Below are positions 1 through 64,000 of a stretch of 64,000 bases of DNA, piece by piece. The notes under the pieces were generated by a model. That model did no database searches. It worked only from the letters and a program-made list of their open reading frames with translations, and had not been told where the DNA came from. The DNA comes from a virus: IMG/VR virus record IMGVR_UViG_3300002131_000090, positions 82,633-146,632 of that record, one strand, 5' to 3'. Positions within the stretch are counted from its first letter, which is position 1. Each line of letters opens with the position of its first letter. The translations under genes and the position numbers were made by a program.

Positions 1-329
1 TTAGTTTTTTCTGCAATTAGATTACTTATAGTTGATTCAACTAAATCTTGTCTTAATATAGATATTATATACCAATTGTTATTTAAAAACGCAGTTTTGT
101 CAGCATCCGATAATCTTTTGTTGATGTTAGAAAAATGGTCTTTACACACGTTATTAGGAGTTCTTTTAATTGTTTTAATAATACGTTTTATATATTTTTG
201 AGAATAGCTTTCCATATGTTCGTAATTAAACGGCTCGGGGTATTTTTTAAATTTTATATTAGAATTTACAAACATATTTAGTAAATATGTGCTACCTGTT
301 CTAGACTGAGAAACAATTAAAATATTCAC
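1..329 (-). CDS. PAPS-dependent sulfotransferase (Stf0-like), truncated by window edge
   Basis: Not in the ORF track. GTG at 329-327 overlaps the TGA of the upstream gene (GTGA); frame is open to base 1: MNILIVSQSRTGSTYLLNMF...PEPFN...ILRQDLVESTISNLIAEKT. RTGST is the 5'-PAPS-binding loop and R-x7-S the 3'-phosphate-binding motif. Confidence 0.75.
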   Translation of the reverse strand, partial: MNILIVSQSRTGSTYLLNMFVNSNIKFKKYPEPFNYEHMESYSQKYIKRIIKTIKRTPNNVCKDHFSNINKRLSDADKTAFLNNNWYIISILRQDLVESTISNLIAEKT

Positions 330-1171
330 TTAAATCCGATCCTCATAAATCTTGTATACTTCTCTAGTTCTAGACTTCCTTCATATAATACATTATTTAG
401 AGGAGTTTGTCTACTGAAATTGTTAAGATCTGCACTGCAATTTACGTGTTCGTTAACTTCAAAGTAGTTATTACTTTGCAATACTATTAGTACGTTATAA
501 GGAAGTTTGTCATACCATTCTGCAAAATTTGGAATGTGTTCACAACTTGTATTAATAATAGTATTAGGCTTGTCTGTTATCGGATAACTCATTCTGTTGT
601 TAGCATTACTCCAATATTGCCAAGTATGTTCATTATAGTCTATATCCATAATGTCTTGAGTTAATGATTTAAAACGCCATTGATCAGTAAACCACGGAGC
701 ATTAAATACTTCTGCAATATTAACACAAGTAGGATCAATATCAAAACTTCTAATTTTATCTATTCTAAGATTTTTTTCAAATAACATTGTAGCAAGTGTA
801 GCATACCATCCTGCACAAAGAAATACTGTTCCTAAATAAGGATTAATTCTTTTAAGTTCTTTAACTAGCCATAGTTTACTTTGTAGCTGTCCTCTACTAA
901 AACAGTCATTCCATATTTCTGTTTTATTTACAAAAAAGTTTTTAAATGCTGCGGTAAATTGTGTATCAACATAGCGATCTAACATAGGCCATAGTTTCCA
1001 AGTATTATCTTCCATAATCAATTTGCGAAGATCATCTTTATTTTCATCTGTAATTATTCTAAAGATACTATGTAAATCGTGATCAATATATGCTCTACGC
1101 AAATCAGTTAACTTACTATTAGTTGGATATAATAACTCAAATCTATCCAATAGTTCAAATGTTTGAAGCAT
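326..1171 (-). CDS. class I SAM-dependent methyltransferase-like protein
   Basis: Rossmann MTase-like motifs VFLCAGWYA (motif I variant), RSFDIDP (motif II), IINTSCEH. Confidence 0.55.
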   Translation of the reverse strand: MLQTFELLDRFELLYPTNSKLTDLRRAYIDHDLHSIFRIITDENKDDLRKLIMEDNTWKLWPMLDRYVDTQFTAAFKNFFVNKTEIWNDCFSRGQLQSKLWLVKELKRINPYLGTVFLCAGWYATLATMLFEKNLRIDKIRSFDIDPTCVNIAEVFNAPWFTDQWRFKSLTQDIMDIDYNEHTWQYWSNANNRMSYPITDKPNTIINTSCEHIPNFAEWYDKLPYNVLIVLQSNNYFEVNEHVNCSADLNNFSRQTPLNNVLYEGSLELEKYTRFMRIGFK

Positions 1172-2498
1172 AAAACTGTTCCTTTAACCAATCAAAATCA
1201 TTTATTAATCGTAATGCGTCTGTATTGCCTTTATTAGATTCACCGTATTTTCTGCCAAAATTAGCACCACTAATCGCTAAATCGCCAAACGTTCTGTCAT
1301 TACCTAACGTACACCACGTGTTAAGTCTAATATAAGTTTCCTCTTGTTTTTGTCTATCAATAATATTACTGCTTAACTTGACACACTCTCTAAAAGCACT
1401 CTTCCACGTATTAAATGGGTCTGTATTAAATGCTGTGATATTAGATACAACATCTACAGTTCTAAATCGGTTGCTTATGCTAGTTGTCATATCAGGTTTG
1501 GTAATATCCATGTTGATTGTTAAATCACGTGGAAATAATTTTATACCACCATATCCATAAACAAGATCATTTATTGGATTTTGACTTCTCCATACATGAA
1601 CAATGTCTTTTTCCCAACGGTGGACCTTGAAATCAAAATCAAAATCATCTACTATTTCGGCATCACCGTCAACAATCCAAAACATGTCAGTATCACACAA
1701 CTTTGCAGCAGCAATATGTGCCTGATGTATACCCTTTACTCCATGTACTCGTTTGGCATCTGGTCTTTTTTCTAAAAGTCTATTATAGTTAACGTCTGCA
1801 TTAGGTTCTTGATAACTGATAAACACTACATCATAAGGCTTAGGAATACTTCCTATAACATTAATTTCTTTTCTATTTACAAGATGCTTAAACTCTATTT
1901 CTTTTTGTGTCACAGGTTTGTGCTTACTTAATAACCAAAGTCCGTTGTAAAGATCCTCGTCATCTTCTCTATGTATAAATGCGTGATTTTCATTTCTGTC
2001 ATAGTTATCGTGATGCGATATATAAAACTGTTCAAAGATTTCTTGACTGACTAGGACATTTTTACTTGCAGTCCAAAACATTTCAGTAGTAGTATTTTCT
2101 AACGCATCTAGATAGTCTTTATACGAATCAACTAGAAATAAGTCAAATGTCTTTGGAGTACTAGCAAGTATGTCTACTTGTTTCTTTTTTACAAAAAATC
2201 TATGATTTATTTCGTTGTCTGTTATTATTGCATGTTTAGGTACTAAACAAACACCGTCATACGAATCTTTATTTAAAAATATATGTATGTATTCTTTACT
2301 CCAGTCATCTGGAATATAATCAAAATCAAAAGATTGTAAAACTACAATGTCATCCCACACTGCCCAAAAGAAATCAGTTAGACAAACTTTTTGTGCTTGT
2401 CTAAATGTTTTTGCATGTTTAGAGATAGGGTAGCGTTTTTTAAATTCTTTGTAATTTGTATCTAAAGGATTTGCAGAAATAAAAATAATATCATACAT
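1155..2498 (-). CDS. GT-A fold (GT2-like) glycosyltransferase with internal repeats
   Basis: YDVVFISYQEPNA...AHIAAAKLCDTDMFWIVDGD (DxD); paralog of 12986-13909. Confidence 0.6.
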   Translation of the reverse strand: MYDIIFISANPLDTNYKEFKKRYPISKHAKTFRQAQKVCLTDFFWAVWDDIVVLQSFDFDYIPDDWSKEYIHIFLNKDSYDGVCLVPKHAIITDNEINHRFFVKKKQVDILASTPKTFDLFLVDSYKDYLDALENTTTEMFWTASKNVLVSQEIFEQFYISHHDNYDRNENHAFIHREDDEDLYNGLWLLSKHKPVTQKEIEFKHLVNRKEINVIGSIPKPYDVVFISYQEPNADVNYNRLLEKRPDAKRVHGVKGIHQAHIAAAKLCDTDMFWIVDGDAEIVDDFDFDFKVHRWEKDIVHVWRSQNPINDLVYGYGGIKLFPRDLTINMDITKPDMTTSISNRFRTVDVVSNITAFNTDPFNTWKSAFRECVKLSSNIIDRQKQEETYIRLNTWCTLGNDRTFGDLAISGANFGRKYGESNKGNTDALRLINDFDWLKEQFYASNI

Positions 2499-2500
2499 AA

Positions 2501-4021
2501 TTATTTTCCAATGCTTTTATATACATTGTACAACTCAGGAAACGTATTTCTAAAAGATGTGTTTCTTCTAAAATCGTGTTGATCTAAATACTTTACAAAA
2601 TTCAATTCGTTTGTCTTTACTTCTTCGGTTGAGATAGTACTTCTATCTAAGAATATTTTTAAATTGCGTTCTGCTTTTTCAATTTCAAAATCATAAAATC
2701 CAACAAAATTATCAGTGTCAATATTTTCTTTCATAAAGTCTATTGCGCTCTGAATGTACGTAGCATACTCAACAGGCAGCACATGTATATTTTGCCACTC
2801 TGGTTTACGCATAATTGGAATATCAAACCATATGCGCTGACGAGGATGTATCTCATAATCGGGATGAGTATTGTAAGGATCTACAATAGGAATATGTTTT
2901 ATACCTTGGTTTGATCTGCTGTATTGATTTCTAAGATTTAAAATATTTTGTAGATATTCTTTAAACTTTGGTATGCTTAATGCATTAAATGTATTAATAA
3001 ATGTTACAGTTGTATTTGCAGTTTCATCTAGCACTCTTTGTACATTCTTTTGCATAAGATTGTAATTCAATCCTGTACGTATGTATTCTGCTTGTTCTCC
3101 AACACTGTCTACACTTACAAACAACGCAAAATTCTTTAATGCCATGTTTACATACCAGTTGTTTCCAGACCCAGGATTAAATCGTTTCTTATCTTCCCAT
3201 ATCTGAATTTGTTCTAGTTTTTTAAGTTTTTCTATAAACTTATCCATAAGTTCCTCACGCGGAGGACACATATTTGTAGTAACACTAAGTTCTAACCAAG
3301 TGTTTGGATTTTCGTAAATGTAATCTAATACTTTAAATGTGTTTACATCCATCAACGGTTCGCCGCCGGTAATTCTAAACACTTCTAATTTTGTGTACAA
3401 AGTAGGCCACCAACGCCAGAACGCATCAAGATAAGGATTGTCACTTTGTTTAGTTTTTAAAGGCATTAACCCTTGTGCTTCTAATGCAGCAATATTGTTA
3501 TGTCCGATTGTATTTCCGTATGTATCAAGAATCTTAAAATCGCCATATTGCTTTATTTCATCTTCCCAAGCTGTACTAAGATGAGGACTGCAATACATAC
3601 ATTTTAAATTACACGCTTGGTTAAAGTTGACTTCCATGTATCGAGGAATGATATTTCCTGTATCAAGTGCATCAATAATATCGCCGCGACTGTTTTGCGC
3701 CCAGTATTCTCCAGATCTATAAATTCTATCACTACGATTTTTGTTATCTTCAATCTTCCAACAATAACTGCAACCGTCTGGTCTTACACCAGCAAGCATT
3801 TGTTTTCTTTCTGCTTTCTTTTGCTGTGTATTATGCAATGCACTTGGGTTTGTTTTAATTTCTGCTAAGTCTACTTTGTGCAACGGCGGATGATAACAAC
3901 TATGTGTCATTCCATTAGTTAAGTGCATTGACACTTGACTCCATTTAGCATAACACATAGTTGGACTAATTCTTTTTAATTGAGTTTCTGCAATATCTGC
4001 AGAATTTTTATAAATGCTCAC
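2501..4021 (-). CDS. radical SAM enzyme with N-terminal twitch/SPASM-like domain
   Basis: CNLKCMYC (CxxxCxxC), ITGGEPL, N-terminal CYAKW...HSCYH...CSYC auxiliary cluster ligands. Confidence 0.85.
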   Translation of the reverse strand: MSIYKNSADIAETQLKRISPTMCYAKWSQVSMHLTNGMTHSCYHPPLHKVDLAEIKTNPSALHNTQQKKAERKQMLAGVRPDGCSYCWKIEDNKNRSDRIYRSGEYWAQNSRGDIIDALDTGNIIPRYMEVNFNQACNLKCMYCSPHLSTAWEDEIKQYGDFKILDTYGNTIGHNNIAALEAQGLMPLKTKQSDNPYLDAFWRWWPTLYTKLEVFRITGGEPLMDVNTFKVLDYIYENPNTWLELSVTTNMCPPREELMDKFIEKLKKLEQIQIWEDKKRFNPGSGNNWYVNMALKNFALFVSVDSVGEQAEYIRTGLNYNLMQKNVQRVLDETANTTVTFINTFNALSIPKFKEYLQNILNLRNQYSRSNQGIKHIPIVDPYNTHPDYEIHPRQRIWFDIPIMRKPEWQNIHVLPVEYATYIQSAIDFMKENIDTDNFVGFYDFEIEKAERNLKIFLDRSTISTEEVKTNELNFVKYLDQHDFRRNTSFRNTFPELYNVYKSIGK

Positions 4022-5245
4022 TTAGCTATACTCGCGTTCTAATTTATCGTGGTCAAATAATTTGTCGACCCATAAAAAGTTATCTTTAAAAATTACATCA
4101 TTGTGTTGTTGTATAAAGAGCTCGCGATTATGTTTTGTAATTACCGAAAGTCTAGTGTTTAAATTTGCAAATTTTAGCGGATTTAACATTGCTAATCTTT
4201 CAAACTCATTTGCAATTGCTTGTAGTCTTTTATCATCATCTTCTATTTCGTCATAGCTTTCATCAATTAACGGGCTAAATGTTTTATACCCTTGCTCTCT
4301 TAATTCTTTCATAAAATAAGGAGTTGTAAAGGCAATAAACGGTCTATTTGCTGACATTGCTTTCCACGTTTTCTCTGTAGGAAATGATGGAGCAAACTCT
4401 TGTATCGGTATTGACTGACGTAGTCCTTTGTATGTCCAAAAAGGATCATAATGTGATTCAATTAAAAGGTGAATATTTCCGGACTGTATAAGGTTATAAG
4501 TTTGCATATCCATTTTGTTAGTAATACAATTTTCAGCTTTTACATCATTCACAAAGTAATCACTCATTGTATAAGGAATGTTACCTATCCATTTTTTTAT
4601 CTTTTTAGAGTTACTATCATATCCTAGATCAGCTGCATCTTGAAGCATTTGTTCTTCTGATATAATTTTTAAACCGCCATATGGCAAGATATTGTTGAAC
4701 GTATAATTAAACTGACTCACTATACTTCTATTAACTAATTCTAAATATATGTTAGTTCTATACAAATTGTAATTTCTTGATAGTGCAGTAAATCGATGCT
4801 TAGGTTTAATATTATCATCAATTATTGCTGTTCGTTTTAACAATAACGAAAATGCTTGTATATTTGGAATATTAGGCATTCTTTCTAAGAACTTTTTTTC
4901 AGCCCAAGTTTTCCAAAATTCATTTAAAACTACTATGTATACTTGCTTTGGATTTATTTTTTGAGCTAATATTGTACGAGCCCAATCAGTTAATTCACTC
5001 AAACTAAAATATTCATCGCCAAAGAACAATAGGATTTTTGCAGTTGAATCTGTTTTAATATGATCCCAATGCGTGTCGTCAATAAAATTATTAAAAGATT
5101 GATTGTACAATACTCTGTCGTGCTGGTCGTACCAATAAACGGCATCTTTTTCATATGTTGCGTGATCAAGATGCTTCATGTTTTCATGTTTAAAGAGATG
5201 ATGAAGCCCGGGCTTTTTTTCAAGTATTCTACTATATATTATCAT
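4022..5245 (-). CDS. putative glycosyltransferase (GT10-like TEK motif)
   Basis: LIESHY...FPTEKTWKAMSANRPFI...GYKTFSPLIDESYD; start moved to ATG 5245, which forms a TAATG overlap with the upstream stop; paralog of 7899-9245. Confidence 0.45.
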   Translation of the reverse strand: MIIYSRILEKKPGLHHLFKHENMKHLDHATYEKDAVYWYDQHDRVLYNQSFNNFIDDTHWDHIKTDSTAKILLFFGDEYFSLSELTDWARTILAQKINPKQVYIVVLNEFWKTWAEKKFLERMPNIPNIQAFSLLLKRTAIIDDNIKPKHRFTALSRNYNLYRTNIYLELVNRSIVSQFNYTFNNILPYGGLKIISEEQMLQDAADLGYDSNSKKIKKWIGNIPYTMSDYFVNDVKAENCITNKMDMQTYNLIQSGNIHLLIESHYDPFWTYKGLRQSIPIQEFAPSFPTEKTWKAMSANRPFIAFTTPYFMKELREQGYKTFSPLIDESYDEIEDDDKRLQAIANEFERLAMLNPLKFANLNTRLSVITKHNRELFIQQHNDVIFKDNFLWVDKLFDHDKLEREYS

Positions 5246-5952
5246 TATTTTTGATCTCTTTTGTCGTACGGTTGGGTTGTTACAGGATCGACCCAATATA
5301 AACTTCTGTGCGGCATATCATCTGTTTTGTACTGAGAATCACTTGTATAATAAAATAATCTAAAAGTTGTACGTTGTAAGTCTTCCGGACAAGTCAACGG
5401 TTCTTTGTATCCGTGAAATCCTAATTTATGGTATTGCCAAATTACTGCTCTGTTGAATACACAATCAATTGCGTTTACAAGATTGTTATTTTTAAAATCA
5501 TAAAATCCTAGTGCGCCTCCCCAATCAGGATTCCATTCTGGAGTAAGATAAACAATAAACGATAATGCTCTGTGTAATTTTAATTTTTCATTCCAGTTAA
5601 AGTCAGTGTGAACTTTTAGAGAATCATTTTTAAAACTTTTGCTGTAACCTGCACCTGTTAAATACGGATCCGGAATCAAGCTACCAATACCGGTTAGTTC
5701 TTCTAACCATAATAGCATTTTAGGACTATGCATATACTCTACAAACTTTGATGCAATTGGTAGTACTGTTAAGTCTTTACATTCCTTCATATAACTTTTA
5801 TTTCTAGTAAATTCAGACCAGTGAGTATCATCAACTGTACGAGTTTCGTTGTACATACTTTTAGCAAAATCTATATCTAAAAAGTTATCTACACAAGCTG
5901 TTGGTACAGGGTCGTTAAATTTTGTTATATTTAAATTATTTGATAAACTCAT
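5245..5952 (-). CDS. 2OG-Fe(II) oxygenase (prolyl-4-hydroxylase-like)
   Basis: HTD...H...R facial triad pattern: LKVHTDFN, YLTPEWNPDWGG, FNRAVI, GFHG, RTTFRLFYY. Confidence 0.85.
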   Translation of the reverse strand: MSLSNNLNITKFNDPVPTACVDNFLDIDFAKSMYNETRTVDDTHWSEFTRNKSYMKECKDLTVLPIASKFVEYMHSPKMLLWLEELTGIGSLIPDPYLTGAGYSKSFKNDSLKVHTDFNWNEKLKLHRALSFIVYLTPEWNPDWGGALGFYDFKNNNLVNAIDCVFNRAVIWQYHKLGFHGYKEPLTCPEDLQRTTFRLFYYTSDSQYKTDDMPHRSLYWVDPVTTQPYDKRDQK

Positions 5953-5970
5953 GATGCATCCTTTAAATAG

Positions 5971-5998
5971 ATTATAACAGCTAGATATTATTTGTCAA
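5971..5998 (-). promoter_or_regulatory. sigma70-type promoter TTGACA-N16-TATAAT with extended -10 (TGn)
   Basis: Perfect consensus hexamers on the minus strand just upstream of the oxygenase ATG. Confidence 0.75.
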
Positions 5999-6911
5999 GC
6001 AGTTTCTTGTGTATATACTCTGCTACACGACAATGGTCTAAGTGTCCTGGATGTATTAAGTCTCGTGCATCGCATGTAAATTTAAAATAAGTTGATCTTG
6101 CAAAACGTGCTGCTGCTGGAAAGTACGAAAACTCAACTAACGGTACTCTGTCTTTACACAGTTGTTTAAATGATTTTGCTGTATAGTATGTTAACATGTT
6201 TTCGTTGTATATGTCTGTGTTTCTATATTGATATAATTTTAATAGTGTTTCTTCTCGTTTACCATTTACATTAAAGGCATTCCATAATCCAATTTGCCAA
6301 TATCCTTCAAATTCAAAATAACGAAAACGATCGCAAGCTGTCCAATTAACTGCAATTGCATGTGGACGATCAAATCTTTCTAATAACAATGCTGCTGTAT
6401 GAAGTAGTAATTCGTTTGATGCACTAGGTATGCCCAAGTTTACAACCTGGCGACCTGTTAATTGTTCTAATTCATATGCTATTGTTTCGTCATCCGAAAC
6501 TCCAACACCAAATGTATTCGAGCATCCAATTAGAACAATAGCATCCTTCCAATTTACATCTTTCCACTCATAAGTTCTAAAACCGTTAGAGTTTAACTTA
6601 TATGTTACTTTCTTATTTCTATACTTCCAATCCGGAGGCATTTTTTTTAGACTTTCTTGTAATGATGTAATTGAATCAGTATTACTATACTCGTCTGGGT
6701 TGATTCCATTCTCAGGAGTAAATCTCCATAATTTAAAATCAAAAGGCAGTAACGGATCCATTGCATACTCAGGAAACGTCGATTGATCTTTAACTAGTTC
6801 AATTATGTCACCGTCAAGAATTCTTTGTAGTCGTTGTTCTTGACGTACTTGAGCTTTTGCTTCGAGTCGTTGTGTTTTTGCTTCGAGTTCAGATAATCTT
6901 GATTTTTTCAT
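5988..6911 (-). CDS. SGNH/GDSL-fold protein (acyltransferase/esterase-like)
   Basis: IGCSNTFG (block I), NLGIPSASN (block II), DLIHPG (block V). Confidence 0.6.
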   Translation of the reverse strand: MKKSRLSELEAKTQRLEAKAQVRQEQRLQRILDGDIIELVKDQSTFPEYAMDPLLPFDFKLWRFTPENGINPDEYSNTDSITSLQESLKKMPPDWKYRNKKVTYKLNSNGFRTYEWKDVNWKDAIVLIGCSNTFGVGVSDDETIAYELEQLTGRQVVNLGIPSASNELLLHTAALLLERFDRPHAIAVNWTACDRFRYFEFEGYWQIGLWNAFNVNGKREETLLKLYQYRNTDIYNENMLTYYTAKSFKQLCKDRVPLVEFSYFPAAARFARSTYFKFTCDARDLIHPGHLDHCRVAEYIHKKLLDK

Positions 6912-7933
6912 TGTAGACTTAATATGTGATTATGTAAATATTTAGCAAACAAATCATGTGCTTTTTCTCCAGGGTGAGCACACGGTGTAATCCATCCATT
7001 TGGAGACCTGTTTCCTAAAAATTGGAAATAGTAATCAGTCCTATCTTCTACATCAGGTTCTTGCGATAATGCTAATTCTGCAAAAGTTTTCTTGTTAGCA
7101 GGAGAAAACATCAATCTCCAAGGAAACTGATTTAATAACTTTCTACTGTGCTTAGGATCCCACGACGGCTTTAACTCTACAGGTATTGTATTATTGTAGT
7201 CGTCTGCTCTTCTTACATCTTGTTTTAATATGTATTCAAAATAGTCTTTGTCGTACCTTTTATCAAACCCAGGAGTGATAATTAACTTAGCATTATTGTG
7301 TGCTGTACACCACGATAATAATTCTTGAACATGTCCAATTTGTTCAAGAACTCCAAACTTTTCGCTCCATAAATTTTTTCCGTAACCTTCCCAAAGAGTT
7401 CTTCTGTCAGACGGTTCCATACTTTCGTAATGAGGCCACATACAAACCCATCTAAAATGATCGTCGCATGTATCGTTAATAAAGTCAAATCTTTCAAGGC
7501 CGCTTGGCATGTATACTACAATAACTTCTTTTGCAAGACTCCACCTAATATCAGGATGAAAATAAAGTTCTTTAATCGAGCCGCGATTGCCGCAGCCTCT
7601 AAGTCCGAGATTTATTGGAGTATATGTATGATTAAAGTATCTGTTACATAGTATATTTACAAATGAATTTGCATATTCTAAAAAGGTAAAATCAATGCTG
7701 CCGTCTTTTGCCCTTTTTGTAGCGGGATATTGTTTTAATATTCGTTTAACGTCTTTATCCGTTAGCGTAGGTTTTAACGATGCTCCTTCGCCTTTGTATT
7801 CCCATTCAAAGTTATCATACAAGGTATCGTTAATTGCACCCTGTCCTTGTACAAAGGAACACCCGATTGATATTATTGCTTTACCTGTTTTTTTTAAACT
7901 ATCGTTTATTTCTTCGACTTGAGAATTGTACAT
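6908..7933 (-). CDS. SGNH/GDSL-fold protein
   Basis: IGCSFVQG, NLGLRGCGN, CAHPGEKAH. Confidence 0.6.
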   Translation of the reverse strand: MYNSQVEEINDSLKKTGKAIISIGCSFVQGQGAINDTLYDNFEWEYKGEGASLKPTLTDKDVKRILKQYPATKRAKDGSIDFTFLEYANSFVNILCNRYFNHTYTPINLGLRGCGNRGSIKELYFHPDIRWSLAKEVIVVYMPSGLERFDFINDTCDDHFRWVCMWPHYESMEPSDRRTLWEGYGKNLWSEKFGVLEQIGHVQELLSWCTAHNNAKLIITPGFDKRYDKDYFEYILKQDVRRADDYNNTIPVELKPSWDPKHSRKLLNQFPWRLMFSPANKKTFAELALSQEPDVEDRTDYYFQFLGNRSPNGWITPCAHPGEKAHDLFAKYLHNHILSLQ

Positions 7934-9245
7934 CGTTTTCCTTAAAATGATTTGTCAACATGTTAACTGCAGGACTGACAGTTACTCTAGTATTTAACAA
8001 GGTATTACTATTGTGAATTAATATTGATTTTAGTCCTTTAAATAACTCAAACTTTTCATCGTTGTTCATAGCGTTCAAACGTTTTAATTCTGTAATTATT
8101 GCATACAAACGATCCCATGTTTCTAGTTCATCATATGCTTCGTTTATAAAAGGATGAAATGTTTTGTAACCAAGTTCCTTAAGGTGTTTTAACGAATGTC
8201 GATTTCCAAACATAATAAAAGGATGATTACATGCTATTGTTTTAAATGTTTTTTCACTTAAAAAACAAGTATTTGTATTGTCACTGTAGTGTGCTTCGCT
8301 GATTACACTTAACCAAGTGTCTAGTGTAATTTGTTCGTTAAAGTTAGTTAAGTAATTTCCACAATCGCTGTCTGCAAACCCTTCTACATTTTCTGCATTA
8401 GGAGGGGTCATAGGCATCAATGGCAACAACTTTTTATAAAGATCGTGCCCAACTTCTTTTCCGTCCATATGAGAATAAAGTTGTGCAAAATGATTCATAC
8501 TATTAATATTGTTGTTTAGCAAGTCTGCATTATATAGACAACTAAAGAGATGCGCCCTGTGATTTCTTGGTCTTTTTTGTAAACAATTAAAAGTTTTAAT
8601 ATTTGCTAAGTTGCTTTCTTTATATCTTTTTTGCTGTTTAAAAGAAGGCACCCCTTGACGATATGCTATTTCAGCCATTGATGATTCAAAGTGCGGATAT
8701 GGTATAACTAAGATACGGCTACTGTGTACATGTATAGTTGCCCATTCGTCATATTGCTCTTTACTTGCCATGTTTCCAGTGACATATATTACTTGCTTAG
8801 GATCAATTTTATATTCTGTACACTGATCATGAAACCATTGCCATTGCCATGTTTCTTGATAACCTTCATGTGATTGATCTAATAATAAAAATGCCTTTCC
8901 AGATTGTAAGTCTTCTAAATAGATTGGATTTAACCAATAAAACACCGACTGCTGGTTCATTGAAAATGCTTTGCTGTTTGAATAATTTTTAAAGCCGCCG
9001 GACCAGTTATCCGGAGAATGTGCAACTCCTGATGAAAGAATATAGTTAAATCCTTTAGACGGTCTATTTTTTGAAACTACTATATCATCTAGCAACCCAT
9101 CTACGTCTTGCCCTAATCTTATAAGATGTAATAATAAAGGAGTGGCTGTAAATCTTTTTATGCCAGAGCTATTAGTATCACCGCATTTTACAAAATTTAA
9201 AAATACGTTTGTTTTTTCTTCTATTTCTTCAAACATAAAATACAT
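7899..9245 (-). CDS. putative glycosyltransferase (GT10-like SEK motif)
   Basis: VISEAHY...FLSEKTFKTIACNHPFI...GYKTFHPFINEAYD; paralog of 4022-5245. Confidence 0.45.
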   Translation of the reverse strand: MYFMFEEIEEKTNVFLNFVKCGDTNSSGIKRFTATPLLLHLIRLGQDVDGLLDDIVVSKNRPSKGFNYILSSGVAHSPDNWSGGFKNYSNSKAFSMNQQSVFYWLNPIYLEDLQSGKAFLLLDQSHEGYQETWQWQWFHDQCTEYKIDPKQVIYVTGNMASKEQYDEWATIHVHSSRILVIPYPHFESSMAEIAYRQGVPSFKQQKRYKESNLANIKTFNCLQKRPRNHRAHLFSCLYNADLLNNNINSMNHFAQLYSHMDGKEVGHDLYKKLLPLMPMTPPNAENVEGFADSDCGNYLTNFNEQITLDTWLSVISEAHYSDNTNTCFLSEKTFKTIACNHPFIMFGNRHSLKHLKELGYKTFHPFINEAYDELETWDRLYAIITELKRLNAMNNDEKFELFKGLKSILIHNSNTLLNTRVTVSPAVNMLTNHFKENDVQFSSRRNKR

Positions 9246-10247
9246 TTAAATTAATCTTTCCTTCCAGGTTCTTGGAGTTTTAGAGTTTACTATTTCTAAA
9301 GGAAACGTATAATCAAACGGTTTGGTGCCGCGCTTTTTGATATAATCGATTGTACGTTCAACTGCTGTTTCTAAATCTGTTGTTGTTTTATAGTTTAATA
9401 CTTGTCTTGCTTTGTCTGCACTACATGTTGCATGTTTAACTTCTTGTGGTCTGTCATCTACATGTATCGGTTGTAAGTTACAACCGGTTTTGTTAGCTAT
9501 TAAATTTGCCAAATCTTTAACTGTAATTGTTCCTTCATCTGGTCCGATGTTTATTATTTGTCCTACAATATCGTTGTCTAATATAAGTTTTTCAAGACAC
9601 TGTATACAATCGTCTACATAACTAAAGCATCGTGTTTGTAAACCATCGCCATATATAATAGCAGGCTTACCTTGTAAATTTCTGTTTATCATAATGCTCA
9701 TTACGTTTCTAAACGGATCGTCATAGCGTTGTCTTGGCCCTACAATGTTGTGAGGTACTGCTATATTCCATTCCATTCCGTGCGTATCACTTAGCATACG
9801 CAATGTATCTTCGCCTGCTACTTTTGCAATGCCATATGGATCTACAGGCATAGGCTTCATATCTTCGGTAAACGGAGTTTGTTGATTTCCATAACGTGCC
9901 ATACTAGAGCAATATACAAAGCGTCTTACTTTATTTTCTAATGCTGCACTAATTGTAGAGACTGTTGCTTGAAACACGTTTTTAGTAATAAAGTCGGGGC
10001 TTACTACACTTAGACCTTCGTGTGCTGTTGCAGCAGTATGTATTACAACATCGACATTTTTCATTATGTCTGCCATACGTTCTCTGTTGCAGCAATCTAC
10101 TTTGTAAAGTGTTGCTTTATGATTTACGTTATCTTCATACCCACCAATTAAGGTATCATTACCTAATACGTCGTGTCCTAAATTAATCATTCGATCGGCT
10201 AAATGGCTTCCTAGAAAGCCTGCTATACCTGTTATAAAAATTCGCAT
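9246..10247 (-). CDS. NAD-dependent NDP-sugar epimerase/dehydratase (extended SDR)
   Basis: [12 protein letters not shown] (GxxGxxG), SSMARYG, PYGIAK (YxxxK), [22 protein letters not shown]. Confidence 0.92.
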
Positions 10248-10936
10248 ATTCTCTCCGCAAAATAACTATGTGCTGTTTCTGAAGGATGGAATCTAGGCAT
10301 AATCCATCCGTTAAGTTCAGGAAACTTTTTATCTGTAAAATGCATTTCCATCATGGAAAGCTCTGCTGTTGAGCCTGCTTGTTTTACTGTCCAATCAAAG
10401 AAGTTAGAACATCCGTCAATAGTTAAAAATCTATCCCATTCAACTGAATTAACAAAGTTACTATTAATAATTTTATAGAAATATTCTTTATTATATTCTC
10501 GTGTAAATGCAGGAAACATAATAAGGTTATGTCCATTAGCTTTACAAAAATTTTGAATATTAACAATGCTTACAATTGCATTTAAAACTTCTGTTTTTGC
10601 CGAAACAAAAAAAGACAAAGCCTTTTCAAGATTTACAAGTTCAACAGAACCAATGTTAACAGGTGAAGTATGCGGAAAGACATGCTCAAAGCCGTTGCCG
10701 TCGCGTCTAAATAAGTCAACTCTGTTCATACCAGTCGGCATAAAAATTACTGTAGAATTACTAGGAATGTCTGCCATTAGTACTCGCGTTACTGCACCTG
10801 CATTACCGGATGATTCTTCTCCCAAGTTAATACCGCCAAGGCAATCTATAAAGGACTTGCCTTTTTCAATTTCTGCACCTTGCACAAAAGAACACCCAGT
10901 GCCGATAATTATTTTATTAAGTTTACGTTTTTTCAT
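10232..10936 (-). CDS. SGNH/GDSL-fold protein
   Basis: [26 protein letters not shown]. Confidence 0.55.
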
Positions 10937-10945
10937 ATTGCGTTT

Positions 10946-11632
10946 TTAATGTATATCTAAAAATTCTTTTAACTGCGGATACATATAATTATTACAATAT
11001 CTCATGTATGCTTCAAGTCTTGGGTGGTTGCCGTCTTTAAAAAACGGTAATTTATTTTTACGACACCAATCAACAATAGGGTTGTTAAAGATGTTAACAT
11101 TATGTTTAGATAAATGTTCTTCAAATATTATTTTTTGATCGGTTGTAATTACAGTATCCCAGCCATACACTACAAATGTATTAGGTGTCATCTTTTTAGC
11201 AGAGATTATGTAAAATAAAAGATCCTCAAGATGCTGTTCAACATCCATTAGATCTCCGCCGGTTTCTTTTTGAGAAAAATATGAATGAGATAAGAAATCA
11301 ATTCTTTCTTTTTTATCAAAAATATTTATAGACTTTATAACAGTTGAAGCAAGAGCATTTTTATTTTCATTTTTTTGCTGTTTAATAAAAAAAGGAGTCA
11401 TTGGTTTTCTTAAATAACTACGTTCTGACCCAGTTATTTGCCATATAACTATATCGTTAGTAGTAATAGGAGTATTAAACATTAGTTCTTGAAATCGACG
11501 TTGCTGTAAACCATTGGAACTTGAAGATTGGGCAAGATTTATTAATGGAATTTTCATAGATTCCGAAAGACACCTTGCCCATCCCACGTGATGTGTAATA
11601 CTGCAACCTAATGTTATTAATCTATCATACAT
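10946..11632 (-). CDS. SGNH/GDSL-fold protein
   Basis: LGCSIT, NLAQSSSSN, DGNHP. Confidence 0.55.
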   Translation of the reverse strand: MYDRLITLGCSITHHVGWARCLSESMKIPLINLAQSSSSNGLQQRRFQELMFNTPITTNDIVIWQITGSERSYLRKPMTPFFIKQQKNENKNALASTVIKSINIFDKKERIDFLSHSYFSQKETGGDLMDVEQHLEDLLFYIISAKKMTPNTFVVYGWDTVITTDQKIIFEEHLSKHNVNIFNNPIVDWCRKNKLPFFKDGNHPRLEAYMRYCNNYMYPQLKEFLDIH

Positions 11633-12989
11633 AACTTTTGCATAAATTCCAAAATTCTGTCATTTCAGGAAATGTTTCTAATAAGTTTGTATTCCTTCTA
11701 CGATCATATTCAGTAAACCAATTGTAAAAATCTTTTCTACCTTCGGTTATTTTATGGTCATCGTATTTTACAGTGGCAAAATAATTTCTTACTCTGCGAA
11801 ATCTTTCATATTCTAGGTCACTAAACTTAGTTGTATCGTTGTCATCTTTGTTATCTTTGATAAATTGTAAGATGTTATCAAAGTAAGGAAGGAATTCTTC
11901 CTTAGGAAGTATGTGCATATCGTACTGCAAGGGTTCTTTAAGATAAGGAGTGTCAAATCTAATTCTACGTCTCTTTGGATCGTGATACTGTTTTCTCCAT
12001 TCAAGAACTTTTTCTAAAAAGTCAGTAAAACTAGTGACACTTAAAATGTTAAATGTACACATTACTGTCAGGTCGGCGCCAGTAATATCGAGGTAATTCT
12101 TCATATTACTTTCCCACAACTCTACGTTTAAACCAGTACGCAGGTATTCTGCACGTTTGCTGAATGTATCTATACTGGTATACAATTTAAACTTGTTGAT
12201 TGTATTCGTATCTAGAAGTTCTTTTACGTTGTTAGATAATTTTGTAACTAATCGCGGAGTTACTCCGAGGTTGCTGTTTAAGTTAAGTTCAAGATTAGGT
12301 CTTGGCTCTTCTCTGAGTCTATCAAACAAATTCCAAGTGCTTTTGTGCATAAGTGGCTCGCCGCCGGTAATGCGTAAAATGTTTAATGTTTTACTTAGCT
12401 CGGGCCACCATTCCCACCATGCTTTAATATAAGGATTGTCATCTTCGGGAATTGGAGTAAACCAATCTACGTCAAGTGCGTGATTTTTTACAGTAGTATA
12501 AGGTCCAAACTTTTTAATTTCAGCATGAAAACTACTACTTGCCATTGGGTGACAATATCCACATTTGAAATTACATTCATTACTAAATGCAATTTCAACG
12601 TATTCAGGATTAACATTAAAATCCCAAGGGTTATCAAGAATTTCTTTTATACGTTCTGGCTTATAGATACTTTCATTACGAATCATTCTATCTGATATAT
12701 GATCAGTACCTAGCGATTCGACATTCCAACAGTACTTACACCCTGCAGGCTTTTCTCCAATTAACATTTTTGCACGTTCTTTTTTCTTAATAAGCGTATT
12801 ATGCAATGCACTTGGATTGTTTTTTATTTCAGCTAAATCAATTGCATGTGGAGCAGGATGATAACAACTGTGCGTTTGCCCGGTATGCAAATATATTGTA
12901 GTATGATGCCACTTTGCCAAACAGAATGTTGGGCTTATTTCGTCCATTTCAAATGTACGATTTTTTATGTTTTCTGTTTCAGATGTCAT
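11625..12989 (-). CDS. radical SAM enzyme with N-terminal twitch/SPASM-like domain
   Basis: CNFKCGYC, ITGGEPL, CLAKW...HSCYH...CKYC; paralog of 2501-4021. Confidence 0.85.
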   Translation of the reverse strand: MTSETENIKNRTFEMDEISPTFCLAKWHHTTIYLHTGQTHSCYHPAPHAIDLAEIKNNPSALHNTLIKKKERAKMLIGEKPAGCKYCWNVESLGTDHISDRMIRNESIYKPERIKEILDNPWDFNVNPEYVEIAFSNECNFKCGYCHPMASSSFHAEIKKFGPYTTVKNHALDVDWFTPIPEDDNPYIKAWWEWWPELSKTLNILRITGGEPLMHKSTWNLFDRLREEPRPNLELNLNSNLGVTPRLVTKLSNNVKELLDTNTINKFKLYTSIDTFSKRAEYLRTGLNVELWESNMKNYLDITGADLTVMCTFNILSVTSFTDFLEKVLEWRKQYHDPKRRRIRFDTPYLKEPLQYDMHILPKEEFLPYFDNILQFIKDNKDDNDTTKFSDLEYERFRRVRNYFATVKYDDHKITEGRKDFYNWFTEYDRRRNTNLLETFPEMTEFWNLCKSYV

Positions 12990-13909
12990 GTTTCGATATC
13001 AATGAATTGCTGCTCAGAGTTTCTTGCTGGATTTTGATAAACTGTTTTAAAGAATTTACTGCCGCCGGCGTCTAACGGCATAACACCTATTGGGAGATCG
13101 AGTTCGTGTTTAAGAGTTTCACCAATTGATTCTATTTCGTCAATAAGATTTTCCTCGGTTACTTCCATATTATTCCACATGTTGTTAAGATACTCAAAGT
13201 CACGAACGTTGATATAATCCCAATCTGTACACATAGTTTTATACAAACCTTCACGAGCTCCGTAGATAGCCCATAATCCATTTTCAACATCGGCACCAAT
13301 CATAAGCCAAATATATAAACGATGCAAGTTTTTCCAATGATTCTTTTTAAATTCATCATAGGATACCTTTACTCCACGATCAAGTGCCATTTTAACACCT
13401 TCGCGAAAGCCGGCACGCCACGCTTGTTGTGCTGTAGCATTGTTTATAATTTCACTATAGCAACTGTTCATTTGAATATATTTAATATCCCAACAAAAAT
13501 CTACTTGTGCATGTGGATTGTTTGGATCGGCATTTTCATGCGTTTTCATATTTAACACATATTCTTTAGGCCAACATTTAAGTCCGCCATTACCATACAT
13601 AAGTCCGTTGATAGTATTTTTAGCAGTCCAACTCATTACACACTTTTCAAGATCTTCGTTCTCGCCGAAGTCAAACTCTTTAGACAAGAATTCGCTGTTG
13701 ATAATGTTGTCACCATCAACAGTAATAAATCTATCAGTTTCGCTAAGCCTTGCACATGCTTTATGTGCAGCATCACTGCCTTCTACGCCGTGTACACGCT
13801 TTGCCCACGGAATCTTTTTACAAAGATCTGCATAATTTTTTTCTGCATTAGGCTCGTCGTAGCTAAGATAAATGATATCATAGTCTAGCACTCTAAATTT
13901 ATTACTCAT
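12986..13909 (-). CDS. GT-A fold (GT2-like) glycosyltransferase
   Basis: YDIIYLSYDEPNAE...AHKACARLSETDRFITVDGD...YGNGGLK...WRAGFREGVK. Confidence 0.6.
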   Translation of the reverse strand: MSNKFRVLDYDIIYLSYDEPNAEKNYADLCKKIPWAKRVHGVEGSDAAHKACARLSETDRFITVDGDNIINSEFLSKEFDFGENEDLEKCVMSWTAKNTINGLMYGNGGLKCWPKEYVLNMKTHENADPNNPHAQVDFCWDIKYIQMNSCYSEIINNATAQQAWRAGFREGVKMALDRGVKVSYDEFKKNHWKNLHRLYIWLMIGADVENGLWAIYGAREGLYKTMCTDWDYINVRDFEYLNNMWNNMEVTEENLIDEIESIGETLKHELDLPIGVMPLDAGGSKFFKTVYQNPARNSEQQFIDIET

Positions 13910-14484
13910 TGTATAACCTCATGATAGTATGTCTCAAGTCTCTTTACAGTATATACACTCAATGCATCAGAGTCAAGTTCAATCTGACTCTTAAATGGAA
14001 TTTTAACATCTTCTTTAATTAATTGCTCCATTGACAAATTTAAAAAATTTTCTAATCGATGTGGATCATTATATCTTGTAATACTAAAACTTAAATTCTT
14101 GTTAAAGGATATTTTGTTATTTTTGAAATTATCTTTTATACCTTGATCTAACATAAATTGCCATTCTTTGTCTTTAATGTTTTGTATAATTAACAAGTCT
14201 GGTCTGCTTATAACACGCTTTGATATAAGATAAATTTGATTATTAATATCAAACATAATATCTTCTTCGTTAAATCTGTGTTTTAATATATAAGACTTTT
14301 TAATTGTATCAAACAATACAACATAATGGCTAAACTGTTCTTTACCACTGATTAAATTTTTAACTTCGTCGTAAGTTGTTTCAAAATAGCTGCCTTCTTC
14401 TAAGTTATTATTTGAAACAGATAACAAGTTACCGTCTTCATCAAAGTAAACATATTTTAAAATTGGAATATAAAAATCATTCAT
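13906..14484 (-). CDS. hypothetical protein
   Basis: 192-aa ORF translationally coupled to both neighbours; no motif recognised. Confidence 0.7.
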   Translation of the reverse strand: MNDFYIPILKYVYFDEDGNLLSVSNNNLEEGSYFETTYDEVKNLISGKEQFSHYVVLFDTIKKSYILKHRFNEEDIMFDINNQIYLISKRVISRPDLLIIQNIKDKEWQFMLDQGIKDNFKNNKISFNKNLSFSITRYNDPHRLENFLNLSMEQLIKEDVKIPFKSQIELDSDALSVYTVKRLETYYHEVIQ

Positions 14485-15322
14485 TGTTTAAGTAGCTTTC
14501 GTATATCTCAATTATATCATCTGTAACAAAGTCTTTTTCAGTATAATGAAAAATTCCATTTTGTTTGTAATTACCAATTTTGAGATTTAGTTCCTTATCT
14601 AAATACACTCCAACTCGGTCTTGCCATCTTTCAGAAAAAGTAGATTTCCATTCTTGATTGCGAGTCTTCATATGTACAAAATTTGGGTAACTAATATTTT
14701 TGTTTGTAATCTTATCTTCGCAGTTGAGTATTTTAGTAACGATAGCTGCACTAACATCAACACTGGGAAATTTTTGAAAATGTTTGCCGCCGGCATATTG
14801 TCCGTAAAATAATTCCCAATTATTCATTACAAACTCTAGCCATTTGTAAAAAGTATGCGCTTCGTCTGAACGCTCAAAATAATTAAAGCCAGCATACACA
14901 TTTGGTAGCATATGATTTCTAAATGCTTTCCTATAGTATACACTAGTTACCGGATTGCCTCTATAAGTTAGTACGTTTGTAGTAAAAAATACTTTGTGAT
15001 TTTTTAAATAATTCCACCAAAGTTCAATGTTGTCTAGTACTAATACATCTGTATCTAATATAATAGTGCGATCGTACGGGCAGGCATGATAAATTTTCCA
15101 ACGATTTTCTATTTTCCAATTGCTGTCTTCTGCCGAATCCTCCCACGGAATTTCAACAATGTCGTCAAATACACTAACTGTTTTTTCATCTAACGTATTA
15201 TTAGTTATAAGACATATTTTACTGTCTGGATTAGTTGCACGTATGCTTAATGCACACAAGTATGCTTGTTTTACATAATCGTGTGTACTGTTTTGTGCTA
15301 GCATTGTAAAATTAATTGTCAT
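14477..15322 (-). CDS. GT8-like glycosyltransferase
   Basis: DYVKQAYLCALSI...PYDRTIILDTD (DxD)...FVHMK. Confidence 0.65.
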   Translation of the reverse strand: MTINFTMLAQNSTHDYVKQAYLCALSIRATNPDSKICLITNNTLDEKTVSVFDDIVEIPWEDSAEDSNWKIENRWKIYHACPYDRTIILDTDVLVLDNIELWWNYLKNHKVFFTTNVLTYRGNPVTSVYYRKAFRNHMLPNVYAGFNYFERSDEAHTFYKWLEFVMNNWELFYGQYAGGKHFQKFPSVDVSAAIVTKILNCEDKITNKNISYPNFVHMKTRNQEWKSTFSERWQDRVGVYLDKELNLKIGNYKQNGIFHYTEKDFVTDDIIEIYESYLNNE

Positions 15323-16154
15323 TATCTATTACTCTAGTTAAGCTAAATTTATTCATTATATGAATGTTACTATCTTTTATCTTTGCTGGAAAGTATTGAT
15401 TAGACTGTGTTTCTTTTTCAATTAAAAAAAGGAATTCGTTGCCATTTATTTTTAATACTAAATCTTTATCAGTTGTATAAAACAATGTTCCTGGCATTTC
15501 TTTGGCAAAGTCACCCGACTTGTATCCGTTCATTGTGTGTATTGCTATACTAAATGCATGATCGTTTCTAAAAACACCGGTTGAGATTTGATATAGATTT
15601 TTATAATGTGCCCAATTGTCTTGCACATGTTTTAATAAATCAAAAAATAACTTGTTGACTTCTGTTTTTCTAAAAAATACAACAGTTGCCCAATAAAAGT
15701 CTGGACCGGTTTCGCTAATGTAATTAAATTCTGATAAATCTCTCCACCCGCTTAACTCAAACCCATTTCTATACAATAAGAAGTCGTGCTGTTGTAAAAA
15801 GCATTGGCTAAACAAGTCATTTGATATTATAAAATCGGTATCCAATAGCAAAGTTTCGTCATAAGGAGTTAAATCAAATACACTACTACGACTAGAATTT
15901 TTAAACTCTAAACGCTTTCTTGTAAAAGTACCGTCATTGTATTTTCTAAAAGTATAATTAGAGTCGTTTGAAACTTCAATTATTTGATCAAACACTGCAT
16001 AGTCATAATTGTTTATTAGATAATTTTTATTATCTGTAATTAAACTAACTGGTATATTTAGAAATTCTTTAATTCGTTTAGCAGAATATACAGCTTGCTT
16101 AATGTAGTCAATTTCACTATTATTTCTTGCTATTAATAAAGCGCCTTGACTCAT
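15312..16154 (-). CDS. GT8-like glycosyltransferase
   Basis: DYIKQA...PYDETLLLDTD...FRNDHAFS...HIMNK; paralog of 14477-15322. Confidence 0.65.
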   Translation of the reverse strand: MSQGALLIARNNSEIDYIKQAVYSAKRIKEFLNIPVSLITDNKNYLINNYDYAVFDQIIEVSNDSNYTFRKYNDGTFTRKRLEFKNSSRSSVFDLTPYDETLLLDTDFIISNDLFSQCFLQQHDFLLYRNGFELSGWRDLSEFNYISETGPDFYWATVVFFRKTEVNKLFFDLLKHVQDNWAHYKNLYQISTGVFRNDHAFSIAIHTMNGYKSGDFAKEMPGTLFYTTDKDLVLKINGNEFLFLIEKETQSNQYFPAKIKDSNIHIMNKFSLTRVIDNDN

Positions 16155-16498
16155 AAGTCAACAATACCTTCGACTGTTCTATTAGATTTTAACTTGTTAT
16201 ATTCTGTCATATAACGATTAGCAGCTTTCCAGTATACACTTACTAATGTATCTGCAAATTTTTGTAAATCGTCAATCTCGATAGGAATATCATTATCATC
16301 AATTAAAATTGTACTAGTTTGTTCAAGTGCTAACAAACTCTGACAGAAACTTACCAATTGTTGTGTAACTGTAAACTGCCCGCCATTATAATAATGAACA
16401 ACATCGTTTTGATATTGTTCTCTTAAAATACGTTTTTGATTATTTAAAGTAATCATATAATTACTAAAATCTAACGCAGATACTAATCGTTCGTCCAT
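16151..16498 (-). CDS. hypothetical protein, first gene of the glycan cluster
   Basis: 115-aa ORF with AGGAG RBS; no function recognised. Confidence 0.75.
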   Translation of the reverse strand: MDERLVSALDFSNYMITLNNQKRILREQYQNDVVHYYNGGQFTVTQQLVSFCQSLLALEQTSTILIDDNDIPIEIDDLQKFADTLVSVYWKAANRYMTEYNKLKSNRTVEGIVDL

Positions 16499-16519
16499 AG
16501 AATTCTCCTATCAAATACT

Positions 16520-16548
16520 ATTGTATATTTTTTTTATCTATTTGTCAA
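16520..16548 (-). promoter_or_regulatory. sigma70-type promoter TTGACA-N17-TACAAT
   Basis: Near-consensus hexamers with ideal spacing in the gap between the tail genes and the glycan cluster. Confidence 0.75.
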
Positions 16549-16553
16549 GTAAT

Positions 16554-17576
16554 TTATGCAGGAGGAGTTACATTATCTGAAGTAAGTTGGACTACTGTTG
16601 CAATTGTAGGCGCTGAAATACTAACAGCTTGATAGGAAGTAGCAGCGTAAGTAAACGTACTATCTGGTCTAAATGTGTTAATCGAACTGTTGGTTGAGCC
16701 GCCAACTGATTCATCTTGAGGATCTAGAGGGACGCCGGCTTGATCGCCTGTGTCGCCGTCATTAAAGCTAATTCTAAATCTTATAACTGATCCGGTAACG
16801 TAACCTTCAATCGTATAATCATTATCGGCATACACTCCTGATCCTGTTTTTATATATAACTGTGCATAACTACCAGTGAGACCATCATACCCTGTACCAG
16901 ATCCGCTATCCGAAGTAATTCCATACTTGTCAAACTTAATAGTTCCCATGTTTGTTAACATAGTTGCCCAATCAGTATCTTTAGCACCTGCTCCACTAGT
17001 AAGTGATGCTGCAAAACGGATTTCTCCGCCGGCGTTAAAATAGTAATTCATTTGATTGACACTGGCAAACGTTACTGTTACAACGTGGTATATCGACTTA
17101 GCAACATCTACAGAACCGCCCCAACTAGTAGTTCGCGGAGTACTTGATACAGCTGATCCTAATGTAAACGAACTGTCTGGCCAACCTGATACTGATCCGT
17201 TGAAATTACTTATAGCAACAATTAACGTATCATAATCGTTATGTCCTTGATTACCGCCATCAGTAGGAGTAGCAGTTGCACCAGTTGTTTGATTAAAAGT
17301 TTGACTTACATCGGCACCAACAGTTTGTCCTGTTGGTGGTACTGCAACGCTAGTACTTGTTGCACCTTGCTGATGTATATATACACTCTGCGCATCTAGG
17401 AATAACAAACGCATCTGATCTGAAGTAACTGAATTACTTACTCCAAAAGTGCTGCCGCCTGTAACTGCTACAGCTCTCATAGTTTGTCCGTACTCAGTTG
17501 AATATACTCCACTTAATGTAGTTCTAATATTGTTATAATTTGCGGCTGTAATAGAACCGCCGGTGACTACGGCCAT
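16554..17576 (-). CDS. putative virion structural (tail/baseplate-associated) protein
   Basis: Ser/Thr/Gly-rich; shares YFNAGGEIRF...MGTIKF motif with 17631-18548; late-promoter motif upstream. Confidence 0.55.
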   Translation of the reverse strand: MAVVTGGSITAANYNNIRTTLSGVYSTEYGQTMRAVAVTGGSTFGVSNSVTSDQMRLLFLDAQSVYIHQQGATSTSVAVPPTGQTVGADVSQTFNQTTGATATPTDGGNQGHNDYDTLIVAISNFNGSVSGWPDSSFTLGSAVSSTPRTTSWGGSVDVAKSIYHVVTVTFASVNQMNYYFNAGGEIRFAASLTSGAGAKDTDWATMLTNMGTIKFDKYGITSDSGSGTGYDGLTGSYAQLYIKTGSGVYADNDYTIEGYVTGSVIRFRISFNDGDTGDQAGVPLDPQDESVGGSTNSSINTFRPDSTFTYAATSYQAVSISAPTIATVVQLTSDNVTPPA

Positions 17577-17598
17577 ACAAAATCTCCTATGTTACTAG

Positions 17599-17606
17599 TA
17601 TTTATT
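17599..17606 (-). promoter_or_regulatory. T4-like late promoter (AATAAATA)
   Basis: TAAATA core upstream of the AGGAG RBS of 16554-17576. Confidence 0.5.
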
Positions 17607-17630
17607 AAAATATGTTCTATCAAAAAAATA

Positions 17631-18548
17631 TTATTCTAACGGTGTTGTAGTAAGATAGCTAGGAGTTGTAACATCTACATAACTGCCTGTTGCTCTTAAC
17701 TGAGATACCGAACTAGTCAATGTACCGTTGATTGTTTCGTCAATAATGCCGGCGTCTCTATCTACAAATGTTACTTGGAATTCAATTGTAGAACTATTAA
17801 TTGTTCGTGCTTTAACAATATATTCTGCATTGATGCCTGCATATATCCCAGTAGATTGTTTGCTATATAATGTCTGAAATGTACCAGTTAAACTGTTGTT
17901 ACCAATACTAGTTCCGGTTCCGGAACTAGCAGTAACTCCGTTATAAGTAAATTTAATTGTGCCCATCGAAGACAATAAATCTCTCCAATATGTACTCTTA
18001 TCTCCAGAAGAACCTGCTAACGATGCAACTAATCTTATTTCGCCGCCGCTATTAAAAAAATGTCTTCTATGATTTGCACCAGTTGCACTGACTGTTGTAC
18101 CATCAGTTTTGCCTACAGTATAGCCGCCTGCAAATATTACTTTAAATGTATGAGTTAATATATTTACAGGATCACCCCATGTACTCGACCTAGTACTTGA
18201 TAGTTTATTTTCTGTTGACACTTGATTTGCAAGATAAACATCTTGTTTACTGTTATATAATGTTGTAGCAAGTGTTTCGTACGATAACCATTCTGCATCT
18301 TCAACATCAGCGTTTGCTATTATTGTAGCTAATGATACAGAGTTTCCGGTCTGATGAACGTTTACTTTATTGATGTCTTCTTTTAAAAAATTTAAATGAT
18401 TTGCAGAAACAGTATTAGTCAACGAAACTGGACTACTGCTTAATAGCTGTCCGTATCCAAACGTTAATTGTCCTTGTCCTAATACTTCTGCAATTCGGTT
18501 TTGCATTAAGTTAAAACGTGATACTGATATTATTTCGCCTACGGCCAT
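17631..18548 (-). CDS. putative virion structural protein, paralog of 16554-17576
   Basis: HFFNSGGEIRL...MGTIKF shared motif; Ser/Thr-rich. Confidence 0.55.
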   Translation of the reverse strand: MAVGEIISVSRFNLMQNRIAEVLGQGQLTFGYGQLLSSSPVSLTNTVSANHLNFLKEDINKVNVHQTGNSVSLATIIANADVEDAEWLSYETLATTLYNSKQDVYLANQVSTENKLSSTRSSTWGDPVNILTHTFKVIFAGGYTVGKTDGTTVSATGANHRRHFFNSGGEIRLVASLAGSSGDKSTYWRDLLSSMGTIKFTYNGVTASSGTGTSIGNNSLTGTFQTLYSKQSTGIYAGINAEYIVKARTINSSTIEFQVTFVDRDAGIIDETINGTLTSSVSQLRATGSYVDVTTPSYLTTTPLE

Positions 18549-18565
18549 TGTGTATTCCTAAAATA

Positions 18566-20020
18566 TTATACTTTTAAAACGCATTCGACTAATTTCTCAT
18601 CTGCACTATCGTTTGATTCAAGTGCAATACCTACTAAAGCAGTTGTTGCTAGTGTTGTACATACGCCGTCTGCCATTGCATAAACTGCTTGACCCTTTTT
18701 AACAGCACCTTTAACACGTACAGGAAGACGCCCCTTTAAACCAATGTACTGCCCAGTTGCTTCGCTGTTCATCATGTAAGCAGGATCAGTTGAAACAACA
18801 CCAATACAATGATTACTTGCATTTGCTGGTTCTACATCGTGATCTTCACAAGCGCATACTGCTACTGCAGTACCTGGTGCTAGTTCTTCTTTAGTTGAAT
18901 ATTTTTCTGCTAAGTCAGCATAACGTGCTTTTGTTGCAGTACCTTGGAACAGGTTGGCATATAAGTCACCGCTTGCATCTCTTGCTGCAATAGTATTTGC
19001 TGTAGCAGCAGTGCTGGCAGCTCTTCCTGTTGCGCCAACAGTAAGTAACCCTGCTTGTGTTGCTATACCGCTAAATGTGTCAGCATACACAGTTTGCCAT
19101 TTGGTACCAGCTTTACCTAAATCATACGCACTACCTGCATTTGGATGTATACCAGTAGCATCAAGATAATATATGATTGTGCCAGATGAGTTCTTAACTC
19201 TTAATAAATTTCTCACCAGTTGAATCATTGGTGTTTCGTTGTCGGTATCAATTTTTACAATTAAGTCGGCACCTAGTCCTAACGTATAACCAAGATCACT
19301 AAATACCACTGTTGATGTAAATGCACTCGAATCAGAAGTTACATAATTAGATGCTGCAATTCCGTTTAGTTTTATAGCATTGCTTGCTGTTCCCCAAAAA
19401 CGATGTGCAGTACTTGTAATACCGTCTGTAGATGCAACAGTATTAACTAATGTAATACCCTTCCTAATTACATCAAATCCAGTAACTGAAGTACCAGCAG
19501 AATTAGTAAATTCGTCTTTACTAATTATGTATACTACTTCATCGCCGATTACTGCTTCTTGTACATCGTGTGTTGTATTAAGAGTATCAGTTAGTGTAGT
19601 TGATACCATTCTAGTTATTGTACTAGCAGAGCCACCTTGCGGGCCTACAAGAATCCATTCTGATGATGCATTTTTAACATAAAGTTGTCCAGTTGTACTG
19701 TTCCACCAAAGGTCACCTTCTACTAGTCCAGAAGGCGCTGATGTTGACACTTCAGTTGATCCAGTATTTTTAAATGAAGTTCCATTATATACTTTAATTT
19801 TTTGTGTACTATTATCGTACCAAATCATTCCTGCAACTGGTTTTGAAGGCGCGGTAGATCCGGCAAAATGTTCTAATAAAAACATAAAGTTTTCATTTTG
19901 TGCTTCACCATAACCGGCATAATTTTTACCGATAAACTTTACTTCTGTACTTTGATTTATAGTACCGTCTTGGACTGTTGCTTGTACAGCGCCGTTGTAT
20001 CTATTAATAGTATATGCCAT
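18566..20020 (-). CDS. tail fibre/spike with C-terminal intramolecular chaperone (peptidase G2/IMC-like)
   Basis: Shared fibre N-terminal module; C-terminal ARYADLAEKY...GVVSTDPAYMMN...IGLKGRLPVRVKG. Confidence 0.65.
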   Translation of the reverse strand: MAYTINRYNGAVQATVQDGTINQSTEVKFIGKNYAGYGEAQNENFMFLLEHFAGSTAPSKPVAGMIWYDNSTQKIKVYNGTSFKNTGSTEVSTSAPSGLVEGDLWWNSTTGQLYVKNASSEWILVGPQGGSASTITRMVSTTLTDTLNTTHDVQEAVIGDEVVYIISKDEFTNSAGTSVTGFDVIRKGITLVNTVASTDGITSTAHRFWGTASNAIKLNGIAASNYVTSDSSAFTSTVVFSDLGYTLGLGADLIVKIDTDNETPMIQLVRNLLRVKNSSGTIIYYLDATGIHPNAGSAYDLGKAGTKWQTVYADTFSGIATQAGLLTVGATGRAASTAATANTIAARDASGDLYANLFQGTATKARYADLAEKYSTKEELAPGTAVAVCACEDHDVEPANASNHCIGVVSTDPAYMMNSEATGQYIGLKGRLPVRVKGAVKKGQAVYAMADGVCTTLATTALVGIALESNDSADEKLVECVLKV

Positions 20021-20048
20021 TTATGGACAACCCTTCTTTTAACATTAA

Positions 20049-20056
20049 TATTTAGC
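20049..20056 (-). promoter_or_regulatory. T4-like late promoter (GCTAAATA)
   Basis: TAAATA core in the intergenic gap upstream of 18566-20020. Confidence 0.45.
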
Positions 20057-20059
20057 TAT

Positions 20060-21865
20060 TTAAACACTAGAAACTAATTCTTGATCATATAGCCAAACAT
20101 TTGCTCCATTTATAATAAATCTTTTTAGAGATCTTGTTGGTACAAAGGATACAGATTCACTTACATTACTAAAACTAACGTCTTGTATAACACTTTGATT
20201 TTCTGTACCATTTTTATCAACTGCAACAGTAGTTTTTGCAAGTCCATCGCCTGCATTATACAAAATTGTTCCGCTGTAACTTACGCAATGAACGTATGCA
20301 TAAACACCAGTATTTCGTGCTGCTGCTGGATATAAATCTTCTAATACTAAAGCAACATCGCCGTTAGTTAATCCAGTAATATCTAAATACAAAGATACAT
20401 CTTGATTTAACGTTGTTTCGTCTACATACTCTTTTGTTGCAACAGTGTTAGGATCGTCACTTACATCTGGTGTAGCAACTCCTAGTATTTTTCTAAATCC
20501 GCTGATTGTAATATCACCTGAGCTTGTAATAGTTAACGGATTGGTTGTTGTTATTGTTGTCCCATTTAAATTTATGTTATCAACGTCTAAACTTGTAAGT
20601 GTACCAATTGAAGTTAATCCAGAAGCAGTTGTTACTCCTGCTCCTAATGCAGTTGAACTTAATACAATAGCATTGTTAATCTTATAACTATGCCCAACTG
20701 GTAAATCAAAGTTAGCAGAACTTGTCCAGTTACCAGTACCGCCTGTGTTTAACCATGTAATACTTTTGTCATCACCGGTTGCTCTAACAACTATACCAGC
20801 ACCATTAACACCTACGTCATCTAAAAGTACACTATCAGAAGTAATTGCTAATTCAATTAGCTTGTCTTCAACACGCAATGTACTTACATCAATACTGGTT
20901 GTGTCACCTTCAACAATAAAGTTTCCAGTAACTCTTAGGTCACCTGTAACATCTAAACTGTATTGAGGATTACTTTGCCAAATACCAACTTTAGTTTCGC
21001 TGTTATCCACTGTTATAACATCAACCGGAAACAACCCTTGCTTTATTTGAATTTTCAAATCTGCTGCAGAGTTTTGTGTTTGCATAAACACAGTATTGCC
21101 AGATACACTTACTTTAAAATCACTGTCGTCACCTACTACAAATCCAGTGTCGTTTTTTACATGCAGTGTTCCTGTAGTAGTATTATTCGTTGAGGTCTTT
21201 AAAAAGTTATCAGGTGTATACGGATTACTGGCTCCATCTAATAACGAAAGTGCAGTTGAGGCAGTTCCGTAATATCTAAAATTAGCATAAGCAGTACTTA
21301 TATTAATACCTGCATTAATAGTTGTACCAAAATTTGTAATTGTAGTCGCTGCTGTAAATTCTACTTTACTAATGATTGCAATTGCTGTGCCGCCGATCAT
21401 TAGTCTAGCAACTGTTCTTTCATTACCACTTATATCAATTATAGTTTGTACATCAAATCCAGTAACACCTTGTCCGTATGTATAAATTGGACCTGCTAGA
21501 ATAGTTTGAGTGCCATCACTAAAACTAACTTGTTTATTTGTAGAATCAACCCATATGTCACCTGCTAACAATGCCGGTGCTGTTGCACTAACTATAGTAG
21601 TATCCGCAGAACGAAATACTAATCCGTTATATACTTTTAATCTACCTTCGCTAGAATCGTACCATAGTTGTCCTGTGATAGGATATAATGGTTCGGATGT
21701 ACTAGCAAAATTTTCTAATAATTTAACAAAGTTTTCGTTAAAATCTTCACCATATCCTGTATAGTTTTTTCCTACTAATGTTAAATCGGTACTAGCTTGA
21801 TCAATTCTTCCATCGATTAATTCGACTAACAACGTCCCGTCTGTTTTATTAATTGTATAGCTCAT
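20060..21865 (-). CDS. tail fibre protein
   Basis: Shared N-terminal module (GKNYTGYGEDFNENFVKLLENFA...GQLWYD); beta-rich fibre repeats (LDVTGDLRVTGN, VATKEYVD). Confidence 0.65.
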   Translation of the reverse strand: MSYTINKTDGTLLVELIDGRIDQASTDLTLVGKNYTGYGEDFNENFVKLLENFASTSEPLYPITGQLWYDSSEGRLKVYNGLVFRSADTTIVSATAPALLAGDIWVDSTNKQVSFSDGTQTILAGPIYTYGQGVTGFDVQTIIDISGNERTVARLMIGGTAIAIISKVEFTAATTITNFGTTINAGINISTAYANFRYYGTASTALSLLDGASNPYTPDNFLKTSTNNTTTGTLHVKNDTGFVVGDDSDFKVSVSGNTVFMQTQNSAADLKIQIKQGLFPVDVITVDNSETKVGIWQSNPQYSLDVTGDLRVTGNFIVEGDTTSIDVSTLRVEDKLIELAITSDSVLLDDVGVNGAGIVVRATGDDKSITWLNTGGTGNWTSSANFDLPVGHSYKINNAIVLSSTALGAGVTTASGLTSIGTLTSLDVDNINLNGTTITTTNPLTITSSGDITISGFRKILGVATPDVSDDPNTVATKEYVDETTLNQDVSLYLDITGLTNGDVALVLEDLYPAAARNTGVYAYVHCVSYSGTILYNAGDGLAKTTVAVDKNGTENQSVIQDVSFSNVSESVSFVPTRSLKRFIINGANVWLYDQELVSSV

Positions 21866-23871
21866 TAAAAGACTCCATGAAAGATGATATAATTGACAGT
21901 TGTAAACGGTGGCACGGTAGTAAATTCATCTTGAGAACTGAATCCTTCGATGCTACCTGTTCTTATAATACCAGTGCCTGGATCTCCGCCAACTGCATTT
22001 GTAGTAGTAGTAGCAGAATCAGTCACCGAAGTTAATCCTGATGTTGCAAGGAACGGAGTTCCGGCATCGCCTTCTAAAGTATGATAGTGGTCTGGTAGTT
22101 GATCAGGTGTAATTAATGCACTCTCATCGCCGCCTACGTTACCAATAGTGTTAACACCTACATCGTTTAAAACGCGAGTTCCAGCTGACGCTGCGCCAAT
22201 CCAACCTAATGGAAATCTTCCTCGCATATCAGGAGCTTTAAATAATAATGACGGTGACGATGACGTACCAAACGAAGCACCTATGACAGTATATAATGCA
22301 TTATATGTTGCTATAGTATATTCTGCTCCATCACATAAGAACCAACCTGCCGGTGCAGTTGTTCCGCCCCACATAGATATCATTCCTACTGGCGTTACAG
22401 GACCTACTGCAGAGTTTGGTATTTTACTAACTAGATTAGTTTGTGTAATTCTTTTAAGTGTGCCGGCATTATTAATTAATACTTCGTCAGTTGTTAGAAC
22501 TGTTGTAGCTAATGTCTTTCCAGTAAAGAAGCTATCGTTTAATGATGTAGTAAAAGTTTTTGTAGTTCCACCAGTCTGTCCATCAAATGTGAAGCTACTA
22601 GCACTTACATCGCCAGTTAATGCAAATGTAGTCGGACTCGAAAGTTTTCCTGCAGTAGCAGCAGCACCTGTTATACTCCCTGCTAATGACCCAACAAATG
22701 ATCCGTAAAAGTTGTTTGCATAGACATTGTTAAATTTAAGTAAGTTAGTTCCTATACTTGTAGTTTGAGTTGTTTCTGGTAAAATATTACCAGACACCGT
22801 AGTTGTTCCAGTTATATCAATTGCACCGCCAACTACAATATCTTGAGCAACGCCAATGCCGCCTTTAACAACTAATGATCCAGTGCCAATGCTAGAGCTA
22901 TTAGTAGTGCTATTAGCTGTGATAGTGCCAGATGCATATATATTTCCAACAACGTCAAGTGCTTCGGTTGGGATTTTAGTAGGCGAGCCTATTGCTACTT
23001 TAGTGTCATTAAATATTCTTAATGCAGTAGTTGCAGTTCCACTATTGTTTACTTTAAAGTCAATGTTGCCATCGCTGGTTGTATTTCTAATTTCTGCAGT
23101 ACTTCCGGAAACAGACAGCGATAGAGTTGAATTTTCGCCAATTGAAACTCCACTATTAGTTGATACTTTTAACAGTTGAGTTAATACGTTTGCTGCGTCT
23201 AATCTAGCAAAAGCTGCTCCGTTATAGGCAGTACCTGATACTAGTAATTGTTCAGATTTTTGAGATGTACCGTAGTACTTATAACTGCTACTAACGTTAA
23301 CACCTGCACTAATTGTAGCAAAGCCACTTATAGCAGCTTTTGGCGTAAAGCTAGTTGAACTTATAATTGATACTGGAGTACCGTCTGAATAATTTATAAT
23401 TATAGGAATGTTTACGTTTTCTGTACTTGCTATAGTTTCAAATTGCGCTCCTGTAGTATTGCCTTCTGAGTATTCTGGTCCTACTAAAACCCAGCCACTT
23501 CCGCTGTATAGATATAATTGTTGAGAACTTGTATTAACCCATAGGTCGCCTACAACACTTAATGATGCATCTGGCGCCGATGTTGCTTTTTTTAATCCAC
23601 CTGCACTTATCCATTGTGCCCCTGTGTATATTTTAAGTTGATCAACACCGTCGGTGTTATCATACCATAGTTGACCTTCTACTGGATTAATTGGGCTATT
23701 ATTATTAGCAAAATTTTCCAATAGATGCAAAAAGTTTTCTAAAACCACAGTTCCGTAATCAGTAAAATTACGTCCAGGTAGTCCTAGACTAGTCTCTACA
23801 TTTAGAGTAGTATCTTCTACTGTAATAGATCCTTTATTAACACTGTCGGTAAAATTTACTGTATATGCCAT
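21865..23871 (-). CDS. tail fibre protein with C-terminal phage tail collar domain
   Basis: PVGMISMWGGTTAPAGWFLCDG...LYTVIG...PDMRGRFPLG...QLPDHYH...PPFTTVNYII is the tail-collar signature. Confidence 0.8.
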   Translation of the reverse strand: MAYTVNFTDSVNKGSITVEDTTLNVETSLGLPGRNFTDYGTVVLENFLHLLENFANNNSPINPVEGQLWYDNTDGVDQLKIYTGAQWISAGGLKKATSAPDASLSVVGDLWVNTSSQQLYLYSGSGWVLVGPEYSEGNTTGAQFETIASTENVNIPIIINYSDGTPVSIISSTSFTPKAAISGFATISAGVNVSSSYKYYGTSQKSEQLLVSGTAYNGAAFARLDAANVLTQLLKVSTNSGVSIGENSTLSLSVSGSTAEIRNTTSDGNIDFKVNNSGTATTALRIFNDTKVAIGSPTKIPTEALDVVGNIYASGTITANSTTNSSSIGTGSLVVKGGIGVAQDIVVGGAIDITGTTTVSGNILPETTQTTSIGTNLLKFNNVYANNFYGSFVGSLAGSITGAAATAGKLSSPTTFALTGDVSASSFTFDGQTGGTTKTFTTSLNDSFFTGKTLATTVLTTDEVLINNAGTLKRITQTNLVSKIPNSAVGPVTPVGMISMWGGTTAPAGWFLCDGAEYTIATYNALYTVIGASFGTSSSPSLLFKAPDMRGRFPLGWIGAASAGTRVLNDVGVNTIGNVGGDESALITPDQLPDHYHTLEGDAGTPFLATSGLTSVTDSATTTTNAVGGDPGTGIIRTGSIEGFSSQDEFTTVPPFTTVNYIIFHGVF

Positions 23872-23875
23872 TTAA

Positions 23876-24487
23876 TTATACTCCATTTAGTCCGCTAAGA
23901 CTTTGTATTCTTACAGTATAATCAATTTGAATTAATCTATTCAAACTCTTTTGTACTGGGTGGAAAATAACATGAGTGATCAATCTGCCATCGCCGGATG
24001 CATTATAACTTCTTAAACCTAGTTCATCAAATACAAACTCCGAGTCTGTATTAGCCGAAGTATCAAACGCTTGTTGGCCGTTTGGTTCGCTATAATCTAG
24101 TAAACAACTTACTACAATGTCGGTATAATTTGTACCAGGTACGTGTCTTATTTCCGTTTTATTTCTATACGGATCTGTGTTGTTTACACTTCTATCATCA
24201 ACAATCTTTGCATATGTTTGGTTATAAAGACTACTGTTTGTTCCAGTAGTATTTGGAGTTAAGTACGTAATTATACCAGTAGGATCGACACTAGTACCTC
24301 CGTTGCCAAACGACATCTGATATATGAACCCTTGACCTGCGTTGCTTAAACTCTCAGCTAGGGCCACACTCATATTTTCGTAATGAATTGCATTACGTTT
24401 GTTAATGAATATCTGTTTGCTCAAAGGGTCATATATTTTAATATGCCCTTCAATATGTATTCCGTTGTAATCTTTAAAGTCTGTCAT
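23876..24487 (-). CDS. baseplate/tail-fibre attachment structural protein
   Basis: FVFDELGL...HVIFHPVQKS...IDYTVRI; position in baseplate operon; late promoter upstream. Confidence 0.5.
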   Translation of the reverse strand: MTDFKDYNGIHIEGHIKIYDPLSKQIFINKRNAIHYENMSVALAESLSNAGQGFIYQMSFGNGGTSVDPTGIITYLTPNTTGTNSSLYNQTYAKIVDDRSVNNTDPYRNKTEIRHVPGTNYTDIVVSCLLDYSEPNGQQAFDTSANTDSEFVFDELGLRSYNASGDGRLITHVIFHPVQKSLNRLIQIDYTVRIQSLSGLNGV

Positions 24488-24505
24488 GTTTTATACCTTA
24501 TACTG

Positions 24506-24513
24506 TATTTATT
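24506..24513 (-). promoter_or_regulatory. T4-like late promoter (AATAAATA)
   Basis: TAAATA core overlapping the stop codon of the giant gene. Confidence 0.45.
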
Positions 24514-27500
24514 TAGGTAAGCTGATTGTTGCGCCGCGTAAGAATCTGCTTATTGCATTATCCGATTGTGCTAAACTATTATTACCATTGTTCCATATTT
24601 TTCCTGTTTTTCTAACAATTTTAACGTCTATTCCTGCATCTGGTGTAGTACTTAACAATACATCGTTCCCTGATATTGTAAATTCGGGTTCTAATGTAAC
24701 TGTTCCTTTGTTACTGTTGTATCTATCAATATCTAATGATGGATTGTGTACGGTTAATGCAGTTTTTCTTAAACGTATACCTCCAACAAACACATCGATT
24801 TCATTTACATTAGTAGAAGCCATGTAATCTCTAAATGCTATCTGATAGCTGCCAGAACTACCATCAGAAATAGTTGTTTGCGATAAAATTACATCCGAAT
24901 AGTTTATTGTTTCGTCAAGTCCTTGTCCGTATGCAACTGTTCCAACTGCATATACATTTCTAACACCAGTTCCGAGTGTACCTCTTCTTAACTGTGTTAA
25001 ATCTCTTCCAGAAATTCCAAAGTACTCTATTCTTTCACCTTCAATGAATATAACTCCAGGAATATTTTTACTTGTGTTTGGTTGGAAAAGTCCGTCTGCA
25101 CTTTCAAGACTTATTTTATGATCGTAGTAATTAAGAGATGATATTAATGCATAACCTTTATCTTGATTTAATCTCTTGTAATGAGTTCTGTCTAACATAT
25201 CTTTAAATATTCTAAATCCAAACTTAGCAGTAGTTGGTGCGTTAGCAAATTGTAATACATCAATTATATCGTTCTCTAAAGGCTTGTTTACTAGTTGTAT
25301 AGCATCGCCTGCTGGTAATAGATAATAATCAATGTGCGGAGTTAGCAAGGTACCGTTTACCGAAACCCATGCATACTCGGCACTGCTTATTGTACCGCGA
25401 AGTCTTACATAACCGCCAACTATAAGATTTCTTTGAATATAAGAGAACGTATCAATTGGCAGTGGAGCATACCCTGTACTATCTTCTGGATTAGTAATAC
25501 CAACTGTTCTGACTTTATAAGTAATTCTTTCAAACTGATTTACATCGTGATTACTGAAAGTATATATCTCAACTTCTTCTCCGCTTGAAGGAGCAATTGC
25601 AAATGTAACACTATCGCTAAGAACATATGATACATCTGTAATATAAGCATCGTGATTGACTTCTGAATTACTCAAAAGAAGAATATTAAATTCTGTACTG
25701 TTGTATTGTGTAAACAACGCATGTATATCTTTACGATAACTTCTTACTACAACTGATGATTGACTAATTGATTTAATTATTGCATTAACAGATGTTGCAC
25801 TGCTGTCTATTGATTGTATAACAATTTCGTCACCTACATTAAATGTAGATGATATATTAATTTCAGAACTGTCTATTGATTGTAAGTCTATTTGCGTATC
25901 AACAAAGTAGTATTCTGCATCGCCAATTACAAAAATATCAAGTTTTGTTCCTTGAGGTGCAACATCGTTTCTTAATAGAGTTATTCTTCCATTAATAGGA
26001 TCCCATGTAAACTCTGTTCTTGTTAAACGTACACCGTCAGCAAATACTAAAACTTCAGCTTCGTCAATTAAACTTATATCTTCAAATTGCCATTCCTCAA
26101 TGTCATATGTTCTATGACTTTGTGTTGTGTAAGAAGTACTATAACCAGGATTAAGAATTGTATCGTTAACTTTAACTAGAATTTTATGAGAGAACGGTTG
26201 ACTTTCAAACGGAGCAGGATTAACTGTATGATAATCAGTTGTACCATTAGATTCAAACGTTCTATCAATAACTACTTGACTATAAGTCTTAACTGTTGTA
26301 CTATAGATACTATACTGGAAAAAGTCACCTTCTGCTAGGATACCTGGTTCAAAAACAATTTTAAGTCTGTTTGAAGCATTGTCTTCTGTTGTTGTAACTA
26401 GATAGTTGTAATCCACCCCACTTGTTTTTACAATTCCGTTTACTGTTAAAAATACAGATAAGCTGTCTGTCCATATTGCGCCAGTAATAAATGTTGTAGT
26501 GCTACCGTCTGACGTAAAGTAGTTTGTTTCAATTAGATTATTACCATTTGTACCTATTGTTGTAATAGCTAAACTGGATCCAATAGAAATACTACTGTCT
26601 GCAAACTCAAGTGTGTTATTCTCAAAATTCAAGTTATATCTGCTTGGATCTTGAATTACATTGTCAAGTTTTACAATTACAGATTCTGTTGTTTGTGCAA
26701 TTCCAGGTAACCCAAATATTACAGTAGATCCATCTAAAAGAACGTAATTTGTAGTACTGATTACACCTACGCCGTCGGAATCTCTATGATAAACTTTTAT
26801 ATCAAGGGTATCTACTATTTCTCCCGGAACAAGTTCTTCAGGACCTTTGCTTGTAGTTGGAGTAACAAACCCATCGCCGTCAACTGTAATATCTTCAGTT
26901 AACAGTCCTGTAGCAGTTGTGTATGCTAGGTTGCCGCCGCCTAATGCAGTATCATAACTTGTGCTTGATGGAGTATAACTTCCATCGCTTGTACTTTTTC
27001 TAATGATTACTATATCGCCGGCAAATGTTGGAACAAGGTCTTCGTCAATTGTAATTGTATCTGTTACCCCATCACCGACTATTGTTTCCAATACTGCATT
27101 TGGATTAGATAGCACAGTTGTTAAGTCATACTCTGGATCGTCAAGTCTAACTCCGTTTAGATAGAAGTTATATTCAACTCCGTCTTCTAATGCTTTAGAT
27201 AGTTGGAATACTGTTGTACTGCCGTCAAGTACAAAGATTTCGTCTTCGTATGTGTTATCAAATGTATCCCACGGTGCAGCACCAAATAATCCGCCAAATC
27301 CTTGTTCGTTTCCAAATCCAATGCTATCAAATTTTACACCTGAATATTCAACGCCGTCCATCAGCTGTGCTAAATCTTTACCAGCCATTCCAGTTGTAGG
27401 ATTATAGAAGAAGTTTATTCTGTCTGCAGCACTTAAGAAGCTAACATCTTTCATGTAGTAAACTTTAATAACTGCTCCTACTGCAGGTGCTTTTACAAAT

Positions 27501-30500
27501 CTAATACGACCGCGTTGCACATTATAACCAAGTGTTAAATGTGATGTGCCCGGACCTGCTGCAGTGTTTTGCAACGTGTCATAGTTAAATGATTCATCAT
27601 CATATAACTTCTCTTGGTCAGTTGTAAAAGAATTAGAAACAGTATATGTACTACTTAATTGTAGAGTATTATTAATGTAAACACTGTACTGATCAGTTCT
27701 AATATCAAGTGGCCACTTAGTATTAAAAGTGCGCTGGGAGCCAGTGCCGACAAATGTTTCGTATCCATCTACATTTGGTTTAAGGTCAGTAACATAATAA
27801 TTGCCACTAACTCTGTCAAACTTAATTGTAATATGTGCAGATCTAACCAGTGGATTTCCAAGTACCGGAGATACTTTAGCAGTATATCCGTTTGTATCAG
27901 GATCGGCAACAGTTACAGTTGGCGGAGTAATAAAACGCTCACCTCTTGTTATTAATTCAACTTGATAAACAGCACCTTTTCTAACATAAGCTCTAGCAGT
28001 TGCACCATTACTTGGTGTTACTGTTACAGCTGGTGATGAAGTATAACCAGACCCGCCTTCAACTACTTCATATGATACAACATGATAACCGTTGTTATCT
28101 ACCCAATTATCATAAGGAGAGTAAAGATATTTGTCAAGTATATTAGTTACAACACCATCCTGCACTGTTGCAATACTTGTTTCGATAATGTTAGTTTCTT
28201 CGTTGTAACTTGGAGGTAAATCAAAGTCAGTTGTTAATGAACCAGTTGGTTCAACATAAGTGTAACTACTAATATATTCTCTCACCTTAGTACTGTAAGG
28301 TTTTACTTCGTTAACATAGTCTTGATAATTTTCTAAATTATCATTCTGGAATGTAAGTTCTTGACGGAAATCTCCAAGGTTATGTTTTGCTCTTACAAAA
28401 CTTGTTTTGAATATCCAATCAATATTTGACTGTTCTGCAAATGCGTATCGTACACCTGCAAAGAATAGCTTGTTGTATTCTACTGCTAAGTCGCTTATAA
28501 AGATATCGTCACGTAGTGCTATAATTATATTTCTTAGTTCATATATTGGTTCTCTATCATAAAATGATGTATCGTATATTCCGTTGTCAAATCCAGTAGA
28601 AACAGTATACAAATACGGACTAAGTTGTAAAGTTCCGTTTTGTCGTCCTACAGTACGATAATTAATTGTATAATCTTCTGTTAGCTGATCGTCAACTTTT
28701 TCTAATAATAGCCAGCCGCCGCTGCCTACGTTTTCAATTTTAACTATGTCACCAATAATATCATTTAAAGGATATAGTTTATAGCTCGAGTCTATTAAAT
28801 GTTTAATTTCAGTTGAACTAGCGTATCCTTCGGCATACCAATCTGTATAACTCCAATAACGTGTAGTATCATATGCTTGATTGCTAGTTCTGAACCATAC
28901 TTGCTGTGCAGAATCCCAACTATAAATTGCCCAACGGTTTCCAATTTCAGAATCTGAACTTACTAATACCGAGAATGGGCGAACTTCTAAAGCGGTATCT
29001 GGTGAATAGTTTTTACCTTGAGAACGTATATTAACACTGGTAACTTGCCCTAAATTGTTTATAGTTGTTTTAATAATAGCCCTAGAACCATAAGTGTCTG
29101 TTACAGTAACAACCGGAGAAACTTTATATCCTCTACCAGCATTCAGAATAGTAACATTTGTTATTTTTCCATTAACAACAGTAGGTTGCAACACTGCTTG
29201 AGAAAGTTTTGCAACTCCAAGAAATTGAAGTTGACTTACTGTATCTGCTGTAGTGTCATATTTTCCTACGTTGATATTAGGAACTTCGTCTTTAAGTAAC
29301 ATACCTGTTAAGTTGTAGTTGTCAACAATTTGGTTTTCTGCAAATACAATATTAACTCTTTCAACAAACTGTTTAAGTGCTTCTATTCTATTAACAAACA
29401 TACTTTGTCTTGGAACATTTAAAATTCCATATTTTTGTTTTACAGTTAATCTAGTATCGGGCACTGGTTTATTATTAGAGTCGTAACCTATTAAACTGTC
29501 AAACCACTTTGTTTCTATTTCACTGTTTACACGACTTGTATCCAGTCCTTCTGTAATTAGCTGATATTCGTTGTGTGTATTTGATTGTAGTTCGTTATCT
29601 TTATAAAATCCAAAGTGTAGTATTGTGTTAGTACCTTCGACTAACCCTTTAGAGTTATATAATGCAAACTTGTCTTTATCAAGTGGTGCAATAAATCTAT
29701 ATCCAAAGCCTGCAGGGTCTTCTATCAGTGCTGCAACTTGCTGCGCTGATAGTCTTCTGTTATTATTGTTTTGTGGTAATATTCTATTATTTTTAACCCA
29801 GAAGTAGTATTTTAAAACAGTTGTATTTTTTTCAACATCGTATGTATTTTTAAAACTAAAAATTGTATCATCGTATAGCGGAAGCCCGCTGATTCCTCTT
29901 GAAATGCCTGCAGTTGTATCAGCTAATGCAGCCCATTCAGTTGGAGATACATCTGACCTTACCCATTCGTATACATCAACAGTTGACCCAACTGTTAGTT
30001 TATTCCATACAGAAGATCTATATTGTATATCGCCTTGGTACGGATTGTACCAACTAGCAGTACTCATATCCCACCATAACATTCCAACGTATTTGTCTGT
30101 CCAATTAATCGAACTATCAACAGTAATGTCAGTAATGGTTCCTGATGCATTAACAGAATATGTTGCTGGATCGTAATGAGTTTTGAAACTTAATTCTTGT
30201 TCTGCCGGTCCTGCAAATTTTCCTTGACGTGGATCAATAATATCTAAGTTTAAAATTAAATCGCTTGTATCGTTTGCATATAAGAAACAACGTTGTATTG
30301 CTGGTATGCTAACTTTGCCAGACTGTTGTGCAATATTCACCCAAGCATTGGCATTTTGTTCTGATCTTAAGTCTGCAAGAATACCAACAGAAGAGTTGTC
30401 AGTTATATTATATCCGTCTTCTAACGAAGAATCACCAACTAAGTTAAGATCAACTTTTGGTAAGCCTATATATAAATGATTGTTTACTAATTTAAAATTA

Positions 30501-33500
30501 CTTACATCATTAAATTTAATATTTCTATTATACGCTGCATCTTCTCCGTATATATAATAGTCATCAATTTCTTGCCATATAGAAACTCGTCCTGAGTCCT
30601 TTATAGTAGTAATTAACTTAGTAGAATTACCATCAAACGTAGTAGGTGCTGCACTTTCTGCAGAAGTATTATCAAATACATAAACAGAATATATATTAGC
30701 ACCGTCTTCGTCTTTACCAACAACTACATTATAATTTAATTCAGTGTATCTGTCAAGTGTTGTATGAATCTTTGTATCTGTGTTTTTTCCACTGATAGCA
30801 AGTTTATTTCCGTAAAAATCTAAACCAGTGCCAAATGCTTCGTTTGGTTCGTCAAACGGACTTTTTAATGTTTGATTAAGTGTATATGTAGATACGTTAT
30901 CTGTTGTAACTTGCTTATAAACATATACTACACCTTGATCAATGCCAGCATCGTCGTTAAGAGGAGCACCAATAGCAATTTTTTCTCCTACTTCGTCAAT
31001 AGCAACAACATAGCCAAAATCTTCTAGCGAATCGTCAGTGTCAATACTTTGGCTATAAGTCCATCTGTTATCAGTATGTCTGTATATTGTAACACGTTCG
31101 TGTGCTGCTGCATTATTTTGATCAGTTGAAGCTGGCATAACAAAAATGTCAGCAAGTTTGTTAACATCAAATATTTTACCTATGTTTGTTGCAGTAGAAA
31201 ATAATGAGGCTTCCGAAGCTTCGATTGATAAATCGCCATGCGGTACATATCCAGTATGCTCTACATCTGTAACTACTTGCCAATCAGTGTTAATTGACGT
31301 TGGAGGCGAAACTCCTGCATCGATGTTTGTTAGTGCTTTATACAAAACATTAGACTCAAATACAATATCATTAATATCGTATTTTGCATAATCACTGTAA
31401 CTTCCTTTGAACTTTCTGTCTTTAGTATATGTCCATGCATCATCTGTATTGTCTAAAAAGTAAATTCTTCCTTGGTCAACAGCATCTTCGCCTGGAGCTC
31501 CAACAAACAACTTTGTTAAGCCAGTTGAAGTTTTTCTTAATTCAACCTTGTATCCAAATCTTTCATCTGTAGTCGGATTTGGACTTACAATACAATGCGA
31601 TAGTTCGTATGTATTATCATCTATTCTGCGTTCATATAAAAATACTGCACCCTGATTTGTATAACCAAAGTCCGTATTTCCAAATTCTGATGTTTCATTT
31701 AAATATGCAGGGGCCCAGTCTTGATCATTTATATCAATAGTACTACTATCGCCCGATCCCCAACTAGCTATGTCAGTTAATGCTCTCCATAGAGTTCCTC
31801 TATCGTTTACAATGTCACCTATGTTATAAGATTTATCTGGTTCAACATAGCCTGCATAATAAGTTTTTGCATTACTTGCATTTGGTGCGCCAACAGCAAT
31901 ATACTTACCGTCTTCACTTATTGCAACGTCAAATCCATATTTGCTATCAACATCAATGGTTGAATTAACTAACAACGTCTGGAATAAAGTTTTTTCTTGT
32001 GCTTCAACATTTCTAGTATAAATTCTTACACTATTGTCTATTGACCCAACAACAACCACAGCATTAGAATCGTTAATGTCAAAACTGGTAGAGAACCCAG
32101 TGCTTGTTACATCTGGATTTACAATTTCTTGTTGTACTGAGAATACAGGATTATTAGTAAACACAGCAAACGATTCTTCGCCACTGTCTATCCATACAGT
32201 ATCATCAAATTCTGAAGCAACTTGTTTTATATTTTGATTTAAGTCGTTTATATCAGTAAAGCGTCTTTTTACAAAACGTGAAACGTTTATTACTGTACTA
32301 TCGTCACCTTCATCTGGTTCTGTAATCTCAGCTTGTGTAATGAATACAACTTCATTACCAACTACACTTTTAACTTTGTGGAACCCGTTAACACCATCTA
32401 GCCTGCTTCTAAGTCCTACAAGTTCATCTTCAACAAAATCTACAGTTGTATCAAAGTAAACTGTAAACCCTATAAGATCTGTTGCATCAAACGTAGTTTC
32501 GTCTGGTAGTCTAGCAATAATGCTTTCAACATTATAGCCTGTGCTCACATGTCTAATTGCATTCCAGTTTTGTTTTTGATTTTTGATCCATACAAAATCG
32601 CCAATTTGTATGTCATCAATATTAAGATTTACTAATTGTTCTTCACTTTCAGAAACAAACGTAACGTCTTCGTTACGGCAGTATCCTGAATTTTTAGTAA
32701 AAATTGATTTATTAACTGTAGTTGAAAATAGTGCAGAATGGTCGTAATCAGTTGGTAACAAAACTGCATCACTTTGTAAAAGTTCGTAAGTTAAATCTGT
32801 TCTGTTTACATTTGTATTATTAACTAATTCAAATAACTGAGGCTCAAGCCTATATTTTGACTCGTCAAGTTTAAATTCTACTTCTATATTGTTTTCTACA
32901 GAACCATACTGGCCTAATCGTATAGCCCATTCTTCGTAAAATTCTAAACTATCAGTGTTTGCACTACTTAAAGCATCAAACAATTTAGTCAAACTATTTT
33001 TTGTACCTTTGTCTTGAATAAATCCTTGATAGAACTTATATTGGCTTACACTATCTGTAATAATATTACTTAGATAATTACGTTTTTGATATCCAATTAA
33101 ATGCTGGCCTAGTCTTTGTTGCTCGGAATCAAAGTTGTCAGTATCTAGACTATAGAAATCTGTAAACTGATTTACTCTATAATCCCAGTTTGGCAATAGC
33201 TCAGGCTCTGGTCTGTCATTTAATATAGACCAGTGGTTTGCATCAAAGTATTCATTACTAGTATGTTTTACAGTTGATACATAATAGAATTCTTTATATT
33301 TTACTAGATCGCCTAATGAGTAATCAGTCCATATGCTCCATACTGTAACTTTTGCATCATCATATATAAATCCAGGAATGTTAAGACTACCGTTCCAGTT
33401 GTCAGTTCTATAACCCACAAGTTTTATTCTATCTTGTCTGTATCCAGTAATTTTATCAAATATTACATCATTAAACACAGTTTCGTTGTCAATAAGAATA

Positions 33501-36500
33501 ACATGCTCTTTTTGAACCAATGGTAGTTTTACAAGAAAAATGCCTTCTGACATTCCGATAGGTTTTAATCCAAACTCGTTTTGACTATTTCTAAATATAT
33601 TAGAAAACTCTTTACTTACACTTTGACCATTTCCTGCTAACAAGCTATAGTCATAAAATCCATCAAACAAGTTATCAACTACATGATAAGGTCTTTCAAA
33701 TGAAACTTGATTAGCTACAGGACTTACTGTTAATATAGTACCGTTGTCCCAGTTTTGTGTAGTCCAGAATAAGAATTCCTTGACACAAAGTTGCATGTTT
33801 TCTACTGCTTCGGTTTCGGTATTAAAGTATTCAAACTTAAATCCTTGATTTTTTAAATAGTATTCATACCCTAACATAAAGTCAACTAGATCTTGCTTAC
33901 TTGATAGCAGTGTGCCGTATGATAAACGAGAAACTTGAACATCGAAGTTTCTTTTTAATACTGCGCTTGCACCACCAACAATAGGAATACTTGCTATTTG
34001 TGCAAATTTATTTGAATCAAATTCTGTTGTACTTTGATGTGTTGTTTTTGTTCTATAATACTTACTGTTGTATTCGACAATTGTACCAATAGGATATGTT
34101 TTATTTTCAGCCCAAGTCACAAACTTTTCAGAAATACCGCCAACTGTTATTGCAGGATCTGAATTTGTTAATGCCGGAACATTGTATAAGAAAACAGGAT
34201 CTTCTTTATCGTACCCAGATATAAGATAACCGTTTGCGGTTTTTTCTATTATAATACCACTTAACACTGCAATTTCTAATGCAGAACTTGTAATGAATGC
34301 AATTTGATAATTTTCATCTGGTACAAATACACTGGTTTTATTCAGTGGGCTTCTACTATCTAATAATAGTTTTAACTTAGTCTTATCAGCAAACCCGCCT
34401 AGCTTTATTGCAAGTTGGTTGTTTAACCCTTTTAAATTAGTAATGTAATTTGTGTATCTTGATGCATTTTTACCTGACATGTAACTAGCAATATAGTTAA
34501 CCAATCCAGATGTTAGGATAACATTTGTATCTATACCTATTGTTGGAAATTTTAAACTACTAAGAGAAATTCTTTTATCAGTTTCTGTATAAACTAAATT
34601 TCCAGCAGCATCTCTTTTAATCCTACTTAGGTCAAACCCTAGGCCTAATAACTTAGCCGGTTGTAATAGTACCCATGAAGTAATTAAGGAGAACGGGTAT
34701 TCACTACTACGTCTCCATGCAGTTTCAACAGGCGAAGAATCACCAAACTTAAATGCTGCTTGTCCATTTGAAATACTAAAGTTTTTTGCTAATCCACACT
34801 CTAATGGGCTTAATAATTTACCATATTCGTCTACAGGAATAAAGGTTAATAATCCAGGTCTTATATATTTTGGATCTCTTATTATAGCTGCATTTGGTAC
34901 TTTTATAATACCGTCTTGTAGGTCGTTCCATAATATTAAGTTGTCGCTAGTATACGGAGCAGGGCCGTATTGAGCTTCCCACCATGTTGGTTTAATTGTA
35001 AACCCTAACATTTCCCAAGGATGGGTATGAGGTCTATCTGTGTCAAAGTATTTTTTAAAAATACTTCTCCAATAACCTGATATTTCATTATCGTTGTAAT
35101 CTGTCATTGAATAATAGTTATAAGTAAAACTATCTTGACTATCGTAAAACGTATTTGAGGAATAGTCAGGCGATCCTGCTATCTCTATCCATTGTGCAAA
35201 ATCGGCCAGCATTGCATTGTTAATATCTACTGTGTCAAAATTAGTATTTCTAAATGCGCCACCGACAAAACTGTGTACATCTAGCAATGACGTATTGTAC
35301 TCTATTTTGATATTGTTATAAATTCTAGTTTCTAGTTCTAATATTAAGTCATCTCTATAGTCATCAAAGGCAAGTATAATACTACCATCGTGTCCTTGAA
35401 TTACATTTTTAGGAGTACTATAAGAGTTGTCAGTAAACTTCATAGGAAGATATTTTGGATATAATCCTAATTTAGTAGGTGTTGGAGGAATATACGTCCC
35501 GTTTGTTGACTGGTATTCGTAAACTGTAACAGTATCGCCATATACTAAATCTAACACATAAACAAATCTATCTGTAAAATTATAATCATCTCCGTGAACT
35601 AGTTGCACATCGTTTTTATAAACAAGAACAGATTTTGTTGAAAGGGTTAACAGGTCAAAGTCTAATGAAAGTGCAAAATACGACGGGCCGTCATATTCAA
35701 CTGTATGTATAGTTTTAGTATTTGCGCCAACTCCCAGCATATCACTGAAGTAGAAAGGCATAGATGATGTTTTGTCTTTTGTAATAGTAGATAAAATTAA
35801 ATCAACATGCTCTTTTGTACCGCCATGAAATCCAGTGTACTCAAATTCATTAATAAACTGTCTTTTAAATTTTGCATATTCCTTTCTAGCAAATTTTAAA
35901 GATTTAATAATGTTAGCATCTTTATCGGTAACATGGTATAGTGCAAGATTTAAAGGACCACTGTGTTGTACAAAACGCTTGCCGTGTTCGGTTACATTTC
36001 CAAGATCACGCAGGTTGTTAACACCTAAAATATCTCCAGAAAATCCTGGAACATCTTGTACTATACTGCTAACATGATCATTTACTTCGCCAAGTGTAAA
36101 GGTTAACAGATTTTCGTTTAACGGATTTTTTTCAAAGTTAATAGGCATTTCGTAAAACCCATTGCTGTTTTTATTTGCGTTACTATAGCATTTTAAAACA
36201 ACACTTGAATTAGCAGTTGATATTGTAGGTAAGAAAGTAACAATTTTTATATTGTTTCTAGTTGAAAGTGTATAGTGAACGTTTTCTTCTTTCTTTACAC
36301 CATCGAGATATACTCTAACAACAAGATCTGTTAACAATCCGCTGGAGACGGTAAAAACGTCAACTTTGTAAGGACCGGGTTCACTTACGTACTGTCTTAT
36401 AACAGGTTGTTTACTATTAGCAATTGCTTTTTTCCAACCGTTTACATATATAGATTGATCTCCTATATTATTATAAGATTTTAAAAATCCAGTATCGGTG

Positions 36501-38428
36501 TAGACAGTAATTGATTCCTGTGCAGTGTCTTGGTATATAAATGAACTGTCTAGTATATTAAAATCAAAAAGGATATCGCCAATATTGTTAATATTTCTAT
36601 AAGATAATGAAAATCCTAATTCGCTATCAGCTGTGCTAGTTCCAACTTGGTAGCTAAAAAGTTTATTTCCTGCAAAAGTACTATAAGGATATATTATAGA
36701 ATCGTTAAAAGAATTTCCATCTTTATCAAACATATCAAATAACGGTGCTTGGTTTACTGCTGTTTTTTCTTGTGATGGATTCCACAAAGTTCCGTTATAG
36801 TAGAACATCTTTCCTTTGTATTCAGTTCCTTGCAGTACTAATACTGTTTCGTTAATAACAGGAGAAGAATCGGTTGTAGCAATTAAACTGATCTGTCTAC
36901 GACCGTTATGAGTTATAAAGTTTACTTCGTAAATGTTATTAGCTACTAGTATGTCTTTATCAGCAGTAAATAAGATACGCATACCATCAACTAAATTGAT
37001 TCCGTCAACGTTGTATCCAATACTACCTTCAATGTTGCTAAAAACATCTGTAGTGTAAGTATCAACTAAGTCAACATTTACTTTACATTTTGTACCGTGC
37101 TGAAACAGTTTTAACCCTGCTTCAAATTCAATAATAGGACGTTTAGCTCGTTGGGTTTGATCAAGAACAACAGGTTGATTGTTAATATAAGCAACTTGTT
37201 CGATAATTGAACGATGGCACCATCTGTTATATCTACTCCACGGGTTTCTGTCTGCACTTGCTCTATTAATTACAATGTAATCTTTAGTGCCAGGAAAACT
37301 AGTACCATCTTCAAAGGGATATTGATCAAATGCTTCGTCGCCGCCATCAAACGGAATTTTATATTCGCTTGTAAAAATTGATGGTACTTCTAGATTCTTT
37401 TCTGATACTAGTACTATAGAATTACCAACACCTTCAACATACCAATAACCTTCGGCATATGTATCAGGAATAACTGTTCCAATAAACTTTAGTTTCATTC
37501 CATTACTTAATTCAGTACCGTTGCTAGTTTTATAAGTTTTCTTTCCTAGTATATCCGAGTTTATATCGAGTTCTGTATTTTCAGTTATATCATTAATTGA
37601 AAAAATACCACTAACGTTAATATCATTCTGACTAACGTAGTATAATGTATCAGGCGCATTATCAGGAACTGTAAATTCAATAACTCCGTCTTCTACATAA
37701 ACAGTTTCTTTTGAAACGCCTGTGTTATAGAAATTAGTTGTATTAAATTCTCTATTACTTGTAATAGCTATTGGATGCCCAACAGTATTGATTTCAAATT
37801 TATAACGTTGTCCTCTATACAACTTAATGATAGGGTTTCTTTCAATTCCTGTAGTAGGATAATCTGTTTCTGTGAATATATAAGACGGAGTAGCAATATC
37901 ATAAACTAGACTTATCGAATATGTACTTACTACACTTCTTGATGTTCCGTATACAGTTATAGAATCCGGGCCCATAGGTAGCCAATAGTATTCTCTAAAG
38001 TTTGTAAACTTATCCCAATCGATATGAGGGTTCCATGTATAAAATTCTTGACTGTTTGTTAAACTATGATTACTAGTTGTACCTTTAAAGTTTTTAATTT
38101 GAGATATATAATCATTGTAATTCTTTAAAAAGTTTACATTGTTTAATTCATCTTTATAAACTGCAACTGGCTCAAACTGATAGTTTGATCTATCTGCTGA
38201 TACGTCCTCAAGGTAGCTATCATCAACTGATCTAGTTTTTGAATGTCTTCTTCCTGCAAAAACATTAAGTTTTTCAACAACACCTGGTGCAAGCATTTGA
38301 TCAATAGTACTACTGATAAACTTTTTATTAATGTCTGTTCTAAAGTATTTTGGTAGAAAGTTTGATGAACTTCTGTCAGTGTTATTGCCTGCAGGAAGAT
38401 TAAATTCGTCTTGATTACTGTTAGCCAT
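24509..38428 (-). CDS. giant multidomain baseplate wedge/adhesin structural protein (4639 aa)
   Basis: 13.9-kb uninterrupted ORF coupled to gp6 by TAATG (T4 gp7 position); FG-GAP-like repeats, CBM5/12-like modules, GxGY and DGSTT repeats. Confidence 0.7.
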   Translation of the reverse strand: MANSNQDEFNLPAGNNTDRSSSNFLPKYFRTDINKKFISSTIDQMLAPGVVEKLNVFAGRRHSKTRSVDDSYLEDVSADRSNYQFEPVAVYKDELNNVNFLKNYNDYISQIKNFKGTTSNHSLTNSQEFYTWNPHIDWDKFTNFREYYWLPMGPDSITVYGTSRSVVSTYSISLVYDIATPSYIFTETDYPTTGIERNPIIKLYRGQRYKFEINTVGHPIAITSNREFNTTNFYNTGVSKETVYVEDGVIEFTVPDNAPDTLYYVSQNDINVSGIFSINDITENTELDINSDILGKKTYKTSNGTELSNGMKLKFIGTVIPDTYAEGYWYVEGVGNSIVLVSEKNLEVPSIFTSEYKIPFDGGDEAFDQYPFEDGTSFPGTKDYIVINRASADRNPWSRYNRWCHRSIIEQVAYINNQPVVLDQTQRAKRPIIEFEAGLKLFQHGTKCKVNVDLVDTYTTDVFSNIEGSIGYNVDGINLVDGMRILFTADKDILVANNIYEVNFITHNGRRQISLIATTDSSPVINETVLVLQGTEYKGKMFYYNGTLWNPSQEKTAVNQAPLFDMFDKDGNSFNDSIIYPYSTFAGNKLFSYQVGTSTADSELGFSLSYRNINNIGDILFDFNILDSSFIYQDTAQESITVYTDTGFLKSYNNIGDQSIYVNGWKKAIANSKQPVIRQYVSEPGPYKVDVFTVSSGLLTDLVVRVYLDGVKKEENVHYTLSTRNNIKIVTFLPTISTANSSVVLKCYSNANKNSNGFYEMPINFEKNPLNENLLTFTLGEVNDHVSSIVQDVPGFSGDILGVNNLRDLGNVTEHGKRFVQHSGPLNLALYHVTDKDANIIKSLKFARKEYAKFKRQFINEFEYTGFHGGTKEHVDLILSTITKDKTSSMPFYFSDMLGVGANTKTIHTVEYDGPSYFALSLDFDLLTLSTKSVLVYKNDVQLVHGDDYNFTDRFVYVLDLVYGDTVTVYEYQSTNGTYIPPTPTKLGLYPKYLPMKFTDNSYSTPKNVIQGHDGSIILAFDDYRDDLILELETRIYNNIKIEYNTSLLDVHSFVGGAFRNTNFDTVDINNAMLADFAQWIEIAGSPDYSSNTFYDSQDSFTYNYYSMTDYNDNEISGYWRSIFKKYFDTDRPHTHPWEMLGFTIKPTWWEAQYGPAPYTSDNLILWNDLQDGIIKVPNAAIIRDPKYIRPGLLTFIPVDEYGKLLSPLECGLAKNFSISNGQAAFKFGDSSPVETAWRRSSEYPFSLITSWVLLQPAKLLGLGFDLSRIKRDAAGNLVYTETDKRISLSSLKFPTIGIDTNVILTSGLVNYIASYMSGKNASRYTNYITNLKGLNNQLAIKLGGFADKTKLKLLLDSRSPLNKTSVFVPDENYQIAFITSSALEIAVLSGIIIEKTANGYLISGYDKEDPVFLYNVPALTNSDPAITVGGISEKFVTWAENKTYPIGTIVEYNSKYYRTKTTHQSTTEFDSNKFAQIASIPIVGGASAVLKRNFDVQVSRLSYGTLLSSKQDLVDFMLGYEYYLKNQGFKFEYFNTETEAVENMQLCVKEFLFWTTQNWDNGTILTVSPVANQVSFERPYHVVDNLFDGFYDYSLLAGNGQSVSKEFSNIFRNSQNEFGLKPIGMSEGIFLVKLPLVQKEHVILIDNETVFNDVIFDKITGYRQDRIKLVGYRTDNWNGSLNIPGFIYDDAKVTVWSIWTDYSLGDLVKYKEFYYVSTVKHTSNEYFDANHWSILNDRPEPELLPNWDYRVNQFTDFYSLDTDNFDSEQQRLGQHLIGYQKRNYLSNIITDSVSQYKFYQGFIQDKGTKNSLTKLFDALSSANTDSLEFYEEWAIRLGQYGSVENNIEVEFKLDESKYRLEPQLFELVNNTNVNRTDLTYELLQSDAVLLPTDYDHSALFSTTVNKSIFTKNSGYCRNEDVTFVSESEEQLVNLNIDDIQIGDFVWIKNQKQNWNAIRHVSTGYNVESIIARLPDETTFDATDLIGFTVYFDTTVDFVEDELVGLRSRLDGVNGFHKVKSVVGNEVVFITQAEITEPDEGDDSTVINVSRFVKRRFTDINDLNQNIKQVASEFDDTVWIDSGEESFAVFTNNPVFSVQQEIVNPDVTSTGFSTSFDINDSNAVVVVGSIDNSVRIYTRNVEAQEKTLFQTLLVNSTIDVDSKYGFDVAISEDGKYIAVGAPNASNAKTYYAGYVEPDKSYNIGDIVNDRGTLWRALTDIASWGSGDSSTIDINDQDWAPAYLNETSEFGNTDFGYTNQGAVFLYERRIDDNTYELSHCIVSPNPTTDERFGYKVELRKTSTGLTKLFVGAPGEDAVDQGRIYFLDNTDDAWTYTKDRKFKGSYSDYAKYDINDIVFESNVLYKALTNIDAGVSPPTSINTDWQVVTDVEHTGYVPHGDLSIEASEASLFSTATNIGKIFDVNKLADIFVMPASTDQNNAAAHERVTIYRHTDNRWTYSQSIDTDDSLEDFGYVVAIDEVGEKIAIGAPLNDDAGIDQGVVYVYKQVTTDNVSTYTLNQTLKSPFDEPNEAFGTGLDFYGNKLAISGKNTDTKIHTTLDRYTELNYNVVVGKDEDGANIYSVYVFDNTSAESAAPTTFDGNSTKLITTIKDSGRVSIWQEIDDYYIYGEDAAYNRNIKFNDVSNFKLVNNHLYIGLPKVDLNLVGDSSLEDGYNITDNSSVGILADLRSEQNANAWVNIAQQSGKVSIPAIQRCFLYANDTSDLILNLDIIDPRQGKFAGPAEQELSFKTHYDPATYSVNASGTITDITVDSSINWTDKYVGMLWWDMSTASWYNPYQGDIQYRSSVWNKLTVGSTVDVYEWVRSDVSPTEWAALADTTAGISRGISGLPLYDDTIFSFKNTYDVEKNTTVLKYYFWVKNNRILPQNNNNRRLSAQQVAALIEDPAGFGYRFIAPLDKDKFALYNSKGLVEGTNTILHFGFYKDNELQSNTHNEYQLITEGLDTSRVNSEIETKWFDSLIGYDSNNKPVPDTRLTVKQKYGILNVPRQSMFVNRIEALKQFVERVNIVFAENQIVDNYNLTGMLLKDEVPNINVGKYDTTADTVSQLQFLGVAKLSQAVLQPTVVNGKITNVTILNAGRGYKVSPVVTVTDTYGSRAIIKTTINNLGQVTSVNIRSQGKNYSPDTALEVRPFSVLVSSDSEIGNRWAIYSWDSAQQVWFRTSNQAYDTTRYWSYTDWYAEGYASSTEIKHLIDSSYKLYPLNDIIGDIVKIENVGSGGWLLLEKVDDQLTEDYTINYRTVGRQNGTLQLSPYLYTVSTGFDNGIYDTSFYDREPIYELRNIIIALRDDIFISDLAVEYNKLFFAGVRYAFAEQSNIDWIFKTSFVRAKHNLGDFRQELTFQNDNLENYQDYVNEVKPYSTKVREYISSYTYVEPTGSLTTDFDLPPSYNEETNIIETSIATVQDGVVTNILDKYLYSPYDNWVDNNGYHVVSYEVVEGGSGYTSSPAVTVTPSNGATARAYVRKGAVYQVELITRGERFITPPTVTVADPDTNGYTAKVSPVLGNPLVRSAHITIKFDRVSGNYYVTDLKPNVDGYETFVGTGSQRTFNTKWPLDIRTDQYSVYINNTLQLSSTYTVSNSFTTDQEKLYDDESFNYDTLQNTAAGPGTSHLTLGYNVQRGRIRFVKAPAVGAVIKVYYMKDVSFLSAADRINFFYNPTTGMAGKDLAQLMDGVEYSGVKFDSIGFGNEQGFGGLFGAAPWDTFDNTYEDEIFVLDGSTTVFQLSKALEDGVEYNFYLNGVRLDDPEYDLTTVLSNPNAVLETIVGDGVTDTITIDEDLVPTFAGDIVIIRKSTSDGSYTPSSTSYDTALGGGNLAYTTATGLLTEDITVDGDGFVTPTTSKGPEELVPGEIVDTLDIKVYHRDSDGVGVISTTNYVLLDGSTVIFGLPGIAQTTESVIVKLDNVIQDPSRYNLNFENNTLEFADSSISIGSSLAITTIGTNGNNLIETNYFTSDGSTTTFITGAIWTDSLSVFLTVNGIVKTSGVDYNYLVTTTEDNASNRLKIVFEPGILAEGDFFQYSIYSTTVKTYSQVVIDRTFESNGTTDYHTVNPAPFESQPFSHKILVKVNDTILNPGYSTSYTTQSHRTYDIEEWQFEDISLIDEAEVLVFADGVRLTRTEFTWDPINGRITLLRNDVAPQGTKLDIFVIGDAEYYFVDTQIDLQSIDSSEINISSTFNVGDEIVIQSIDSSATSVNAIIKSISQSSVVVRSYRKDIHALFTQYNSTEFNILLLSNSEVNHDAYITDVSYVLSDSVTFAIAPSSGEEVEIYTFSNHDVNQFERITYKVRTVGITNPEDSTGYAPLPIDTFSYIQRNLIVGGYVRLRGTISSAEYAWVSVNGTLLTPHIDYYLLPAGDAIQLVNKPLENDIIDVLQFANAPTTAKFGFRIFKDMLDRTHYKRLNQDKGYALISSLNYYDHKISLESADGLFQPNTSKNIPGVIFIEGERIEYFGISGRDLTQLRRGTLGTGVRNVYAVGTVAYGQGLDETINYSDVILSQTTISDGSSGSYQIAFRDYMASTNVNEIDVFVGGIRLRKTALTVHNPSLDIDRYNSNKGTVTLEPEFTISGNDVLLSTTPDAGIDVKIVRKTGKIWNNGNNSLAQSDNAISRFLRGATISLPK

Positions 38429-41400
38429 TAGTAAATAAAGCCCCCGGTTGTTGTTGTTGCAGTACTAATGCCACTAGTAACTGTATTTGGTGTGGTAGCA
38501 GTTGTTGATGTTACTATGCTACCACTTGCTTTTAATCTCTCAGCAGTTATTGAAGAAATAATTTCTACATCTTTAACTGTTGCAGCACTTATGAAGATTT
38601 CATCTGATTCTGCTTTTATTTCAAATAAACTACCAAAACTACTAGTAGCATCTCTCGGAACAAGAACAATACTGCTTATATCTGGTGCTAAATCTTGCAT
38701 AATATAAGTAGACAATTCACTCCAATAAAAAGTTTCTCCAAAGTCCCAATTGTCTAATGCAAAAAACTTGTTAATAGCACCAATTGTTCTAGATTTTAAA
38801 TCATTGTCATCAGTTACACGCCCGGCATTTTTTACTATTTTAAATGTAGCTTGCATATTTGTATCGCTCTTACTTCCAAATAATATTTTATATTTTACAG
38901 GATGATAAATTACTTCATCGCTTATACTTTTAATTTTATTAATTGCAGTACCGTAACTTCTATAAAGTTGGTCACTACTTTGTGCCAACGGTTTAACAGC
39001 TAATACTCCATTAAGATAATATCTAAAGTTTGTATCATATTGCTTTGTTAAAATATATGTGTCTATGATATTAGTACTACTTGGATCAATACGACTATTT
39101 TCATCTGCTGCATGAAGATATTGGAATTTTATATTATCTCTTCCAATGTATGCTGTATAATCGTACAATTGAGTTAACGCTCTTGTTGAGCTGTTTAGTT
39201 GTTTAAACACATTGTCGTCAACTATGTAATATATAGGATTGCCTTCAGCTAACAAGTTTGGCGATGAGCCAGTTGCTACTGTTACTATGTTCTCTGTAGT
39301 TGCGTTAACATATACATTAAAAACATTATTGTTTATAAGAATATTTTTAGTAAAGACAAAGTTAGTTGGACTTACAATAATAGCAAAAGTATCAGGATCA
39401 TCAACTACTCCATCATCATCGAGATCTGCAAATGTTACTTCAATTTTTTTACTATCGATGTACCCTGCTGTATCACGATATTCGCTAACTATTTTCCATT
39501 CTAAATCTCTACTAAAAGGACGTCCAACATATGTGTTTACGTCACTGTTAATACTTAAAACAGATACAGTGTCTTTAATAATGCCGCCGGTCTTACTATC
39601 GTATATTTTTTTACTGCTATCATAATAAAATCTACATTCAGTGTCGCTTTCAAAAATATATCTTAATGTTTTGTAAGTCATTTCGTAATCAAAGCCGTTT
39701 GTTTCAAACAATATAATCCAACTACTATCAAGTTGTTGACCTGTTGTGTCTCCTGCTAACCCAAGGCTAAAATCGTCTATTAAATTAAGATCTGTAGGAA
39801 GAATAACTGTCCAACTTCTAGTTTCTCTATCATATCTTATTCCAAATGTTCTGTATGAAAACATATTATCAATAATTTGTATTTTTGTATCGTCATTTAA
39901 GTCTCTTACAAATTTTGGTTTTGCAAAACTTAATAATGCACCGTTTGGTATTATATCGTTAAAAACGATAGGTCCAAGTCCAGTTGTACTACTAACTTCT
40001 GTACCTGTTTCAAATACACTTACAACTTTTGTCCAAATATAACTTACCATGCCGGTATCATACAGATTAGTTGGTGTTACTAGTTTATTGTTATTTTTAG
40101 TATCAAACATTTGAGAACCCGGTGCAATAAATTTCACCATAGCATTTGGTTCAACAAAACGTAAAGGGCCTTCAGTAGAACTTCCTACTGTATAAGTTAT
40201 TCCGGCTGCATCAACTAATTTACCAGTTGAAAGATTAACTGTACTAGTAATAGCGTTCCACGTTAATCCTAAGTCAATATAATTTTGATCTGGGTATTGA
40301 TCTAGATAAAAACTTCTTACATTTTTATCTTCTAATATTTCAGTTATTTGATTATCAATTATACTTTCGATATCGGTTCTTGTTAAGAAAGAAAAGTTAG
40401 TTTTTTTATCTAGGAATTCTTTATAAAGTATGCCGTCTGTGCCAAAAATATTTGTTGTACTATATTTTCCAGTTGCATCTAATATATCATAGTATCTACT
40501 GATACCACTTGCTGTTCTATTAACTGCTTTAACTTTAATAATATCTTGACTTACTCCTAGCGGACCTATGTTATAGTCTTCGCCAGTAATTAAACGATTT
40601 TGTGTATAATAAGTTGCAGGAGCATTACTTTTAATACTGTCAGTAGATTCTGAACTACTAGCATTATCTACTGTAGTTTTTAGATCTAACATAACTGTTA
40701 AAGTTTCTTGTCTTCCAATTTTACTTACATAAGGCAATTTTAACGTAATGTTACTCATACCTTGTGGAAGTATAGTGTAATCTGTATTTGCACTAGTTCT
40801 ATAATATGTTCTAAATGTTCCTTTAGGAAGATTTCCAAATATACCATCAGAGAATATTAAACTAATTCTGTCGCTTACTCTAGTTAACACACTATAAATA
40901 TTTCTAAGTTTTTTATTCAAACTATTGTAAACAACATTGTTGCCTTCTACTGCGTCAACTTTTGACCACAGTTCAGATTCATTGCCGTTTGCATCTAGTG
41001 AATAAAGCCATACATCGTCATGGTTTATGTTTTCTGCATCAATGTCAACTGTTTGACTAGGAACGGGAGAATCGATTGCAAAGTCTCCTCTTTGCAATGT
41101 TCCTTGTCTAAAGTGTGCAAAGAATCCAGTTGTGTTACTGCCTGCACCTTGGCCGTTATCTCTGTATAAGAATCCAAATTGTTGTCCAGGAAGAGGTGCT
41201 TCTTCAACTACATTACCGTCTGACATACCGGTACTAACAACTTCAAAGTCTAATGATCTACTATTAACAGACTTGTTAAAAGAAAATACAGAAACACTAT
41301 TAGTTATGTTGTTAATACGATATTGCTCAGTTGGTATTCCGCTTATGTTTTCAAACTTTAACGGTCTTCCAAACGTGTTTTGTACAGGCAATGCTGCATT

Positions 41401-41886
41401 TAGAATTTTTGTAAAATGATCAAACCAGTCTGGATTAGTAGTATCGTTCCATACTGCTGATCTATTACTTAAATTAAGGCCGTTACTGTCTAATACAGAT
41501 TCAGATGTTTTAACACTGGTGAATTTTAATAGACCATTTGCTGATTTGTTTCTAGTAGGATTATAACTTAATAGTCTTGCTAAACGCAATACGCTTTCTC
41601 TGCGTTCTGCTAATTCAATAAAGTTTTCTCTAGCATTTAGATCAATACGGAAACTTATGTTTTGCCCGAGGAAAGCAATCATGTCAATTAATGCAAGGTA
41701 CTCTGAACTTTCAATGTAATCATTGAAGTCTTCAGGGTAGTTTGTACGAAGATATTCAATCATTGTTCTTCGTAGATTGTCAAAGTCATAGCTTTTGAAA
41801 TCGGCATATTTAAAACTTTGATAGACTTTTTTCCAGTCTTCTGCAAGCAATAATCTGTTTTGTCTGTCAGTTGATGACATGGGCAC
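38428..41886 (-). CDS. gp6: baseplate wedge subunit, T4 gp6-like
   Basis: DFDNLRRTMIEYL...LIDMIAF...ENFIELAERRESVLRLARLLSYNP; ESTDSIKSNAP...QNRLITGEDY; follows gp25. Confidence 0.8.
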   Translation of the reverse strand: MPMSSTDRQNRLLLAEDWKKVYQSFKYADFKSYDFDNLRRTMIEYLRTNYPEDFNDYIESSEYLALIDMIAFLGQNISFRIDLNARENFIELAERRESVLRLARLLSYNPTRNKSANGLLKFTSVKTSESVLDSNGLNLSNRSAVWNDTTNPDWFDHFTKILNAALPVQNTFGRPLKFENISGIPTEQYRINNITNSVSVFSFNKSVNSRSLDFEVVSTGMSDGNVVEEAPLPGQQFGFLYRDNGQGAGSNTTGFFAHFRQGTLQRGDFAIDSPVPSQTVDIDAENINHDDVWLYSLDANGNESELWSKVDAVEGNNVVYNSLNKKLRNIYSVLTRVSDRISLIFSDGIFGNLPKGTFRTYYRTSANTDYTILPQGMSNITLKLPYVSKIGRQETLTVMLDLKTTVDNASSSESTDSIKSNAPATYYTQNRLITGEDYNIGPLGVSQDIIKVKAVNRTASGISRYYDILDATGKYSTTNIFGTDGILYKEFLDKKTNFSFLTRTDIESIIDNQITEILEDKNVRSFYLDQYPDQNYIDLGLTWNAITSTVNLSTGKLVDAAGITYTVGSSTEGPLRFVEPNAMVKFIAPGSQMFDTKNNNKLVTPTNLYDTGMVSYIWTKVVSVFETGTEVSSTTGLGPIVFNDIIPNGALLSFAKPKFVRDLNDDTKIQIIDNMFSYRTFGIRYDRETRSWTVILPTDLNLIDDFSLGLAGDTTGQQLDSSWIILFETNGFDYEMTYKTLRYIFESDTECRFYYDSSKKIYDSKTGGIIKDTVSVLSINSDVNTYVGRPFSRDLEWKIVSEYRDTAGYIDSKKIEVTFADLDDDGVVDDPDTFAIIVSPTNFVFTKNILINNNVFNVYVNATTENIVTVATGSSPNLLAEGNPIYYIVDDNVFKQLNSSTRALTQLYDYTAYIGRDNIKFQYLHAADENSRIDPSSTNIIDTYILTKQYDTNFRYYLNGVLAVKPLAQSSDQLYRSYGTAINKIKSISDEVIYHPVKYKILFGSKSDTNMQATFKIVKNAGRVTDDNDLKSRTIGAINKFFALDNWDFGETFYWSELSTYIMQDLAPDISSIVLVPRDATSSFGSLFEIKAESDEIFISAATVKDVEIISSITAERLKASGSIVTSTTATTPNTVTSGISTATTTTGGFIY

Positions 41887-41905
41887 GTTTCCTCATTATA
41901 TCTTA

Positions 41906-41913
41906 TATTTATG
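41906..41913 (-). promoter_or_regulatory. T4-like late promoter (CATAAATA)
   Basis: TAAATA core upstream of the gp6 GAGG RBS. Confidence 0.5.
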
Positions 41914-41934
41914 AGATTTATAAAGTGCGTAGAT

Positions 41935-42381
41935 TTAATTCAATCCATTATTTTGATCAAATGTAAAACGTAATTTTTCACTAATGTTGTATTCTAAGTA
42001 CGTTAATTCACATTCAATTTGTATTCCTGATTCGTAGCTATCTACAACTACTCTGTCTACTTTAACTCTTGGTTCATGCACTGACACTATTTCGGTAACA
42101 TTTTGAACTATTATATCTTTAAGAGAATCAGTTAATGGTTCATATAATATATCCCATATTATAGTACCAAACCCAGGGTTTTCTAACTTTTCACCTAATC
42201 GAATATGAAAATGATTTACAATGTCTTGTTTTATTAATGCAAGGTCATATAATTTAAATTCTTTACTGTTTGAATTAACTGTGCTAATTCCACGATAAGC
42301 ACCTGCAGTAACTAAAGGAAGTTCTTTCTTTGGCAATTGCAATCTTAAATTTTTATAAAGATTTTTTTCTAATGTACTCAT
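41935..42381 (-). CDS. gp25: baseplate wedge subunit gp25 / GPW
   Basis: LIKQDIVNHFHIRLGEKLENPGFGTIIWDILYEP...EPRV. Confidence 0.85.
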   Translation of the reverse strand: MSTLEKNLYKNLRLQLPKKELPLVTAGAYRGISTVNSNSKEFKLYDLALIKQDIVNHFHIRLGEKLENPGFGTIIWDILYEPLTDSLKDIIVQNVTEIVSVHEPRVKVDRVVVDSYESGIQIECELTYLEYNISEKLRFTFDQNNGLN

Positions 42382-42385
42382 ACTA

Positions 42386-42393
42386 TATTTACC
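42386..42393 (-). promoter_or_regulatory. T4-like late promoter (GGTAAATA), 4 nt from the gp25 ATG
   Basis: TAAATA core directly before the start codon. Confidence 0.4.
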
Positions 42394-43927
42394 TTAAATA
42401 TGACGGTGGCTTCCATCCACCGGTATTTGCTTCTGTATTGTCACTGTAATTTACTGTTTGATCAGGACCTTTTCCAATAGACGCGGTTTTTGCATTATTT
42501 ACTGTAGCACTACGATATGTTGTTGCTCTATCTATTGCTGCTTGAGTTTGCTGTATTAATCTGTCGTTAGCGAAGTTTCCTGTTATTCTGTTTATACCAC
42601 TATCTGTATTATCGTTATTTAAATAAGTTACTGTAATAGGAGATGTTGCTGTATTTGTTGGTCTTGACGAAACTGTAATTGTTTTAGCATTAGTTTTAGG
42701 AGAAGATTGTCTGCCTGTAGATAATTTAACTGGTTGAGCGTTTAATAAGTCAGTAGAAACACGCCCACCTAACGCACCCGCTAAAACACTGTTTAAACTT
42801 CCGTTACCTCCTATTATGGCGCCGATTGCACCGCCGATAGTTCCGCCAAACAGTTTACCAGCAATAGCACCGCCAATAGCTCCCTTTAAACCGCCGCCGG
42901 ATAATAATCCTCCAAGTGCTCCGCTGACAGCGCCGCCACCTCCTAACACGCTTCCAAGTGCTCCGCCTAATGCACCATTTGCTAAGTTAGATTCTAATCC
43001 ACCTAATGCTTTAGAAAGATTAGCACCTAGCACGCCTGTGCCTTTTGCAAGGTCTAAAGTTCCTACTGATATGCCTTTAGCTGAACTAGCAGTTGTAGCA
43101 GTTTTTGGTAATGGAGTGTTTGGTGAAACCCAACTTCTTCTTACTGTACTAATTCTTAATCTTGGATCACCGACACTGAATGGTATTTTCATAATTTTCA
43201 CAGTTCCGGCTTGATTACCACCTAATATTTCTATAGTTTTAGTATCAGGATTAAATGCTCTTACAAAGCCTATATGTGAAGACCCAAACAAACTATCAAG
43301 TATTATAATATCGTTTAATCTAATTTCGGCACCGGAATGGAACTTTATAGCATCTCCGTATTTTAAATATGCTCTTGGACTCATTGTTTCAAGAGACGGC
43401 AAGCCTGATTTATTTAATATCCAATTTACATAACATGCTGCCCAACTAAACTGACCTGTTCTTCCGTCTTTTGTAAAACCTCTTCCACTTATTTTATATG
43501 CTTCAATTATATTAGGATTTCCAGGATCGGCATTTTTAGTTTTCCAGTCCATAGTTAAAGATTTATTAATCATAAAATCTAAACTGTCAAATCCTATTTT
43601 TTTGTTTGATTTTGTAATTTCAAGATCTGGCGTGATTTTTGGATTAAATCTTATAGAAGATCCATTGTTATTTAAACCACCTGCAGCTTGATCGCTACCA
43701 AAACCAATATCGGTATTACCAGCCAAATCGCTTATAAAAAAATCTTTTGGAAAACTATTAGTAATTATAATCTCATCAAACAATTCTGATATCGGGACAA
43801 TTGATGCAGAGGTAACGACTCCATTAAGACTATTTGTTACACCCTCAACATATTCTATAATTTCGTCTGCGCTTGGCAATGCTGCTACTGCATCTCCTAC
43901 TAAATCTCCTATTGGTCCTAGTGCCAT
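42389..43927 (-). CDS. tail-associated CHAP/NlpC-P60-like (TIGR02594-type) protein with glycine-zipper region
   Basis: NPNIIEAY...WAACYVNWIL...SHIGFV...ILGGNQ, followed by a Gly/Ala-rich GxxxG tract. Confidence 0.65.
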   Translation of the reverse strand: MALGPIGDLVGDAVAALPSADEIIEYVEGVTNSLNGVVTSASIVPISELFDEIIITNSFPKDFFISDLAGNTDIGFGSDQAAGGLNNNGSSIRFNPKITPDLEITKSNKKIGFDSLDFMINKSLTMDWKTKNADPGNPNIIEAYKISGRGFTKDGRTGQFSWAACYVNWILNKSGLPSLETMSPRAYLKYGDAIKFHSGAEIRLNDIIILDSLFGSSHIGFVRAFNPDTKTIEILGGNQAGTVKIMKIPFSVGDPRLRISTVRRSWVSPNTPLPKTATTASSAKGISVGTLDLAKGTGVLGANLSKALGGLESNLANGALGGALGSVLGGGGAVSGALGGLLSGGGLKGAIGGAIAGKLFGGTIGGAIGAIIGGNGSLNSVLAGALGGRVSTDLLNAQPVKLSTGRQSSPKTNAKTITVSSRPTNTATSPITVTYLNNDNTDSGINRITGNFANDRLIQQTQAAIDRATTYRSATVNNAKTASIGKGPDQTVNYSDNTEANTGGWKPPSYLR

Positions 43928-43944
43928 GTTATTCTCCTGTTAAG

Positions 43945-45096
43945 TTACAATATATTCTTAAGAGCAAATGCTTTCTCTGCAGCGTTAGCGCCGCCCGCTG
44001 ACAGCTTGCCGCCGCCGCCGATACCTGCATTGAATGCTGCTACTTCAGAAAGTGTAGATTGTCCTTTTGTTGCCAATGCATCTGCTGCTGTAAATTTTGA
44101 TAGCTTAACAGGTGATCCTGTTGCACTTGTAAATTGAGAAGCTGCACTTTTTGTTAAAGGAACTTTTCCAGTTGCTAATGCGTTCACTGTATTAGTAGCA
44201 AGTTCTGGACTTTCTGCATCGTTATCAAATAGATTACTAGTATTATTAGGATTCCTTAGCTGTCTAAACGCAGATTTTATAGGAGTACTAAGCCATGTAG
44301 GCATTTCTGCATGTGGATTATCATTTCCCCAAAGTCCAAGAAGGCTTCTATTAAATCCGTTACCTGACTTTCCGCCTAGCATATCTATGTGGATTGCATC
44401 TGTAGTCATGTAACTTCCGTCACTATTATGTCCAAAGGCTCTGGCACCGTATTTTAATGCAGCAACACAGAATCTTATTATTGCGTTTTTGCCTTCTTGA
44501 TTTTTAGAATCAGCTCTTACAACAGATCCACTAGTATTTTTAAAAGATATATAAATATCTCCTGCTAATCCGCTGTCGTGTCTTACAGATCCAGTTCTCC
44601 AAGGCGTTCCGACGGTACCGGGCCTATTTTGGAAAGTGCCATCGACTAATTTTTGCCAGTTTTTTGTACCAGGAATTAATCGTAAGTCTGTACGATCAGG
44701 CTTAGTAGCAAAATTTTCCCAATCTTGCTTTCCAGTTCCAAAGTTTTTTAAAACTTCTTGAGCTGCAGAAAATAACAATATGTTAACAATTCCCGAGTCA
44801 GCAGCGGCTGCATTTAACATGTTAATAAACTGATTTTTAGGTGGATCTGCTCTAGTGGCACTCGCGTACTTATGTTCTACAACGTTTGTAAAAGTGCCGC
44901 CAGATGCTAGTCCAGGATCAGCACCACTGCCCGGTGTCGGTGGCGAATATGTTGTAATTGCCGGTACAAATCCTGCACCTGGTAGTCCTGGAAGACTAAG
45001 AGGAACTCCTCCAAAACTAGGAATAGAACTTGCGCCACCGCTTATTGGAAACTGTGAGTTATCAATGATCGGGAATATTGAACTATCTTCTGCCAT
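43945..45096 (-). CDS. tail-associated peptidase M15-like (LAS) zinc peptidase
   Basis: SVRHDSGLAGDI (H-x6-D) and AIHIDM motifs. Confidence 0.55.
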   Translation of the reverse strand: MAEDSSIFPIIDNSQFPISGGASSIPSFGGVPLSLPGLPGAGFVPAITTYSPPTPGSGADPGLASGGTFTNVVEHKYASATRADPPKNQFINMLNAAAADSGIVNILLFSAAQEVLKNFGTGKQDWENFATKPDRTDLRLIPGTKNWQKLVDGTFQNRPGTVGTPWRTGSVRHDSGLAGDIYISFKNTSGSVVRADSKNQEGKNAIIRFCVAALKYGARAFGHNSDGSYMTTDAIHIDMLGGKSGNGFNRSLLGLWGNDNPHAEMPTWLSTPIKSAFRQLRNPNNTSNLFDNDAESPELATNTVNALATGKVPLTKSAASQFTSATGSPVKLSKFTAADALATKGQSTLSEVAAFNAGIGGGGKLSAGGANAAEKAFALKNIL

Positions 45097-47858
45097 TATT
45101 GTTGATTTCCTGTTGATTGTGTTGCTTTACTAAAATTTGTAAATAAGGACGTAGCTGCTTGTTGTCTAGCACGTAATCTTTGATTACTTCTTTCAAAGAA
45201 TCTATCCCAAGCTAACGCTGTGTTACTAGCATCTAGTAAACCGTTGCCGGTGTTAATACGTAAACGTTGAACATTTCTAGCTGCTATAATATCAAGTACG
45301 TTTAGTTCTTCTCGTATTGCAGTTAGTTGGTCTTCAAAGGTTGCATTTACAAGTCCTACTCTTACGCCGTTTGCTCTAGTTTCACTTACAGGACCTCGCT
45401 GGCTTCTTCCCATCGAAGCATATCCAGCAGCAAAGACGTCCATTTCGTTTTGTACTAAGATTGGTTTTCCTAAGAACTGCTCAACCAGTGTTAATCGTTT
45501 GCCGCCGTTTCGCCATTGTACCAATCCACGAGCACCCAATCCGCCGCCGGCTGGGTTCCAGGCGCCTGGCTCTAATGTAAATCCACTTTCAATTTGCATT
45601 GCTCCGACAATTCCACATGCTTGTGCTAATGTAAATTTAAAAATAGGGGGGTGGCCAATTTGTTTGCCTTCTTCGTTTAAAATATCAGATCCAAATGTAT
45701 TTTCTTGGAAGAAAGCAATTGCTATAAGTGCTCTTTCAGATATAGTAGTGCTGCTTGATCCACTAGAAAAAGTTACTGGATCTTCTTCGCCGCCATCTGA
45801 GTCATCTTCACCTACTAATCCTCGTTGAGCTGCTCGTTGAGATGAAATTATTCTTGTTTCAGATGCTGTATTAAGACCAATTAGATTGAATGTATCCATT
45901 AATGGTGTCGGAGTCGACGTTATCTGTTCTACTCCGGCTGCAGTTTCAGAAGGAGCAAATGCTTCTGGATTAAGATTTTCGTGTCCAAACCACGGTTCAT
46001 GCATAGGTACTCTTGCTGCTATAGGTGCAGGAGTAGGAGTAATAGTTTCATCTAAGTTAGGAGCATCAGCATCAATACTCCATTCAGCTGCAAGTTCTGC
46101 AGATGCTGCTTCTGTAGCTGCAGTTGCATCCCCTGCTAAATTGGCTTGTATTTGTATTTGTCCTGTGGCGTCAATTGCAACAATTCCTGCTGCTTTTAAA
46201 TTGATGTTTGTGGCTGCTTGATTATATATACTTTGATCTGATTTATTATTAATAGTTGCTACAGCATAATTGTAAATAGCATCTCCAGAATATGTATGAA
46301 CACTGCCGCCGGTTGTATTAACAAACATATTAGTTTCGGCTTTTATATTAGTGTCTCCTTGTGACCATGAATTTACCGTTCCGGTAGTAAACAAATGACT
46401 ATCACCGATTACTGTTGTACGAGAACTTCCATCAATATAAGAATCATAAGAAATTGCTTCAATTTTAAGACCAGCTTTGCCTTTTAATCCTATAATGCCA
46501 TCTGTTGTAACTGATATTGCAGTATTACTATCAATTGTTATTTCGCCTAATGCTTTACTTTTTATAGCATTACTACTTGATAGATTTAAATCTCCAGCGC
46601 TGGTTATTATAGAAGTACCTGTGCCGGCTCTAAATGCCGAAAATGTTCCAGATTCTAAAGTTGTGCTTTCAGCAGAGTTAGTAGCAATATGTCCACCTGC
46701 AGTAAGGTCGTAATTAGAACCCACTGTATTTTTAAATTCAGAAGTTGCATTTATATTAACGTTGTTTCCAGCAGTAAAATTAATATCTCTGTCTGCTGTA
46801 AAGTTAATATCTTGTTGTGTGTGAAAACTAATACTGTCAGCAGCAAATACATCTATTTTACCATTGCTAGATAGTTCTATCCAAGCAGTTCCTCTAGCAT
46901 TTGCAATGTAAATTAAATCTTCAGTATTGTGTAATAAGATTTGATGACCAGTTCTAGTTCTAATTCTAAAAAGTTCGTTTGCTGGAAACATTTCAGAACC
47001 GGGCGGTATATCAGATGCTCGTGAAGTTTCTACAGCAATGTATTCTGCAGGAGTATCTTTGGCTGGACCTTTTCTTAATATTTTATCATCACCATCGTCC
47101 ATAACAATACTGTGTCCAGTAAGTCGACTCGACGGTACTAAAACTGACTTGTCTTTTGGGCCGCGATCAATTGTTGGAGAACCTGGTCTTTTATCCATAG
47201 GCCCTGGAGTGTTGATACCAAATACACTACTAGGAATCTCTCTTCTAGCACTACTACTTGTGAGTCCTCTAAAGTCATCTTCTAGTAATCCTGCGTCGGT
47301 TAGTACATTAACAAAATCTTGATTTACTGGTTTTATGTATGTTGTAGGTTGTTGATTTCCTGAAGGATCGTTGATGTTTTTATTAAATTCGCCAACTGGT
47401 AATCTTCTTCCATCTTGTGAACTAGTTCCCGGAGTTGTAAAAACAGTAGTTGGTCTACCATCAGGTATCATAAAGTTCATAAAGTCATCAGGTACACATG
47501 CAAACCAATAACATAGATCTGCACTTCCTTCAACAAACGTAACTAAAACTTTTGTATCAATGTCTGGTGGAATAAACCACATACCGTAACTTTGTTGTGT
47601 ATTTTTAAAATCGTCTTGTGATCCTAATCCGGTATAAGAAGTAACTCCATAAAACGGACTTGCATAAAATGCATCGAAGAATGAAGAATCTACATCTCTA
47701 CGATCATTAGAAGTTGTTGATGCAAGTAGTTGCACTTTAAGACTTCCGGAAAACTTACTATCAAGATGGCTTACAACTCTTGCAAGATAAGTACCATTCT
47801 TAGGTTGGTTTCTACTTGTAAAACTTGGGCGTGTATCTTTTGATGTAGACTGGTTCAT
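45096..47858 (-). CDS. gp5: baseplate hub/spike gp5 (VgrG-like) with C-terminal phage tail lysozyme domain
   Basis: OB-fold SYGMWFIPPDIDTKVLVTF; RIRTRTGHQILLH; beta-helix repeats; C-terminal AQACGIVGAMQIES...GARGLVQWR...FEDQL...FFERS. Confidence 0.75.
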   Translation of the reverse strand: MNQSTSKDTRPSFTSRNQPKNGTYLARVVSHLDSKFSGSLKVQLLASTTSNDRRDVDSSFFDAFYASPFYGVTSYTGLGSQDDFKNTQQSYGMWFIPPDIDTKVLVTFVEGSADLCYWFACVPDDFMNFMIPDGRPTTVFTTPGTSSQDGRRLPVGEFNKNINDPSGNQQPTTYIKPVNQDFVNVLTDAGLLEDDFRGLTSSSARREIPSSVFGINTPGPMDKRPGSPTIDRGPKDKSVLVPSSRLTGHSIVMDDGDDKILRKGPAKDTPAEYIAVETSRASDIPPGSEMFPANELFRIRTRTGHQILLHNTEDLIYIANARGTAWIELSSNGKIDVFAADSISFHTQQDINFTADRDINFTAGNNVNINATSEFKNTVGSNYDLTAGGHIATNSAESTTLESGTFSAFRAGTGTSIITSAGDLNLSSSNAIKSKALGEITIDSNTAISVTTDGIIGLKGKAGLKIEAISYDSYIDGSSRTTVIGDSHLFTTGTVNSWSQGDTNIKAETNMFVNTTGGSVHTYSGDAIYNYAVATINNKSDQSIYNQAATNINLKAAGIVAIDATGQIQIQANLAGDATAATEAASAELAAEWSIDADAPNLDETITPTPAPIAARVPMHEPWFGHENLNPEAFAPSETAAGVEQITSTPTPLMDTFNLIGLNTASETRIISSQRAAQRGLVGEDDSDGGEEDPVTFSSGSSSTTISERALIAIAFFQENTFGSDILNEEGKQIGHPPIFKFTLAQACGIVGAMQIESGFTLEPGAWNPAGGGLGARGLVQWRNGGKRLTLVEQFLGKPILVQNEMDVFAAGYASMGRSQRGPVSETRANGVRVGLVNATFEDQLTAIREELNVLDIIAARNVQRLRINTGNGLLDASNTALAWDRFFERSNQRLRARQQAATSLFTNFSKATQSTGNQQ

Positions 47859-47870
47859 AATTATTCCTTA

Positions 47871-50357
47871 TTATGGTTTACGAAGGTTTGCTATCGACGC
47901 AGGTGTTACTTGCTTAAACTTTGGAAGTGTTAGATTTGGAAGATTTAATGTATTTGCAAAGTTTCTGTATTGCGTTTCTAATGCAGATGCACTGGCAAAG
48001 AAAGAATCTAGACTATCTAAGGCGCCTCCGATATTACTAAAATCTCCACTTTGTATTGCGCCTTTAAAGGTATCGCCTGCTTGTGCTAATCCTAATAAAC
48101 TGTTAGCAACCGGAGCAGCATCTACCATAAACCCGTTGAGCTTAGAACTTACTCCAGTGGCTCCTACGAGTCCGGCTAAAGTTGAAACAGCGCCTAAAGT
48201 TGCAAAGAACGAGTCGACTACACTTTTTAATCTCGAAATACTACTAGCACTTATATTTTTAACTTTATTCATGTTTAGTACTTGTTTAAATGTTCCATTC
48301 TCAAAAATACTTTCTATTATGTTTACTTGATAGATTCCTGTAAACATATCAGCAGGATCTGGCGCTAATGTGTTTTGTTTATAATCAACTGCTGAATTAA
48401 ATTTAACTAAAACGTATACTTGCGATCTTGCAAAATCGGCATCAAGATTTTGAGTTATAAAAGGATTTAATGCAGGCGAAACATAATTCCCCATGTCGCT
48501 ATCACTTAAAAAATATGGATCGCCTAATATTGTAAGATTTAGTGTTGCAAGAGTTACTTTATCTTCTATTGCTTTTTTAAATAATTGTGCTACTCGTGTT
48601 CTATTGTTATCAATACCTGCGCCGCCAAATATTCCAAATATGTTTCGTAGTTCTGCAACAACTTGAGATGCGTCATCTGTAAATGATTGGAATGCGTTTG
48701 GCTCAAGCGCGGCCTTAGCTATTGCATCGGCAGATAGATTGCCGCTGGATCCTGTAGCAATTCTTCTTGTTAGTACTGTATTAGTTTTTGCTACTACAGT
48801 ACTACCTACAGAGCTTAATGCTGAAGGATTTCTTTGTCCGTCATCTACTAAGGTAGACAGTCTTAATGCAACATTATTAAGATCAATTTCAAAATCTAAT
48901 ATATCTCTATTTAAACCAGTGTACATATAGTTGTATGCTTTTACTGCATCATCAACTAATACACTTGCATCAATTTTATCATCAGGCAAAGATACAACAG
49001 ATTGATGTATAAAATAAGGATATACTTCATATATATATCTTAATGCAGGTCTACCAATATTGTCTATTTCATCTAGTGATATTATTTCTACTTTTGCATG
49101 TATTCTAAAATAACGAAACATTCCGGCTTTATCAACAGTTGAAGCTTGAAGACCTTGTCCAAACTTACTTATTAATGCAATCTGTTGTATTACATCTTCT
49201 ATCATTGTGCCGGCGTGGAAGGTGTACGTTTTATCAGTACCGCTAAGTGTCATACTGCCACGAGTAAAAATTTGTTTTTCAGGATCCCATGTTCCAATTT
49301 CTGTTTGAAACGGTTCTGTACCAAATTCTGTAAAGTCGTCAATAAGTTTTGCAGCACCAATTTCATTTTGTTCGCCGGCTGATCCAGACGAATCGTTAAT
49401 ATCAATTGCACCTGATATAGAACTTATTACGCTTCCTAATTGCTTGACATTTGAATTATTTGAAAAGTTTGATACAACAGATCCTAAATTTGATACTGAA
49501 TTAGATAGAGTATTAACTGCTGCTAAAGCAGTATCTACTTTGTTTAATCCGTTTTGTACAGTATTTAAAATATTACCAACTGTGCCTCCGGAGAATCCTC
49601 CAGCATTTGGACTACCAACTTCTGTTGCAATATCAAGTGGAAATCTTATTCTATATTGATCAGCAACGATTCTTTTATTTTCGTTTACTAAAGATTCTTC
49701 TCTAGAATTTAAAAGTCTTTCTAAGCTCGATTCTCCAAGACTTAATAATTCTGCTACTGTACTTCCTTTTAAACTAATATTTTCTTTTACTGATTGTGCT
49801 ACACTACCAAATGCTGTATGATTAAACGGATTAGAAGATATCTCGTAAGTACTTCCGCCTGTATCTGCAGTAAAAGATACAGTATTAATTTTTATTACAA
49901 AACTTTTTTTAATTACACTTAAAGGAGTGCCGTCGTCTTTAAATCCTTTAAACTTTAATGTTAACAAATAAGGAGCAGTGACGTAGTTTTTAAATCCAGC
50001 ACGAAGTGCAGCTTGTGATAAAGATTGTATAAACAATCCTAAACTATAAGGTTCTGTAATTGTAAAGTCTATTGTTGTATTAGTAGATAGAGGACTTTGT
50101 TTATTTGGAGTAGGATTAGAAGATATACGAACATTATCAATATGAAATTCAACATTTGAACCAACTTTATTTTCAGCAGCAGTTATAATTGTTTTTCTAT
50201 TACCTACTCCTCCCGAACTTGCAATTATAATTTTTCCATCACTGTTATTGTTTCTATAAGATCTCGGATCGTTGAGTTCTCCGGGATACATTGCACTCAA
50301 TGACCATACGTAATTGTGTGTTGCATATTTGTGTAGTGGATTTGCTAGTAACGGCAT
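47871..50357 (-). CDS. baseplate hub protein (gp27/late-control D-like)
   Basis: NPLHKYATHNY...FTITEPYS...LTILGDPYF...GIYQVNIIESIFENGTFKQVL; lies between gp53 and gp5. Confidence 0.55.
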   Translation of the reverse strand: MPLLANPLHKYATHNYVWSLSAMYPGELNDPRSYRNNNSDGKIIIASSGGVGNRKTIITAAENKVGSNVEFHIDNVRISSNPTPNKQSPLSTNTTIDFTITEPYSLGLFIQSLSQAALRAGFKNYVTAPYLLTLKFKGFKDDGTPLSVIKKSFVIKINTVSFTADTGGSTYEISSNPFNHTAFGSVAQSVKENISLKGSTVAELLSLGESSLERLLNSREESLVNENKRIVADQYRIRFPLDIATEVGSPNAGGFSGGTVGNILNTVQNGLNKVDTALAAVNTLSNSVSNLGSVVSNFSNNSNVKQLGSVISSISGAIDINDSSGSAGEQNEIGAAKLIDDFTEFGTEPFQTEIGTWDPEKQIFTRGSMTLSGTDKTYTFHAGTMIEDVIQQIALISKFGQGLQASTVDKAGMFRYFRIHAKVEIISLDEIDNIGRPALRYIYEVYPYFIHQSVVSLPDDKIDASVLVDDAVKAYNYMYTGLNRDILDFEIDLNNVALRLSTLVDDGQRNPSALSSVGSTVVAKTNTVLTRRIATGSSGNLSADAIAKAALEPNAFQSFTDDASQVVAELRNIFGIFGGAGIDNNRTRVAQLFKKAIEDKVTLATLNLTILGDPYFLSDSDMGNYVSPALNPFITQNLDADFARSQVYVLVKFNSAVDYKQNTLAPDPADMFTGIYQVNIIESIFENGTFKQVLNMNKVKNISASSISRLKSVVDSFFATLGAVSTLAGLVGATGVSSKLNGFMVDAAPVANSLLGLAQAGDTFKGAIQSGDFSNIGGALDSLDSFFASASALETQYRNFANTLNLPNLTLPKFKQVTPASIANLRKP

Positions 50358-50358
50358 A

Positions 50359-50658
50359 TTATACTCCTAACAAGGAAGTCAGAGTCGATCGTTTTGGCAA
50401 ATAGATACTGGTTCCTGGTAAAAAATCAAATACAGGATCTTTTAATACTTCCATATTCCTTTGTGTAAATACCCACCAAAGTTTTGGAGTTCCGTATAAG
50501 TCAAATGCTAATAGATCTGGTCTATATATATATTGAGAAGTAATTTCGTATAATATATCTTCTGCATTAATAGGAATTGGTCGCTTTTGTAAAAATCCTA
50601 GATAGTTTCCTCTAGTAACCAATGTATCATGATATGGACTTGTTGATGCATATACCAT
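50359..50658 (-). CDS. gp53: baseplate wedge gp53 / LysM-like tail X protein
   Basis: YRPDLLAFDLYGTPKLWWVF...N...DP...PG..IYLP. Confidence 0.8.
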   Translation of the reverse strand: MVYASTSPYHDTLVTRGNYLGFLQKRPIPINAEDILYEITSQYIYRPDLLAFDLYGTPKLWWVFTQRNMEVLKDPVFDFLPGTSIYLPKRSTLTSLLGV

Positions 50659-51527
50659 TATATTATTCCTTTTCCGCCGCCAATATACCCACCTCGGACA
50701 TATGTATCTAGACTGAATCTTCTTACTGTATCTCTACTGTATGCAGGAGATACTGTAACGTTTAATCTACTCAAAGTTGGAACATAGCTGTATCCACCCG
50801 GAACGTTTACTCTAGTTAATTCCGGAACTGAACTTAAATCTAGTCCAGTTGAAATTGGTACTTGCAAATAATCTACAGAATCTGGTAGATCTAATGTGAA
50901 CAGTTTTATTACTACTGGTGTTTTATTAAAAACAAAATCACCGTACCCACTTAAATGAACCAGTGGTGGTGGAGCACCTAAGTTACTGCTATTTCCGTAA
51001 AACATTTTAGTTGCACTTCTTAAAAAATGAACTGCAGCAATCCAATAACGTCCGTCTGCTTCATTTTCAACTGGAAATTCTGCTGTGATAGTAATATCTT
51101 CAACTGAACTATTTTGATAAATAGGATATGAATAATTAGTATGTGTAGGTGATAAATTATTATAGTTTGCAGCATGTGTAACCAGTATCTGCGGAGTAGT
51201 AGGAAAAACCATGCTGTTGTTAGAATCATATAAAGGTTGTAATATAGGTGAACTCATAAAACTAGAAAGAGAAGTTGGTAAGTGTAATCTTACTCTCCAA
51301 TCATTTCCAGTTGATTTAGAGCCTGAACTCCACGAAACTGGAGTATACGATTCGTATGTTTCTTCTGCACCGGCAGGTAATCCGCCTAAACGTGCAAGAC
51401 TAGATATTCCTAAAGCACTTCCTAACCCGCCAAGAGCAGAAGTTACGCCGCCAACTGCACCTAGTACTCCGCTTACTTTTCTAGAAGTACTTGACACTGT
51501 TTTTAGAAAATTAATTAGTCCGGCCAT
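50658..51527 (-). CDS. baseplate tail-tube initiator/cap protein (gp48/gp54-like)
   Basis: VFPTTPQI...HFLRSATKMFYG...GAPPPLVHLSGYG...PVVI tube-fold pattern; immediately upstream of gp53. Confidence 0.55.
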   Translation of the reverse strand: MAGLINFLKTVSSTSRKVSGVLGAVGGVTSALGGLGSALGISSLARLGGLPAGAEETYESYTPVSWSSGSKSTGNDWRVRLHLPTSLSSFMSSPILQPLYDSNNSMVFPTTPQILVTHAANYNNLSPTHTNYSYPIYQNSSVEDITITAEFPVENEADGRYWIAAVHFLRSATKMFYGNSSNLGAPPPLVHLSGYGDFVFNKTPVVIKLFTLDLPDSVDYLQVPISTGLDLSSVPELTRVNVPGGYSYVPTLSRLNVTVSPAYSRDTVRRFSLDTYVRGGYIGGGKGII

Positions 51528-51571
51528 TGTAAGTTTCCTGCTTAATAAAAATATAAAGATTATTCATATTG

Positions 51572-51579
51572 TATTTAGT
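51572..51579 (-). promoter_or_regulatory. T4-like late promoter (ACTAAATA) for the baseplate operon
   Basis: TAAATA core upstream of the first minus-strand tail gene. Confidence 0.5.
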
Positions 51580-51607
51580 TGACAAAATTAAGTATGTATA
51601 TTATTAT
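51579..51607 (+). promoter_or_regulatory. sigma70-type promoter TTGACA-N17-TATTAT for gp55
   Basis: Consensus -35, 17-nt spacer, near-consensus -10, followed by AAGGAG RBS. Confidence 0.7.
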
Positions 51608-51626
51608 AGTAGTATAAGGAGTCATA

Positions 51627-52457
51627 ATGGCCAAAAGAGTAAATTATCTTAACAATAAAGACATGTTATTAGAAATATATAAAAGCAAGAATTCTTTTTC
51701 TAGCTTTGTAGAACCATTGTATCAACAATACGACACAATTTTACCAAGTTTAGACAAGATCAACATTAGAACTGTTGCCGACGCTAAGAAGAATCGTGCT
51801 AAAAAACTAACTGCTGATACATACGAAACAAAAAAAGCTGCTGGTGAGAAGGTTAAACTATCAGAAGTTGAAGTTGATTATCGAAAAATAGAAAAAACTA
51901 ATTTAATTTTTCGTATAATGACATATGAACACATTCCTGACGAACCTGGAAGAAAAAAGAATCCAAAAACAGATGCAGACCATAAAGTAAAACTAAACTT
52001 TCCTCCTTATCAACATTGGAAATTTGACGAAGATGGAAATCTAATGTGTGTAGGTAAAAGTCACTGGACTGGCGGAATGGAGAACGGTTACTTTAGTAAG
52101 GAAGACGGCAAAGTTACCAATAAACTTGCACTTATGTGGATGAAATTGTGTGAACGTTATGCTACTCGTGGTAATGTTCGTGGTTATACTTATAACGACG
52201 AAATGAAAGGGCAAGCAATTCTTCAACTTTCACAAATTGGACTACAATTTGACGAATCTAAATCAAACAACCCGTTTGCATATTACACAGCCGCAGTAAC
52301 CAATAGCTTTGTTCGTGTAATCAACTTAGAAAAACGTAATCAAAACATTCGAGACGATATTTTAGAAATGAATAACTTAAATCCAAGTTATACAAGACAA
52401 AGTGCAGGCGAGTTTGAAGCTGGGTTAAAAAGATTTAATGACAGTTATGAAAAGTAA
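51627..52457 (+). CDS. gp55: late-transcription sigma factor, T4 gp55-like
   Basis: NYLNNKDML...NVRGYTYNDEM...FDESKSNNPFAYYT...SFVRVINLEK; upstream of gp47/gp46 as in T4. Confidence 0.8.
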   Translation: MAKRVNYLNNKDMLLEIYKSKNSFSSFVEPLYQQYDTILPSLDKINIRTVADAKKNRAKKLTADTYETKKAAGEKVKLSEVEVDYRKIEKTNLIFRIMTYEHIPDEPGRKKNPKTDADHKVKLNFPPYQHWKFDEDGNLMCVGKSHWTGGMENGYFSKEDGKVTNKLALMWMKLCERYATRGNVRGYTYNDEMKGQAILQLSQIGLQFDESKSNNPFAYYTAAVTNSFVRVINLEKRNQNIRDDILEMNNLNPSYTRQSAGEFEAGLKRFNDSYEK

Positions 52458-52460
52458 TCG

Positions 52461-52489
52461 TTGACAACTTGCATAATATTTGTTATATT
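52461..52489 (+). promoter_or_regulatory. sigma70-type promoter TTGACA-N17-TATATT with extended -10
   Basis: Consensus -35, TG at 52481-52482, upstream of gp47. Confidence 0.7.
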
Positions 52490-52514
52490 ATAAACTAACC
52501 CGGAGTAATCTAAT

Positions 52515-53528
52515 TTGTTTAAAAAAGCAGCAGTATTTACTGACATCCATTACGGTATGAAAGGTAATAGTCGTGTTCACAATCAAGATTGTGAAGAATT
52601 TGTTGATTGGTTTATTAAAAACGCAAAAGATAACGGTTGTGAAACTGGTATCTTTTGTGGAGACTGGAATCATAACCGTAATGCATTGAATTTGACTACT
52701 ATGGATTCAGGGTTACGTGCATTAGAAAAACTAGGTGCTGCATTTGAACAGTTTTATATGTTTGCAGGCAATCACGATTTGTATTATAAAGACAAACGTG
52801 ATGTAAAAAGTACTGAATTTGCAAAACATATTCCTGGTATTACAGTAATCAACGAAACATTTGTTAAAGACGATGTTGCACTAGTACCTTGGTTAGTCGG
52901 CGATGAGTGGAAAAGCATTCCTAAGATAAAAGCAAAGTATCTTTTTGGACATTTTGAACTTCCTAGCTTCTATATGAACGCTATGGTTCAAATGCCCGAT
53001 CACGGAGAACTTAAAAGTGAACATTTTGTTAATCAAGAGTACGTGTTTAGTGGTCACTTCCATAAAAGACAGGTTTTAGGTAAGATTCATTACATAGGAA
53101 ATGCTTTTCCACATAACTATGCTGATGCATGGGACGATGCACGTGGTATGATGATACTTGATAAAGAAAATAACAAAGATCCAGAGTACATTAACTGGAT
53201 TGATTGTCCTAAGTATCGTACAACAACACTATCAAAGCTAATTGATGACAAAGATACACTTGTTAAAGACAAAATGTATCTAAGAGTTATAATCGATCTA
53301 CCTATTAGCTATGAAGAAGCTACTTTTGTTAAAGAATCGTTTATTCAAGAGTATAATTGCAGAGAGATTACACTGATTCCTCAGAAGAACATCGAAGAAT
53401 ATAATTCTGCTGTAGACATTGGACAGTTTGAGAGTGTAGATCAAATTGTTAGTAATGAAATTATGTCTATCGACAGTGAAAATTATAACAAATCACTTTT
53501 ATTAAACATTTATAGCGGATTACAATGA
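52515..53528 (+). CDS. gp47: recombination nuclease subunit gp47 (Mre11/SbcD-like)
   Basis: Metallophosphoesterase motifs TDIH, GDWNH, GNHD, GHF, SGHFH; TTG start with GGAG RBS. Confidence 0.9.
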   Translation: MFKKAAVFTDIHYGMKGNSRVHNQDCEEFVDWFIKNAKDNGCETGIFCGDWNHNRNALNLTTMDSGLRALEKLGAAFEQFYMFAGNHDLYYKDKRDVKSTEFAKHIPGITVINETFVKDDVALVPWLVGDEWKSIPKIKAKYLFGHFELPSFYMNAMVQMPDHGELKSEHFVNQEYVFSGHFHKRQVLGKIHYIGNAFPHNYADAWDDARGMMILDKENNKDPEYINWIDCPKYRTTTLSKLIDDKDTLVKDKMYLRVIIDLPISYEEATFVKESFIQEYNCREITLIPQKNIEEYNSAVDIGQFESVDQIVSNEIMSIDSENYNKSLLLNIYSGLQ

Positions 53529-55303
53529 TCAAAATTCAAGACTTAACAGTTAAAAACTTTATGAGTGTGGGCAATGTTACTCAGGCCGTTAACTTTAATC
53601 GAGAACAGCTTACTTTGGTGCTTGGAGAAAACTTAGACCAAGGCGGAGACGATAGCGGATCACGCAACGGTACTGGTAAAACTACAATCATCAACGGTTT
53701 AAGCTATGCATTGTACGGTCAAGCATTAACTAACATTAAAAGAAACAATTTGATTAACAAAACTAACAGCAAAGGCATGTTGGTTACGTTAAACTTTGAA
53801 AAAGACGGCAACAGTTATCGAATTGAACGTGGAAGATCACCAAACGTACTTAAATTTTATGTAAATGACACAGAACAAGTTGACGATTTAGACGATCACA
53901 GCCAAGGCGACAGTAGAGAAACACAAAAAGCAATCAATACACTGTTAAACATGAGTCACGATATGTTTAAACATATTGTAGCACTTAATACTTACACAGA
54001 ACCGTTTCTTAGTATGCGTACCAATGAACAACGAGCAATTATTGAACAGCTTCTTGGAATTACCATACTTAGTGAGAAAGCAGAACTGCTTAAAGAGCAA
54101 GTTCGTATTACAAAAGATACTATCACAGAAGAAACTCTAAAGATTAATGCTATTCAAGCAAGTAACGAGAAGATTAAACAAAGTATTGACACACTTATTG
54201 GTAGACAACGTGCTTGGGAAAGTAAGCGTAGACAAGATTGTAACAACCTTGCAGCTGGTATTGAAGAATTAGAACGAGTAGACATTGACAAAGAGCTTGA
54301 TGCACATGAAAAATTATCAAATTGGACTGAACATAATAATGCTATTAATGCTCTTAGAAAAGAATTAAGTACATTAGAGCCAGCACTGCAACGTGCAGAC
54401 AAAAGTGTTGAAAAACTTGTTAAAGATATTGCAGAACTTAATGATGCAATGTGTTATACATGTGGTCAAGCACTGCACGAAGATAAAAAAGCAGAAATTG
54501 CCGACTGTAAGTCTAAAGAACTTGCTGATGCAAAGACATATGCTCAAGAAGTTAATGCAAAATGTTCAGAAGTTATACTAGCACTAGCTGAAATTGGCGA
54601 TATTAACGGCAAGCCTAATACATTTTACGAAAATGCTAAAGAAGCATACGAACATCGTAACAATGTAGATAATCTTCGTGTAGCATTAGATAATAAACAA
54701 AAGGAAGATGACCCTTATCAATTACAAGTTGATGATTTAAACAACACAGCTATACAAAAGGTAAACTGGGAAATAATAAATCAGCTAACGTCACTGAAAG
54801 AGCATCAAGATTTCTTGTTGAAACTGTTAACAAACAAAGATTCATTTATTAGAAAAAAGATTATTGATCAAAACTTAGCATATCTAAACAACAGACTTAC
54901 ATATTATCTTGATAAGTTAGGCTTACCTCATCTAGTTGTGTTCCAAAATGACTTAAACGTTGAAATTACTCAGCTTGGTCAAGATTTAGACTTTGATAAC
55001 TTGTCACGTGGTGAAAGAAATAGACTCATCCTTGGGTTGAGTTTTGCTTTCCGTGATGTTTGGGAAAATTTATATCAAAATATCAACTTGTTGTTTATTG
55101 ACGAATTGATTGATAGTGGTATGGATGCGTCTGGTGTTGAGAATTCGTTGAGTGTTCTTAAAAAGATGGGTCGCGAACGTAATAAAAATATTTTTCTTAT
55201 TAGTCACAAAGACGAACTGATTGGTAGAGTTAACAATGTTCTTAAAGTTATTAAAGAAAACGGTTTTACTAGCTACGAAAACGATGTTGACATTGTAGAA
55301 TAA
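53525..55303 (+). CDS. gp46: recombination ATPase subunit gp46 (Rad50/SbcC-like)
   Basis: KNFMS, Walker A NGTGKTT, coiled coil with CYTC zinc hook, LSRGE signature, LLFIDE Walker B, ISH. Confidence 0.92.
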   Translation: MIKIQDLTVKNFMSVGNVTQAVNFNREQLTLVLGENLDQGGDDSGSRNGTGKTTIINGLSYALYGQALTNIKRNNLINKTNSKGMLVTLNFEKDGNSYRIERGRSPNVLKFYVNDTEQVDDLDDHSQGDSRETQKAINTLLNMSHDMFKHIVALNTYTEPFLSMRTNEQRAIIEQLLGITILSEKAELLKEQVRITKDTITEETLKINAIQASNEKIKQSIDTLIGRQRAWESKRRQDCNNLAAGIEELERVDIDKELDAHEKLSNWTEHNNAINALRKELSTLEPALQRADKSVEKLVKDIAELNDAMCYTCGQALHEDKKAEIADCKSKELADAKTYAQEVNAKCSEVILALAEIGDINGKPNTFYENAKEAYEHRNNVDNLRVALDNKQKEDDPYQLQVDDLNNTAIQKVNWEIINQLTSLKEHQDFLLKLLTNKDSFIRKKIIDQNLAYLNNRLTYYLDKLGLPHLVVFQNDLNVEITQLGQDLDFDNLSRGERNRLILGLSFAFRDVWENLYQNINLLFIDELIDSGMDASGVENSLSVLKKMGRERNKNIFLISHKDELIGRVNNVLKVIKENGFTSYENDVDIVE

Positions 55304-55318
55304 AGAGCATATAGTTAA

Positions 55319-55567
55319 ATGATAAACAACGATATACATGATCAACTTGTAAAAGAATATTTACAATATTTTAAGGCAAACGAGGCATTTATAGCAAGTC
55401 CTTCGGAGTTAAAACGTAGGACTGCTCGAAAACACTTGAGTAACATTAGGCAACTAGCAAAAATTAGGCGTAAAGAAATTATTGATCACCATGTTGATAA
55501 GTCAAGATGGAATAAGGCAGGACTAGATCCAAAAGTGGCACGTGAGGCTAAAACTAAAAATAACTAA
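55319..55567 (+). CDS. small basic helical protein (Hc1-like, possible nucleic-acid binding)
   Basis: ANEAF...RRTARKHLSNIRQLAKIRRKEI resembles the Hc1-type helical hairpin. Confidence 0.4.
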   Translation: MINNDIHDQLVKEYLQYFKANEAFIASPSELKRRTARKHLSNIRQLAKIRRKEIIDHHVDKSRWNKAGLDPKVAREAKTKNN

Positions 55568-55570
55568 TGT

Positions 55571-56002
55571 ATGAATTGGACATACAAAGGTAAAGAAGTT
55601 ACAGAAATCTCTGAGGAGTTTGAAGGCTTTGTATATCTAATAACCAATTTAACAAATAACCGCAAGTACGTAGGCAAAAAGTTAGCAAGATTTAAAACTA
55701 CCAAACCACCACTCAAAGGCAAAAAAAATAAACGTAGAGGCTACAAAGAAAGCGATTGGCGAGACTATTGGGGATCGTCGGATAAACTTAATGAAGATGT
55801 AGCAACACTAGGCACTGTTAAATTTACAAGAGAAATAATTTATTTTTGTAGAAGTAGAGCTGAACTAAGTTACCTTGAGGCAAGAGAACAATTCGAACGT
55901 AGAGTCCTAGAGACAGATGAGTACTACAATGGTATCATTAACGTTCGTGTAGGCGGTAGTAAAATATTAATTGAAAATTTAAAGGCACAACAGGCTATAT
56001 AA
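55571..56002 (+). CDS. stand-alone GIY-YIG nuclease-domain protein
   Basis: GFVYLITNLTNNRKYVGKK (GIY...YIG), YWGSS, conserved E (LEAREQ), YYN; no C-terminal DNA-binding repeats. Confidence 0.75.
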   Translation: MNWTYKGKEVTEISEEFEGFVYLITNLTNNRKYVGKKLARFKTTKPPLKGKKNKRRGYKESDWRDYWGSSDKLNEDVATLGTVKFTREIIYFCRSRAELSYLEAREQFERRVLETDEYYNGIINVRVGGSKILIENLKAQQAI

Positions 56003-56480
56003 GGGACACTGAAGAAACTCCAAGAGTCAGCCGAGGTAATGCTCGTAGCCGGTGGTGTGGAGAGTCCCCGTGCAGAAGCATACGTAGGCTTTAAAAGATT
56101 TGGGCTCTGAGAAAAAGCAACCCGCAGGCAAGTGATTTCGCTTAATAAGGATTAACTGCCTTCCGTTGATATGTCGAATCGAGAATAGGGGGATACCGGT
56201 CAACCGCCTCCACTTAATGTTAAGTCAAGATTACATTAATCAGTTTAATGTAACGTTGAGATAACATTAAAATTTCTTTTATTAAGATGATTGAAGCAAC
56301 TCGAATGATGTTATTCAGTTATGTTCGCCCTTGCGCGGGCGAATTATGACTTCACAATCTGAATGATATTAAAAGCATATGCCGTTAGCATCTGCCTTAG
56401 TAGTATTGTAATCACAAATACTTAATACGAAGTAAATGTATTGAGCGATAGCGATAATACAGTTGAACGTAGTTCGACTT
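56003..56480 (+). ncRNA. candidate large structured non-coding RNA/element of unknown family
   Basis: No ORF in the track; 50% G+C over 56001-56210 (105/210 counted); more than 10 helices, G-U wobbles favouring the + strand, 8-bp loop-to-distal pairing. Confidence 0.65.
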
Positions 56481-56487
56481 AAAAGAA

Positions 56488-56495
56488 CATAAATA
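56488..56495 (+). promoter_or_regulatory. T4-like late promoter (CATAAATA)
   Basis: TAAATA core upstream of the AAGGA RBS of 56524. Confidence 0.5.
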
Positions 56496-56523
56496 ATAAA
56501 AACAAGTTTAAGGATAGTTCAGA

Positions 56524-57117
56524 ATGAAAATACATGATCTTAATGAGAATATCGAAATTGATGAATTTCTAGGTTTACCTGCATTGACTAAAAAAGGTAG
56601 AATGATTCAACAAGGAAATAAAGCAGTCAAGGGTGTACTAAAAGATGAACTACGTCAGATGGAAGTTGAATTGGCCATCTGGATGAAACAAAGCGGAATA
56701 GCGCAACTAACTGCTGATGACTTACAATCATATCTTGATCAAAAAGGATTAGGCGAAATAGGTCAGCCGGTTATAGCTGCATTACCTGCTAAAGCAGATG
56801 CTAAAGCAGCTAAAATTAAATCAGCAATTGCAGCAAAACAAGCAGCAATGGCACGAGGTGGAATCAAAACTCCAACTGTTAACAACCCTGCACCTACTAT
56901 GGCAACTGTAATGTCAAGTATGTATTCTGAGAACATTGAAGAAGCTCAAGGGACTAGTGCGTTATCTAAAAGAGAAGTACGTAATATATTGAGTACTGTT
57001 TTACAAACAGCATATAAAAAATCAGCTGGATTTAGTAAAAGTTCATTTGCAAATCAACTTGTTGCAAAAACAAAACCACCTGCTTTTAAATCTTCAAGAC
57101 CTAAAGCTAAAGCATAA
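56524..57117 (+). CDS. hypothetical late protein (possible internal head protein)
   Basis: Lys/Ala-rich 197 aa; acidic N-terminus with L/I-x-E sites; late-promoter motif. Confidence 0.6.
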   Translation: MKIHDLNENIEIDEFLGLPALTKKGRMIQQGNKAVKGVLKDELRQMEVELAIWMKQSGIAQLTADDLQSYLDQKGLGEIGQPVIAALPAKADAKAAKIKSAIAAKQAAMARGGIKTPTVNNPAPTMATVMSSMYSENIEEAQGTSALSKREVRNILSTVLQTAYKKSAGFSKSSFANQLVAKTKPPAFKSSRPKAKA

Positions 57118-57118
57118 T

Positions 57119-57349
57119 TTAAAAAAACGGTTGATTTGTTTTCTTAGCAGTGTCTAAGTTCTCTTTAATAAGAGTAGCAATAATTTCTCTTTCCTCGGGA
57201 CTAGTATTATATGCCTCGTCAAGAGACATACCGCCTCGCATAAACCAGCACATCTTAGTTAAGTCGTATTTGAGTTGTTTACTGTTGTCTTCAAGGATCT
57301 TAACTTCAGCAAGAATCTGCTCAATTGGCCAAGTTAAGATCCTTAGGCG
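57119..57349 (-). CDS. tail assembly chaperone C-terminal extension (gpT/gp51-like), reached by predicted -1 frameshift
   Basis: Not in the ORF track. Open -1 frame: RLRILTWPIEQILAEVKILEDNSKQLKYDLTKMCWFMRGGMSLDEAYNTSPEEREIIATLIKENLDTAKKTNQPFF*. Confidence 0.7.
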   Translation of the reverse strand, partial: RLRILTWPIEQILAEVKILEDNSKQLKYDLTKMCWFMRGGMSLDEAYNTSPEEREIIATLIKENLDTAKKTNQPFF

Positions 57350-58188
57350 AAAAAATTTGATTGGTCAAACGTAATTGGAATATCCATTGTAGCTGGTGCA
57401 CCGCGACTTTGTTCGTCTTCATCAAATGTAATTGTCATTGGTTTAATACTAAACTTTTCTCTTTGTTTGTCAATGTGAGAAATTATTCCTGCATAAACAG
57501 TTTTGTCAATGTTGCTGAGAAATTCATCTATGTGCTTTGGATTATCAACTACATCTTCATCTTGAAACTGAATTGCTTTTACACTGTTTATTACTTGTTT
57601 GATATTTAAATCAGTAAGTCTACTAAATGCTTCGTTAAACTTTTGTAATTTATCTAATTCAGACATAGTGTCGTCGTTGACAATTTTAAAAAGTCTTTGT
57701 TCTTCAAAGGACTTTAGTGCAACTTCGGTAAATTTCTTATAAGATATCGGTGCTACTTCAAATTTAAAATCATCTAAAATAATTAAATTGTCGTATGCAG
57801 CACTGGATAATCTATCTAACAAAATTCTTAAATCTAAAGAATAAGTTTTTTCTTCTTCTATTCCTGGAACATTAATACTCATATCCATATTTTCGCCATA
57901 CGTAGCAATGCGTATTGCTATCAGTATAGCATCAATGTCAATACTCGGAACGTTCCAGGCATTTTTAATATTCGGAATACAACTTTGTATAACACTAACT
58001 GTACTCTGTCCGTTTAATAATGCATCTGGTGTTTTAATCATCAACTCGTCTTTTGCAGTCATTGCTAAAACAGGATACTCATTATTTTCAGATATTTCAA
58101 TACTACCCTTGGGATAAAATTCACCGTTACTGGGTAATCTAATAAACAATTTAGGTTGTCTAAAGTGTTTTAGTAAAGGATTGTTCAT
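57343..58188 (-). CDS. gp26: baseplate hub assembly / tail chaperone, T4 gp26-like
   Basis: RLPSNG...AMTAKDELMIK...IDIDAILIAIRIATYGE...ITFDQSNFF. Confidence 0.7.
   Translation of the reverse strand: MNNPLLKHFRQPKLFIRLPSNGEFYPKGSIEISENNEYPVLAMTAKDELMIKTPDALLNGQSTVSVIQSCIPNIKNAWNVPSIDIDAILIAIRIATYGENMDMSINVPGIEEEKTYSLDLRILLDRLSSAAYDNLIILDDFKFEVAPISYKKFTEVALKSFEEQRLFKIVNDDTMSELDKLQKFNEAFSRLTDLNIKQVINSVKAIQFQDEDVVDNPKHIDEFLSNIDKTVYAGIISHIDKQREKFSIKPMTITFDEDEQSRGAPATMDIPITFDQSNFFA
57349..57355 (-). other. -1 ribosomal frameshift slippery heptamer T TTT TTC
   Basis: X XXY YYZ heptamer in frame, one codon before the gp26 stop; the -1 frame stays open for 76 codons. Confidence 0.65.
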
Positions 58189-58203
58189 CTATTATTTTCT
58201 CCG

Positions 58204-58211
58204 GATAAATA
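58204..58211 (+). promoter_or_regulatory. T4-like late promoter (GATAAATA)
   Basis: TAAATA core in the divergent gap upstream of the tape measure gene. Confidence 0.5.
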
Positions 58212-58268
58212 TAGTATAAGTATATATCTGAAAAAAATTATATATGCATTTAATTTGGAAGAAGTAAT

Positions 58269-60455
58269 TTGGCTGATCAAATAGAAATTAGTAATGTAGG
58301 CGGTGGCGGTGTAGCCAGCGAAGCTACACTATTATCGTTAGTAAACGCTGTTAGAAATTCTCGTGGCGCAGTTGCTGGCGTTGCAGGTGCTTCTAACGAT
58401 CAAACAGCAATTCGATTACAACAAGCATATCAACGTTCTCAAAAAACACAAACATCTCAAACAAAAGAATACAACACAGTTTTAAAATCTACAATTGACG
58501 GAGCAATGCGTGCCGGTAAAGCATATGCAGCTGGCGCAGATCGAATAAGTGATTTTAGTAATGCAGTGTTTGGCGGTCAAAGTATAATTTCAAAATTTGT
58601 AGGATATATTGATAATAGTCTTGACAGTTTTAGATCATTAGCCAGCGTTGGCGCATCATTTAGCAATAATATGTTTGATTTTATGCTTGCAGGTGCCGAT
58701 GCTTCTATGTCTTTAGATAGCTTTGTAGGATTTGTTAGAAGCAACAGTAGTGCATTAGCAAAACTTGGAGGTACAGTTTCTCAAGGTGCATCAAGTTTTG
58801 CCAATCTCAGTAGACAGTTTCGTTTAGGCATCGGAAGTACTTTCTTTGAAATGGGAATGACTATAGAAGATGTTAACAGCGGATTGTTAGGATACATGGC
58901 CTTAGAAAATAGAAGAGGCAATAGTCTAAGATTAAATGACAAACAACAAATGTCAGCAGCACAAGATTATATTTTCCAACTAGATAAATTAACAAAACTA
59001 ACTGGACTACAAAGAGAAGCACTAATAGACACTCAGATGGCATTACAAACTGATGCAAAAGTTAGAGGACAAATTACAAGACTTGAGCAATCAGGAAACG
59101 GCGCTCGTGCTAGAGAATTAGAAGCAATATATACACTTCAAAAAACAACACTGCCCGGCTTCCATGATGCATTGCTAGATTTATCAGATGGCGTAGCACA
59201 AAGTCCGATAGGTCAAGCATTAAGAAATGCAATTCCGGGCATTGACGACTTTGCAGTATCAGTGGCAAATGGAAACGTAAGTCAAGACGAATATGTTCGT
59301 CAGATGCAAAAGTATGGACCTCAGCTTGTTAACTATGCTAATAATCTTGACGGTGCAACACTCGATGCGTATAGAGCTGCTGGCGGATTTTATGCAGAAA
59401 TAGCAAACTTAGCAGATAATGCATATCAATTCAGTGAGATAATGCAATTAAACACAGAAGCTGCTAAAGAACAACAAAAAGATAGAGATAGTTTTACTTC
59501 AACTATTGGAAAGTTTCAACAAGCAATACAAGAATCTCGAGCTGCATTATTTCGTTTATTTGTTAGAAGCCCGTTTGCAGAAGCAATAAAAGAGTTAGGT
59601 GTACAAATTTTAAAACTAATAAAACCAGTAAAAAACGGAAGTAGTATATTTGAATCTTTTTTTGAAAAACTAATGGGAAAAAACGGAACCCTTACCAAAG
59701 GCGTTGAATCTTTAACTAAGTTTCTTGATCCAGAAAACCCAGACGGGATAGAATCAGCGTTAGATTCGTTTAACGAATCTTTAAAAGATATTACAGAATT
59801 TATTAAAAAGTTTTTAAGTGATGTTAAAACTGACGGCTTCTTTGCTGCTATTACTAATTCATTTAATAGATTATTTAACGGAGAAGATCCTACTAGCGAT
59901 CCTAACCCTCCACCAACAGGAAGTCAACCTGGGTTCTTTGAAGGTATTTTTGATCAACTACAACAAACATTAACAGACACGTTTGACGACATATTAACAA
60001 GATTTGGCAATGTTTTAGATAAAGTTATGGAAAGAGTAGGAGCTCATATAGTAATTGCCCTTAGCGCATCGCGGTTGTCGTTTGTCTCTCAAGAAAGAAT
60101 AGATGCTGCTAACGCAACGTTAGCAGAGCCTTTTGAGTTTGCTAACGGTTCAGGAGGCTTTAGAGAGTTCGGCGCAGGAACTCCAGCAATATTACACGGT
60201 AACGAAGCTGTTGTTCCTAGAAACTCGTCAGCAGGTCAAATGTTAGCAAGTTCTGGATTGAGCAGTACACCAGGCACAGCTAGTGGTACATACAACAATA
60301 CTGCCAGCTCTGGTATATTAGATGGCTTAAATAGGTTAAATACTACAATGCGTAGTGTTGAGTCATTATTACAACAAGGTAATACTATACAAAAAAGAAC
60401 ACAACGCAATACTGCAGGATTAGGAAATGATATGTTTGTAGGAGTGCCGACATGA
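58269..60455 (+). CDS. tail tape measure protein
   Basis: 728 aa, Ala/Gln/Leu-rich helical protein; C-terminal FANGSGG...LHGNEAVVP motif; adjacent to the frameshifting chaperone. Confidence 0.65.
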   Translation: MADQIEISNVGGGGVASEATLLSLVNAVRNSRGAVAGVAGASNDQTAIRLQQAYQRSQKTQTSQTKEYNTVLKSTIDGAMRAGKAYAAGADRISDFSNAVFGGQSIISKFVGYIDNSLDSFRSLASVGASFSNNMFDFMLAGADASMSLDSFVGFVRSNSSALAKLGGTVSQGASSFANLSRQFRLGIGSTFFEMGMTIEDVNSGLLGYMALENRRGNSLRLNDKQQMSAAQDYIFQLDKLTKLTGLQREALIDTQMALQTDAKVRGQITRLEQSGNGARARELEAIYTLQKTTLPGFHDALLDLSDGVAQSPIGQALRNAIPGIDDFAVSVANGNVSQDEYVRQMQKYGPQLVNYANNLDGATLDAYRAAGGFYAEIANLADNAYQFSEIMQLNTEAAKEQQKDRDSFTSTIGKFQQAIQESRAALFRLFVRSPFAEAIKELGVQILKLIKPVKNGSSIFESFFEKLMGKNGTLTKGVESLTKFLDPENPDGIESALDSFNESLKDITEFIKKFLSDVKTDGFFAAITNSFNRLFNGEDPTSDPNPPPTGSQPGFFEGIFDQLQQTLTDTFDDILTRFGNVLDKVMERVGAHIVIALSASRLSFVSQERIDAANATLAEPFEFANGSGGFREFGAGTPAILHGNEAVVPRNSSAGQMLASSGLSSTPGTASGTYNNTASSGILDGLNRLNTTMRSVESLLQQGNTIQKRTQRNTAGLGNDMFVGVPT

Positions 60456-62161
60456 GTTGGAAAAAATACTTTACCCCAGTACCTACTAGTATGAATAATT
60501 CTGGAAGTTATAGCCCGTTTAGTTTTAAAGGTGGCACAGGTGTTGGTCCTGCTGCTGCAAATTATAGTTCACATCTTCCTGACGTATATCTAGGATCGCC
60601 AAATCGTGTTGAACGTTATGGCCAATACAACACTATGGATAACGACAGTGAAGTTAATGCTGCCCTTGATATTCTAGCAGAATTTTGCAGTCAAAAAAAT
60701 AAAGAAAACAATACTCCGTTTCGTATACAATTTAATACCAATGCAACAAACAGTGAAATTCAAATACTTGGACAATACTTAAAACAATGGGTTAAAATAC
60801 AAGAATTTGAAAAAAGAATATTTAAAATTATTAGAAACGTCTTTAAGTATGGCGATCAGTTTTTTATTAGAGATCCAGAAACTAAAAAATGGTTTCATGT
60901 TGATCCTGCAAACTTATCAAAAATTATTGTTAACGAGAGTGAAGGCAAACGTCCTGAGCAATATATAGTTAAAGATCTTAATATTGCATTTGAAACATTA
61001 AGTGCAACAAAAATTAACACAACACATGCATACGGCCCTGGCGGCGGCTTACCTGGTTATGAAACTATTGACCAAAAATATATGACAGGTCGTACGCCAG
61101 ATGCTAGTACAGGTAGATTTGGCAACAATACAAACGAAACTGCTATTGATGCCGAACATGTTGTACATTTAAGTTTAAACGAAGGATTAGACAACAATTT
61201 TCCGTTTGGAAATAGTCTACTAGAAACTGTATTCAAAGTTTACAAGCAAAAAGAATTACTCGAAGATGCTATTATCATCTATCGAGTACAACGTGCGCCA
61301 GAACGCAGAGTGTTTTATGTTGATGTAGGTAACATGCCAAGTCACCTTGCTATGCAATTTGTTGAACGTGTTAAAACTGAAATACACCAAAGACGTATTC
61401 CAAGTAAAACCGGTGGCGGCACTAACGTAATTGATAGTACATATAATCCATTGAGTATTAACGAAGATTACTTCTTTCCGCAAACCGCAGAAGGGCGTGG
61501 ATCAAAAGTTGAAACACTACCAGGCGGCACTAACTTAGGAGAGATTGATGACTTACGATACTTTACTAATAAGTTACTACGCGGCTTACGTATCCCAAGT
61601 TCGTACTTACCAACTGGAGCAGATGATTCATCTTCACAATATAATGACGGACGTGTGGGCACAGCATACATTCAAGAATTACGATTCAACAACTATTGCG
61701 AACGTTTGCAAAGTTTAATTACTGAAGTATTTAATAGTGAATTTAAATTATATCTAAGCAACAAAGGTGTAAACATCGACGTATCAATGTTTGATCTAAA
61801 ATTACAACCTCCACAAAACTTTGCAAGCTATCGTCAAGCAGAACTTGATAGTAATAGAATTGCTACATTTACACAAATGCAACAAGTTCCGTTTATGTCA
61901 AACAGATTTGCATTGAGTCGTTTCTTAGGACTAAGCAAAGAAGAAATTGCAGAAAACGAAAGACTATGGCGTGAAGAAAATGATGAGAATTTTGCAGTTG
62001 ATGGTCAAAATGCAGATGCTAGTATGAGAGATGCTGGTATTACAGGAGCAGATATAAGTGCAGATTTAGGAGCAGCCGAAGGTGATTTAGCACCTGAGGA
62101 TATGGAAGCACCTGCCGAAGGAGACGTAACCGCTCCTGAAGAAACAGCGCCGGGAGTATAA
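60452..62161 (+). CDS. gp20: portal protein, T4 gp20-like
   Basis: LLEDAIIIYRVQRAPERRVFYVDVGNMP...EDYFFP...GRGSKVETLPGG.NLGEIDDLRYF..KL.RGLRIPSSYL...ELRF. Confidence 0.93.
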   Translation: MSWKKYFTPVPTSMNNSGSYSPFSFKGGTGVGPAAANYSSHLPDVYLGSPNRVERYGQYNTMDNDSEVNAALDILAEFCSQKNKENNTPFRIQFNTNATNSEIQILGQYLKQWVKIQEFEKRIFKIIRNVFKYGDQFFIRDPETKKWFHVDPANLSKIIVNESEGKRPEQYIVKDLNIAFETLSATKINTTHAYGPGGGLPGYETIDQKYMTGRTPDASTGRFGNNTNETAIDAEHVVHLSLNEGLDNNFPFGNSLLETVFKVYKQKELLEDAIIIYRVQRAPERRVFYVDVGNMPSHLAMQFVERVKTEIHQRRIPSKTGGGTNVIDSTYNPLSINEDYFFPQTAEGRGSKVETLPGGTNLGEIDDLRYFTNKLLRGLRIPSSYLPTGADDSSSQYNDGRVGTAYIQELRFNNYCERLQSLITEVFNSEFKLYLSNKGVNIDVSMFDLKLQPPQNFASYRQAELDSNRIATFTQMQQVPFMSNRFALSRFLGLSKEEIAENERLWREENDENFAVDGQNADASMRDAGITGADISADLGAAEGDLAPEDMEAPAEGDVTAPEETAPGV

Positions 62162-62164
62162 ATA
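62157..62164 (+). promoter_or_regulatory. T4 late promoter consensus TATAAATA, 5 nt from the ATG
   Basis: Exact T4 late consensus overlapping the portal stop codon. Confidence 0.6.
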
Positions 62165-62169
62165 TTACT

Positions 62170-62412
62170 ATGATAATAAGAGAATTATATTATTTTGACA
62201 AAGACACAATGGAACCAGTTGAGGACAACAGGTATGAAGCGTCTGATGACGATAGCATTGTAAGTATCACTGACACAAGAAAAACTAGACTAACATTAAA
62301 AGATATTAATAAAGCTAGACGTGCAGACGATATACATAGAAAAGAAAAAAGCAAAGACTTAATACAAGTTCGTTCAATGTACGGATTAGCTGCACAAGAA
62401 CCAATGGCATAA
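62170..62412 (+). CDS. small hypothetical protein in the head module
   Basis: 80-aa ORF after the portal gene (DTRKTRLTLKDINK); function not recognised. Confidence 0.65.
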   Translation: MIIRELYYFDKDTMEPVEDNRYEASDDDSIVSITDTRKTRLTLKDINKARRADDIHRKEKSKDLIQVRSMYGLAAQEPMA

Positions 62413-62422
62413 AGAGGTAAGG

Positions 62423-63178
62423 TTGTCTAAAACATACATTGCTGGCGAAACAAAAGAACAAAGAAAAATACGAAAACGCCAAGAAAAAGGGTTACCGACT
62501 AATATTATTACTAAACCAGTTACTACTCCTGCAGTTGTAACTAAAACTCTTACTGTCTTTGATAATAACAATAAAGAAACAGTAAAAGATATTTCATTTG
62601 TTTTAGGGAACGGTGTTAGTAGAGCTTCTATACCGCCAGCACATTTAAAAACACATGGAAAAGTATACGGATGCAATGCATTATACAGATCTTTTAAACC
62701 TGATTACTTAATTGCAGTTGATACAAAAATGATAAGAGAGATAACCACAGCGGGATATCATCGAGATAATCAAGTATGGACTAACCCTAATAAATTTTCA
62801 AGAGAGATATCCGGATTGAATTTATTTCAACCTAACTTAGGATGGAGTAGTGGACCTAGTGCATTAAATTTAGCAAGTATGCATTCTTATAATACAATTT
62901 ACATATTAGGATTTGATTATACGGGTATTGGAAGAAAACAGGAATTAGTTAATAATTTATATTCAGGTACGTTAAATTACAAAAAAGAAAATGAAAGATC
63001 TACGTATTTTGGAAATTGGAGTAGACAAACAAGCATTTGTATAAAGAAGTTTCCTAAGATAAAGTATATTCGTTTAGTAGAAAACATAAATAGTTTTATA
63101 CCAGAACACTTAATCGGAATTGAGAATTTAACACACATAACACTTGAAAATTTTAAGAAAAGATTCAACCTTGAGTAA
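62423..63178 (+). CDS. Maf/DUF115- or sialyltransferase-like protein
   Basis: FVLGNGVSR, YGCNALYR, PDYLIAVD, WSSGPSA, IYILGFD pattern. Confidence 0.5.
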   Translation: MSKTYIAGETKEQRKIRKRQEKGLPTNIITKPVTTPAVVTKTLTVFDNNNKETVKDISFVLGNGVSRASIPPAHLKTHGKVYGCNALYRSFKPDYLIAVDTKMIREITTAGYHRDNQVWTNPNKFSREISGLNLFQPNLGWSSGPSALNLASMHSYNTIYILGFDYTGIGRKQELVNNLYSGTLNYKKENERSTYFGNWSRQTSICIKKFPKIKYIRLVENINSFIPEHLIGIENLTHITLENFKKRFNLE

Positions 63179-63188
63179 TAAAATTACA

Positions 63189-63212
63189 AAATAGGCTCGT
63201 TTGAGCCTATTT
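63189..63212. terminator. hairpin, probable intrinsic terminator
   Basis: Perfect 10-bp stem AAATAGGCTC-gttt-GAGCCTATTT after 62423-63178. Confidence 0.6.
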
Positions 63213-63223
63213 CTACGCACTTT

Positions 63224-63242
63224 TATAAATAAAGTGTAAATA
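63224..63242 (+). promoter_or_regulatory. tandem T4-like late promoters TATAAATA / TGTAAATA
   Basis: Two TAAATA cores upstream of the AGGAG RBS of the scaffold gene. Confidence 0.6.
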
Positions 63243-63279
63243 TACTAGACAGCCTTACTAACACATATAGGAGATAGAC

Positions 63280-64000
63280 ATGACTGATCGTAACAAGTTT
63301 GAAGAAATGCTTGAGCGTCTTGTAAATGAAGACCGTGCAGGTGCAGAAGAATTATTCCACGAGATTGTAGTAGAAAAATCACGTGAGATTTATCAAAACA
63401 TTATTGAGTCTGAAGACCAAGAAGAAGATGACGAAGAAGTAGAAGAGTCAGCAGACGAAGAGTCAGCAGACGAAGATCTTGATGAATCATCAGAAGAAGA
63501 TGATTTAGATGAATCAGAAGAAGATGAACTAGACGAAATGTTTGGTTTAGATGAATTTGAAGTAGAAGCAGATCCAATGATGGGTGGCGATGAAACTGAC
63601 GACATGATAGGCGATGTTGAAATGCCTGCTATGGACGGCGAAGATGGCGGCGAAGGCGATGTTGAAGATCGTGTAGCTGATCTAGAAGATGCATTAGACT
63701 CGTTAAAAGCAGAATTTGAAGCACTAATGGCCGACGAAGCTGGCGAAGAAGATCACAGCGACATGGACATGGACGACGAAGACAGCGAAGAAGCTGATGA
63801 CGAAGAAGCTGATGACGAAGAAGCTGAAGAATCATTTGTTCCACAGTTTGAAAACAAAAGTAAACAATCTTCAACTGAGCAAATGCGTGAATATGTTGAA
63901 AAAGTAACAGCAAAAATGGGCGACAACGGTGCAAGCACAACGTCAACTGTAGCTAAACCAAACAACATGGGCGGAACATCTGCTAACATCGCAAAAGGCG
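63280..64000 (+). CDS. acidic prohead core/scaffold protein, truncated by window edge
   Basis: Not in the ORF track. ATG 63280 with AGGAG RBS: MTDRNKFEEMLERLVNEDRAGAEELFHEIVVEKSREIYQNIIESEDQEEDDEE..., open to the window end, extremely Asp/Glu-rich, downstream of portal. Confidence 0.75.
   Translation, partial: MTDRNKFEEMLERLVNEDRAGAEELFHEIVVEKSREIYQNIIESEDQEEDDEEVEESADEESADEDLDESSEEDDLDESEEDELDEMFGLDEFEVEADPMMGGDETDDMIGDVEMPAMDGEDGGEGDVEDRVADLEDALDSLKAEFEALMADEAGEEDHSDMDMDDEDSEEADDEEADDEEAEESFVPQFENKSKQSSTEQMREYVEKVTAKMGDNGASTTSTVAKPNNMGGTSANIAKG
63786..63827 (+). repeat. 15-bp in-frame tandem repeat (EEADD, about 3 copies)
   Basis: CGAAGAAGCTGATGA repeated; a second 15-bp duplication GAAGAGTCAGCAGAC x2 lies at 63442-63471. 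Confidence 0.7.

What the first reader, a model, noticed from the sequence alone, without database searches (positions are those of the whole stretch)
55571..56480. Minimal GIY-YIG nuclease directly followed by a large pseudoknotted non-coding RNA: candidate nuclease-RNA system
Seen: in an otherwise gene-packed window, the only long gap (about 520 nt) starts at the base right after the GIY-YIG stop codon and is 50% G+C over its first 210 nt. Pairings visible by eye: GGGAC 56003-07/GTCCC 56064-68; CTCCA 56018-22/TGGAG 56058-62; CGAG 56032-35/CTCG 56042-45; AGGCA 56126-30/TGCCT 56157-61, whose loop CTTAATAA 56141-48 is complementary to TTATTAAG 56279-86 (pseudoknot); TCGAG 56179-83/CTCGA 56300-04; GGGGG 56188-92/CCTCC 56207-11 with an inner CGG/CCG hairpin; a long hairpin 56214-56270; a 12-bp stem 56307-18/56359-70 with three G-U pairs enclosing TTCGCCC/GGGCGAA. 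The G-U pairs work only on the + strand, arguing for an RNA co-transcribed with the nuclease. Known: GIY-YIG homing endonucleases such as I-TevI get specificity from C-terminal DNA-binding modules, which this 143-aa protein lacks; HEARO/omegaRNA-IscB shows nuclease ORFs can pair with large structured RNAs. Inference: the RNA may be a scaffold, guide or substrate for the nuclease, or a ribozyme-like RNA. It does not match tmRNA, RNase P or group I/II intron cores that I can recognise.
Basis: partly seen in the sequence, partly recalled or inferred. Interest (0 to 1): 0.9.

Follow-up and report, generated by a model that had tools for sequence, protein, structure and literature searches.

The report
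Twin-box structured RNA beside phage nuclease
The gene-free stretch behind a small nuclease gene of this uncultured marine T4-like phage encodes a real, knotted RNA of about 475 bases. It belongs to an uncatalogued phage RNA family that carries one short word twice, it does not depend on the nuclease, and its job is unknown.

Summary
The 521-nt gap 56003-56523 is the longest ORF-free stretch of the window. It is G+C-rich at its 5' end and encodes a + strand structured RNA (about 56003-56480).

In 41 relatives, 95.7% of proposed pairs form. Of 90 pairs, 27 show compensatory changes, against 2-6 in slid controls. Two of its helices, including the 12-bp stem, are not conserved.

Rfam, ARAGORN and a nucleotide search of cultured phages find nothing for the RNA.

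The RNA belongs to a large family in uncultured marine T4-like phages. The window carries a minority 5' domain, most relatives carry another, and one carries the published Polynucleobacter-1 motif.

All members share a 3' domain with two boxes, A-CUC-N7-G and A-UCU-N7-R, 55-65 nt apart. Their 7-nt cores are almost always identical although at least 16 different cores exist. No complementary partner was found in the RNA or its flanks.

The nuclease-RNA system reading is not supported. The GIY-YIG gene occurs without the RNA in five cultured phages, and the RNA occurs without the gene in four contigs (three contexts).

Function is unknown. My best guess is a scaffold that presents a duplicated specificity word to an external partner. 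This scan has already found the same family on other genomes.

The parts
55571..56002 (+). Catalytic-domain-only GIY-YIG gene (143 aa): a neighbour of the RNA, not shown to be its partner.
   Evidence: PF19835, E 1e-33; phrog_447. The motifs FVY, Y.GKK, REI, SY.EA.EQF and YYNG are conserved in 154 homologues, all 140-149 aa.
56003..56480 (+). Twin-box structured RNA, type A variant, whole element as conserved.
   Evidence: nhmmer finds about 95 near-full copies, 40 of them unique, starting 0-38 nt after the GIY stop. 95.7% of pairs form and 27 of 90 covary.
56003..56068 (+). 5' three-helix module: H1 56003-07/64-68, H2 56020-22/58-60, H3 56032-35/42-45.
   Evidence: H1 covaries (CG, UA and GC at one pair; AU/GC at others). 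The inner part of the module also occurs joined to type B cores in L003, L020 and L007.
56075..56124 (+). Hairpins H5 (56075-79/88-92) and H6 (56101-04/121-24).
   Evidence: Both have compensatory changes.
56126..56161 (+). Hairpin H7 (56126-30/157-61). Its loop 56141-48 forms pseudoknot PK1 with 56279-86.
   Evidence: PK1 is 98.8% paired; 2 pairs change on both sides and 2 more on one side.
56182..56277 (+). Junction stem S (56182-85/274-77) enclosing H10 (56188-92/207-11) and the variable hairpin 56212-72.
   Evidence: S covaries (AGAA/UUCU to AGAG/CUCU). H10 changes A-U/G-C. The variable hairpin is 17-60 nt in relatives.
56198..56202 (+). GGUCA in the H10 loop: 5' strand of pseudoknot PK3, pairing with UGACU at 56347-51.
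   Evidence: Invariant within type A. Across the family, GUCA/UGAC extends to 6 bp or more with covarying flanks in 128 of 161 RNAs.
56288..56321 (+). Hairpin T1 (56288-91/318-21), which carries box 1 in its loop.
   Evidence: 96.7% paired, one pair changes on both sides. Equivalent stems: UCUCG/CGAGA in type B (seen by eye in the sequences, not counted) and ACUGU/ACAGU in L370.
56299..56312 (+). Box 1: A-CUC-GAAUGAU-G-UU.
   Evidence: Twin-box statistics.
56324..56343 (+). Hairpin Hh (UUCGCCC/GGGCGAA).
   Evidence: 99% paired. Replaced by GGAACC/GGUUCC in type B and GAGCCC/GGGCUC in L068.
56347..56351 (+). UGACU: 3' strand of PK3, six nt before box 2.
56357..56370 (+). Box 2: A-UCU-GAAUGAU-A-UU.
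   Evidence: It is the best covarying partner of every variable box 1 position.
56375..56395 (+). Hairpin Hp (GCAUAUGC/GCAUCUGC).
   Evidence: 96% paired, 2 pairs change on both sides.
56438..56460 (+). Hairpin E1: closing stem, tandem G-A, then G-C and C-G pairs closing the GAUA tetraloop.
   Evidence: The closing stem and the loop-closing pair covary (UA 26, CG 15). Conserved in all types.
56462..56478 (+). Terminal hairpin E2, the likely 3' end.
   Evidence: 100% paired, 4 of 7 pairs change on both sides. Conservation stops after it.
56488..56495 (+). CATAAATA, a T4-late-promoter-like box before orf197 (ATG at 56524). Outside the RNA.
   Evidence: A TAAATA box is conserved after E2 in the alignments. 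Read as a promoter by analogy with T4 TATAAATA; this is an inference.

Best explanation
The gap encodes a stand-alone, highly structured non-coding RNA of about 475 nt on the + strand. It is transcribed with, or just behind, the GIY-YIG gene and probably ends at hairpin E2.

It is a member, with a minority type A 5' domain, of an uncatalogued family found in uncultured marine T4-like phages. The family has an exchangeable 5' domain and a common 3' domain.

Shown: the fold, at least two pseudoknots (PK1, PK3), the strand, the family, and independence from the nuclease gene.

Inferred: the conserved scaffold exists to display two copies of one short word. Box 1 sits in a hairpin loop and box 2 sits just after PK3. 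I think these are read by an external partner, either one nucleic acid strand that can pair with both boxes or the two halves of a dimeric protein. On this reading the word acts as a fast-evolving specificity determinant. The GIY-YIG protein is a neighbouring gene with its own role.
For: Real RNA:
- 95.7% of 3638 cells pair; 27 of 90 pairs have compensatory changes against 2-6 in slid controls; 0 of 500 shuffles reach any observed measure.
- G-U pairs fit the + strand only.
- No ORF of 40 aa or more lies on the + strand, and the variable hairpin changes length by non-multiples of 3.

Family:
- 40 unique type A copies.
- 39 of 39 gp46-anchored loci with room carry the RNA: 37 type B and 2 type A.
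- L068 carries Polynucleobacter-1 (107.8 bits) as its 5' domain, followed by the common 3' domain.

Twin boxes:
- 96 of 97 unique RNAs have both boxes, and the cores are identical in 93 of 96.
- A pattern that left four box positions free returned identical boxes in 93 of 94 hits, with at least 16 different cores.
- On trees built without the box columns there are at least 7 and at least 5 changes. All 8 supported independent contrasts go the same way in both boxes.
- The best covarying partner of each variable box 1 position is the same position in box 2, and there is no third column.
- All fixed differences between the boxes are transitions (CUC/UCU, G/A). One G/U-containing strand could therefore pair with both; this is an inference.

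Independence from GIY.
Against:
- No partner was found. No complement lies in the RNA, in the flanks of 166 loci, or in intergenic DNA of the 146-kb genome fragment.
- Neither GIY nor the small basic ORF upstream tracks the boxes.
- The 8 independent contrasts are few.
- The CUC/UCU contrast was written into the search pattern, so the pattern cannot show its invariance. It is seen directly only in the alignments.
- In this lineage the RNA always abuts the GIY stop codon, so a cis role for that mRNA is not excluded.
Confidence: 0.55

Rival explanations
1. RNA-guided or RNA-scaffolded nuclease. The catalytic-domain-only GIY-YIG protein gets its target specificity from the RNA, with the twin boxes or the variable hairpin acting as guide.
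For: - The protein has no DNA-binding module; all 154 homologues are 140-149 aa.
- In this lineage the RNA starts 0-38 nt after the stop codon in every locus.
- The boxes look like a programmable word.
- Weinberg et al. noted that Polynucleobacter-1 RNAs lie mostly downstream of one gene family.
Against: - The same protein family lacks the RNA in Melnitz, phiN3, S-SRM01, B3 and P-HM1.
- The RNA follows other ORFs in L370, L366/L393 and L443.
- No GIY column covaries with the boxes beyond clade signal.
- The adjacency is a single syntenic event.
Confidence: 0.07
2. A self-processing or host-processed RNA. The two identical boxes are two cleavage (and perhaps ligation) sites, so the 55-65-nt segment between them is excised and each product keeps one intact box.
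For: - Identical words at two sites a fixed distance apart (55-65 nt), each next to a conserved helix (T1 or PK3).
- A large conserved scaffold with pseudoknots, as ribozymes have.
Against: - No match to any ribozyme or intron model, even at E up to 10.
- No internal guide sequence covaries with the boxes.
- No read data.
Confidence: 0.12
3. A cis-acting untranslated region: either a 3' element that stabilises or terminates the GIY-YIG message, or a leader that regulates the downstream late gene.
For: - It abuts the stop codon with no terminator in between.
- It ends in a hairpin followed by a late-promoter-like box.
- Polynucleobacter-1 was provisionally classed as possibly cis-regulatory.
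Against: - About 475 nt with several pseudoknots is far more than such roles need.
- The downstream gene differs between loci: orf197 relatives occur in a minority only.
- The same RNA follows unrelated ORFs.
- The terminal hairpin E2 and a late-promoter-like box lie between the RNA and the next gene.
Confidence: 0.12
4. A template with realignment repeats. A polymerase copies the segment between the boxes again and again, and the nascent strand re-pairs at the second box, as with telomerase RNA or the rolling-circle templates of defence reverse transcriptases.
For: Direct repeats that must stay identical are what such templates need, and ordinary RNA folding does not explain direct-repeat covariation.
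Against: - No reverse transcriptase or other candidate polymerase was seen among the ORFs I examined around these loci, but no RT family was searched for specifically.
- The exact complement of box 1 would mismatch box 2 at the fixed flank differences (derived).
- The unit length varies from 55 to 65 nt.
Confidence: 0.04
5. The boxes act as DNA, for example as twin binding or cleavage sites in competition between phages or in replication, and the RNA fold is secondary.
For: - Two identical direct repeats next to nuclease and recombination genes.
- Word changes between close relatives would fit an escape from cleavage.
Against: - The surrounding helices covary as RNA, with strand-specific G-U pairs.
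- The boxes sit at fixed places in the RNA fold.
- The family also occurs away from nuclease genes.
Confidence: 0.05

Closest known systems
Polynucleobacter-1 RNA motif (Rfam RF01718; Weinberg et al. 2010, PMC2864571)
   Same: A relative (L068) carries a full-length, high-scoring copy (107.8 bits, E 1e-22) at the place of the window's 5' domain, followed by the same 3' domain. The original description noted a marine/freshwater origin, a position downstream of one gene family with a cyanophage homologue, and a 3' half that is not always detected.
   Different: The window's own 5' domain gives no hit to RF01718 even at E up to 10. The published motif is 141 positions and does not include the twin boxes, PK3, E1 or E2.
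GOLLD, ROOL and OLE: large ornate orphan RNAs, several carried by phages or prophages
   Same: Hundreds of nucleotides, many helices and pseudoknots, carried by phages, function unknown.
   Different: No sequence or structure match. No evidence of multimer formation. None of those is described, to my knowledge, as having a duplicated covarying word.
P1/P7 c4 antisense RNA with its a1b1 and a2b2 target repeats (recalled from the literature; the c4 and c4-a1b1 motifs are listed in PMC2864571)
   Same: Short direct repeats in one phage transcript differ between related phages and must change together, because both pair with one antisense element. This is a precedent for how twin boxes could encode specificity.
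   Different: There the antisense element lies between the repeats. Here no complementary element is found in the RNA, its flanks or the genome fragment.
IscB/HEARO omega RNA and TnpB reRNA nuclease-RNA systems
   Same: A structured RNA lies directly next to a small nuclease ORF.
   Different: No HEARO hit. The nuclease is GIY-YIG, not RuvC/HNH. The gene and the RNA occur apart. There are no transposon ends.
T4 Seg-type free-standing GIY-YIG endonucleases (Pfam PF19835)
   Same: The protein matches the full SegE catalytic-domain profile and sits in different genomic contexts in different phages.
   Different: It has no C-terminal DNA-binding region (140-149 aa in all homologues). It is fixed rather than sporadic in this lineage (77 of 77).

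Membership tests
Twin-box phage RNA family (uncatalogued; defined in this scan) | Two boxes, A-CUC-N7 and A-UCU-N7, 55-65 nt apart with identical N7. | tested here: met
   Window 56299-312 and 56357-370, both with GAAUGAU.
Twin-box phage RNA family (uncatalogued; defined in this scan) | GUCA/UGAC pseudoknot whose 3' strand lies just 5' of box 2. | tested here: met
   56198-202 with 56347-351; 128 of 161 family members have 6 bp or more.
Twin-box phage RNA family (uncatalogued; defined in this scan) | 3' hairpins E1 (GNRA loop, tandem G-A) and E2. | tested here: met
Polynucleobacter-1 RNA (RF01718) | Covariance-model score at or above the gathering score of 37 bits. | tested here: not met
   No hit in the window at gathering threshold or at E up to 10. 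Met only by relative L068.
Group I / group II introns | Match to the intron core models and flanking exons of a split gene. | tested here: not met
   No Rfam hit at E up to 10. The upstream ORF ends in a conserved stop codon, and the downstream gene has its own start and varies between loci.
tmRNA / tRNA-like | Acceptor/T-arm and a tag reading frame. | tested here: not met
   ARAGORN finds nothing in the window or the whole 146-kb genome; no Rfam tmRNA hit.
HEARO / omega RNA nuclease partner | HEARO model match and an IscB/TnpB-type ORF, with obligate linkage. | tested here: not met
   No hit. The ORF is GIY-YIG. Linkage is broken in both directions.
GIY-YIG nuclease superfamily (the ORF) | GIY and YIG motifs plus conserved Arg, Glu and Asn. 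| tested here: met
   PF19835, E 1e-33. FVY, Y.GKK, REI, SY.EA and YYNG are at least 97% conserved in 154 homologues. Catalytic activity was not tested.
Homing endonuclease (mobile, sporadic) | Sporadic presence or absence among close relatives. | tested here: not met
   Present in 77 of 77 gp46-anchored loci with room, although its context differs in distant phages.

The most novel reading that the evidence does not exclude
The twin boxes are a programmable address. The scaffold holds two copies of one 7-13-nt word, so that the RNA engages a variable external nucleic acid, or a dimeric reader, of the host or of a rival phage. Different words would then define specificity or immunity groups among co-occurring phages. 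This would be a way of working not yet described for large structured RNAs.
Probability: 0.2. Interest if true: 0.85.

Novelty: new variant of a known kind. Interest (0 to 1): 0.6.

Why it matters
Large, intricately folded RNAs with no assigned function are rare, and they have repeatedly led to new biochemistry. This one is common in an abundant, uncultured group of marine T4-like phages.

It shows exchange of whole 5' domains on a common 3' domain. It also carries a duplicated word whose two copies change together, which ordinary RNA folding does not explain.

It extends a published orphan motif (Polynucleobacter-1) into a much larger RNA. For the specific claim under test, it removes a tempting but unsupported reading: an RNA-guided GIY-YIG nuclease.

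Tried and rejected
- Rfam at gathering threshold on the whole window, and at E up to 10 on the locus: nothing meaningful.
- Rfam on 35 related loci: only L068 hits.
- ARAGORN on the window and the whole genome: nothing.
- Nucleotide search of cultured phages with type A and type B queries: only the GIY gene matches.
- Melnitz's two-piece tmRNA and glutamine riboswitch (PMC9004378) are at another locus and are unrelated.
- My first pseudoknot PK2 (56292-96/56350-54): no covariation and not conserved in type B. Dropped in favour of PK3.
- Small ORFs starting in the boxes: frames differ between relatives (reasoned from the alignment).
- Search for a partner of the boxes: inside the RNA; as rc(N7)+GGG in the flanks of 166 loci; in the own genome. 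All negative.
- Association of box word with GIY or orf82 residues: only clade-level signal, and one orf82 subtype occurs with four different words.
- The Melnitz twin-box pattern hit lies antisense inside a coding gene, so I read it as chance.
- The catalogue of candidate viral structured RNAs (PMC10690425) does not mention this locus type in its text. Its tables were not searched.

Full report
**What is there**

The window comes from a 146.6-kb IMG/VR virus record, estimated 41% complete. Gene order around the finding:
- gp47-like (52515-53528)
- gp46-like (53525-55303)
- a small basic ORF, orf82 (55319-55567)
- the GIY-YIG ORF (55571-56002)
- a 521-nt gap
- orf197 (56524-57117)
- baseplate genes on the other strand

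The nearest cultured gp46 is under 50% identical. The only nucleotide match among cultured phages is the GIY gene of Methylophilales phage Melnitz. The phage is therefore an uncultured marine T4-like myovirus.

The gap is the longest stretch of the window without an ORF of 100 aa or more. Its first 210 nt are 50.5% G+C, against 34.5% for the window. It folds better than shuffled sequence: z = -3.9 on the + strand and -3.2 on the - strand. Rfam finds nothing at gathering thresholds in the whole window and only noise at E up to 10. ARAGORN finds no tRNA or tmRNA.

**Conservation and fold**

The 80 closest GIY loci in IMG/VR all have the order gp47, gp46, orf82, GIY. A blastn search and then an nhmmer profile of the gap found about 95 near-full copies, 40 of them unique, with mean identity 86%. 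Each starts 0-38 nt after the GIY stop codon.

I proposed 18 helices and counted them on an alignment of 41 sequences:
- 95.7% of cells pair.
- 27 of 90 pairs change on both sides, against 2-6 when the partners are slid by 1-3 columns.
- No shuffle out of 500 reaches any observed measure.

Supported helices:
- H1 56003-07/64-68
- H5 56075-79/88-92
- H6 56101-04/121-24
- H7 56126-30/157-61
- PK1 56141-48/279-86
- S 56182-85/274-77
- H10 56188-92/207-11
- T1 56288-91/318-21
- Hh 56324-30/337-43
- Hp 56375-82/388-95
- E1 56438-60
- E2 56462-78

H3 and H9 never vary, apart from rare unpaired cells. Many conserved G-U pairs fix the strand as +.

Together 55% of cells pair and there are no compensatory changes. 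The long hairpin 56214-70 is an expansion segment that is 17-60 nt long in relatives.

A further pseudoknot, PK3, joins GGUCA in the H10 loop (56198-202) to UGACU (56347-51). It is invariant within type A. Across the family the GUCA/UGAC core extends to 6 bp or more with covarying flanks in 128 of 161 RNAs.

**A wider family with exchangeable 5' domains**

Other loci of the same synteny have a different 5' core of about 300 nt (type B; markers GGAACGAAGC and GGUUGGGAAAGGUCAGAGCCC) but a homologous 3' domain.
- In a sample anchored on gp46, not on the RNA or the nuclease, GIY is present in 77 of 77 loci with room.
- An RNA of this family is present in 39 of 39 loci with at least 600 nt downstream: 37 type B and 2 type A. 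The window's form is thus the minority variant.
- Some loci join the first type A module to a type B core (L003, L020).
- One locus, L068, has a full Polynucleobacter-1 motif (RF01718, 107.8 bits) as its 5' domain.

Weinberg et al. (2010) wrote that this motif occurs in marine samples, that its 3' half is not always detected, and that it lies mostly downstream of one gene family with a possible cyanophage homologue. I did not check whether that gene family is the same as the GIY-YIG family here.

**The twin boxes**

The common 3' domain holds two boxes: A-CUC-N7-G-Y-U in the loop of T1, and A-UCU-N7-R-Y-U six to eight nt after PK3. They lie 55-65 nt apart.
- Of 97 unique RNAs, 96 have both boxes. 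The 7-nt cores are identical in 93 of those 96, and 11 different box 1 cores occur.
- A pattern that left four box positions free returned identical boxes in 93 of 94 hits and raised the number of cores to at least 16.
- Mutual information shows that the best partner of each variable box 1 position is the same position of box 2. There is no third column.
- On trees built without the box columns the word changes at least 7 times in type A and at least 5 times in type B. All 8 supported independent contrasts go the same way in both boxes; one shows no change.
- All fixed differences between the two boxes are transitions. A single strand with G or U at those places could therefore pair with either box; this is an inference. 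The CUC/UCU contrast was part of my search pattern, so only the alignments show its constancy.

No complementary word was found inside the RNA, in the flanks of 166 loci, or in intergenic DNA of the 146-kb genome fragment. The word is not enriched in that genome.

**Is it a nuclease-RNA system?**

The protein is a complete SegE-type catalytic domain with all core motifs conserved. Every one of 154 homologues is 140-149 aa, so the family does lack a DNA-binding module.

The family is widespread: 551 cultured phage records, often mis-named 'NAD synthetase'. In Melnitz (after nrdB), phiN3, S-SRM01, B3 and P-HM1 it sits in five other contexts. There the next gene follows within 0-150 nt, so there is no such RNA. 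The only twin-box pattern hit in Melnitz lies antisense inside a coding gene.

Conversely:
- L370 has a clear type A RNA directly after a 335-aa ORF with no family match.
- L366 and L393 have a type B-like RNA after a 173-aa ORF.
- L443 has one after other ORFs.

No GIY column follows the box word beyond clade signal, and one orf82 subtype occurs with four different words. The constant adjacency in this lineage is therefore one inherited arrangement and is not evidence of partnership.

**Most likely mechanism**

Shown: a stand-alone structured RNA with a conserved, multiply pseudoknotted scaffold.

Inferred: the scaffold displays a duplicated, fast-changing word to something outside the RNA.

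Two readings fit the direct-repeat covariation: base pairing of both boxes with one external strand, or binding by the two halves of a dimeric protein. The P1/P7 c4 system is a precedent for repeats that change together because one antisense element reads both, but no such element was found here. Processing at both boxes, a realignment template, and a DNA-level role remain possible and are scored as rivals. No expression data could be obtained.

**Prior findings of this scan**

The same family was reported before on other genomes as the 'twin-box' RNA, with the same closest known motif and the same doubts about the nuclease. I reached the fold, the Polynucleobacter-1 link and the boxes independently and tested the independence claim myself. 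Another reported expression in a relative; I could not test this.

**Verdict**

The interpretation as an RNA-nuclease system is not supported. The element is a new variant of a partly published but uncatalogued phage RNA family of unknown function, and its twin boxes are its most unusual feature.

Noticed in passing
window 55319-55567: A small basic ORF (82 aa, N-terminal DTHDQL..YL.YF.ANE.FE motif, arginine-rich middle) is conserved between gp46 and the GIY gene in nearly all related loci. It has no Pfam or PHROG match. Its subtypes do not follow the box word.
   Followed up: partly
window 55571-56002; phage records: This GIY-YIG family (phrog_447) is annotated 'NAD synthetase' in many GenBank and RefSeq phage records, which looks like a propagated mis-annotation.
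   Followed up: partly
L159 (Melnitz MZ577097.1 30449-30889): In Melnitz the homologous GIY gene lies directly after the ribonucleotide reductase small-chain gene. As I recall it, T4 endonuclease II (denA) sits at that place. No sequence similarity to solved structures was found.
   Followed up: no
L002 about 3412-3673 and L014 about 3412-3640: In two relatives an extra stretch of about 230-260 nt, which looks like a small ORF, is inserted between the GIY gene and the RNA. The RNA start (AAUCCAACAC...) stays directly after the new stop codon.
   Followed up: no
L370 5085-6987 (minus strand): A type A twin-box RNA follows a 335-aa ORF with no family match, which is itself preceded by a phage PDDEXK endonuclease gene (PF24608). 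This is a second case of the RNA lying near a nuclease gene of another fold.
   Followed up: partly
window 56488-56523: A CATAAATA box and an AAGGA ribosome-binding site precede orf197. A TAAATA box follows hairpin E2 in most relatives, whatever gene comes next.
   Followed up: no
window 56299-56440: The segments after box 1 and after box 2 have the same layout (box, A-rich spacer, hairpin, spacer ending in UCACAA). This suggests an old tandem duplication of a unit of about 58 nt.
   Followed up: no
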